Assembly (NCBI RefSeq): GCF_963675165.1
Contig: NC_087384.1
Location: forward strand, 2,561,315 to 2,625,314
From: Halichondria panicea
Lineage: Eukaryota
Length of the DNA stretch: 64,000 nt
Direction: 5' to 3'
Each line of letters begins with the position of its first letter. Position 1 is the stretch's first letter. A model generated the notes under the pieces. The model made no database searches. It saw only the letters and a program-made list of their open reading frames with translations, and was not told where the DNA came from. Shown here in pieces: positions 1 through 64,000 of the stretch. The translations under genes were made by a program, and so were the position numbers.

Positions 1-1559
1 TTGCAAAACCGCATGCAGTATTGCTGTGCCATCCTGTGGCTTACACGTCATCAAGTCGGTTAACACCCAATTGAGAATACTAATATTCATAGCAGTACTA
101 CATAATGCGCAGAACAAATTCCAGATAGGAGGCTTGCAACCCGACCTCCCGTCAGGGACGGTCGGGCTCCGCCCAACTACTTAGTTCCCTGAAATTGTGA
201 ATGTATTTGTGACTGTCAGAGGCTTCTCTTTTGCTGCCAACTTAAATGAAAAAGAAAACCATCAAGAAGTCCACTAGTTTGAGGCAATAACCATGATCAT
301 TCACATGACAAGATACATAATACACCATGTAACTTCCTTAATAATTGTTTTCACTTTTGATGAATCAATTGTACGAAGTTTCTATAGGCTGGTGAGCGTA
401 CATTTCAATTCCAATTTATTAAGTATAATTACATACACTTGGAGACAGCAAAACACTCCACAGCACTGCCAGTTGCTTTTTAAGTGTAAAACGAGTGGGA
501 TCAAACCGAACAATATTAACAAAAACTTACACGATAAAAATGATTATTATAGCTATAATTATGATTAGTTTAGCACTCTAATCAGACAGTCTTAGATGGA
601 GAGAAGCTGGTGAGGTATACAAGGGTGTATATATAGCCGGAACAGCCGATAACATTTACGAGGGCGGTGACGTGTAGGGGTGTAGAGAAGAGGGGTATTC
701 TTTTGTCTTCTTTTCTTCAGCATACTCAGTAAGTTTCGGCTTGCCAGGTATTGCTATATAAAATATAGATGAAACAGCATTTGTAGTAGATAAATATCTC
801 GGGCCTACATGCCCTTCACCACAATCTACTACCGGGCCAATAACAATTATGAGGTAAAAAAAGGTGGCTACACATTCAATCACACAAAAGCTATACATCC
901 ACCTGATCCAAAACTAATGCTCTTGGGGGAATGTATGCCTAAAATTTAAATTTCTGTAACGCTTAGCGTATTCCCAAAAAAGGGATCTTTAGTGGTGCTC
1001 TTTAATTCAACTTTTTTCTAGCACTAAATTCTACCAGCTGATGTATGACTAATTTTCTTTGGCTTGGGGTGATACCACATGATTTACCAACAAGCATATT
1101 GAAGTATACGATCTAAACATTTGTACAATACAAGATTAAACTTACCTAAATTCAATGAAGAAGATAGTTGCAACGGTAAATAGAGCTTAATGGTTATTCA
1201 CTATCTATATAAAGCACAGTTGCACTGGATACTGGAGAACTTGAATGACAGAATACTAGTGACAACTCATAAAATCCTAGATATTTGCAATAATCTCAGT
1301 TACCCGCGAAGTTCCTGGGGATCCGGGAATAGATTAGATCATTAGGCGAGGCGCGGATGTTTAATCGAGGTCATACGTGAGGTACATTGAAATCTACTCC
1401 GTTTCCAATCCCTCTATCTATGCTCTGATTAAAGAGGTCGTCAAAACATTTTCCAGTGGAAGCTCTGAGCGATCATCAAGTTACTAGAAACAACACAAAA
1501 CTAGTAGTCATTTTAAACTTCCAAAAACACTTCTAGCTCTGTGTTCTTACTCTTATATA

Positions 1560-3010
1560 ATATTTATGATGCTTCTTACCATTCTGGAGGGAGGGTAGAA
1601 GGGTTTTTTTCTTTCCAGGCCAACAAAATCTCACAAAATAATAAGGCCAATGTTAATCAATGTCTTGTTTCTGGTTACCTCCCTCCTAGTTGGGCGGAGT
1701 CCAACCAACGCTGCGCTCTGGGTTGGGTTAGCCTCTACACAGGCTCTCCTTTTTCTGTTCTTTATCACAATCGTTCAATAAGATAAAATACTGTCTTAAT
1801 CGTTCAATGAGATAAAATACGGTATTAATTGAAGGAATAAAGAAAGAAATAGACGTAGAGTTAGGAAAAAGGAGACTTACTTTTTTCTTAACTGTACGCC
1901 CATTTCTTTCTTTGCTGCCTCACTATGTCTTTCTTGTGATTTATGGATGAACAGTGACAACAGCAAGAAAAAGTAAGGCCTGGGAACGAGGCTAGGGTTG
2001 GGTATCAGTACACATAGCAGTTTTGTTCCACCGGTACTTGAGACAGAGTATGAATATTGTTTAATCTTTAAGTGGCTGACAACCGCATGGCTCAGGGGTG
2101 CGATATAAAGAAATCAATTAACTATTTGGATGGCTATTCTAGCTGACTGGATCTAGCTATAGTTGTTTTGGAATTCAAGAAAGACCTCAGACTCTTAGAG
2201 AAAGTAGAAGAATACTGTAGCCTGTAATATAAGATTTAGTACAGGCAGAAATAAACTTTTTCATAATAGTTAGACATCTAGCACAAGGAGAGGTACAGCC
2301 AGCTATAAGACTACCCCAAGGCTTCTGAGAAGCTTTTCGAAGACCAAAGAAGGCATACATAACACAGGTTTTGTCCAAACTAATGATCTAATCTTATTGG
2401 TAGCACAACAAAACTTAAAACAAAGACAAGTCCTTTTAATTAATTAATACATACTGTTCAAGCTTCATTCATAGATGCTAAGATAGACTATGCTTCTTTT
2501 CTAGTAGCCTAGATATCCAGCAGGAGCTGTTTCTGCATTCTCCAGAGAAATACAGTGTCCCAGCTCGCCTTGTCAGCTAAATTGAGCTGTAAGGTTTCCC
2601 ACTTGAACGCAGCAATCTGATTGGGCTGCAAATTTCTTGCAGTGGGAACAAAACTGCTACATACTGATACCCAACCGTGAGCGAAGCGTTGGTTGGACTC
2701 CGCCCAACTACCTCCCTCCTCAAATTTCACTGCCTCATCAAAAAACTCATTATTATGACATCACTCCATTATTTCATTAGCCACACCTACTTGTGGGTGT
2801 GTCACATGATAAATTGAAGCATAGATTAGGTAAGATTTTCCTTTTTCATATTTGTGGTTTTATTGTATATCCAGTGTGGTTATTTTAATTAACAGGAAAT
2901 GGGGTTTTACAGGAAGTGATGTCACAATAATGAATAATGATAACCTCCCTCCCTCACTAGTGGTAAGGTGATTTCCAAACCAGAAACAAGACATTGACAA
3001 ACACTGGCCT
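1560..3010. repeat. Composite repeat region with large inverted copies, 1560..2050 against 2520..3010. The 60-bp core (gagggaggtagttgggcggagtccaaccaacgc) contains a tRNA B-box-like motif GGTTGGACTCC. A third partial copy of the core lies at 120..185. It may be a tRNA-derived SINE or foldback element.
   Basis: ggccaatgttaatcaatgtcttgtttctggt at 1650 is the inverted complement of accagaaacaagacattgacaaacactggcc at 2975. The core cctccctcctagttgggcggagtccaaccaacgctgcgctc at 1690 matches gagcgaagcgttggttggactccgcccaactacctccctcc at 2660 in inverted orientation. ggttgggtatcagtac is present in both orientations. The spurious ORFs 1541..1786 and 2509..2730 lie inside these copies. Confidence 0.6.
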
Positions 3011-4769
3011 AATATGTAGACAAACTCCACTTAAAAAAATACATACCGTAAAATTTACTTTACTAGAGATGTCAGACCGGAAGTAGTGCGTGGGCGTATT
3101 TTAAAAAACGGGACCAGAAAGTGAGTGAACAAGAAGGGCTTTCCGCAAGCCCTGGAAGAGTCTAGCAAACAACAGCTGTTCCCAGGGGTAAAAAATAGCG
3201 TAGAATTTGATTTTTATAACAGTTTTTTATGATTTTAGCATTTGATGCTTGTTTTGTGTGTGATTTTTTCTCAAAGGTGATCATCATTTTGGCAACCAAA
3301 CATGAAAATGAACAAAAACACAAGTGAGCATGTCTTTCATCTCTAACTCTCTCCAGATTATGCAAAAAGTTGCTACAATAAGCTTTTATTTCTTGCGGAA
3401 TCACATATTGCATGGATAGATGGGTGGAGCTGAGAATAGAAATGCTGTAAAATCAAGCCAAGTGTACCAATAGCTGTATTTATTTCTTAGAAGTTCTTAG
3501 AAGTTACTGAAAGTAATTATTGAAGCAATCTGAAAGCCTCTGTTGAAAAGAAACAAGAAAGATTGGAGAGAATTCCAGGGACAACAATGTAATCTACCAA
3601 AACTATTAAATTGCAAGAACTGATTCAATTTGCACACAAAAAAAGACAAGAGTAATCTACTGTATTAATTAGAAGCTGTCAACAGAGTTGTATATCATAG
3701 ATTTATAGTTGTATAGCCTTAAATTTACATCACACTAAAAAACGAATTATTTAGACCAAATGAAATTGACAGAAAAGTTGCTTATAAAGATCAAGAAACA
3801 GATAGCGTAAGGTGGACATTGATGAGAGTTCTGAAACATGATACAATAATATACTGAAAAGATAGCATGGTTACTTTAAATCCAAAAGAACTCTCTGAAG
3901 CAGGAGACATCATACTATTATAGGGACATCATAAAGATATACATTACAGAAACATTATAAACTTCATAAAATAGATATCAAATGGTTACAATGTTAACTC
4001 CTGAGTCCTGAGTGTCCATTTCATACTTTTTCTTTTTTAAAAGAGAATAGACCAGATATGCTAACTTTAAGATCATTTCCGGTATTAACAACAAATTTCA
4101 TAAGTCCCGCCCAAGTACATTAAAATGTAGTAAATTTTTGTACGAATTTTTCCCTGGCTAATGTTCTTCAAAACGCTGTATCTCTGCATTCGCTTGACCA
4201 AATCCAGTGCAGTAAAGTTTTTCTGGTTTGCCTAGAGTGTTCAAAAGAGATAGTAATACATAGGAGTTAGAAATAGCAAAAATGAAAATCGGTCTGACAT
4301 CGCTAACTTTACATTGTATTGCATGATTGGTCACAGTAATTATATTCATGGCATGCTGTAGTATCACATGAACTGTTTGTTTCTCAGAATAAGATTTTCA
4401 TTTTTGGCATGCACTTGATATAATTAGGTCTATTTTTAGTACAAAGTCTGTATTCCTTACAAGAGTATAGAGTGTATTGTCTCCTAGCTGCACATAGATC
4501 TGTTATAGCTGTTAGGATCCAGCTGAACTACATACCCAGATTTATTCTTACTGCTAGACTAGTAGATTTATCATGAATCAGGTGAGTTTGTAGTTCCCTA
4601 CATGTGTATTATTTTATCAATACGTATAGATCTATAGTTGTTTATATCCACTGTGTGGTGTAGTTGCATACGGGTTTTCTATATTTAGTCTATAATTATA
4701 CTGCCATGGGAACCATAATTATAGAGTCTATAAGATCATCCCCACTATACTTTTATAGCTCACTTCGGC

Positions 4770-7700
4770 ATGATGGCTGGGTCAGAGCAGTTTGGACAGA
4801 GGAGGCCTCCCCTGTCTGTTACCATAAGGGGTATTCTTGAGAGGTACCCTGATGGACAAATCTTCAAGGTGCAGGATATAGTTGTGTATTATTATATCTC
4901 ATAATTATTAGGGGGACAATGAAACTACTTGATTCTCAGGGCCCATACATCCGCTTTGTTTTTGACACCGCTTGCTTCTTATTTTTATTGCAATGGACTG
5001 TAAAGATCGTCTAATAATCAAGTTTTGGTATTTTTTATGCAGTAAATTAATGTTGTGACCGTTTTTTGCATGCTGAATGCCAAGAATTTAAAGAAGGATT
5101 CTTGATGAAAGGGGCCTGAAAACCATGCAATTTACTTTGTCTGGCCCAGCTTGTAATTATTAAGTTACCTAGCTGTTTCAGCCCTAATTCTTACTGTATG
5201 TACCGTATATGCTCGATCAGAGGCCGCTCTTGTATAAAGGCCGCACTCAAATAGTATAGCCTCCCTTGCTAGCAAAATAAAACATTTAGTAGCCGCTCTC
5301 AAATAGTAGCCTCAGTGAACTTTGACTCTAGCATTTCTGCACGTGGCAGCCAAAAAAATTATTACTACACTGTAGTACATGTACACTAGCAGCTAGCTAC
5401 ATGTACGTAGCTATGAGTAGCAGCTTGTTAGGCTTCACAAAGACTTTCTCATGGCAGAGTTCAAGTTTATGCAGGTGAAAACAACTTTTGATGACAAACT
5501 AAATTATCTGGAGCTAATAAACGCCGCTCTTGAACAGTGGCCCCTCTTGAATTGTAGCCTCCTCTTCCAGCAAAATGAAACATTTAGTAGCCGCGGCTCC
5601 TGATCAAGCATATACGGTATGTTGCCAAAATATGATTGTTGCATGTGGCTATATATGGAATCAATATCATCCCCCCCTGCAGCAAGAAGTACAATTAGTT
5701 TTTGTTTACACATTGTTGGACACAAACGTTACTGTGTGATGTGCAGTGTGTGCAGTGGTGCGATGCATTGTGCTCAGCAGCAGAACTGGGGCATTATAAT
5801 TATAGTTCCACACTATATAATAGACCCAGAAAAATGTCTCACCCCTTTTCAAGCTATAATTCATTTATTCAGTGCTAGTAACATCTATAGATAGTATAAT
5901 ACTATTATGTAGGAGATAATCCAGAATGCTGATGATGCTGGAGCTAAGACTGTGTGGTTCTATGTTGATGAGAGGCAACACGGCATTGCCAACCTCCCTC
6001 ACTCTGACCTGGCTAACTTCCAGGGACCAGCTTTAGTGGCTGCCAATGATGCATGCTTCACAAGCGATGACTGGAAGGGAATACAGAGCTTGCAGCAGAG
6101 TATCAAGGCCGAGGACCCTTTCAAAGTTGGAAGCTTTGGAATCGGATTCAACTCTGTGTACCATCTCACTGGTGAGTCAATTGATTTTTGATTTCAGTAA
6201 TAGTATGTGCATGTTGAGCCAAATCAGACAACCATGTAGAGTTTTAGGCATCATTCAACTTTGGTTATTCTTAAATTTCAGAGGTGTGCTTATATTTAAC
6301 TTAGCAAGCACATATAATAATTATGTAACCTAGCTAGCATGTCTTGTGTCTAGTAGGTGAAATAGGCATGCGTCAATGTATGCACAACAGCACGAATGAT
6401 GCTTTCACTGAAGGGCAACAAGTTAAGCATATATGAGAGCATGCATCCATTTAGTCTCATGGCACTTAGGACAGTATATATAATTATTTATATCATACAG
6501 GATTTTAAAGTAGAGTGGGGTGAGTCACCAGAACATTTGCTAAAAATTTGTCAACTGTAATTTCAATACCTGTTAGTATGTAACCAGAACATTTTGCTAA
6601 AAAATGGTCAACTATACCTATTAGTATAATTATATGCGACCTGAGCACCCGGCCTCCTACTGATATTCCTAGAAACGCCACTGAATTTAGTTAGGGTTAT
6701 ACATAATAGGGTTGAGTTAAGCAAACAATGGTATCATACGATTCTAGCTAGTCATTCGCATTCAAATTTCAGAGCTGCTCATTGCATACTGGTGGGGGAC
6801 ATTACTTCAATCTCTTCACAATAATCAGGCAAATAGTCGAGTTGATTCACTTGGATTCTTTACTCACAGTTAACAAATTTTCCGCAAGCTTGTGCAAACA
6901 TCATCAATTGCGAGTATATAGCTCACATGCAATTGACAGGATGTCATGTTACTTTGTGTACAGTTTTTGTGTAGAGCTAACATGCAGTAGTTCGACACGT
7001 ACTCTTCTCTTCTGATTGCAGTGTGTTATAGGTACATTTTTTTTATTATAGCTTACCCCTATTCTCCCTTTTCAGACCTGCCAATAATTGTCAGTGGCAA
7101 TCGATTAGCTTGTTTCGATCCCCAAGAACAAATATGGACCGGTAGTGCAGGCCAGGCATTCAATATAGCTAGCCTTATCAATCAGTCTTCTGATCTTGTT
7201 ACCCCGCTCAATGGCTTAGCAGACTTTGATCCTAACTTGGCTCGTCATGGCAGGTACTCAAATACAATCTTCCGACTACCACTACGCTCAGCAGTATCTA
7301 ATCTCTCTGACAATATTTACAGCACTCAAAAGCTTTGGGAGCTCCTCAATGCCCTCAGGAAGGAAGCAAAATACCTGCTTCTTTTTTTGAAATCAGTGTG
7401 TAAAATCAAAGTGATACACATCTCACCTTACGGTCGACACAGCATGTTATTCTGTGTAGAAATAGCTCCAGATAGTCTAGCCTTGGTTTGCTCTAAACGA
7501 GATCTTTTTAAGCAGCAACTCCAGCAAGCTCACATTCTAGAGCCATACTCTATTTCCAATATGATCATTTCTTTCACAGCCACTTTCTCGGTGGTTGTGA
7601 CTGACAACAACTCTCAGGGTCATTTTGTTGACACGAGTAAGTGGATGATAGCTAACAGTGTTGGATCAGCAGACTCTACTGTACAAGCAGCTGCAGCCAA

Positions 7701-10700
7701 GCAGCATACATTTCCTTGGGTTGGCACAGTGTTGGAGTTAGGTGGTAGTTCTGTTGGGGGTCGTATATTTTGTTTCCTTCCCATGCCTGTCGAGGCTCCA
7801 TGTGGTCTACCGGTTCATGTCAACGGAACATTCGGGCTCAATGACGACAGGCGTACTCTAAAATGGCCAGGAATTGAAAGAAGGAACGATCCCACAGCAA
7901 ATTGGAACAAGATTCTTGTTAGTCAACTCCTCCCACCTTGTTATGCCATGTTACTCATGGAGGCTAAAAACTACATTTCTCGTGATCAGTTCTACAACGC
8001 CTGGCCTGATGTGAATGCTGTCAATAGCACACAGTTCTATGAGATTCTTCATCCTTTGTTTACTTTATTGCTTCAACAAGCAGTTTTTTGGACAGAAAAC
8101 ATTGAACTACATCAAGGAAGCTGGATTATCAAATCTCAAGCAACTTTCATTAATGAAGACGAAAGTGTTCTTCCCTCCTTTATGCAACAAGTGCTCAAAA
8201 ACTGTTCCATCCAGCTAGTCTCTGTTCCTGCCAAAATATGGGTAGCACTGCGGTATGCTAAGGCTGGGGTCACAGAGGTGTCCCCTAGGCTAGCCCGCTC
8301 AAAGATTCGCTCTTACCCAAGAAGTTATGCTAGCACTGATCTGATCAGCAAAAGAGTGATTCTGACCTACTGTTTGTCTGACAGTTTGTACAGTGATCTT
8401 AGTGGATTGAATCTTCTTCCCCTAGCAAATGGTAATTTCACAACCTTTGATGCAGTAGGTCAGATTGTGTACCTTTGCTCAGATGATTGTCCACGATCCT
8501 TGCTCCCTAACTTGGACCACTTGCTTGTCGATACATCAGATGATACAAAACTTCAAGAAAGTCTTTGTTATGTGGCTGCTAGTCAACAAACAAAGCTTCG
8601 ACTTCTTACTGAGAGAGACATTGCTAATCTTCTCTCACAAGCTCTCCCATCAAGCAGAAACAGTCTGGTGTCTATGCCCCAATCTAAGATTCCTTCTACT
8701 TGGCTTCAGACCTTCTGGGATTGGCTGCAGAAGAAAAATCTACAAAGTTTTGTCGGCCAGCTTCTGGTTCCTTGCTATATCTCCACATCCAGCTCAAAAC
8801 GAAACTTTCACCTTTCTCCCCTTAAATATACACAGGCTGTGATTTTTGTCAACAAGTATTCATCTTGCTCAGGCAATTTGCTCTCTGCTATCTACAAAAT
8901 GAATATCAGAGTTTGCCTGCAAAGTGAATTTAGCTATGTACATCACAGGCAACTATTAGCACATGTAAGGCAGCTCGACACAAACAACTTATTGGATGCC
9001 ATAGCTGCACCATGGTCAAATTACGAAGGAGTTGTCTTCTCGTCCCAGGAAGCAAATAGTATGAGAGAGTTTCTCGTACTTAGTGCATATACTCCTTCTA
9101 TGTCAAGAGAGAATATTTTAAGGAACATTTGCATATTCTCATCTGCACCAAACTCATCCGAAAACCTGTTTTCTATTAACACAGCAGAATCGAAATCGGT
9201 AACGAGACAAGTAATAGGAGAACCTGACAAATGTGCTTTCAATATTGCCAACCTGCCTTCAAACCTCATAATTTTATCCCGAAAGAACCATTATCAGCTA
9301 CAATTGTTACGCTCCCTAGGTATTCCATTTGTTTCTGATGTCAGACTTCTTGTCAATCATGTGTTTCCACTCATTAAAAGTAGGGCTGTCCCTGACCATC
9401 TCATCGACAAACTAATGCCTGAAGTGTTGGATATGTTCCAAGTCCTTAACTCCAGAGAACACAATATGGCCAGTCACCTTGAGAGTTTGAAATTTGTGAA
9501 GACATATAATGGGCGAAAGAGTCCTTCAGAACTCTTCACTCCTTTTGATGATGATATTGTGGGTTTGTATAGTGGAGAAAATGTATTTCCAAAGGCTCCT
9601 TACAACACATATGAGCGAGTTCTAACTTTACGAAGCTGTGGTCTCAGTGTCACAGTTACCCCACAACAAGTCCTTGACATTATCTACTCCATAAGTTGTT
9701 CTTGCAGTTCATATCCACAACGTGTTGACAGCTTGAAGCTGAACAGGGCAAGAGCAGTGCTCAAGTACATAAGTACACCTACATTTTACAATCAAACTGG
9801 TGGACAGTATGTAGTAGCCAACGATGAGTATCAATATTATATTTTCTCAACTGCTCTCAACCATCTAGCTACCAGTCGGAGCTGGCTTCCAATTTACAGC
9901 AATAAGCCTTTAGGCTATCCTGACGAAATTTCATGGAAAGGACACCTCCTCAATTCACATTTTATCTCTCTGAGCAACTCAATAGTTTTATCACCCTTGA
10001 TGGAAAGTACTCTTCCCTGCCTAGTAGGCTCACAGGTCTATATTGTGTCACCTTTTGTCGCCGATTATATTGCTAATATACTACCGACGGACTCTAGCAG
10101 TCTTTCACACTATGTGGTGGCTCACTATAAAGAGATACTCACACACAAGAATAAACTCTCCCTGGATGATATAAACTCGCTTGTTATGCAAGTGTATGCG
10201 TACATGAATAGTCAAGGTGTCTCCTATCTTGCCTTGTTGTACTCGATTACAGAATGGATATACATCAAGAAAAAGAGGAGGTTTGTAGCTCCAGCTGTAG
10301 TAGCATTAGAGCATAACTCTGCATTCAAACGTGACCTTGAGCCGTACATTTACGTTCTACCCGACACCCTATCACAATACACCACACTCTTTGGCTCAGC
10401 TTCCAGAGTCGCGAAAACTATTAGTACAGCTCAGATAGTATCTGTTCTCAAATTCATCAGAAATGATGTACAACCTAATGATCACCAAACAAATGCTCCA
10501 GAAGCCTGGAATACGGTCATGGGCATTCTAAACTGGCTTACAAGCAATGGAAACCGGAGCGTTCCCGATAACGTTAGGCCAGAAGATGTCCTTGTACCAG
10601 TAGAAACACAGTTTGCATGGCCCAAGCTAGTTCAAGCTACAGATGTAGTGTACACAGACAGTGAATTCCTGAAGGATTGCCTGCAATCATCTGAAGAAAA

Positions 10701-13700
10701 GCATTCCTACCAATTTGTGCATAACCACATTTCTGGTAGCCTCGCACATTACCTCGGTGCAGCCCCATTGTCAGAGCACTTGGACATTTCTGAGGACATG
10801 TTTGAAGATGCTGGTCAGCACGAACCACTTACCACTCGATTGAAGAATATCCTCCGAGACTACAAAGACGGACTCACTATTATCAAGGAGCTGCTGCAGA
10901 ATGCTGACGATGCAGAGGCTACTGAAGTGAATATTTGCTATGATGCTAGGCAGCATGAAATAAATCCTAAGAAACTGTTCTTCTCAGGAATGGGTGAAGT
11001 TCACGGTCCTGCTCTTATCGTTCACAACGATCAAACTTTCACTGATGATGACTTTATGAATATAACTAAGCTAGCTGCTGCAACCAAGCATGACAAGGCC
11101 CTCAAGATTGGAAAATTTGGAATTGGATTTTGCTCCGTGTACCACATGACAGATGCTCCATCCTTCATTAGTCGAGATCGCTTGTACATATTTGATCCCA
11201 CTCTTTCTTACTTGAAGAAAGAAGTGAAAAATCCTGGCCAGCCTGGAAAGAAAACCAAGTTTACACACAGGCTTATATCTGGCTCAAAGCAGTTAGACCC
11301 ATACATAGGTCTGTTTGGATTCGAAAGAACACAAAATTACAAAGGTACAATGTTCAGATTACCTTTCCGCACAAATGGCAGTGTGCTTAGTGGGACCTGC
11401 TACACTGAAGAGACTGTACGAGAGCTTGTGTCAGCCATTAAAGAAAATAGCTCCAGCTTACTTCTGTTTCTGCAGCATGTGAAAACAATCACAGTCCAGC
11501 GAATAGATCCTGGTCAGACTGCTCCTGTAGTCCTGTTAAAAATATGCCGCGATAGTGAGGTTCACCTCCCTATTTCTCTACCTCCTGGAGTTGAAATTCG
11601 AAATTTGTCTTGTGTTGAGCCACAAGCTGCAAGTGAGAACTGTCATTGGCTGCTTTCCCAAGCCATTGAAAGAGATCACCAACAACGGTACTACACTGCC
11701 ACAGTTGCTTGTCCGCTAGGCAATTATGGTAACTACAGCGTGGACGCATGTTTCCAAGGAGAGATATTTTGTTTCCTACCGCTCTCTCAAAAGACAGGGC
11801 TACCAGTACACATCAGTAGTAACTTTGCTGTGATCCACAATCGTCGAGGCATCTGGACTTCTGACGAAGCCACGTCACAGACTAGTAGAGAAGTCACATG
11901 GAATATCACTCTAATGCAAGGGGTCATTCCAAGAGCTTATCATACACTTTTGATGGCATTGAAAGAAATGAAAAATGACCAAATCCAGAGCTATGTTTTT
12001 CATGATTTGTGGCCACAAAATACAAACTTATTGCAGCGGAACCCATGGAAGTATATGGTAACACAACTGTATGTACTGATTTCGTCAGACCAACTATTCT
12101 ACTCAGAATACTTTAAACAATGGTTTCATGTCAAACAAAGTAGATTTATTGCTCCTGGAATCTTGTGTCAATCATCAGAACAAACATCAACTCCTGAATG
12201 TGTTACTGGGGTGGTCAAGTATATAAACCAGCCAATTGTTGATCTACCCATCACATTCCATTCTTACTTCAATTTAAAAGAAGTTACAATTGATGAACCT
12301 GCTTTCACTGAACTCTTCTTTCAGAACTTAAGCTCTCTTGGGTCAATCCTCAGCACTCGCTCTGAGGTCATTCAGCACATGCTTGAGGTGTATGCAGCTG
12401 AGTATGATGATGGGTCAGAACGGAGCTACTCATTGGATGACTACTTCAAGAATTATGCCTCCATACCATGTACCCCTGACGGCAAAGTCCTCAGAAAGTG
12501 CAATGAAGTTGTTGACTGTGATGCTGACTTTTCCCCCCTGTACGATAAATCTGAGAGCTATTTTCCTATTGACAAACTATCGGAAAGGCATCTTTCTGTT
12601 ACAGCATTGCATGAGCTTGGCATGATTAGTGAAGCTATTCCGTACGATATGCTAGTGGAGCGTGCGCGTAGTATTCCAGCTCTGTATTTATCCAATAAAA
12701 CAAAGGCTTTGAAGCGTGCACAACTAATTCTGTCATCATGTACCAAAGTTGAGAGTTTCGAAGTTTTACCACCTATAAAACGAAAAAAAGCTAAATCTCG
12801 AAACGTGTCGTACCAGACAGCCATCAGTGGGGAACTATCCTCCATTCCATTTTTACCAGTGCTCCCAAAACCGACAGGATATATTCTTCCATGGAAGGGA
12901 GATGGACATGAACTAATGTGTGGTGAAGACTTGATGATCGTACGTACTAATGGGTATAGAGAAGGTACTGGTATTAATCTAAGTATCGCTGGGTCCCAAA
13001 TTGCATTCGTGAATGAAGCTTTTGTTACAGATGGAGGCTGTGGGTTTATCACCCAAAGCAGTCTGCCTATGTTGAGGTTACGGCAGTCACCTTCAATGGA
13101 TGAAGCTATCGCACAACTTGCTGAAATTCAACAAGTGTTTGAAACACAACCCGTTACCGAACATTTAGTGAAAACCATTGATAAAATGTGCCACCAAGTG
13201 TATGGTTTCCTTGACAAACAACTTGAACTTGAGACAACATGTAAATCAGAAGACAGTACTCAGAAGAGTGTTCAGCACTTGCCAATAGAATCTGTATGGA
13301 CTGGTATGCGGTTTGTCAGCAAAGAGGTTGTTGGAAGCGACTGGAGTGTAGACGGTCCTTATCTGTACAAATTGCCAGCAAGTCTATCATCTAAAATATA
13401 TTTGATAGAATCTTTGCAGTTAAAGAAACAGTTTTGCCTGAAAGATATTGAGATAACTCTTATAGCGATGAAGAGAGACTTCCAAGACGAACCAGTGAAT
13501 GAGCGATGTCAAACTGTGCTATATTCTATTGTCACTTTACTTCACCAAGTCGAACTAAATATAGCAGCCACCCCCACACTTATGCTTCCTGATGAAATGT
13601 TTGTTCTGCACGAGTCAAACAAACTGGCCTATAATGACGTAGACTGGGCACCGAAGGACCCAAAACACACTTACGTACATGACATCATCCCACCAACCCT

Positions 13701-16700
13701 AGCAAAGAAACTAGGTGTGGAGCCAACGAGAAGTAAAATACTTGAGAAATTTGTGAGCTCTTCTAATCAATTTCAGAGTATTGAATTCGGTCAGCATGAA
13801 GAGTTAACTCACAGGATTCAAAACATCATAAGAGACTATCCGTTTGATATCACAATCCTTAAAGAACTACTTCAGAACACAGATGATGCCAAAGCAACTA
13901 AAATGTATATCATTATGGACATGCGGACACATGGAAATCAAGGAATAATTTCAAAGAATTGGGGTAAGCTTCAAGGCCCAGCTCTCTTGGTTTGGAACAA
14001 TAGTGTCTTTGCAGAGAAGGACTTGGTGGGCCTACAGAAATTGGGGCTAGGTAGTAAACGCACAGACTATGAAAGCATTGGTCAGTATGGCATCGGTTTC
14101 AATGTTGTTTACCACCTCACTGATTGCCCTAGCTTCATCACTGGAGGAGAAACAATGTGTGTACTGGATCCACACTGTGAGTATGTTCATGAAGCACATG
14201 TACTTTATCCAGGGAGAAGATTTGAAGGTTTGAGTAAGGGATTCTGGAAATCATTTCCTGATATGAGCTCCGCTTATCTGCAGTCTGGCCTTGAAAATTG
14301 CCCTCTTGAGCTTAGTGGTGGCTCTTTATTTCGATTTCCATTAAGACACACAAAACAACATTTGCTAGATTCGAAAATTATCCCCAGAGACAACTACGGA
14401 ATTCCCATTGATGATCCTATAACATCTAAAAGCATGCTCGAAAGGCTTAAAGAATGGGCACCTAGTATGAAAGAAGCAATGCTGTTTATTAATAACGTTA
14501 CGGAGCTGAAATTCATGGTTATAGCAGAAAATGGGAAAACTATAGATGTCATGAAAAGGTATTGCACTAAAGTTGAAGACTCAGCACAAGAGAGTCGTCT
14601 AGAGCTTCACAAAGCAATGTCAGATTTCGGCAAGAAGAAGGGAAACAAATCTCTTGTTATCAGATACCCATTAACCATCAGTGAAATACATTGCTCATCT
14701 GGAAAAGAAGCTAGAACTGATGAAAAGTGGTTAATACAACAGGGGTTGGGAGATATAGAGAACGAAGAACAGACATGGAGTTTTATTGACACAATCAAGC
14801 CGAGGCACGGGATTGCAGCTCCAATATCATTGCTACAGCCTCCCAAAATGTCATTCACTCAAGTTTTCCGGAGGACTACACCTCCAAGCGAGGAATCTTT
14901 GAAGGGCAAAGTTTTTTGTTCTTTGCCTCTACCAGTTACTTCAAACCTTCCTGTCCATATTAATGGAAATTTTATTCTTAACTCAACACGTAGAAACTTG
15001 TGGACTTCTACAGAGGAGGAGAGAGAAGACGATCGGTCTGTATGGAACAATCGACTGTTTCAAGCCATATCCTCTTCGTATGCAAACCTTCTCGAGCATT
15101 CTCAGTCATTTTATGTATCCATTGAACCATACAAGGAATGGTACACAGCAAACCATGATATCAGGAGGTACTACAATATCTATCCAGCTGCATCTAAAAT
15201 TGGTAAACCATTCACCAAGGTAGCAAAGAGCGTCTATAAGAAACTTGTTGCCCACAACGTTAACATTTTGGCTGTCGTAGAATGTGATGTACATCTTGTA
15301 CCAGGATTACAAAGCAGTGAAGCTAAACAATTGAAAGTGATTTGGCATCCCTATAAAAGCAGTAATCCATCTACCCAAGTGTATTTTTGGTCTACTATTG
15401 GCATTGATGATAAATGCACAAGGAGGGAAGTAAAGGTAATTCTCGAAAACATGGGCATGAAGCTGACAGCTGTGAGCAAGTTTATTCAATCTCAGCTCAA
15501 CCGACCCATTAAAAACAGTGGTGACAAGATCCCAAGCATCAACCCAGAAACTGTATTTGAGTACTACTCAAACTTTTGCTCTCAAGCAAGCAATACAGGA
15601 CAGTTCCCATGTCAAATCAGTGACACTGTTTTTGGAGATGTGTTTACATTCAAACTGTTCACTGAATACCTCCTGCGTGCAATAAAGACTAGCACTCCAG
15701 TTGCCGAAGTATCACTTGACATCAATACTGCAGAGATTATAACCAGTCCTACTGAGCCTTTAGAATACCTCCTGCATGCAAAAGATACAGTTGCCGTTAC
15801 GTCACCCGGCATTAATACGGCAGAGGTTATAACTAGTCCTCCTGAGTCATTAGAAGACCACCACCTCCTGAATGCAAAAAAGACTAGCACTATAACTCCC
15901 GATGTATCACCCGACATCAATACGACAGAGATTGTAACTATTCCTACTGATCCCTTAAAATTCTCAAAGGAACCATTTGGTCATCCACTTCTTTTAACTG
16001 CCGATGGCCTTCTGAGGAGATTCCATCAAAATGAAAAAGTTGTTAACTCCAACTTTTCCAATCTTTTCCCTAATAGTTTAGACTGTTTTCTGCACCCTGA
16101 AATGACAAAAGTTGCGTACAGCATCAGGTATTTCGTTGAATGTGAGCCCTTATCAGACGATGCTTACAGTTGTATCTTTTTTGACAGGGTTTTAACCAAA
16201 AACTTAACTGGATGCTTCAAAACAAATCGAATATCTCAGCTTCCCCCAAGTCTGGCAAAAGAACAGTTAGTCAGTTACTGGAATTGCTTTTCAGAGGATC
16301 CAGTTTTCAGTTTCAATATGCCTCACTTGTTGAAGGAATGGGCTCTTCTTCCAAGTACCGCAGGCAGTATACATTCCTACAGTGACACTCTCGCACCAAT
16401 TTTTCCCATTAATATGGAGGAGGAGGAGGATGGTAAATATCTTAAAATTTACCAGGTCCTGCAACACGTTGGCATACCATTTCTAGACACACAAATTGTT
16501 GGCTCTGCTCTCCTGTCATGCCCAACTGTGTCAGACATTCCAGCTATTCTGAAGATATTGTTCCAATTAAATCAAGAAATAGACTTATCTGCTGTCCTTG
16601 ACAAAAAGATGATCAGTATTATCATATCGTACCTCAAGATCGTTAACCTCAGAGCTTCCCTTGACAGTGCTAGCCACATAAGGTCTCTTCCTCTATTTGA

Positions 16701-19700
16701 GTGTGTTGATGGCATTTTCAGATCATTACAAGATAAAAATGCCTATTTATGGCCCAGCAATGCTTGTAAAGCGGGTTATTCTGAATGGAACAAATTCGCT
16801 CCAAATGCTATCTTCTTGTATGAATGTGGCACCTGGAGAGATATTGGCTCTCCGAAGGTCCTTAGAATATATACTTTAGCTGCAGAAGATCTTTATTGCA
16901 AGTTTATCTTTAAATTTTTCTATTACCTCAGCGAGATAGACAGGTATGAACATCTAAATCATATCAGAGTCACTTTATTCGACAAAAATGTTGTGTACAA
17001 AAACAGCAAATCCATGCACGAAAAGGAAAACATAGAAAGAGCCAAACAGTTTCTCCAAAAACTGACTTCACTCTGCTGTATTGGCACTGACAAGTTGCGG
17101 CCTGTTAGCAGTTACTGTAATCATGAGATTGACATATTTGTTACTTTCCACAAGCACTTTTCCTTTCTCCCTGAATACTTCAAGGGTTCTCCAGCATGGA
17201 CTGAATGGCTAGATTTCTTCAAGGAACTAGGATTAAGGCACACTGTCAGTCACACTGAATTTCTCAAGTTCTGCAAAGAAACTGCTAGAGGAAGTCACGA
17301 GGATATTGAAATAACTTCGACAGTTCTCTTTGAATATCTATTATCGGACAGCGCTAAGAAGGCAGAATGGCATTTTGAAGAATATTTTCTACACCAAGTA
17401 GCAGATATACCATTTGTGCCTACACAACTCCTTCCAGAAGTGACATGGATCAGAAGTGCACAATGTGGGTCAAACAACATAGTGGTGAACAGGCGCATGT
17501 GCTCCCTTGCCAAACTCAATGAAGCTGCCATTACAGACTGTCCCATTCTCTTGTGGACCGTAAAGCCGATAGTAAAACTTCCTAAAAACTGGAGGCCGTT
17601 GATTTTTTATGAGCACCGCCTGTTAGCAGATCAATTAGGTATTTCATATGAGCTTGACATTTCTCGTGTGATTGAAAACATACGAAATATTTGTGCTTTG
17701 AAGAAATTCAGCAACTTTCAAAATTTTGATCATTATCCAGATTCTAACATACCCACTTCTGATAAAGCTGTGTCACTTATGACAGTGATGGTGGAAAACC
17801 TGACATTTTTACATAGGAAAGTACGTCAAGTTAGCAATGCTCACATACAGTTATTGAGGGGTATGCATTGCATTCCAGTGTATAGCACATTTGAGAAGAC
17901 ACACAAGAATCACATAGTGCTTGTGGAGCCATTCAGTGTCTTGCATTGTGATGAACTTTTAACCGACAACTATTATCCGTTTCTTCACAACCTTCCTGAG
18001 CAGTTAGGTTTTATAAGCTTCTTTCTGCAGCAGATTGGAGTAGAATCTTCGATCGGTTATAAGCACGTTCAGTTTGTCCTTCAGAAGGCCTACAAACTTT
18101 CCGCTGGGCAGGTACTTGAACAGAAAACAAGGACATGTGTTTTTGCAATAGTAGGGGAGCTCATCAATTTGTTAAGGGTTCAATCACCCAATGGTCAGTT
18201 TGACATAATTGGAGAGACCCTCTCTCCTCTGTACCTGCCTAGTGATAACATGACACTAGTCCTCTCAACACAATTGCTGTATGCTGATGAAAATTTCATG
18301 GGCAGAATTCATCTTGAGGAAACCCAGTATTCCCTTCTAAAGATTAGGGGAGAAGAAGGCAAGATCCAACTTTTTGAGAAAGATTTCTGTACAATGCTGC
18401 CAATGAAGGTTCGTCCTATTGGCTTATCAACGGTGTGTACCCAAACTGTTTTGCCAGAGTGTGAACCCATTGAACACATGAATGTTGGCAAAGCTTTGAA
18501 TGGAACATTTGAAATGAAAAACTTTCTGCCACAGGCCATTTCTGCATGTGTTCAATACTACGCCAAGGCCAGGCAACCTTTGAAAAATGTAGAAGCTATT
18601 GCTAGGGAGTTTTTGACCAGCACTGAAATAAAAACCCTAAGCCATTTACGAATGGCTGTCACTTTTAAAGAGGACCAAAAATTACTCGGTAACCTGGACT
18701 CCAAGTTCTACTTAGAAACAACTGGAGGCATTATCGGTGGGTGCTTGTACCTAGACTCGCAGTTGACAAATAATTTTAAAGTCGTAAGAGTTTTGTGCAA
18801 CCAACTGCTTGGGCTATTTAGAATGAAACTAAACGAGCAGCTAATTACTCCTGACCTGTACGATATCTTCATTCAGCTTTTAAGTGTCCAGAATCCACAA
18901 GAAGTTAAGGAAATTTTAGAGGACAATAGCATTCCTCTACCTGAAAAAGGAATGATGGATGACACCACTTTCAAATTAGGTAAAGAAGTTGCAGAGTGTT
19001 GGCATTATAGACTTGATCAAGCAGTTGAGAATATTTTCCATCCTGGAGAGATAGTGGGATATGAAATGATGGAGAGTTACATCGTTTATGTGCAGATTAT
19101 GCACCCTACTATGCCTGAAGGGTGTGAAAGCTTTGATTCCGTCCCTCGAATCAGTATGAAGTACAAAATACTAACACACCCAGACGATGAGGAAGGAAAA
19201 GAAGTGGGTGTGCTTAAGCTCTACAAATTCCTCAGAGGTTTGAAGAAAGAGACGATTCTGGCAGAAGGAACAGATTTTGCACCGTATTGGGGTGAAACAA
19301 ACACGATTTATGTGCAGCAGGAATTACAAGGCGAGAACCTTCACGAAATCAAAGATTCTCTACTACGTCAACTGGATGAGATATGGAAACTACCAAAAGA
19401 AGAGATAAAGAAAGCTATAAGACGTCTCTGTCTCAAGTGGCATCCCGATAAGAATCTGGATGACCCTGCTGTTGCTGAAGAGCTGTTCAAGTTCCTTAAT
19501 TCTGAGATATCAAGGAGAGATGTGGACAAGAACTTTGATATACATTGGGACGATCTGAACAGAACCGCACAGCGACAAAGAGAAAGCTATACAAGGCAGC
19601 AAGAGTCATCTTCACAATCACAAGCAAGGGGAGGTGGAATCGGTAGACCTACTGACTGGAGTGGAGCTTCTGCAGAGACACCACAATTTAAAGAGGAAGA

Positions 19701-20142
19701 TCTTCGGCCTGAAACAAATCCAGCTGAAGGAAGGCGCTGGTTAAAGCAAGCTGAGGCTAACTTTAAATCTCTTGTTGCATTGTTCACTGAAGCAATTCAT
19801 GAGGAGAAGATATGTGCTGATGTCTGCTTTATGGCTCACCAAGTAGCAGAGAAAGCTCTCAAAGGAGGCAAGTTCTTCGTGTGTGGATTAGACCCTAACT
19901 CTCTTACGAATCACTACATTGGCCCCCACGCATGTGGTCTACAGTCTGAATGTCCTGAAGAGACTCACGGACTTGTCAATCACACCACCCCCTTGGAGAA
20001 CTACTACCTCAATCCACGGTACCCCAATCGCTGGCCATCTGGTATTGTGCCAGCTGATATGTACAACTATGAGCACGCCAAGCAAGCTAAGGATCATGCC
20101 GAGGCTATATTGAGAATTATCAAGAACATTGTAGTCTACTAA
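4770..20142 (+). CDS. SACS: Sacsin-like giant chaperone. Three coding exons: 4770..4868, 5913..6171 and 7076..20142, about 4475 aa. It lacks the N-terminal ubiquitin-like domain found in human sacsin.
   Basis: Exon 1 encodes MMAGSEQFGQRRPPLSVTIRGILERYPDGQIFK, matching human sacsin [27 protein letters not shown]. Exon 2 encodes EIIQNADDAGAKTV...GSFGIGFNSVYHLT, the first HATPase-like sacsin repeat. The 13-kb exon holds two further repeats (LLQNADDAEATEV near 10890 and LLQNTDDAKATKMY near 13870). It also holds a J domain with HPD (LKWHPDKN near 19440) and a C-terminal HEPN-like region (19720-20140). Splice junctions fit GT..AG and the phases are consistent. Confidence 0.9.
5206..5616. mobile_element. 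MITE-like element in sacsin intron 1, with an internal direct duplication
   Basis: The TIRs are gtatatgctcgatcagaggcc near 5206 and ggctcctgatcaagcatatac near 5592. Internal direct repeats read aaacatttagtagccgc. Confidence 0.6.
15690..15960 (+). repeat. In-frame tandem repeat inside the sacsin giant exon, three copies of about 33 aa
   Basis: Translated repeats: TSTPVAEVSLDINTAEIITSPTEPLEYLL, then HAKDTVAVTSPGINTAEVITSPPESLEDHHLL, then NAKKTSTITPDVSPDINTTEIVTIPTDPLKF. An antisense ORF (15612..15920) is an artefact of the same repeat. Confidence 0.7.
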
Positions 20143-20272
20143 TATAAGTGTGTGTAACCAGAGGATTGTACCAATTGTATATAGTTGGCTATATTGAGAA
20201 TTATCAAGAACATTGTATTATAATATAAGTGTGTGTGTAACCAGAGGATTGTACCAATTGTGTAGTTGGACT
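20106..20272. repeat. Tandem duplication of about 85 bp, two copies, spanning the sacsin stop codon and proximal 3' UTR
   Basis: The motif ctatattgagaattatcaagaacattgta...taatataagtgtgtgtaaccagaggattgtaccaattgt occurs twice in direct succession. The first copy contains the last 12 codons and the TAA. Confidence 0.75.
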
Positions 20273-20423
20273 GTTCGACATTAATTTTATTTTTCAGTAC
20301 AAGAGATCGATGTTTAGATACACGTATTGTAAATATACATGTATGTACCTATAATTATATAATAATTATAATTCTGCAATTGGGAATTGATTGCCAAAAT
20401 GAGTAAAAGGAAGAATGAATAAG

Positions 20424-22004
20424 TCACTTATTAGATGGTGAGGGTGTGGAAACCTTAGATTTCACTCCGTCTGACGGTGAGGGGGATTTTGCCCGGGGAA
20501 CTTTCTCGAGCAGCTCAGGCATGTCCTTGACTTCGTCATAACGTTTCCAAAGTTTGTACAAATCAAGAATTTGAGTAGTAATCTCAAGAATCTTCCCCAT
20601 GTCTACGGATAGTTCGGCAAACCATCCTTTGACGTCTTTCTTGTTGACAACAGCTGCCATGTGAATTGCCGCAAGTGCTATCATGTAGGGAGGGTACATC
20701 AGGCACACATCACACCTGAAAGAGAGTATGGGCATGACACACACACACACATACATAACATGTGACACACACACATACGTAACATACAAACTCTGCGTGA
20801 GTGTCAGGCACACAATTGTGTACATATTTGAAATGACTTGAGAGCCAACCACTGTGTGTTAACCAACACAATGCTGACATACACGTAACATTAATTATAT
20901 ACATACATGTACACTTTTATGTGCTGGCCTGTTATGAAATAGTAATGGCAGGAGCAAATGAGGAGATGGTGCAGATTCTGTATCGTCCTGGCCTGCTATG
21001 TACCATTGCCATATAATTATGTCAAACCGCTAAGTGCTGCTAATTCACTATTATTAGGATCAAACGCGTTATCAGCCGCACAGGTAATGGGTTAGAGATA
21101 GTGAATACGCTCATAGTAAGACGCTCCATCTCCTCATGTGCTCCTGGTAATGTAATCGACATATATGTACTCTTTGGATGTTCATGTAACACAAATAATG
21201 TTATAATTATACAATTAATGGTCTTAAAAAAAGTTTGCAAATCTGATCTGGCATTTTATCATCAAATTACGAGGTCACGGATTTTAGGAGCTTTTCATTT
21301 TGGAATTAGGCTTTAATTATGAGCCGAGCAATTCATTTTCAGAGGTCTATAACTACATGTATAATGAAGCCTCTGCATTCTACACAAATGTACGTACGTT
21401 GGTTATGCAAGTTTCATGTGACAGTACAGTATACACACCTATATGTGTCGTTGACGATCCTCCAAGCTGTCGACAACAGGGTGTCCTGTTGTCCCATATC
21501 AGCCACGTAAAGGGTCAGAGGTCGGTAGGGATGGTACACAATCAAGCAACAATCCATCATTTCCAACAGAATAAACTCACACTCTTGGATGTTGTGTGCA
21601 TTGTACGGAAAGGCGTCTAGCTTAAATATGGCCGCATACTTCTGCCGGAACACGTGTTTACATCTCATAATGATATTATGAGCAGGCACCATTCCACATT
21701 CTTCTACTTTTGAGGCCAAGTGGATGCATGTTGGGCATAGGAGCAAGGGGTTTATATCCTTGAGGGAGTGTCGGGAATAGAACCTTTTGTAGTACACAAT
21801 TGCAGTTGAGATCACTTGTTGTCTCAGTTTTAACGGTTCAGCTCCTAGGCATTGAATGAAGTTAGCGAAAAATATGTGAACTTTTTGAAGATTTTCACTC
21901 GATTCAAGAAAAGTTAAGTCGTGCTGCTTTCCGATTTCAATCTCTTGCTTGTCCAACAGCCATTCTTGGTAGTGACTAGATTGCCAGAAGTTACCAGCCA
22001 TCAC
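20424..22004 (-). CDS. CCNC: Cyclin C, about 285 aa. Two exons on the minus strand: 21439..22004 and 20424..20715.
   Basis: Exon 1 encodes MMAGNFWQSSHYQEWLLDKQ...LLSTAWRIVNDTYR, matching human cyclin C MAGNFWQSSHYLQWILDKQD...LAWRIVNDTYR. Exon 2 encodes CDVCLMYPPYMIALAAIHMAAVVNKKDVKGWFAELSVDMGKILEI..., matching human TDLCLLYPPFMIALACLHVACVVQQKDARQWFAELSVDMEKILEI. The donor is AG|gtgtgt and the acceptor tttcag|G, with phase 2 into 1. An AATAAA signal on the minus strand lies near 20286..20291. Confidence 0.93.
20716..20800. repeat. Imperfect (CA)n/(CACATA)n microsatellite inside the single CCNC intron
   Basis: cacacacacacacatacataacatgtgacacacacacatacgtaacatac. Confidence 0.7.
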
Positions 22005-22152
22005 TATAAAATCATGTGTATATATCTTGCTTGTTTTCCTACGGTGGTTGTTTTACAATTTCAAATTTTCTTATAGAATTCGGATTATTAGAATCAATAA
22101 TTAAACCACAGGAATGTAATAACAACTTATAATTATTCTGTGTTTTCTAGCA

Positions 22153-32515: not shown

Positions 32516-32625
32516 CTTTTCTTCAGTTTTCTCTAATAAGCCGAATTAAACGTGGCAATAGTAATGTAGTAATGTTGCAATTAAAATTCCTACCCACGTG
32601 GCACACAGCTAGCTAGCTAGAAATC
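32516..32625. promoter_or_regulatory. Putative bidirectional promoter between the divergent TMED2 and NLE1 start codons, 110 bp
   Basis: The two ATGs are head-to-head and separated by about 110 bp (32515 on the minus strand, 32626 on the plus strand). This is inferred from gene arrangement only. Confidence 0.4.
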
Positions 32626-35600
32626 ATGGAAATGGATGAGCAAGAGATCAAGGAAGGACTTAGTGTGAAGAGAATATTAGCCCAGTTCAAAAATGATGAA
32701 GGCCAACTGGTTGGCACACCTCTGGATCTACCAATCGACATAACACCAGAGTCACTGGCCATTCTCTGCAACGTTGTGCTGCAAGATGTAATAATTATTA
32801 AGCCTTTTACATTACACATGCTCGTGGACAAGCATTATAAATCTACACCAACTTGTACAAGGCAGTTAGTTTTTCAGAAGGTTACTTTGATCAGTTTCTT
32901 GCATCCATCAGTCTGAGTTATAGACATAGTCTCATACCCAACCTCTTTTTTGTCTGGGGGGAATATTCGAATGTGGAGAGTGTTAAATTGTCAGGCTAGC
33001 CTAGACACTACGAGCACCTTGAGAGACCTGTGCACAATATTGTGTGTTGATTGTTTGTTTAGGCGGATGGCAATGCATACGAGTTTTATGTGGATGATAT
33101 TGAGATCCGTGGCTCCCTGTCCAAGACGCTGGAGAGCATTGGCAAAGAGGAGAGGGAAAAGATGTTGGAGATACTCTATCAGCCGCAAGACAAGTTTAAA
33201 GTCAAGGCTGTCACCAGATGCTCCAGCAGCATACCAGGTGGGAGAGCTAGTGCAATACTAGTGCAATACTAATGGAATCATTATAAACTATTTGTATAGG
33301 ATATACCACACCTAAGAGGAGGATATATAGGGTGCATGTCCTCCGAGTAGGTGTGGCATATCTGACTTATACCACGTGACCGCAGCACTATAAAAGGACC
33401 TCCCCCTAGCAACAATTCAATCACGATGCAGACTGCAAAAAAAAAACAAGACTATGCTGGATTTTGCAGCCGTCAAAGAGCTAGTTGAGCAACATGTTGA
33501 CTCCTACAGATGCTCAAGAGTTTCCTTGGTCCAAGCGTTGACCATTCGACGTCCCTTACTGGAGTTGCAAGCTCTTCTTGGATAAAATGTATCTAAACCG
33601 CGCCCATGGACCCATGGAAGCTTTGCCATCTTGTTGGAGAGCACCTTCCGTGTTTCTGCCGTCGCTTTGAGTCTTAGTACCGTCAAGCATGGCTCTTTTC
33701 TCTTTGCTTACTTTCTTCAACAAATGAAAAAACTAAAAAACAACTTGAAAAACTGTGCATGCCTGGGGCTGTATGCTAATATTCTATATATCCTACAGCT
33801 GTTGACCAATGAGATCAATTTGTGGTGACGTAAGTGTGGTATAAGTACTAATAGAGGTCACCACCATTCTGTATACTGTCTGTTAATTGGTGGTTTAATG
33901 TCAATTCTGAATATGTTTCTGTTATAATTATAACTCCCACGTTACTAGTGGTGGCCGTTAGTGTAAAAAACCTTTTATTAACAGTACATTGTGTGCATGA
34001 TTGCCGGATTAATATTATGATAATTGGGATCATTCCCAGGTGGTGAAAGCTGACCTGGGTTGTGGCAGAAGAAGTAGTTGGCCCTTATGCCGTAATGGTT
34101 CTTAGAGTCTGTACATTTAAGAGTCCAGGCTGAGGTTGGAGACTCAGGAGGATTAGCCATAAATCCTTTTGCCGTTTCTCCTATATTCAGGTCACGGTGA
34201 GGCTGTAATTGCAGTGTGCTTCAGTCCTGACGGCCGTCAGCTGGCCAGTGGGTCGGGGGACATGACAGTCAGGTTCTGGGACGTCTTTACAGAGACACCA
34301 CTGCACACATGCAAGGCACACACTCACTGGGTGCTCTGCATAGCATGGTCACCAGACAGTAGGAAACTAGCTTCAGGCTGTAAAAATGGCCAGGTTAGTT
34401 GATTAACTGTTGACCACTACTCACCTCCCAATCATATCCTTGAATGAATCGATAGGATATGTAGCACATGCATCTTTTACATACAGTGCAGCTCTTTACA
34501 ATAATTATGTGTTCAACCTCAGGTTTGTATTTGGGACCCAGTCACTGGGAAGCAGATGGGTCACACTCTGATAGGCCACAAGCAATGGATAACATGGCTC
34601 ACTTGGGAACCACTGCACCTGTGAGTGGAAAATTGCATGCCAATGTACTACTGCGTGTATGCTTGCCTGACCTTTGAACCTAACGCGTTGCTAATATAAT
34701 GTACATTAGTGTTGAATGCTATAAATAACGTATTTGTGCTTCCCAAAGAGACCCTGAATGTCAGCTGCTTGCGAGTGGCTCTAAGGACGGAACAGTGAGA
34801 ATATGGAACGTAGCTCTGTATAAGACCACCCTCATCTTGTCAGGCCACACTCACAGTGTGACCTGCATCTTGTGGGGAGGGGAAGGTCTGCTATTCTCTG
34901 CATCACAGGACAGAACCATCAAAGTCTGGAGAGCTAAAGATGTAAGAATTTTTATGGAAGCGCAGAATCCCCAATTAATAGATACACTATTATAATAATT
35001 ATTAGACACTAAGTTGATAAAATCTACATGAGAAGGTACATGGGAAAAGGGTCTTAGAGGAGGTACATGTATACTACTGTATAGTGGGTTATTTTCGAGG
35101 CACTAAATATTCGCGGATTGCCCAAACTAAACATTTCGAGGATAGCGTAGTGGTTCAAATGACCGCGTCTCTACAGTGGAGAGTGTAAACCAATTTCGAA
35201 GCATTAAATGTTCGTGCCTCGAACATAACCAGCTATACAGCCCTGGTATAATTATGAGACTTAGCATATAACTTGTATCCCATTGTCAAGCAAAGTAAAA
35301 TTAATGTAGTAAGCCTCAAGACAAGGTTTGCACATGCACACTATACATATACTAGTATCTAAACGAGTTAGGCACTGTTTTGTTTTGTCGGTGTCCATGT
35401 AATTTAAAACTCTCAGCCACTTGTAGTACCCTCGCTACGCTGGGGATACTAAATCAGTGCCTTTGCACATGAGTTATTTATAACTGAAGTGATCCTGTAC
35501 CAGGAACAATGGAACAGGGTCACTAAAGTAGAAAGCTAGAATTATAGCTCCTGCTGCTTAGCCAATTTATTGTATAACACTCTTTTGGTTGCCTGTAGAT

Positions 35601-38600
35601 TTTTATTATTCATGTCAACAGCCGAGGGTTAGCACTTCAGTGCTCTAGTTTGTCTGTTTGTAATGTACGTGTTTGTAATGTACGTGTGAGTCTGCTTACC
35701 TTTATGTCATAGCACTGCGTTTACTGCATGCATATCCTTTACACAACAAGTTATTAGTTTTAATGGTGGCAGATTTTGATTTTAAAGCTTTGTTGTCGAA
35801 TAAAGCGAGCAAAAGCTAAGAAGCTTGAACTTGCACATTGGTAGCTATAGCTAAAGTACACGCCGCCTTTATTTGAGGTAAAGTACGTATTTACAGCTGA
35901 AGTGATCCCGTACCAGGAACAATGGAAAAGGGTTACAGTAGACTCGTTAATCTGGTCACCCTTGGGACCATGCAGCTTGGCCGGAATAGCGAGGTGGGAA
36001 ATAGCTGCGGCTTAAAAACGACCTTACCCTCGAATGTAATAACTAATTTAGCGGTTTTTGTCTCGAGGATAATGAAAAAAATTTCATTTTAGTATGAACA
36101 TTTCATTGACACAACAACAATGTTATAAACTGAGTAGATTAAAGAATGATAAGCACTAGAGCAATAAAGTGCTAACTCTCGGCTTGTGACCTGATTATAA
36201 AGAAACCAGCATCATCATGGTCTGTATAATGAATAGACATGCATGATAAACACTGGGAGCCTCAGGAGTTAATTGGACTAACCTCAACATTGAATCCACC
36301 TGGAAGTGTGAAATTCTCGTTGTATTGGGGTATGTTCATAATTGCAGGTATAAGATGTCGAATGCACACAACTGCTACTAGCATAGGTTCTGCGTGTGTG
36401 TTAGAATGTGAGTGTTGATTGAGGTACTATTATAGCAGGATATTTTCATGAGGTGCACATTTCGCGTTTTCGAGGGCAGAGCAGTTAACTCAAAAATTAT
36501 AACTGGGATAAACTCCCACGCACCGGTATTTCACATGCAAAGCTATTGGTCAGTGTGGTTTCCTGGCATTGAACTGCGAATATTACAACCCACGAATATT
36601 ATAACCCTCTTTTGGAGGCTCTGGAGCCAAATAACGGAAATGTACACCCGCGAACATTTCCCGCTATACGGTATAATTGTTTTGTTACAGTTCTAATTAT
36701 GTTGTACCATAATGCTATAAAATGTGAACTATAAATACTGTAGTTTGTAGCTTGCTTGAAAGTTTGGGACAAACACCCTATAGCGTTAATTTCGCAGTTT
36801 TACTTCGGTCATTTGAGCATTCTGCGGAATATTAATTTGATTTGTATATCCTAGGCTTTGGGAACTGCATTATGTATTGCACGACTTAGCATTAGATATA
36901 AACTTGTAACAGAAAAGAAACTGGAGTCACAAATTTAGAAGCCTGCATGGAATTATAAATTGCATGCGCGTTTGTAATAAAGCGCCTCAGATCAAAGCCG
37001 CGTGTTATGGACTCGAGGTTAACGCGGTACGAGGCGTATATATACCTAGCTAAACGCCATGCAAGTTCAAGCTTCTTAGCTTTTACTAGACAACAAAGCT
37101 GTCCACTAACTAATGTATTGAGGCTATCCATGCTGCTGTGAACGCACGCACCGCCATGGCATCTGGCATCCAGGTGAGCATGCAGGCTCAGAATCATGGA
37201 CACAGAGACCAGCGTGCTACTACATGTATAACCCGTGGCCACCTACGACGCCTTTGGCTAATAAGCATACTGATATTATGTAAACCTTTATCAAAATTAT
37301 TGCACAGTATTATTATAGTGTGTATTAGCATGTTGAGTATGAATGTATGTAGCGTACCGCCATATCTTTTCCAGCAGACCCATGATCTCGGTCCATCTGA
37401 GTATATATAATAAATTATTATAGTAATGAAAGCACCGCGGGTGCTGATGCCTCGGTGGAGGTGCCAAAGCTACATAACGTAAAGCTTTTATACACGCATT
37501 GATTATAATTATCATGATGAACATTTTTAATTTTGCTGTGCAATCGCAGGGAAACTCAAGTAGTGGGTAATGATCAACCATTATTGTTGTTAAAAACGAT
37601 CGATACCAAAAGTTCAAGATTAATGGCTGCAAGTCAGCAGAGCCTTGCAGCTCTCTTCTCACTCTTGCAGCTACCAGTAGCTAGCGTTCTAGTGCAGAGC
37701 TAACTACTAAGTAGAGTAGCAACACTCGGTGAACAAGTTTTGCTACGGACTCTTCTGAAAAGGCTGCAATGGCATTCCAAGTAAGCAAAACTAGGCATAA
37801 CTCGAGAACAAAACTTTGTTTTGCCAATCCACAAATAGCAAGCCAAGAAAACATGACTATAAGCCTATAAAGACTCTTACTTGCACTTCATTGATCCTTG
37901 AGCAGCTGTAGCAGTCTACACACAAACACACTACCGTATACCTCGCTTGCGCATGCGCACCGAGGCATAATTATGAAATAAAGTTATAATATCATGTTTC
38001 CGTTCCTCCACAGTGACTTCAAAGTTAGTGTGAGTACTTCTTCTAGTTGTTCCATACCTATCTAATCGTACAGTCATACACTAACTTACCCAGAGCTTGA
38101 AAAGAGTATTTGAAAATGGTAGAAAGAATAGTCCCAATCAATATTCCAATAAGAGCTCCACACACAAGGCTGATGAACATTAAACAGACAGGAAATGACG
38201 TGTCGGGGTTTTCATGTTGAAGAGCAGCAAATGCTGCTCCTAGTAAAGAATACCCTTCCGGTGTAAACAGTATCTTCCAAAATATAATGCTTCTTCTCGC
38301 ATATGTAATAATAATGGTTGCAAGATCTGTGTGTCAGTAAGCAGACATGGTAAATACATGTGGTATCCAGAGTAGATGTATTGGCAGATTCAGTCAATGC
38401 AGTAAATCAATGGTGTAGGGCCAATAATCGATAATCCCCACTGCGTTAAAAACACTGTAAGTACGTATAGAGATTAATTACATGGTTTAATTATGTACTA
38501 TATTGATCATAATTCTAATCAAGTTTTTCAGTTGTGTCAAACACAATACCAAAAATGTCTAAAACAATATCAGCAGCATCGAAGAATGCTTTCTAAATAT

Positions 38601-41600
38601 TTTAGAACTCACCGATTTGACATACTCTAAAGATAGCCGTAAGTAGTGAAAACACCATCTCAAACAGTGCAAGCACTATATATCCTAGGGATGCACCAAA
38701 TATAATGCCTAGTACAAGACCAGTAGCAGCTGAGAATGCAGGAAGATGTGAAACACTATTAATGGGACTGTATTGAGCAGCCAATTTTGTAGGACCAGCA
38801 ATGTTGCCAATCGCAGCTCCTAAGACGGTAAACATAGCAGGTATTATAGATGTGCTCAAAGATTGTCGTGAGCTGAGCGACCCTGTATATATTGTACCTT
38901 CCTGTGAGTAAATACTATTTTGCTCTAGTGCCTCAACTTGTTGTCGTGTCAAAGGAAACACAATATTTGCCACATGTTGTGGCATGGTGTAGATCAGTAT
39001 AACGGATCCTTTTTCCACTGCATGAAACTGAAGTGCTCCTCTTTCAGTTAACTCAAACACGTTACAAATTATCGTTGATATGTTTCGAATAGTGCTGATT
39101 CTCATTTGTCTGTATTTGCAGTCAATTAAAAAAACACACTGGTATCGATCGGTTGGACCAGCAACAATTCTGACATTATTACGGTGTAGTCTCGCCTTAC
39201 AGTATGTTTCCAGAGCAGCTTTGTAATCGTTTAATGATTTATTAATTTCCTGATCTCTTTTGCAAAATGTGTTGATAATTTTTTCTATTAGTCTAAAGTC
39301 AAACCATGAGTAATATCCACGCATACTTTCAAAAACGTCACGTACTGAAGAACATTTTCTCTTCATACGCCTTATATGTTTCTCATTGAAGAGCATACAT
39401 TTCCTTTTAGCATCGGTGTCCTGCGCTTGAAATGCTTTCAGTTCAGACAAGAAGAATATTAAATTTTGGTGCTCGTCTCGATCCCTGTTACTTGGTATTG
39501 ACATCATACCACTTGTTATGAGACTAGCAAATTGTCCCCGGATTTGTTCAGTTTGGAATTCCAAATCCTCTCCTCTACATGTAGAAGAAAATTGAGACAG
39601 TTCAAAAGAAGATTTAGATTTGACTTGGAAAGAATACAAATTGTCAGAGTCATCACCAGAATCACTTTCATCACAGTCACTGTCATCACTAGAATCAGAG
39701 CTATCAGTATCTGGTGGAACTAGTTGTTTATAGTTTTGTTTCAGCACATTCAAGCTAGCTTTTAGCCACACTTCTTCTTCAAGGATATTAATAATGTCTG
39801 TGTATATTGAAGAATCAATCTTAACTTTATTCATCATTACATCAACAATTCTTTTAGCATGTTCTATACGATCGTGAGATTCATTGCTGAGGTAAGAAAC
39901 ATCTTCTTGAGACCAGATGCCTAGTGGTGTTAAGGCAGTCCTGATACCTCCAGGTGATTGTTGTATACCCTTGACTAATTTGTCATAGCTTCTTTCTAAA
40001 GCCTTGTGTTCGGGATGAGTGTGTACTAGAATGGCCGTAGACTGTCCAACCATTAGTTTGTGTGCCACAACCATTAGTTTGTGTGCCATAAAATCCACAC
40101 AGCACAATAACATGTGAAGGAGCTGTTTAAGAAATCTATACAAGAATGCACAATCCATATTTAGTGAAATCAATAGAGCTTAGAAAACTGATCAAGCTAT
40201 GTACATGTAATATAATATATAAGGCTAATGTTTAGAACCTGATTAGAACGAGAGTCTTGTATGACCTTTTGTCCTTGATAAGGGCTTTATTGTTTCTCGC
40301 CGTAAGACCAGTTGTTTGTTCTGAATACACTCGTAGCACGGTATGTATGTTATCTAGTACGAAACTTTATACAGAAAGGTTATCAAGTATCAGGTATGAC
40401 TCAGCAAATACGTATGTGAATATACTCGTCCCATATATGGTTTTTGTTTTCGTGAATATCGATCAATTATGTAACTTGAAGCGTTGTTGTTTTTAGATTG
40501 TAATTTTCTGATGTCTCGATCTCCTTTCTATAGGGTGTCCTGTGTCGAACTCTCCAGGGTCACGGTCACTGGGTGAACACCATGGCACTGAGCACAGACT
40601 ATGCACTGAGAACAGGAGCGTTTGATCCGGCTGACAGGGCATTGGAGCACATTGGCATACAGGGAATGTCATGTGAGTGTCATACTCTCTCTAGCTTGAA
40701 TGACAGGTTGGTTAGAACAATACTTGTCTGTACACAGACCCAGTATACGTAAAACAGGCTTACATGCATGGTTGTATTTTACGGTTCCTAAAAGGCGGTG
40801 AAGTTTGGTATCTGTGTGCAAGGGAGTGTGTGAACAATTAATTACTTCAACATTCGATCTATTAACTGTCGTACAGTGTTAGTATGAGTTAACAAGTTAG
40901 TATGAACAAGTAAAATTGCCAAGCCGGATAATCGAGGTTCCAGAGTATAATAGAGAGACATATTCTACTATACTAATTTAGGTTTTGCAATTATTTTTAT
41001 TGTTGCGAATTGATCAAGGGCGAAAATCGCATGCTCAAAAAAATATTCTAGTAATAATTATATGGTAGTCACAAGATTTGAGTCTTGCAATTTTGCAGCT
41101 GCGGAGTTGAAAACTAGAGCGCTGGCAAGATACAACTCACTAAAGGTACGCTCCTTTTTATGACTATGTGTAAGACAAACTCACAGTATGCTCTCTCTCC
41201 AGGGCACTGAGCCTGAAAGAATGGTGTCAGGGTCTGACGACTTTACACTATTTCTGTGGCAACCAGGAGAGAGCAAGAAGCACCTAGCTAGAATGACAGG
41301 TTGGTTAGAACAATACCTCAGACCCTGACAAAATGTATGTACGTAAAACAGGCTTACATTAATAGCTATTAAGTGAATTATGATCCTTACCGTTTTTCTT
41401 TCCATAAGTAAGTACGCTCTCCATATTTATGTATTGTGTATTGTATGTAGCCGTGGGCTGTGCTATACGTATCTATAATTACGCCAGTATAGATTACAGT
41501 AACATTATTAATTTGTTACAAGATCTTAGAGCTTAAGTGTACATTACTCAAATTCCTACCCCCCCCCCCCCAGGCCACCAACAGCTGATTAACGAGGTGT

Positions 41601-44600
41601 GCTTTTCTCCCAATGGGAGACTGATAGCGAGTGCCTCATTTGACAAGTCAGTAAAATTATGGGACGGAAAGACAGGAAAGTGAGTGACCATTTTACTGCT
41701 ACGGTGTTTTGCGAGTGGAAATTAAACCTCTGCGAAATTTGGCGCTCTATACATGTATTAAAAGAATGTTTTGTGATTTGCTATCAGGCAAGGATTTTTA
41801 TATGCAAGTACTATAATAGCTCTGATTTTTGTTGAAATACCATAAAATCGCATGTTTGCAAAACATTGTTACGTATGTAGTAATATGCACAGTTCATGTA
41901 TACCTCCTTAAAGTACATGTATGACTCATCCTGAGTTTAATGCAAAAAATATTAATGAAAGTGACAAGGTTTTTCTAGAGAGGCCGGCCGGTATGCATAG
42001 GCAGCCTCGGGGTATACTAGTCCTTTTGTATATTTGTCTGTGTATTCTGAGTCTTCACTAGATGCCATATAGCTCTTCGTTTGCAGCATGAATAGCCTAA
42101 ACACAACAAGTTGTTAGTTTTAACAGTGAAAGATTACTTTGTCAAATAAAAGCGAGCAAAAGGCTACATGTAAGAAAGATTACCTTGCGCATTGGCTATA
42201 GCTACGATGTAGGTAGATCTAGCTAACGCGGCTTTAGTTCGAGGCAATGCCATTACACATGTGCACTACCGCCACAGAGGAGGTTGGCCATGCGTCATCA
42301 ATCATGTGACATTCCTAAGGTCTCTGCTCGCGTTATCATAGATACCGTTAAAAAGTTATGGCTACTCTTGCTTTGCTGAGCTTATAACACATATAACACA
42401 TGACTAGCTGTGTCTGTTGATTGGCTGGACCAAGATTAGAGGATAGAGTATAGTTTAGCGGTGCTGTATGCAGCTTGCACTATACATATATAGTGGCTGG
42501 CAAGAATCTAGTAAATACTGTATGCACTGATATCTCGCCAGAATAGAAGGGATAGGGTTGGTTAATGATATCAAAACAAGCCAGGGAGACACAAAGTTTG
42601 CCTTCAGTCTCTAATGACTGTGCAACACCAACTAGAAGTTACATACAACTCATTGTCAATTTTTGTGCCAGCTCAGTAAAAAAAAGTGGTGCACGTGATC
42701 GTGTCCAACCTCCTCTGCTACTGCCATATGGAGCCCTGTTTCTTTCATGGGAAGATACTCCAGGTTTTTTTTGCTGTTTCTACCCCGGTTTCAGTGTACG
42801 CATGCCTGCAGGTACCCTGTTCGTGACAATCTAGGTTTCTCTGCTGTCCCATGCAGTGCACGTCTGTGACCATGCATGCACCCTTACCAGTCACGTTCAT
42901 ATCTGATTTTCCTTCATAATTATAGTTTAGTTTCGTTACCCTGTTAGTTGCTGCTATATATTTTCTCTGCTATAATATGTTCCCATGTTCATTCAAAACT
43001 ATATATTACTGCTTTTCACATATTTTTTACGTCATAATTATGTTGTTGTAGGGCACTATTACATGCATATATATAATGTAACTGACAAGGGTTTCTCAGT
43101 GTTCTAGTTATCTTAATTATCACATGCATGGTTATAATGCTACAAAAACGGTCTCATAGATTATATAAATTACACTGGAGTCTCGGAAGTGGTGTCATTC
43201 TTGTTCTCTGTCTCCGAATCTGAAAGGTTTAACTCAACGACTTTCACCACTAAGTCTTCATACGATCGATGTTTTTCTATTTGGCTGTCTTGATTGTGCT
43301 CTTGTTTCGAGTCATCACCTTCTTTCTCTTTTGTGCCTTCTACGTCGGGCTTTTTTTCATCTTCATCATTAACCAGCACACTCCACGGGGTAGCAACGAC
43401 TAGTACGAAAATTGATGCAATCCCAAACGCCTCTATAAAAGTTCCATAGACGGCAAAATCTCTGTACCTTACAAAAGCCATTGAAAGGGCTGCAGCTACC
43501 AGCAAAATGATAACAGGAGATTGCTGGATAATGATGGCTATCAGTCGATAGGCTCTTTGATTACAGCATCTTTTGAGCACTTTATAGCAGGCTAGTATAA
43601 TCATACCACCAAACTTCATCGTGTAGATGCCGTACGTTAGAGTACCTCCTGCCAAGCCAACAGCATCCCCCACGCTGTACACAAATTCAAAGCAGATAAT
43701 TCGATCGGTTTCAGTCACATTATCACAACTAGTGATAGGTGTTCTCTGCCAACCCCTCGTAGCATCTGTGGTTCCTATAAAGCATATTTTCTTGTCGTCA
43801 CATTCGATTGTCCTCTCAATAAGAAACCTCTCCCATAGAGCTAGTAAAGAGCTCATTAGCAGTGTGAATGCGTTCAGCCTCAACATTAGAGCAAGCCACG
43901 ATAGTTGAGTTTGTCTCCAATTATCGTCCATCTCTTTGACTCCATATTGACTCTCTTTCTTGAGAAAAGCTGTTATGTTTTTGTCTGATTCTCCATACAG
44001 AGTGAATACTATTGTGTTCACTTTCTCTGCTATCCACTGGTTGATCCTTCTCACCTTTGTGTTAGGCTTTTCCTTATTCTTCTCCTTTGGAGCTTTGTGT
44101 CTCCTTTGACCACAGGTTACACGGTATGTAATGTAGATAGGATATATGAAGGCAATACTAAGATATAGAACCATGCCAAAAGCTGCATACAAAGTAGCCA
44201 GTGGTAAGACATCCAATAGTTCCAGTGTAAGAAGAATGTAGCTTGGCTCCATGTCTTTTGCTGGCAGCAGTTACACAAGAACTGTAGTAGTCAAAAAAAG
44301 TCAGTACTAGATTCATATTCTACTGCTCTGAACCTTGGACTATAATTATATCTATGGGCTGTCTGTGGTGTCATTAGTGTAAAGTCATATATTCCAGTGA
44401 GAATGCCGTGGTTACGGAATTCTATAGCTGTTTAATGTGGTTATGACATGAATAATACTGCGATGGTGACCTAGCTTTGATATATGGCCTGTTTATAGGT
44501 GTGGTGTGACCATTGTACAAATAATATTATAGCCTTTCAGTCTGAGATACAATTACATGGGGAAGTATGTGAAAAGGCAATTAAGCTACACATCAAGTGA

Positions 44601-45359
44601 AAAGGCAATTAAGCTACACATCGAAGTAGTGCCAATCCTAGTAGGCTTTAAAAAATACTGAAACAGTTTTAGTGACCACACAAATGAATTTATGAACACA
44701 GAGTGACTATAGCTGTGTTATCAATCAACCTAGCTTACAATTCTTGCTCCACATTTTTCACTTTGTATTGCATTGCAGGTTTTTGTCTAGTCTAAGAGGT
44801 CATGTCAGTGCAGTGTATCAGGTCAGTAGGTCAGTCCATGTGTGTGTAAATTGCTGGTGTCATGGCAGTTATCTCTGCTGCAGATTGCTTGGTCAGCAGA
44901 CAGTCGACTTCTGTGCAGTGGCAGCTCTGACAGTACACTAAAGGTAATCTACTCAGTCTGTATGCATACACCTTACAGTCACGTTACATGTATATACTAG
45001 CTCCTAAATACATTGTAGGAAGCTGGTGTACTCATAGTGATTATTTGGGAGTGCCTTGGATTCCAGGTTCTAGTTATGCCAGGACCAGTACTTTGTTACT
45101 TGTTTAAATCCAATTTTTATATGCTCGATCTGCATAAGATAATTTCTTGGTTTAGATGTACACAGTGCAACTGTATACGTATTAATTCATAATGATGATG
45201 TAAACGTAATTATTGTACATTGTCTAGGTGTGGAATATTCGAGAGAGGAAATTACTAATGGATCTGCCCGGTCACGCAGACGAGGTGTTTTCTGTAGATT
45301 GGAGTCCTGACGGTGAGAAAGTGGCCAGCGGAGGACGTGACAAAGTACTCAAATTGTGA
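32626..45359 (+). CDS. NLE1: Notchless homolog (WD40, ribosome biogenesis), 484 aa. Twelve exons: 32626..32787, 33063..33237, 34191..34393, 34523..34620, 34749..34941, about 40534..40672, about 41119..41165, about 41203..41299, about 41574..41679, 44779..44821, 44884..44943, about 45228..45359.
   Basis: The N-terminus is MEMDEQEIKEGLSVKRILAQFKNDEGQLVGTPLDLPIDITPESLAILCNVVLQD, matching human [42 protein letters not shown]. The WD repeats are near-identical to human NLE1. Examples are [129 protein letters not shown] and LPGHADEVFSVDWSPDGEKVASGGRDK. The exon lengths sum to 1455 nt, or 485 codons, and human NLE1 is 485 aa. Confidence 0.93.
35093..35228. mobile_element. Small MITE-like element with terminal inverted repeats, in NLE1 intron 5
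   Basis: The 5' end reads ttcgaggcactaaatattcgcgg and the 3' end reads cgaagcattaaatgttcgtgcctcgaa. These are inverted complements. Confidence 0.55.
37425..37968 (+). mobile_element. MITE-like TIR element, family copy A, in NLE1 intron 5
   Basis: The start reads taatgaaagcaccgcgggtgctgatgcctcggtggaggtgcc. The end reads cctcgcttgcgcatgcgcaccgaggcataattat. The termini are inverted (cctcggtg and caccgagg). Internal spurious ORFs are 36892..37242 and 37297..37662. Confidence 0.8.
38090..40158 (-). CDS. Uncharacterised protein, at least about 600 aa, nested antisense in NLE1 intron 5. It has a death-fold-like helical N-terminal domain, an acidic Ser/Asp tract, a central domain of unknown family, and C-terminal glycine-zipper transmembrane helices. 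Exons resolved: 38613..40158 and 38090..38326. The 3' terminal exon is unresolved.
   Basis: A 523-codon ORF occupies 38602..40173; the first ATG is at about 40158. The N-terminal domain is HKALERSYDKLVKGIQQSPGGIRTALTPLGIWSQEDVSYLSNESHDRIEHAKRIVDVMMNKVKIDSSIYTDIINILEEE. The acidic tract is PPDTDSSDSSDDSDCDESDSGDDSDN. A transmembrane region is GAAIGNIAGPT...AATGLVLGIIFGASLGYIVLALFEMVFSLLTAIF. The donor ATCG|gtgagt at 38613 leads to the acceptor acacag| at 38326. That next exon encodes ...LLGAAFAALQHENPDTSFPVCLMFISLVCGALIGILIGTILSTIFKYSFQALG and ends with the donor G|gtaagt. Confidence 0.65.
43170..44252 (-). CDS. Uncharacterised multi-pass membrane protein, 360 aa, single exon, nested antisense in NLE1 intron 9
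   Basis: An ATG-initiated ORF. It has predicted transmembrane helices (LPLATLYAAFGMVLYLSIAFIYPIYITY, LSWLALMLRLNAFTLLMSSLLALW, LIAIIIQQSPVIILLVAAALSMAFV and FIEAFGIASIFVLVVATPW). A Cys-containing loop reads ECDDKKICFIGTTDATRGWQRTPITSCDNVTETDRIICF. The C-terminal tail is acidic. Confidence 0.6.
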   Translation of the reverse strand: MEPSYILLTLELLDVLPLATLYAAFGMVLYLSIAFIYPIYITYRVTCGQRRHKAPKEKNKEKPNTKVRRINQWIAEKVNTIVFTLYGESDKNITAFLKKESQYGVKEMDDNWRQTQLSWLALMLRLNAFTLLMSSLLALWERFLIERTIECDDKKICFIGTTDATRGWQRTPITSCDNVTETDRIICFEFVYSVGDAVGLAGGTLTYGIYTMKFGGMIILACYKVLKRCCNQRAYRLIAIIIQQSPVIILLVAAALSMAFVRYRDFAVYGTFIEAFGIASIFVLVVATPWSVLVNDEDEKKPDVEGTKEKEGDDSKQEHNQDSQIEKHRSYEDLVVKVVELNLSDSETENKNDTTSETPV

Positions 45360-45614
45360 GTACCTGTTTACATTTACGATTGTGCAATAACTACGTATTA
45401 ATTACTGCAAAGTTTTACAAGCATCAAACGTATATAAACTTTCAGGTTCTAAATTCATTGGCTTCGTAAAAGTTAAATTGTGTACCAATACATGTACAGT
45501 ACTTGTATGAAGAGTGTTCTGAGTGTATCGCAGATCATGTACACACAAAAATAGATACTTTAATTATGCACTTAATTCTTACTGATGATTGACAGTGTAC
45601 ATGTAGGTATTACC

Positions 45615-45955
45615 TAGTCGGGCATCGCCGCCCTCGACCGTTGCACGGAAGGACATTATAGGGAATCAAACCTATCGAAAGTGTTGTTCTGTGGAATTCC
45701 ACCAGCTCCAATCAGATTGCAGTGTCTCAAGTGGATTGATCACACCTACTCAACTTTACCACGTGTGAATTTTGCACATGCTAGAGACGTGGTCAACCAC
45801 CCGCTTTAATAAATGATATTCATTGCTATTGGCTATAGCACCCACTTAGAATGAATGATTTCATGGTACTATTGCGCAACAGGCCAAAACAAAACTATGG
45901 GTGGCCTGATTCCTAACCTCCTTCCGTGCAATGATCGAGGGCGGCGACGCCCGAC
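45615..45955. mobile_element. MITE-like element with TIRs of about 37 bp, just downstream of the NLE1 stop
   Basis: gtcgggcatcgccgccctcgaccgttgcacggaagga lies near 45618. Its inverted complement tccttccgtgcaatgatcgagggcggcgacgcccgac lies near 45919. Confidence 0.75.
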
Positions 45956-46407
45956 ATTTTAGGCAAGCCCTACTCTGCACTTCATGTAATTAATGACAAA
46001 ACCTGACTTTCTCCTCATCTCTATCAATTTTGTACACACGCAGATGGAGAAGATGATGCATTTAATGTCCGAACTGCTGACAGTGTACGTCTTATTATGT
46101 ATAATTGTGTTCATTTTTAAGATAATTTCTCACTTTATGACTTGTATGTTTATTTACATGAAGTGTACCAAATTATGCAGTATGTAAAAGGGCTCGTACC
46201 TCGATCATGGTGTTCTTGTAGCATGTGCATTCTAAGTTGTACCATCCCATTTCATCTAATTGTATGCATTTTTGTAATTCCTAGAGCTAACATGTGTTCA
46301 ACACCCAATACGTGCAAATACATGCAGTGTGTACCAGATACATACAGCAGCATCATCATTATTGCCATTTTGATACATGTATGTTAACATGCATGATTAC
46401 ATGTATG

Positions 46408-46560
46408 TACTGCCCTTGCAGCTCACTTGGAAGTTTGGGGCAAATAGTAAATTCCAAAAAACCCACTTGAGAAAACCCACTTGAGATATAAGTGTAACAG
46501 TTTACATAAACCACAATACTATAGATAAATTTTGGAACAATAGACCAGATCTTTATGTGG
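46408..46560 (+). repeat. Short interspersed repeat of about 150 bp. Further copies lie at 48296..48440 (plus strand), 48470..48580 (partial) and 48825..48970 (minus strand).
   Basis: The shared core is gcagctcacttggaagtttggggcaaatagtaaattccaaaaaacccacttgag...ataagtgtaacagtttacata...ccacaatactatag...ccagatctttatg. Confidence 0.7.
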
Positions 46561-46606
46561 ATATAATACATCTATCTATACCTACGGTATTCATTCATTT
46601 CATTGC

Positions 46607-47611
46607 TCAAGCTATAACTTCAAGCATTTTAATATCTTTGGTGGTAGCCTTCACAGCCTTAGAGTTGCGTTTTTGGCAGATAAAGTAAATAGGAGAGACG
46701 ATAGCGATCAGAGTAAATGTGATTGTGGTGAATCCAATCCTTGTACTAGCATTGGCTGCCCTGTTGCAATTCATGGTGTTGATTGTCCTATTAGCAGCAA
46801 AGGAGTCGCAGCCAAAAGCACAATCTAGCGGTTGATGGTTGTCTGCTAATATGTACATTGGGAAACTGATTATCATGACAACCAGACCAGCTGTAACCAA
46901 GCCAGTAAACATTCTGTCTTTGTCCTTGTTGGAATACAACGCATACAGCCAGTAGATTATTTCGGCAACGATGCCAATGAACATGCAGGCAATAATGAAA
47001 GATACACTTGTAGCAATGTCGGACCTGCTACAAAATTCAGGTGACTCGACCATCACTACAACAGCAGAGAAGAGTGTGTCCATTTTCACCAACACCGTAA
47101 CCATGTCAATAGCAGCTAACCAATTTGGATAAGAGTCCTTCTGTGATTTTCCTTTCGTTATTTTTATAAGCTTGTGTATCAAAGAAGGTACAAGTTGGAA
47201 GATGATTAGAGCCATTCCGAGGGAAAACGAAGCAGCAATGCGGTTGCTAGTAACACAGTCTTCGTTACAACCAAGTTCCGGCCCGTACTGTCCAAGAATG
47301 TATGTAATGTTGTCGCCGTAAAAATAAAGCAATGCTCCAAGAGTTTGAATAGCTGAGACTATAAAGCTCGAATAATGATGCTTGTATACACACAAGTAGA
47401 TGAAGTGACCACAAGCGAGTGTGCCAAAGAAAAGTACAGCGACGAGTCCAAACATAATCACTGCTACGAGAGCACTTGTTTCTTGATCACTATTGGAAAC
47501 GATGATGATCTCTCGAATGATTGTGTTGAGCATGTCGGCAAGAAGGATGATGACAAAGAGGCCTCTGCTCTCAGGAATCTGTTTAGACTGCACGCGTGAG
47601 TGAACACACAC
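46607..47611 (-). CDS. Uncharacterised multi-pass membrane protein, 334 aa or fewer, with short Cys-containing extracellular loops
   Basis: The ORF has five or more hydrophobic helices (SALVAVIMFGLVAVLFFGTLA, FSLGMALIIFQLVPSLI, VSFIIACMFIGIVAEIIYWLYALY, GLVTAGLVVMIISFPMYIL and GFTTITFTLIAIVSPIYFI). The loops read GPELGCNEDCVTSN and LDCAFGCDSFAANRTINTMNCNRA. The start may be an internal Met (MLNTIIREIII). Confidence 0.55.
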   Translation of the reverse strand: MCVHSRVQSKQIPESRGLFVIILLADMLNTIIREIIIVSNSDQETSALVAVIMFGLVAVLFFGTLACGHFIYLCVYKHHYSSFIVSAIQTLGALLYFYGDNITYILGQYGPELGCNEDCVTSNRIAASFSLGMALIIFQLVPSLIHKLIKITKGKSQKDSYPNWLAAIDMVTVLVKMDTLFSAVVVMVESPEFCSRSDIATSVSFIIACMFIGIVAEIIYWLYALYSNKDKDRMFTGLVTAGLVVMIISFPMYILADNHQPLDCAFGCDSFAANRTINTMNCNRAANASTRIGFTTITFTLIAIVSPIYFICQKRNSKAVKATTKDIKMLEVIA

Positions 47612-47841
47612 ATAATTGTCAGGCTAGACTATTATTAATTGGTGTTATGCACCTATGACCATGCAGTCTTAAGGTTACGGTCAACCGTTTGCTCATTAAT
47701 TATTCATGAGCTAGATCTAGTGATCTTTTCCAGCTAGAATGAGCTGGAAGTCCAGCTGAAACGCAGTAGTCATTTTATGGCTCGAATAGACATTTTTACT
47801 ATAAAGCTTAGGTACAGTCTACTGTAGCTTCACTATATGCA

Positions 47842-47996
47842 GGGCGGGTCGAAGAGATATTTCGAAAAAAAGGCTACTGAAAGCTCACAAGAGGCTGTTT
47901 TCCTTGGCTCTGGCCGCCATTTTAAGTGGAGTTAGTCTACATATTATTATTTTGTGAGAGTTTGTTGGCCTGGAAAGAAAAAAACGCTTCGACCCG
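47842..47996. mobile_element. Small MITE-like foldback with TIRs gggcgggtcgaag and cttcgacccgccc
   Basis: gcagggcgggtcgaagagatatttcg ... aaaaacgcttcgacccgccctcc. Confidence 0.5.
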
Positions 47997-49624
47997 CCCT
48001 CCAGAATGGTAAGAAGCATCATATAAGAGCAAGAACACAGAGCTAGAAGTGTTTTTGGAAGTTTAAAATGACTACTAGTTTTGTGGTGTTTCTAGTAACT
48101 TGATGATCGCTCAGAGCTTCCACTGGAAAATATTTTGAAGACTGATACTTGTCATACAGGATGATACACAATATATTTATCATGTGTGTGCTTCAAATTT
48201 TTATCATGGCATTTATAGTTTCACAAAAATCATTATAAGAAAAATCATGAATATTCATGAGCAAACTGTTTACCCGCAACCTTAAATAATAGTTGTACTG
48301 CCCTTTGCAGCTCACTTCGAAGTTTAGGGCAAATAGTAAATTGCAAAAAACCACTTGAGATAAGTGTAACAGTTTACATAAGTAAACCACAATACTATAG
48401 AGCAAGGGACCAAGTTTGGAATACACCAGATCTTTATGTTTTGTTGTTGTAGTTTTTCACGCTATTTGTTGTAGCTCACGTAAGCTCACATGAAGTTTAG
48501 GCAAATCGTATACTATTACAAAAAACCACTTGAGGTAAGTGTAACAGTTTACAGCTAATTTAAAACCACAACTTGGCCAAATCTCTATCTCTATAAGTAC
48601 TAAGTTTGGGCTGTAGAAGTAGCTTGATTACGACATAAACTGCCTGTTCGTCTAGCTATTTTTATTGTTGACTGAGAAACAGCCTGCTGCTGAACCAGTC
48701 TCCAATTCTCTGCCACAATGACATAGTACGCCACTTAACTCCTCTTGATAAGGATTAGTTTTTCATGGTTACCCAACTAGTAGTTTATGCTGAATACTGT
48801 ACTAGGTATAGCTAGATCTATATATCCACATAAAGATCTTTTCCAAATTTAAACTTGGTCCCTTGCTCTATAGTATTGTGGTTTACTTGTGTAAACTGTT
48901 ACACTTATCTCAAGTGGTTTTTTGCAATTTACTATTTGCTCCAAACTTTCAAGTGAGCTGCAAAGGGCAGTATAACTATACCTATACATTTTAATATTAG
49001 ATCTAATGTTGGACTTACTCCTCCATATGGTGTTCCCTGAAACATATACCATTGCAGATGTACATGTGGGAAGAAACAACAATCATGCATTATGAATTTA
49101 ACATGACTATATAATTATATAATTATAGCTATGGCATTTGCACTTACCACTTCCATTTTATAAGGTATAATTATGTTGATTATGATGTATGGTAGACCAG
49201 CTAGCTATAGACTTTTACAGTATCTATGGTGTCATGAGAGCCACACCCAATTAACTACAATAATTATGTGTCATGAATCTCTACTAGTGTTCAAAACAAA
49301 CAACAGAACAAAAAAGGATATGAGCTAGAGCTAGACTAGACTGACAAAAACTAAACTGTACGACGCGACGGACTAGACTAGAACTAGATTTACCACGCAG
49401 CATTTCTCTGTTTGACAACAGTTTCAATGAAGTCAAGATGGCTAGCATAAAGGTTCAGTTTGCTGCTGGCTTCCATCCAGCAGACATCCCCAGCATCATC
49501 CCCAGCCTTCAGCTTAATCTTGTTGAATGTACTACCTGTGAGGAGGAGGGAGGATCATCACATGGCACCACTACTATCATTATATCCACATATAATTATA
49601 GTAGCGCTATAGGATTGAGGTACG

Positions 49625-49745
49625 ACAGGCGCGGTGCAGCTCAAGCAATTAGCCTTTGATTGAGCAATAATTATCCGCCCACGTCATATGTTTTTGCTGA
49701 GTGTAAGCAGCGGCTAATTGCTTGAGCTGCACCGCGCCTGTCGGA
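49625..49745. repeat. Perfect 32-bp inverted repeat (hairpin) with a loop of about 60 bp
   Basis: cgacaggcgcggtgcagctcaagcaattagcc ... ggctaattgcttgagctgcaccgcgcctgtcg. Confidence 0.85.
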
Positions 49746-50126
49746 CCTCCTCTGGGATTGAGCACACTGCAAACCTATAATAATTATAGGCTTTTCGATT
49801 TGTCGATTAGTTTATGCACACAGCTAAGGCGGTATAAATATTGTATAATTATGTGATGGTCTTGTAGTATTCTATTGAACAATATAGAACAAGGGGACTG
49901 AGTTTTTATTAGGTTTGAGCATTGTACATATACATGCAATCACAATCACTCTGACTATAGTTAGAGGGATTGGAAACAAAGGGACCTTTGAGCTTTGAGT
50001 AACATCTGCGCTACACTGCGGTTTAATCGAGGCCATCACAACAATACCTATTTCTACACACAGAAACCACGCTTGTGCAACTCACTCCGTGCTCATTTAT
50101 ATTTCAAGGTCTAGCGTAGTAGTTCT

Positions 50127-50565
50127 GCCTCGGTGCGCATACGCAAGCGAGGTATACGGTAATGTGTCTGTTTGCGTAGACTGCTATATACAGCTACTAA
50201 AGGATCAATGAAGTGCAAGTAAGAGCTTCTATTCATGTTTTCTTGGATTTTAATTCGTGGATTTGTAAAGTAATGCTTTGTTCTCTGGTTATGGCTACTT
50301 GGAGTGTTGCTACGCTACTCTACTTAGTAGTTATAGCTCTGCACTAGAATGCTATATAGCTGCAAGAGTGAAGAGAGCACTAATGCAGCAGCCATTAATT
50401 TTAGACTTTCATCATCAATCATGGTCGATCATTTCCCACTCTTTTACAGAGTAGCCTGCTATAAAGAGCCCTTGCCCGCAAGAACATTATGATGTGTGTA
50501 TTAGCAAGCAGCTTTACATATCCACCGAGGCACCAGCACCCGCGGTACTTTCATTATTCACGTGG
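50127..50565 (-). mobile_element. MITE-like TIR element, family copy C, internally shortened. It overlaps the 3' end of the NUDT9-like gene.
   Basis: gcctcggtgcgcatacgcaagcgaggtatacggtaatgtgt lies near 50127. atccaccgaggcaccagcacccgcggtactttcattattca lies near 50521. It is homologous to copies A, B and D. Confidence 0.75.
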
Positions 50566-50758
50566 CTCACAGACTGGGCATGTTATAAATTGCTGAAAGA
50601 GAATGTCTCGAGGAAACATAATTTCTTATTTTGAGGGAGTTACCCGGAAAAATAGGGCGTAACACGGATAGTTTTCGAGGCTCCATTGCAGATTCAATGT
50701 AAAAGCATCACGTGCACGAATCCCCCTAACTCGTCAATCTATATATGCTCTGACCCAC

Positions 50759-53700
50759 CAGTTTCATCATGGAAGTTCATAGCTACCGTCTCCATCCACG
50801 AGTTGTCGGTATTTCGGATGTCGTCCACATACCCTGAGTACACCTGCAACAATGGGATACAAATAGTACCATTGTGTAGCACAGATAACATTTTATTGCA
50901 GGGCAAAGAATACATGAAGTTGGCAAGACTAGTACGTACCCATTAGTGCCATTTTAAGCACCCCTCACTTTTAAGTACAGTAGCCTTACAAAAGAATACA
51001 TGACCTTGGCAAGACTAGTACGTACCCATCAGTGCCATTTTAAGCACCCCTCACTTTTAAGTACAGTAGCCTCACAATACACAGGTGCTGAGATTGTGAA
51101 TTACCTCATCTCCTGCTTTGAATAGATCGTTAACATGAGCCTCGATTTCCTTTTTCTCTTCTTCAGTTGCCTCCAAACTGTTCATGGCTTCCTCACCAAA
51201 CTCCTTCCTCAGTGTGCGGGAGACAGTGTCACCAGGGTCAATCATGCCCTGGTTAATGTACATGGACATGATAGTATCCCTCAGGGGTTAAATATTAAGC
51301 GGATGGTTGACAAGGTGCAAGTAGGAAATTTACTTGCTCCAAGCGGGTGGCAGAACATTTCAAGCGGGTGACAATTAATCGGCTAACCCGCACTGAAACG
51401 CATACTGTAAACACAGTCAAGTTAGAAACCCACTTACACCTGGGATGGCCCAGTCACGTGTGTCGTTCCTCATAATGGCCACAAACTCGAGCACTGGTTT
51501 CCCTTCCATCATTGTCTTGGCACCATCCTCTCCCCTCTTCCAGCGGGAAACTATCGGATCAACAGCATGGTTCGGACCCCACCTGCCCAGCAAACCACGC
51601 CCACACATGCCTGTCCGTCCAATGGGATTTCTGGGGGAGGAAGATATTTGGGGGAATTTGGCCCTTTGTAATCATACCATATAACATAGTGTACATGAAA
51701 ATCGACACACACTTATCGGTGTCCCACTTGACTAAATTGACGAACGCTTTCGTGCCATGGTTTTTAGTAAAACCGTTGTCCCAGATTAATGCTCTCACGT
51801 CACTGCAGCAGGAGTACATAACGTACTCCTGCTGCAGCTTAATACTTAATTACCACGTGGTATCAAGCTGAAAGAGCCGAATATTGTGGCCAGTATTATG
51901 ATCGACTCAAAGTCAAGCACTAGCAGCAGGTTGGAGCATAATCACTGGCAATCTGTCATTATGCATGCATGTGCAAGGCTGCAGTAACACGCAGCACATG
52001 GACATTAATATGGACAACGATTTAGTAAAACATGATACTGATGTACTGAAATGAATTTTAAGTGAATTTTTATGTGCATTAAACTTGTGGTGTTTTGACA
52101 CAAACGGCACCCCATAAGAAACAAGTCACTGTACGATGAACTATATATTATTATACACTCGAATTTTAGATGAACCGTTTGATTTATTAACAGCGCCAAC
52201 TGCCAACTTGACTGAACGCAATTTTTTAGGTCCTAACAAGTACCAACGGTTACTGTATTTTATTTTTTATGGCACTTATTTTTATTTTTAGCCTAAAACA
52301 GTACTACGTGCATGCATTTGATACATAATTGCTATAATGTCTAGCTGCAACATACAAAGACCAAAAATCAAACAGTAGAATGAGTACATCCACCTGAGTA
52401 TATACTAAGAGACTGCACTGGACACTGCACTAGCTGTAGTGCATAAGCGCCACCATAATTTAAACGTTAGCTCAGATTGAAAACAAATTTTGGGGTTCTA
52501 AAAGTGCACCACTCCGAAGTACAAACATTTTTTTCTGGCGCTGTAATTACATAAACTACATCTACGGCTTAATTATGGTATTTGGGTCGTACCTTGGAAG
52601 TCCATTCACAATTTCATATGTCCCTGAATAGCTTTTTCGGTCCACGTTACCGTCAAGCTCATTGTATTTTGGAGGGGTGTCAGGAGTCACTTTCCTGCAA
52701 CAAACACATGACTGTAACTCTAATCATAGATAAACAAAAGAAAGGGATAGGCAACGCCCAGCACTTCCGTTGGATGAGGCGAGTTGCGTTTAATGAGTAA
52801 AAAGGGGTGTGTGCACTCAGTAAAAGATGTTATAGTTGGTAGCTCTTGAGGAGACATCAGATACACTTAGACATAGGCTATTACCGTATAGCGGGTAATT
52901 TTCGGGGGACAAAATATTCGTGGTTCAGCAATATTGAGACATTTTGTGGGTACTATTTTTGTGGTTCCTGCTTGGATTGTAGGTAAAGGTAGGCAAGGGT
53001 CGCTTCTTCGTAGGTAAAATATTCGTGGTCAGACATTCAACCACGAAAACCACGAATAGTTTGCCCCACGAAAATTACCCGCTATACGGTAATCTTTTAG
53101 AGCAGCTTATGCAAAGTGATGAGGAAGTGAGCTCCAAAGGGGTGTCAGTACTCTCTACAAACCATAACAGGTCTGTTCCCAAGCCCTTCAAATACCATCT
53201 CTTCGATCACACAATACAGTAGAGCAGGAGAGGTACGCAAACTTTCTGGACTTCGGACAACCTTTCATGGTGCTGCCACTACTTCACTGCATTGAGAGCT
53301 GGCAAACATGCTTTGTTCCATGCAGTTCTAAACACGCTTTAATTCTGTGAAACGTACATGATTTCATATTGGAGATGGAGGTACACGAACCGGAAATTTG
53401 GTGTTTTTTCACACAAATCAAGCTGAATAAAAGAAAGCTCGGCACTAACATAGCAACTGTAGATATCAGTAGTGCTGGGTGTATGTGTGCATGATGTCCG
53501 ATTGCTTTGAATTTCTCTTTTAGGCCCCCTACAAGCAGATATAGGGATCATTGTGTACTTTCTTGAGCGCAACTCGCCTCCAACCAGAGGGTATGACATC
53601 ACACACTGCATTTACCTAGCATCACGTGGGGCGTTGGCTATCCCTTTCTTTCGTTTATCTATGCTTTAAAATTACCACTTAAACAGGCGATAAAGGGACA

Positions 53701-54045
53701 ACTGGGAAAAGAAAGCGATATTCATCTGCATCGGATTTTGTAGCTACTTAAAATTAATCTTTTGGAAAACACCAGAATGCACCTGAAATCCAGGTCCGCC
53801 CACACAGGGCCCCTGAGCACAGCAGGGTGGGTGTGATCCACAGGCTGGTATTCAGGCCAGTCCACAGACCATGAAACTTTGTCCTCAGGCACTGGAAACC
53901 GCTTCACTCCGTCTTGATAGTTGAACAGACGACAGTTGTTGACTTTAGCCATGTGCCTGACTGCAATGAGAGGTCCTGTGATGCTCGAGATACGAGACAA
54001 AAAAGACATGCAACTTTGGCTGGCAGAGAGGTAGTGGTCGTCCAC
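50759..54045 (-). CDS. NUDT9: NUDT9-like ADP-ribose pyrophosphatase (Nudix hydrolase). Exons on the minus strand: 53783..54045, 52593..52694, 51438..51630, 51105..51248, 50759..50843. The terminal exon or exons are unresolved (a candidate starts at about 50624).
   Basis: The first exon encodes [39 protein letters not shown], matching human NUDT9 [38 protein letters not shown]. Next is [66 protein letters not shown]...[19 protein letters not shown]. The Nudix box exon is [48 protein letters not shown]. The last resolved exon is [28 protein letters not shown]. All are colinear with human NUDT9. Confidence 0.85.
50925..51070. repeat. Tandem duplication, two copies of about 72 bp
   Basis: ggcaagactagtacgtacccat[t/c]agtgccattttaagcacccctcacttttaagtacagtagcct[t/c]acaa repeated head-to-tail. 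Confidence 0.75.
52884..53096. mobile_element. Foldback or MITE-like element with long terminal inverted repeats, in a NUDT9 intron
   Basis: attaccgtatagcgggtaattttcgggggacaaaatattcgtgg ... ccacgaatagtttgccccacgaaaattacccgctatacggtaat. A related solo end lies at about 36590..36680. Confidence 0.7.
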
Positions 54046-54298
54046 TGCACTGATAACATCTATGACATGGATCAGGGTCTGAGTTTTGTAAGGGGGTGGG
54101 GCTCATAATAATTAACTAATAGTGAGCTAGCTAGCTGCTATACTGCAGGCTGTTTTTATGTTATTGTGGTGCAATAACAAGACCAGGATCGCAAAATGAC
54201 TGACAGCAAGCATTATCTCTTAGAGGAATCTGATGAATCTACTGTAAGGGATCATTAATAATTAATTAATCCACCCACTGCACTCACAAACAAATACT
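54046..54298. promoter_or_regulatory. Putative bidirectional promoter between the divergent NUDT9-like gene and the RH2 coiled-coil gene start codons, about 250 bp
   Basis: The two ATGs are head-to-head. This is inferred from gene arrangement only. Confidence 0.35.
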
Positions 54299-55806
54299 AT
54301 GCAGTTGACAGACCTCTCTTCGGACACAAGCCCCGAGTCTCACCGTCGCTATTCTTCAGCTTCCCTGTATGGCCACCCTGACAGTGTGGCGGAAAAGGCT
54401 CTCAACTCAACTCAAGACAAAATGGAGGGACAACCTTTGTCTCTCTCTCCAGTTGAAGAACCAATGTCCGTGGATAGAGAGAGCCTTCGGAAAAATGCAG
54501 TTCGAATTAGCTTGACTCGTCGAATACCTGTAAAAAAGGAAATGGAGAGGAAAGAATTGGAGAGTTTGGTCACTGCAGCTCACAATGACTTGGATAAGCT
54601 TATTCATTACACACTGGTACATTGATTGATACTGTGACCTGACAAATTTGGGCGCTATTGTTGACATGTGATTATGAACTCTATTGTAGTGGGTCTTAAT
54701 GTATGATTGTTTTGCTGCCCAATTAGTTGTTTTGCACCAGAAGAGTACGCAGTCTTTGATTTCAACACATACGTAGGTGACCTATATAGTGTAGCAAGGC
54801 CAAACTAGCACAACATTACTGCAAAGGTTGATTTGACATGATTTGACATGATTGTACTATTATGATAGTTAATAATTTTACAGATTGTTGTAGAGGAGAA
54901 TAATTCTCTCAAAGAGGTACTGAAGGATGCTGTGATTTTCAGTGAGGATGGAAACCTAGGAGATGTAAGGGGCATAATTATAGGAATGATTATTACTAAC
55001 ACCAAATCACTGCATGTGTATGCAGATTGTTGAATGCTGTACTGCTCAAATGCTGTACTGCTCAAACAACCGTGTGCATATACTTTACTGAACTTTTTTT
55101 CTTATAGTATTCTGAGATCCTAATCAGCAGGGATAAGGAGCTACCGATATTGAACAGCTTAAGTCACCAGCACTTTAGTACTAGACCGTTGCTTGCATCC
55201 TCTCACTCACAACCACAGCACTCTAATGAGGCAACAGTATCGCCTCAACCAGCAGTGTCGTCAGAGCACACGTACCAATCAGACCAAATGTTTGACCTAT
55301 CAATGGATACTAGTTCATTAAAATCTGAACCAACGCCTGTATTTTCAAGGAGCCTAAATGAGATCGAAGGAGAATTAAGTACTGGGAGTGAAATACGATT
55401 TAGCCCGTTTTCGCCACAAGCCACCATTGCTGAAAACTTCACTCATGCCGTTAGTAACCAGACAAATCTCGATATTGAAAATGTCATCAGGAGTCCTAGA
55501 GCTGAACTTTCAATCAGGAAACTACAGTTGCTGACGCAGTCTTGCAGAGAACACGGGAATAAGCACAACATTGGCGGGAGGTGTTCTACACGAGGAAAAC
55601 AGAAAAGTTCCAAGAAACCAAAACGTGCAAAGTCATTGCAAAAGGTGGCTGTTAACTACACAAGTAGTGAACTGGATGAGAGGGAAATAATGTTGAAGAA
55701 GCCAACATTTTTTACATCTGACATGCTAGCTGTGATAATGGAGAGAAATGAGCTTAAGGAGAAGGTTCACATGCTGGAGGAAAAGGTTGACGAGCTTGGG
55801 GAGTGA
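54299..55806 (+). CDS. Ser/Thr-rich coiled-coil protein of about 365 aa ending in an RH2-like Rab-binding motif. Exons: 54299..54616, 54884..54964 and 55108..55806. The last exon also has a consensus donor at 55802 that is frame-compatible with the downstream PX exon.
   Basis: Exon 1 encodes MQLTDLSSDTSPESHRRYSSASLYG...KEMERKELESLVTAAHNDLDKLIHYTL. Exon 2 encodes IVVEENNSLKEVLKDAVIFSEDGNLGD. Exon 3 encodes a Ser-rich region followed by KKPTFFTSDMLAVIMERNELKEKVHMLEEKVDELGE*. Compare the RILPL RH2 sequence RFTLQELRDVLHERNELKSKV. The splice phases are all 0. Confidence 0.6.
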
Positions 55807-55968
55807 GTATAGTAATATTAAGTCCGTTTTTTGTGAAATATCCCATGTTTAGCCATTAATTTTCTCTTCGCATTCAATTTTGGCATAGATTTAATTTCTA
55901 GCATAAATTGTTGAAGTACATTGTCCATACACGTTATTCTTTTGTGCAGAGAGTTAGCTCACACTCAG

Positions 55969-56886
55969 ATGAAGCTGGTTGATGAGTTGCAGGGCGAAAC
56001 TGAAGGTATTCAAAGAACAAACTTCTTTAGACGAAATACGAGAATAAAGTAAGGGAATTAGGTAGAATGCTTTGGCATTATTTTGTATACAATAATTATA
56101 TAGGAGCAAAAAATCTGAGAGTGAAATTTTCATCAGTGACGTGTTAGTGATTGGATACAAGAAGAAGGAGAGAGTGTTTGTAAGTATGGCTTGTATTGCC
56201 TAAGATTGTTATAACAAATGTACACTGTGGCAGGTGTATGTAATTCACACGACATGGTCTGATGGACAACGATTTGAGATCTACCGTCGCTATGGGGAGT
56301 TTTTCACCTATGATGACCGACTACTGCAGCTGTTTCAAACGGAAGGAAGCAAGATCGATAAAGTACTTCCCACTCTACCAAGTAAGTCACATCGATATAC
56401 TTGAAGAAATAAGCTACCCGTGCAGTACCAACACTAATGAAAGCACCGCAGGTGCTGATGCCTCGGTGGAGATGCCAAAGCTACATAACATAAAGCTACT
56501 AATAGCTTTCCACAATCATGCATGCAAACTCAATGACCGGCCATGATTGTTGTTAAAAACGATCGATGCCAAAAGTTCAAGTCTAAAATTAATGGCTGCT
56601 GTCTGCAGCGCAGAGCCTTGCAGCTCTCTTCTCACTCTTGCAGCTACCAATAGCTAGCGTTCTAGTGCAGAGCTAACTACTAAGTAGGGTAGCAACATTC
56701 GGTGAACAAGTTTGGCTACGTGCTTTTCTGAAAAGGCTGCAATGGCATTCCAAGTAAGCAAAACTAGGCATAACTCGAGAACGAAGCATTATTTTGCAAA
56801 TCCACGAATTAAACCCAAGTAAACATGGCTAGAAACCTATAGAAACTCTTACTTGCACTTGATTCATCCTTGAGCAGCTGTAGCAG

Positions 56887-56952
<66 letters not shown>

Positions 56953-59900
56953 ATCTGTATACCTCGCTTGCGCATGCACACTGAGGCATAATTATTACAA
57001 ATGCTATACAGTGTAGCACTCGTTATAATTTCATTTTCAGATATTGACAATGTGCTGAGTTTATTTGGTCGTACTAACAATGAACATGTTATCAAGCAAA
57101 GACTGGGGACTATCAATGACTACTGCCAGGTAAACAACTTGACTCCCTTCTCAACTGTAAATGGAAGTCCATTGCAAATGTGTACTCAGCATAGGGCCTT
57201 AACCTTATATTATTTCTATCACTATAATTAGTATACGTATTGTTTGCAGATTCTCCTTTGTGAATTGGATGTGATGATATCTAGAAACGATTTTGTTCTC
57301 AGTTTCTTTCGACCTCAACCAGGAGATAGACAGCTGCAAAAGTGTGTTTGTAAATTTTATAAATATACAGCTTTTACACATTTTCGTTTATACACAGCCT
57401 AGCCAAATCCAGAACTGAATCCGAGTTGGGTATGTCCATCATCTCTGTCTACCCTCAACAAGTTCCTGCAGGTACGAACACACATGTACATGTACTGCAG
57501 CCTTCTACTAGCGAGAAATACGATGAACACATGAAAACATTCAATTGTAATTGGTCGAGTGGATATCACGGTTTATTTTGTGTGATAATTGCAAAGGTGT
57601 ACACGTAGATTATTTAAAATGACCTCCCGTGTTCTTCTATACAGGCAGTACATTTGAAGAGTATGTCACACTGGCTGACTACAAACCAAAATCTGAGGGA
57701 GAGCTGTCAGTGAAGGCTGGGGAGGTGGTAAAGGTCATCAACAGAGAAGCTACTGGTAAGAAAAAACCAACTTTAATTGTGGAGCATACATTGACAAAAA
57801 TAATAGCGGCTCCTTTATACGATAGAGTGTATGACACTGTTGTCTCGATACTTACATCTTTGTAAAGGTTGGTGGATGGTCAGCCAGAGCCCGGAGTGTG
57901 AAGATGGAGAGGAGAGGGTAGGCTACATACCCGGGGACTTCCTCAAGAGATACGACCCAACTCAAAATGTAGACGAAGATTCAATAAAGAATTACCTTGG
58001 TTTCGTGTCTCCAGCTGCGCTTACTGATAGTGCTAGAGCAGACGTGGACTCCGCACTGAAGTATGTGGCTATTGAGGACTATACGTCTGACGATCCTCGC
58101 CAGCTGTGTTTCACTGAAGGGACACAAGTAATAGTCATTGAGAAGAGTGAAGATGGTAATTATACGTGTGTAAAATTGTGTAGGTTCTAAATTGTGTATG
58201 TTGAAAATTACTCGTACTGTAAGTAATTTTCATGCATTATTTTGTACTACGCATCTATGTAAAAATTATGCATGAGCATACTTTTAGGGAATACAATACA
58301 TTGACCAGCATGCAGTTCCTGCTGAACCTAAATTTAACTCAGTTGCTGTTGTCCAGCTATGGTCCTCCATTGCAGTTTACTTTGTTTGTACAGGATGGTG
58401 GTTAGTAGCAGCTGGTGGTCGACATGGCTGGGCTCCTGCATCGTACTTGGAGCCCATGGACAGAAGAATATATCCGGAGGGAGAGGGTAAGTTCTAGGAA
58501 GCACATCATTAAAGCTGCATCAGTTGCACAAAGAGGTCTTCCATATATATTGCATGTAATAATTATAGCCTCTGCCTCACACCATAAAAGTTTTCTAATT
58601 GAGAAGTCAAATCTATCACAAACAAATAGATAGATCTATATCATTAATTTTATACACTTGTACAGATTTGTTTGTCTCAATGAGAATAATGGACGTTGTC
58701 AGCGGAGAGAAATACGTGACTAAAGCTGCCTTCAAAGGAGAAATTGAAGAAGACATCTCTTTTCCCGAGAAGGCCACCATTGAAGTGATTGAGAAGTCCA
58801 TCAGTGGCTGGTGGATGGTCAGGTGATCAGTAAACTGCAAGGCTGTATAACAGAACACAATAATAAATGACTGATGTTGTCGTTTCAGTAACCACGTGCG
58901 GTCTTTAATTGTTTAACTTCCTCTATGCGTTACTGTCTGTTACAATGGTTACATCTGCAATTATCTCTTCGGAGGATGTCTTTGTTCAAAAATGAAAGTG
59001 TATCTTTTGTGCGTCAATGTTCATTTATGATTAATGCAGGCACAAGGGAAAGATTGGAATGGCTCCTGCTTCCATGCTAGCTCTCACAGAGTCACAACTC
59101 AATGTACCTGGAGAGTACAAATTTGCAATGACAGTGGTACGTAGCAATCAGTACCTTTCAATAGTACATGTACGTAAATACATTCCAGTAACAATTTATA
59201 ATGACACAGGATTTGGGACATGGCGTGTCTGGAATCATCCAACCTCCACCAAGAAGGTAAGAAGAATTTATGTATAATTGTAGAATGCCAAGCATGCCTT
59301 GTAAGTGGATGATTAACTGTAATGTCGTTGCTAGCGTAACTATTACATTACTCTTGATTTTGCAGCAAGAGGTTTCTCCTGCTGAGTCAGTCCCACCGTC
59401 GCCAACGATCCAACACTAACACGGACGAAAAGAATTTTGAAACGTTGTTTGAAGAAGGACACACACCCTGCAGTAGCTCGTCCAATTCAGATAATAGCGA
59501 TATTGAGACAAAGCATTCGTCGATGAGCAAACATGTGAGAAAGCATGTTATTACAAATGAAAAACGACGACGAAAATTCAAATCATTCTTGCATGTACGT
59601 CCTGATGACATCAAGTCAAAACGGTCGAGTTCCATGTCTCAGCAGGACAAAAGAGCAACTCTACCTGCATCCCTTATGCAGAGATCATGGGGAGCAAAGA
59701 AACTCGATTTTAAAGGAATGGAGGTGTTTATCGGAGAAAATTCTCCACTAGAAGCGAAAAAAGGCTCTTTTCCGAGCAAACCAAGATCTTTAAGCAATGA
59801 CGAACTGCTAATGGGCTCCTTAATGAACCGCGAGACGCAGGGTAAAGGTACCCCGTCAGATCAACCAGAAGATTTTCTTCATCACAATGATAAGCTACCA

Positions 59901-60281
59901 TTTGAGACTGAAGCTATCAGTAACCCAGAGTCAATCTGCGGCCTAGAAACCAAAATGAATGAAATTCAATGTACCAATGGATCCACTAAATGTGAGACTC
60001 AGCGAATGCTCCCTAAGCCTGTAGAGGAAAACACTCCATCAAAAATTGCTTTAAATGACCTCCCCCTAAGTAAAGACCTACATATTTCCCCTGCACAACA
60101 GCTAAACGTTCCCAGTGAGGCATCAATCGAAAGTACTAGTGGTGCGAAGACGAGTGAATCTATTAACATTATTGAGAACACAAAAACATTGTCATCCTTG
60201 CCAATGCCTGAAAGTGAAGAGGGGGAGCGAAGCGTTTCCACATCTGTAACCAATTGCAATGAGTCTAGTTCCGATCTATAA
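55969..60281 (+). CDS. SH3PXD2: SH3PXD2 (Tks4/Tks5)-like adaptor, copy 1. It has one PX domain, three SH3 domains and a Ser-rich tail of about 300 aa, about 755 aa in total. Thirteen exons: 55969..56048, 56104..56179, 56234..56381, 57041..57129, 57250..57341, 57398..57471, 57645..57755, 57868..58155, 58394..58486, 58666..58822, 59040..59136, 59210..59256, 59366..60281.
   Basis: The PX domain is IFISDVLVIGYKKKERVFVYVIHTTWSDGQRFEIYRRYGEFFTY...LPTLP...NEHVIKQRLGTINDYCQILLCELDVMISRNDFVLSFF. Compare Tks5 [38 protein letters not shown]...RIIPFLP...IDEYCRAL...DEVFRFF. SH3 domain 1 is FEEYVTLADYKPKSEGELSVKAGEVVKVINREATGGWWMV...GYIPGDFL. SH3 domain 2 is LKYVAIEDYTSDDPRQLCFTEGTQVIVIEKSEDGWWLVAAGGRHGWAPASYLE. 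SH3 domain 3 is KYVTKAAFKGEIEEDISFPEKATIEVIEKSISGWWMVRHKGKIGMAPASML. The exon lengths sum to 2268 nt and stay in frame. Confidence 0.87.
56438..56995 (+). mobile_element. MITE-like TIR element, family copy B, in Tks-like intron 3. It carries an internal (CA)n microsatellite.
   Basis: The start reads taatgaaagcaccgcaggtgctgatgcctcggtggagatgcc. The end reads cctcgcttgcgcatgcacactgaggcataattat. It is over 90 percent identical to copy A. Confidence 0.8.
56878..56943. repeat. (CA)n dinucleotide microsatellite of about 33 units
   Basis: acacacacac... uninterrupted for about 66 bp. The antisense spurious ORF 56829..57116 translates it as poly-CV. Confidence 0.95.
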
Positions 60282-60547
60282 CTGTTCTAGCTGTGCTGTG
60301 TGTTGTCTATGGTTTGTTTGTACTGAGTGTGTGGTAATGTTTACAAGCCAAAAATCAATTTATCTGCGGAAGTGGTCAAATACGCAAACCACAAAGCATG
60401 CCAAAGGGAATCTGTATATAAGAGCAATCATAACAGCAGCTAGACCTACTTAACTGTAAACTGTAAACATTCAAATACTTTATATAGGCTACTGCTGGCA
60501 GTTCCTTACTTATTCTGTAAATCAGTAGAATTGTTGTACGAGAGAGA

Positions 60548-63500
60548 ATGCCGTGGAAACGCTCCTCAAGGTCAGAGATAGTGCACATTGTGGTCACTGG
60601 CTACCAGAAGAAGAAATCTCCAAACAAATACTATGTGAGCAACTACAGCTGAGTTGTAATAATTATTAAACAGCTATAATTATAAGGCATAATGTACACT
60701 GAATCACCGGCCATAATTATCTAGACTTGTCAGTTACTCCGAACTAGCTGTTCAGTAGTTTATACTGCATGCATGCATGGATTTGATAATCAATCGACCA
60801 TTAGTATTAGACGACCTGTTTCCTTTTGCAGGTGTTTGTGATTGACATAACATGGAATAACTCCGAAAGATTCGAGGTTTATCGTCGCTACAGTGATTTT
60901 TTCTCTTTCCAGGTCAGTGACTACACACTGCATACATAATTGTACGTAATCACAGCACCATGACTGCATTTAGACAATAATACTGGCAGTTTTTCACCAT
61001 AAATTATTTAAAGACTTTTTGATACCCTACACTGTTACTGTTTGCTAACGTGTGCATCTTATGTGTTCACCTCATCCCACCTCTGCAGACGACACTCAAG
61101 GCTCTTTTCCCGGGTGCTGCTGGCAAGAAAACGGATACTAGGGTGATCCCCCAGTTACCAAGTGAGTCGGTATTGGTGATAGTGGCGATTAGACTAATTA
61201 AGGTTCCAACTACCAATGTTTGGGGATATACCAACATTGTTTCTTTCCCCTAGGTGATAGTTTGCTTAAAATTACTAGCTATGTACTCAGTCTATTTTGT
61301 AAAGCCAATGGATCAAGCAGTCCATACTTAAAGAGCAGCTGCTTATTCTACGTTGGTGGGAAACACCCGAATCATTATTACTGTATTTGCTGATGCCTCT
61401 TAATGGCATAATTAATTACATGGTGTACGTTGCCTTTTCTGAACTGCAACTTAAAGATGCATACTTACGTATTGAAACAATACACATGCAGTACTAAAAT
61501 TACATGCTGTTTATACTTACATGCTGCTTATACTTGCAGAGCGAATATTTGTCGGAAGGAGCCACGTTGCCAAGGTAGCAGAAGCAAGACTGGAACAAAT
61601 CAATAGATACTGTCAGGTATGGTATTCCCAATTGCTGCATTTGTCGTACTTCATGACATCACAGTATACCTGGTATAAGAACAGTGATAATTTATTACAA
61701 GTGAACTGTACGTAAAAATGGAGCGAATCGATTCATGAATGTGGCTTCACAAGATCGATTTGCTTGGCTTCTTTCAGAGATCATGCCAGCATTGTTGACA
61801 CACCATAGAAGGCTATGGGATGGTGGTGGTGTGTGGACATCTGGTTCATCACCCTCTGATGTCTATTGATTTGTGTTAGACCCAAGAATACATGTGTTGA
61901 TGATAATATCCAACTACTGAATAGGTTAAAATACGGTACTAATAATTATATTTATTTTCCCTTAGACTCTGATCAGTCTAGAGCCGTTGATCTCTGAGAG
62001 TGTCCATGTGATTGGTTTCTTTAGCCCACGAAGCACAGACAAACCACTTCCAAAGTAAGCATTGATTGATCCACTACAGTATTGCACATACTTTTAATGA
62101 CAGCTAAGTGCCATTTAATGCCGGCAACAGAATAAATAAGTGAAACCTTTTGTGTACACATAATTTTATGAAGTCATTTCTAGCTGATATACACACAAAA
62201 AAACCCACAGTGTTACTGTACACAGTTGGATGAGTAATTGTTCTCTTGGGCCCTCCCCTATCATGCACTCTTGACCTTACTGGAACCTGTCACATGCATA
62301 CTATACTCCCACCCTTTGCAGGCTTCATCTACACAGACCAGCCTCCATACATCCTCAGAAGATTCCGGCAGGTAACCTAAATAGGCCAGAACTACAATGA
62401 CATCGATAATATCTGTAGTCAGTCATCTAGAGCATTCTTTGCGTACACTTCACTATAATTATTGCTGTTATATGTACTGTACAGTATACCCGAGTTTTCC
62501 ATTATCATCACCACGGTCCATGCAGGTAGTCTATTTGAGGATTACTGTGCTCTGGCAGAATACCAGGCCGAGGACGAGTCTCAAATCTCTTTTAGTCCTG
62601 GGGAGAAGGTGCTAGTGTTGTCTAAAGATGATTCAGGTAAGTAACAGTTGTGTCTGGGGCATGGCCCTGTTTGGAGGCTAATTATTAGGTGTGTACAAAG
62701 AATTGGAACGTACTCTAAATTTGGGTTTGTATTAAGATTAATTTGCTACAAAATCATGGTATTTACACTACATTATTAGGTATGTAACTGGCATTTTTCC
62801 AAGGAAACGACTGTAGTGTGTGTGCTTCCCCCACACGTTGTGGTCAAATTTTAATCCTCCACACGTACATTGCATGCCCACAGCTGCCCCACCAAACCAC
62901 TTGTTTACTGTGCTATAGCTGCTGTGGCCAAATACAGCTGTTTAATTCTGGCAATCAGTTTGCCCAGTGTTGGCTAATGTCACTTTTTGTTTTAAGTATC
63001 ATGAAGTTCTTATTTGACTGTGCTCCAAATATAAGGAAGTAGTACCCCCACAAATTATTTTAGCTTTATGTTTTCCTCGATCAATAGCACTTCCTTCATT
63101 TCCCTCTCGAAGTATAATACCCTAATACCCTGCAAGTGATGTTCATGTCTTAATTGACTATAATTATATATAGTATGTGTACCGGTTCAGTGTGTAATGT
63201 ATACATAATGTATACATGTATGCATGTGCATGTCTCAATAATTATAGTCTACCGATTCAGTGTTTAATGTGCATGTCTCAATATAGTCTGCCGGGTCAGT
63301 TTGTAATGAATGTAACACTACAGGTTGGTGGATGTGCAGTGTGGACGGAGGTAAGGTGGGCTGGGCCCCTCCCTCCTACCTCAAGAAATGTGAGAAGAAC
63401 AGTGACGGAGATAGTGACACAGACGATGAATACATTGGATTTCCCGATTCCTGTAAGCCACCACCTGCATGCATGGTACACACATTCATGCACTATTAGT

Positions 63501-64000
63501 ATGTCTTCTCTGTTGTAAAACCATACTTGAGTGTGTATTACACATACACATGCTTTTAATCATTCTCTTATTTCCATTCCCACTCACCTCGTCACAACAT
63601 CACAGACGCTAAGGAGAAAGACTCTGATGACAGTGGTGTGGGGGACCACGAATCTACGCCCGATAGCTCGTTGATGCAAGGCTTTAAAGCCCCCGAGATA
63701 GATGCGGAGGCGTACAAGGCGATAGACTCGTACGAGGCTGAGGGTCCAGGTCAGGTGACCTTTGAGGCCGGCAGCACTGTGCATGTCCTGGATAAGATGG
63801 AGGATGGTGAGTGCATGCATAGTTATGGCTAGTTAATCCATCCGTAAAGGAGTGGCCAACTCTCATAGCATGTGTGTGATTATGTTATAGTTATGTTATA
63901 GTTATACTAGTTATACTAGTTATACTATGGTTCTAGGGATTTATGGCAAATAACTAACCACTAACCACTCTCTTCTCACAGTGCATGCATAGTTATGGCT
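60548..64000 (+). CDS. SH3PXD2: SH3PXD2 (Tks4/Tks5)-like adaptor, copy 2, a tandem paralog that is 3'-truncated by the window end. Resolved exons: 60548..60634, 60832..60912, 61089..61161, 61540..61616, about 61966..62054, about 62322..62369, 62526..62636, about 63324..63453, about 63606..63806, continuing beyond 64000.
   Basis: The N-terminus is MPWKRSSRSEIVHIVVTGYQKKKSPNKYY|VFVIDITWNNSERFEVYRRYSDFFSFQ|TTLKALFPGAAGKKTDTRVIPQLP|KRIFVGRSHVAKVAEARLEQINRYCQ, a PX domain closest to Tks4/5. The SH3 domains are SLFEDYCALAEYQAEDESQISFSPGEKVLVLSKDDSG|WWMCSVDGGKVGWAPPSYL and EAYKAIDSYEAEGPGQVTFEAGSTVHVLDKMEDG. The exon structure is parallel to copy 1. Confidence 0.85.

Follow-up and report, generated by a model that had tools for sequence, protein, structure and literature searches.

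LOC135339445 of the sponge Halichondria panicea encodes a member of the death-fold and TRADD-N family with predicted transmembrane helices

What kind of protein is encoded by the long open reading frame (ORF) that runs antisense within an intron of the Notchless gene (NLE1) of Halichondria panicea, and does it belong to a family that is already known? The locus was analyzed in a window of 64,000 nucleotides (NC_087384.1, positions 2,561,315 to 2,625,314 of the forward strand), to which all positions below refer. The initial annotation described the gene as novel and its product as a protein of no nameable family, with a death-fold N-terminus, an unrelated middle domain and three small-xxx-small helices.

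The 523-codon ORF (38602..40173, minus strand) opens with an in-frame TTG, and its first ATG, at 40158, gives a product of 518 aa; for DNA of ~38% GC, this length is far beyond chance. The ORF matches RefSeq XP_064391612.1 ("uncharacterized protein LOC135339445", isoform X1, 651 aa), which is the exact translation of the five spliced exons listed in Table 1. All introns are of the GT..AG type. The exon-1 donor (CAAATCG/GTGAGT, after 38613) and the second exon, both predicted from the letters alone, are identical in the RefSeq model, and the frame read without splicing meets a stop 3 codons past this donor. The suggestion that the terminal exon runs into a MITE at 37425..37968 had to be abandoned: this interspersed repeat is non-coding and forms part of intron 2, and three tiny, featureless exons complete the 3' end. 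For exons 2-5, the RefSeq model is the source of transcript support. Several independent assemblies carry the same ORF with a few allelic substitutions and the frame kept. LOC135339445 is a real protein-coding gene of Halichondria panicea, annotated in RefSeq but uncharacterised.

A tblastn search with human NLE1 placed Notchless exons on the plus strand at 32665-34941 and 40534-45356, and the whole of LOC135339445 sits antisense within the intron between them, as had been proposed. In two relatives examined for the same nesting, NLE1 was absent from the contigs, which says little since the contigs are short and the relatives are related at the paralogue level only. The location within NLE1 is most likely a by-product of the dispersal of a large gene family.

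Table 1. Features of LOC135339445 and its host intron, in window coordinates.
Feature	Residues (aa)	Position	Strand	Remark
LOC135339445 isoform X1, complete CDS		36195..40158	-	Halichondria panicea, RefSeq
LOC135339445 exons		40158..38613, 38326..38090, 37396..37358, 36389..36283, 36221..36195 (incl. stop)	-	
N-terminal extension, non-conserved	1-45	40024..40158	-	contains tandem duplication
CARD-type death-fold domain	~48-146	39721..40017	-	
Acidic Ser/Asp tract DTDSSDSSDDSDCDESDSGDDSD	150-172	39643..39711	-	read from sequence
DED-like helical bundle	~196-325	39184..39573	-	family motif YYSWF(D/N)..LIE.II.TFC
TRADD-N domain, NCOA6 clade	~336-420	38899..39153	-	beta-alpha-beta-beta-alpha-beta
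GAAIGNIAG segment, marginally hydrophobic	433-456	38791..38862	-	doubtful TM helix
Long hydrophobic stretch	481-515	38614..38718	-	strong TM core LVLGIIFGASLGYIVLALF at aa 481-499 (GIIFGASLG)
Second strong TM helix VCLMFISLVCGALIGILIG (GALIGILIG), exon 2	562-580	38133..38189	-	coordinates checked by translation
NLE1 host intron, ~5.6 kb		~34942..40533 (approximate)	+	NLE1 exons end 34941 (aa ~276), resume 40534 (aa ~277)

Neither a Pfam search with the single ORF (nothing at E<=1) nor phmmer against PDB sequences (noise only) identified a domain, and the domain calls rest on family profiles and the predicted structure. Both kinds of evidence, structure superposition and family profile, upheld the view of the N-terminus as a death-fold bundle and showed it to be a CARD. 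The AF2 model contains a confident N-terminal bundle of six antiparallel helices, ~90 aa long, of CARD type and superposable on solved CARDs. An 87-sequence alignment of the N-terminal domain compared with 9 classical CARDs reached an hhalign probability of 95.9% (E 6e-9, 72 columns). Pfam CARD matched 15 of 143 family members, with a best E of 4.8e-7, and members made of the N-terminal domain alone matched it at E 0.004-0.04; the LOC135339445 sequence by itself is under the Pfam CARD threshold. Against PDB sequences, the family profile retrieved ICEBERG alone at E 0.065, plus spurious ALIX coiled-coil matches. The CARD is preceded by an extension that includes the 21-bp perfect tandem duplication noticed earlier (40047-40088, AHKLMV twice). 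Homologues begin right at the CARD, without these 45 aa, and isoform X2 starts at Met16; since the extension is not conserved, the true start codon is uncertain.

The acidic Ser/Asp cluster pointed out in the initial annotation contains four DxxD motifs and lies within a disordered, low-complexity linker (aa ~147-195; pLDDT <50 at aa 161-193 in the AF2 model); the linker of homologues is variable and Ser-rich. The ~230-aa middle part that follows, previously called unrelated, is composed of a DED-like bundle and a TRADD-N domain (PF20694, hhalign). In the predicted structure, aa 196-325 form six helices, with solved DEDs as the closest structures. Pfam DED matched neither LOC135339445 nor family members nor the family consensus, hhalign against the FADD DED and PEA-15 gave a probability <1%, and the R-x-D-L motif was not seen in this region when it was inspected by eye. 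The term "DED-like", adopted from the label that Kaur et al. gave to the Amphimedon paralogues, is used here as a structural call only.

The TRADD-N region has an RRM-like two-layer alpha+beta sandwich with a four-stranded sheet, and DSSP of the AF2 model agrees. Comparison of the family with the published TRADD-N alignment by hhalign gave a probability of 98.1% (E 1.4e-13, 85/92 columns), and the match held for the Amphimedon rows (98.8%) as well as the non-sponge rows (96.4%, E 1.1e-9). An HMM built from the published alignment scored LOC135339445 at 23.7 bits (aa 370-416) and matched no other ORF of the window. In Pfam, PF20694 scored the family consensus at 25.3 bits, above its cut-off of 23.7, and matched 8 family members; PF13820 (NCOA6_TRADD-N) gave the consensus an E of 0.017. 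The uS motif of the beta2-beta3 turn (a tiny residue followed by Ser or, in some cases, Cys) is represented by G384-S385, which aligns with NS or GS of reference TRADD-N sequences. G384 is invariant across the seven sequences of an alignment termed A1; in most paralogues, the pair reads G-C. The comparison of the family with TRADD proper by hhalign was negative.

A profile search of public sponge-associated assemblies recovered 2342 family representatives at E<=1e-3, 1067 of them at E<=1e-10, with the two domains found both together and apart. Conservation in alignment A1 covers the CARD and the DED-TRADD-N unit but not the C-termini, which are of unrelated kinds (TM, coiled coil or CARD); this pattern matches the architecture rule of Kaur et al. 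2021. About 300-350 such proteins were described computationally from Amphimedon (Kaur, Iyer, Burroughs & Aravind 2021, eLife 10:e70394), including 91 with CARD+DED+TRADDN-NCOA6, 13 with TRADDN-NCOA6+TM and 4 with CARD+DED+TRADDN-NCOA6+TM; the slot after TRADD-N is variable and usually holds sensor or effector domains, the TRADD-N superfamily was proposed to be a protein-protein interaction switch, and the CARD.aln supplement consists of oyster-specific CARDs (eLife 10:e70394).

LOC135339445 shares with the NCOA6-clade TRADD-N expansion of Amphimedon queenslandica the domain order (Death-like, DED, TRADD-N and a variable C-terminus, here TM), the FPL(T/S)..Q..L motif and the G(S/C) turn. It differs in having a single CARD without an extra Death domain and a tail without detectable relatives, and it was not identified as the orthologue of any catalogued Amphimedon protein. 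Both species are demosponges but belong to different orders, Suberitida and Haplosclerida. In LOC135339445, one 1.5 kb exon encodes the CARD-DED-TRADD-N unit together with the first TM helix, and the remaining tail is on small separate exons; this layout fits the constant-plus-variable diversification of the family. LOC135339445 is one more member of the catalogued sponge death-fold and TRADD-N family, not a new kind of protein.

For the tail, two of the three proposed helices stood. The GIIFGASLG core at aa 481-499 (Kyte-Doolittle 2.46, Hessa sum -1.9) and the GALIGILIG helix at aa 562-580 (Kyte-Doolittle 2.69, Hessa sum -2.7) are strongly hydrophobic, and AF2 places a helix at 478-515; GAAIGNIAG proved marginal (Kyte-Doolittle maximum 1.58, simplified Hessa sum +4.0, pLDDT 30-40). 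By these simple hydrophobicity scales, which are not a trained predictor, the spliced protein has at least two predicted transmembrane helices, with 71 aa beyond the last strong one; AF2 models the tail with low to medium confidence. The tail matched no Pfam family, and a word search of 5.8 billion proteins found no homologues of it, a weak negative for a hydrophobic query, as the protein's own cluster was also missed. An internal repeat of the exon-1 and exon-2 TM regions was considered and dropped (tblastn E 0.85 and 2.2, not significant). Two hydrophobic helices follow TRADD-N in P0021 (38% identity), which of the full-length relatives whose C-terminus was recovered is the closest, and tail anchors terminate other CARD proteins of the family.

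Parts of this architecture are found in other known systems. DEDD2 (DEDD/DEDD2, FLAME-3) likewise pairs a DED with TRADD-N, vertebrate TRADD is an adaptor that combines TRADD-N with a death-fold domain, as here, and vertebrate NCOA6 carries the founding member of the TRADD-N clade of LOC135339445; compared by hhalign with the N-terminus of human NCOA6, the family reached 80% (E 1.4e-5), and the turn motif was aligned in register. DEDD/DEDD2 and NCOA6 differ, however, in being soluble nuclear or nucleolar proteins without a CARD or TM region, encoded by single-copy conserved genes. The initial annotation was also reminded of MAVS and BinCARD, and this likeness may be kept as a functional analogy but not as membership. 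Sequence matches to MAVS or BinCARD were not found, and the CARD is structurally no nearer to MAVS than to the CARDs of caspase-9, Dronc or Apaf-1. MAVS and BinCARD are without a DED or TRADD-N; conversely, neither TRAF motifs nor a proline-rich region could be recognised in LOC135339445, and its tail, with at least two predicted TM helices, differs from the single C-terminal tail anchor of MAVS and BinCARD-2.

Taken as a whole, LOC135339445 is probably a paralogue within the sponge expansion of Death-like, NCOA6-clade TRADD-N and variable C-terminus proteins, and a membrane-tethered adaptor. Its most likely role is that of a membrane-anchored death-fold adaptor in innate immunity or apoptosis. 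As the protein lacks a signal peptide, its CARD, DED and TRADD-N would face the cytosol, and the C-terminal helices would anchor it in a membrane. By homotypic interaction, the CARD, perhaps together with the DED, may recruit other death-fold proteins, such as caspases or NLR/STAND proteins, or co-polymerise with them. TRADD-N, flanked by the constant death-fold part on one side and the variable tail on the other, could act as an interaction switch via its Gly-Ser turn. Tethered to a membrane and serving innate-immune or apoptotic signalling, such an adaptor would be analogous to MAVS in function and independent in origin.

The glycine-zipper tail may instead be an effector, with oligomerisation of CARD and DED leading to a membrane-perforating assembly of helices and cell death, comparable to Bcl-2-type proteins and to multi-TM effectors found in bacterial conflict systems. 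This reading, which we regard as unlikely, draws on the position of the tail, where proteins of the family usually carry sensors or effectors, and on its helices rich in small-xxx-small motifs, which favour helix-helix packing; but ordinary TM helices often have such motifs too, no known pore-former is similar, and in other members a GTPase or coiled coil is followed by just one plain tail anchor at the C-terminus, which looks like anchoring. Marginally less likely again is its most specific form, in which the multi-TM tail is a new membrane-disrupting death effector that the TRADD-N switch activates once CARD/DED polymerise. If true, sponges would combine sensor, adaptor and executioner in one self-contained polypeptide that has no relation to gasdermin, MLKL or Bcl-2.

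We find it decidedly improbable that LOC135339445 is a decaying or non-functional paralogue, a recent duplicate in the NLE1 intron whose ORF is still open, whose C-terminal exons are fortuitous and whose product has no role. In its favour are the huge size and fast evolution of the family, the lack of conservation in the first 45 aa with their fresh 21-bp duplication, the tiny and featureless last three exons, a tail for which no homologues were found, and the stop that the unspliced frame meets shortly after the donor. Nevertheless, every conserved family position is kept, including the GS and YYSWF..FC motifs, AF2 folds both globular parts at very high confidence, and the 651-codon frame is intact over five exons with canonical splice sites and is maintained in the alleles of other assemblies. 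The lack of Pfam and PDB sequence matches for the single sequence might suggest an adaptor that belongs to no family, in which a death-fold N-terminus and a TM anchor flank a new and unrelated centre. This reading can practically be dismissed, as the centre consists of a DED-like bundle and a TRADD-N domain, the architecture is catalogued and the gene is annotated.

As a probable membrane-tethered adaptor of the sponge family, LOC135339445 leaves existing knowledge unchanged, being an annotated gene whose domains can now be named. It extends the CARD-DED-TRADD-N expansion of Amphimedon to a second demosponge order, with >2000 distinct representatives in sponge-associated assemblies, and membrane-tethered versions recur in the family. 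To our knowledge, experiments on proteins of this family have yet to be reported. A simple membrane-anchored member would be a reasonable entry point to the possible use of MAVS-like membrane platforms for death-fold signalling in early animals and to the role of TRADD-N as a putative switch.

The minus-strand open frame of 523 codons (38602..40173) appears in the ORF list of the window and lies in DNA of ~38% GC; its first ATG, at 40158, gives a product of 518 aa. When 5.8 billion proteins were searched with a word index, a near-identical 518-aa entry was retrieved, scored at 100% identity in spite of two substitutions (T120R and S504L), along with a relative of 31% identity. Clustered with the 518-aa entry are two RefSeq proteins, XP_064391612.1 ('uncharacterized protein LOC135339445 isoform X1', 651 aa) and XP_064391614.1 (isoform X2, 636 aa), both from the breadcrumb sponge Halichondria panicea (Demospongiae, order Suberitida). 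Five exons with GT..AG borders throughout were translated and reproduced isoform X1 exactly; therefore, the donor of exon 1 and the second exon proposed in the initial annotation are right. The 3' end, which had been left open, is formed by three further small exons, and the repeat into which it was suspected to run is noncoding and lies in intron 2. With intron 1 kept unspliced, the product would end in ...QIGEF, three residues past the first hydrophobic stretch, and would correspond to a classical tail-anchored form.

Features of LOC135339445 and its surroundings (nucleotide positions in the window; aa numbering of isoform X1).
Feature	Position	Strand	Basis or remark
Exon 1	40158..38613	-	tblastn + explicit reconstruction
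Exon 2	38326..38090	-	tblastn + explicit reconstruction
Exon 3	37396..37358	-	tblastn + explicit reconstruction
Exon 4	36389..36283	-	tblastn + explicit reconstruction
Exon 5	36221..36195	-	tblastn + explicit reconstruction
Notchless exons	32665-34941 and 40534-45356	+	tblastn; human NLE1 query
Tandem duplication, 21 bp	40047-40088 (aa 24-37)		perfect
Interspersed repeat, ~540 bp	37425-37968		intron 2
Further repeat copies	56436-56989, 25514-26094, 50126-50378		70-79% identity
Direct repeat, 49 nt	35475-35523 and 35888-35936		90% identity, 413 bp apart
Inverted repeat, 28 nt	35808-35835 / 37060-37087		96% complementary, 1.2 kb apart
Strong TM candidate	aa 481-499, LVLGIIFGASLGYIVLALF		exon 1; Kyte-Doolittle + simplified Hessa scale
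Strong TM candidate	aa 562-580, VCLMFISLVCGALIGILIG		exon 2; Kyte-Doolittle + simplified Hessa scale
Marginal hydrophobic segments	aa 433-456, 497-515, 609-628		Kyte-Doolittle + simplified Hessa scale

The whole gene is nested antisense within the NLE1 intron of ~5.6 kb between 34941 and 40534, as initially described. NLE1 was absent from the contigs of two relatives; the contigs are short and the relatives distant, so nothing suggests that the nesting is conserved or meaningful. The first ATG of the nested gene is only ~375 bp away from the adjoining NLE1 exon on the opposite strand, and therefore the promoter or 5' UTR of LOC135339445 may overlap NLE1 exon sequence in antisense. The intron 2 element is an interspersed repeat of which the window contains three further copies. 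Its weak terminal inverted repeats (24 nt, 75%) leave the earlier label 'MITE' plausible but unproven. The direct and inverted repeats in the NLE1 intron are probably more fragments of repeat elements.

The 21-bp tandem duplication sits in an N-terminal extension of 45 aa that is common to no homologue. Isoform X2 starts at Met16, and the true start codon may lie further downstream, e.g. at Met36. Residues 13-32 are hydrophobic but include Asp, His and Lys. The duplication was also observed in P0007, a protein from another assembly, with one substitution (AYKLMV/AHKLMV).

The N-terminal domain, previously and correctly called death-fold-like, is a CARD. The AlphaFold2 model from a 143-sequence alignment showed a pLDDT of ~98 for aa 50-150, and the CARD proteins listed with it were Dronc, Apaf-1, MDA5, CED-3, RIG-I, BCL10 and NOD1. 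The profile of the family N-terminal block matched a profile built from nine classical CARDs at 95.9% (E 6e-9). Pfam CARD matched 15 of the 143 family members, including, at sub-threshold E-values, single-domain members made of this block alone. The acidic tract was found at aa 150-172; the acidic linker is disordered in the model (pLDDT <50) and contains four DxxD motifs, and a role for it as a caspase or CK2 target is speculative.

The middle region had been regarded as an unrelated domain, which did not hold. A separate AlphaFold2 model of aa 190-428 was compact and confident (pLDDT 85, pTM 0.81). Solved DEDs are the nearest structures to its helical half (aa ~196-325), where no DED match at the sequence level was found and the RxDL motif is absent; therefore, it is named DED-like. 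In the alpha/beta half (aa ~336-420), strands and helices alternate as beta-alpha-beta-beta-alpha-beta, as in an RRM-like fold, and structural matches were to ferredoxin-like domains, including that of beta-dystroglycan. Pfam TRADD-like_N (PF20694) matched eight family members and scored 25.3 bits on the family consensus, above the 23.7-bit gathering cut-off, with PF13820 (NCOA6_TRADD-N) second, and hhalign against the human NCOA6 N-terminus gave 80% (E 1.4e-5). An HMM from 35 rows of the published TRADD-N alignment (supplement of Kaur et al. 2021) gave 23.7 bits at aa 370-416 and no other match among 1549 ORF pieces of the window (next best E 3). The tests against this alignment are the most decisive evidence; its profile-profile comparison with the family covered nearly the full domain at 98.1% (E 1.4e-13), and gave 96.4% (E 1.1e-9) after removal of all sponge rows and 98.8% with the Amphimedon rows alone. 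The hallmark 'uS' motif at the beta2-beta3 turn is G384-S385 here and G-C in most paralogues; Cys replacement is mentioned by Kaur et al. 2021 (PMC8195603). These comparisons identify aa ~336-420 as a TRADD-N domain.

The protein belongs to a very large family. A search started with the 31% identical relative added five more, and the seven-sequence alignment showed an N-terminal conserved block of ~100 aa, a second of ~230 aa (R207-I416; motifs YYSWF(N/D), FC, YC..RL and G(C/S)VEL), variable Ser-rich linkers between them and mutually unrelated C-termini. When the HMMER profile was run in full against 1.84 billion cluster representatives, 2342 proteins passed E<=1e-3 and 1067 passed E<=1e-10, with the two blocks together as well as apart; within the window, the LOC135339445 product is the sole member. 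Ten representatives looked up all trace to assemblies in ENA or Logan, where they presumably stand for sponge DNA within metagenomes of the holobiont. In P0040, a 1213-aa protein on a 480-kb ENA contig, a single DED-TRADD-N unit is preceded by nine CARD-like repeats in tandem that are nearly identical; the number given for Amphimedon is far lower ('1-3 death-like domains'; Kaur et al. 2021, PMC8195603).

The C-terminal tail is hydrophobic. Two of the three small-xxx-small helices initially proposed were retained by the hydrophobicity scales, while GAAIGNIAG is marginal and doubtful. The tail matched no Pfam family, and the word-indexed search with the C-terminal 234 aa returned no homologue at E<=1; this is a weak test because the protein's own cluster, sharing 94 identical residues, was also missed, and the same caution applies to TM-rich queries there. 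P0021, a 38% identical relative, has two hydrophobic helices past TRADD-N. Three other relatives, P0094, P0108 and P0122, each end in a single strong tail anchor; therefore, membrane tethering of the family CARD recurs across architectures. These three keep the CARD and lack the TRADD-N unit, having instead a coiled coil or, as in P0108, an AIG1-type GTPase.

The globular domains would be cytosolic, because no N-terminal signal peptide was seen, and the tail would serve as a membrane anchor. Other death-fold proteins would be brought in by the CARD and DED via homotypic interaction, and TRADD-N would be the switch for interactions that Kaur et al. proposed. The main alternative is that the tail with its two strong TM candidates does not anchor the protein but perforates membranes as an effector; the recurrent tail anchors among relatives are consistent with anchoring. 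A decaying paralogue is a minor alternative, to be set against an intact five-exon reading frame.

The initial observation is thus borne out, and its interpretation in part, for the death fold and TM helices; the claim of novelty did not stand, the gene being annotated in RefSeq. The largest NCOA6-clade TRADD-N expansion is that of the sponge Amphimedon, with 357 proteins (307 non-redundant), and the architecture table contains 'CARD+DED+TRADDN-NCOA6' 91 times, 'TRADDN-NCOA6+TM' 13 times and 'CARD+DED+TRADDN-NCOA6+TM' four times, with XP_019854903.1 and XP_003389740.1 ('CARD+TRADDN-NCOA6+TM+TM') as example proteins (Kaur, Iyer, Burroughs and Aravind, eLife 2021, PMC8195603). Thus, the architecture was already catalogued in another demosponge, and the protein is a Halichondria addition to a known family, itself described by computation and untouched by experiment.
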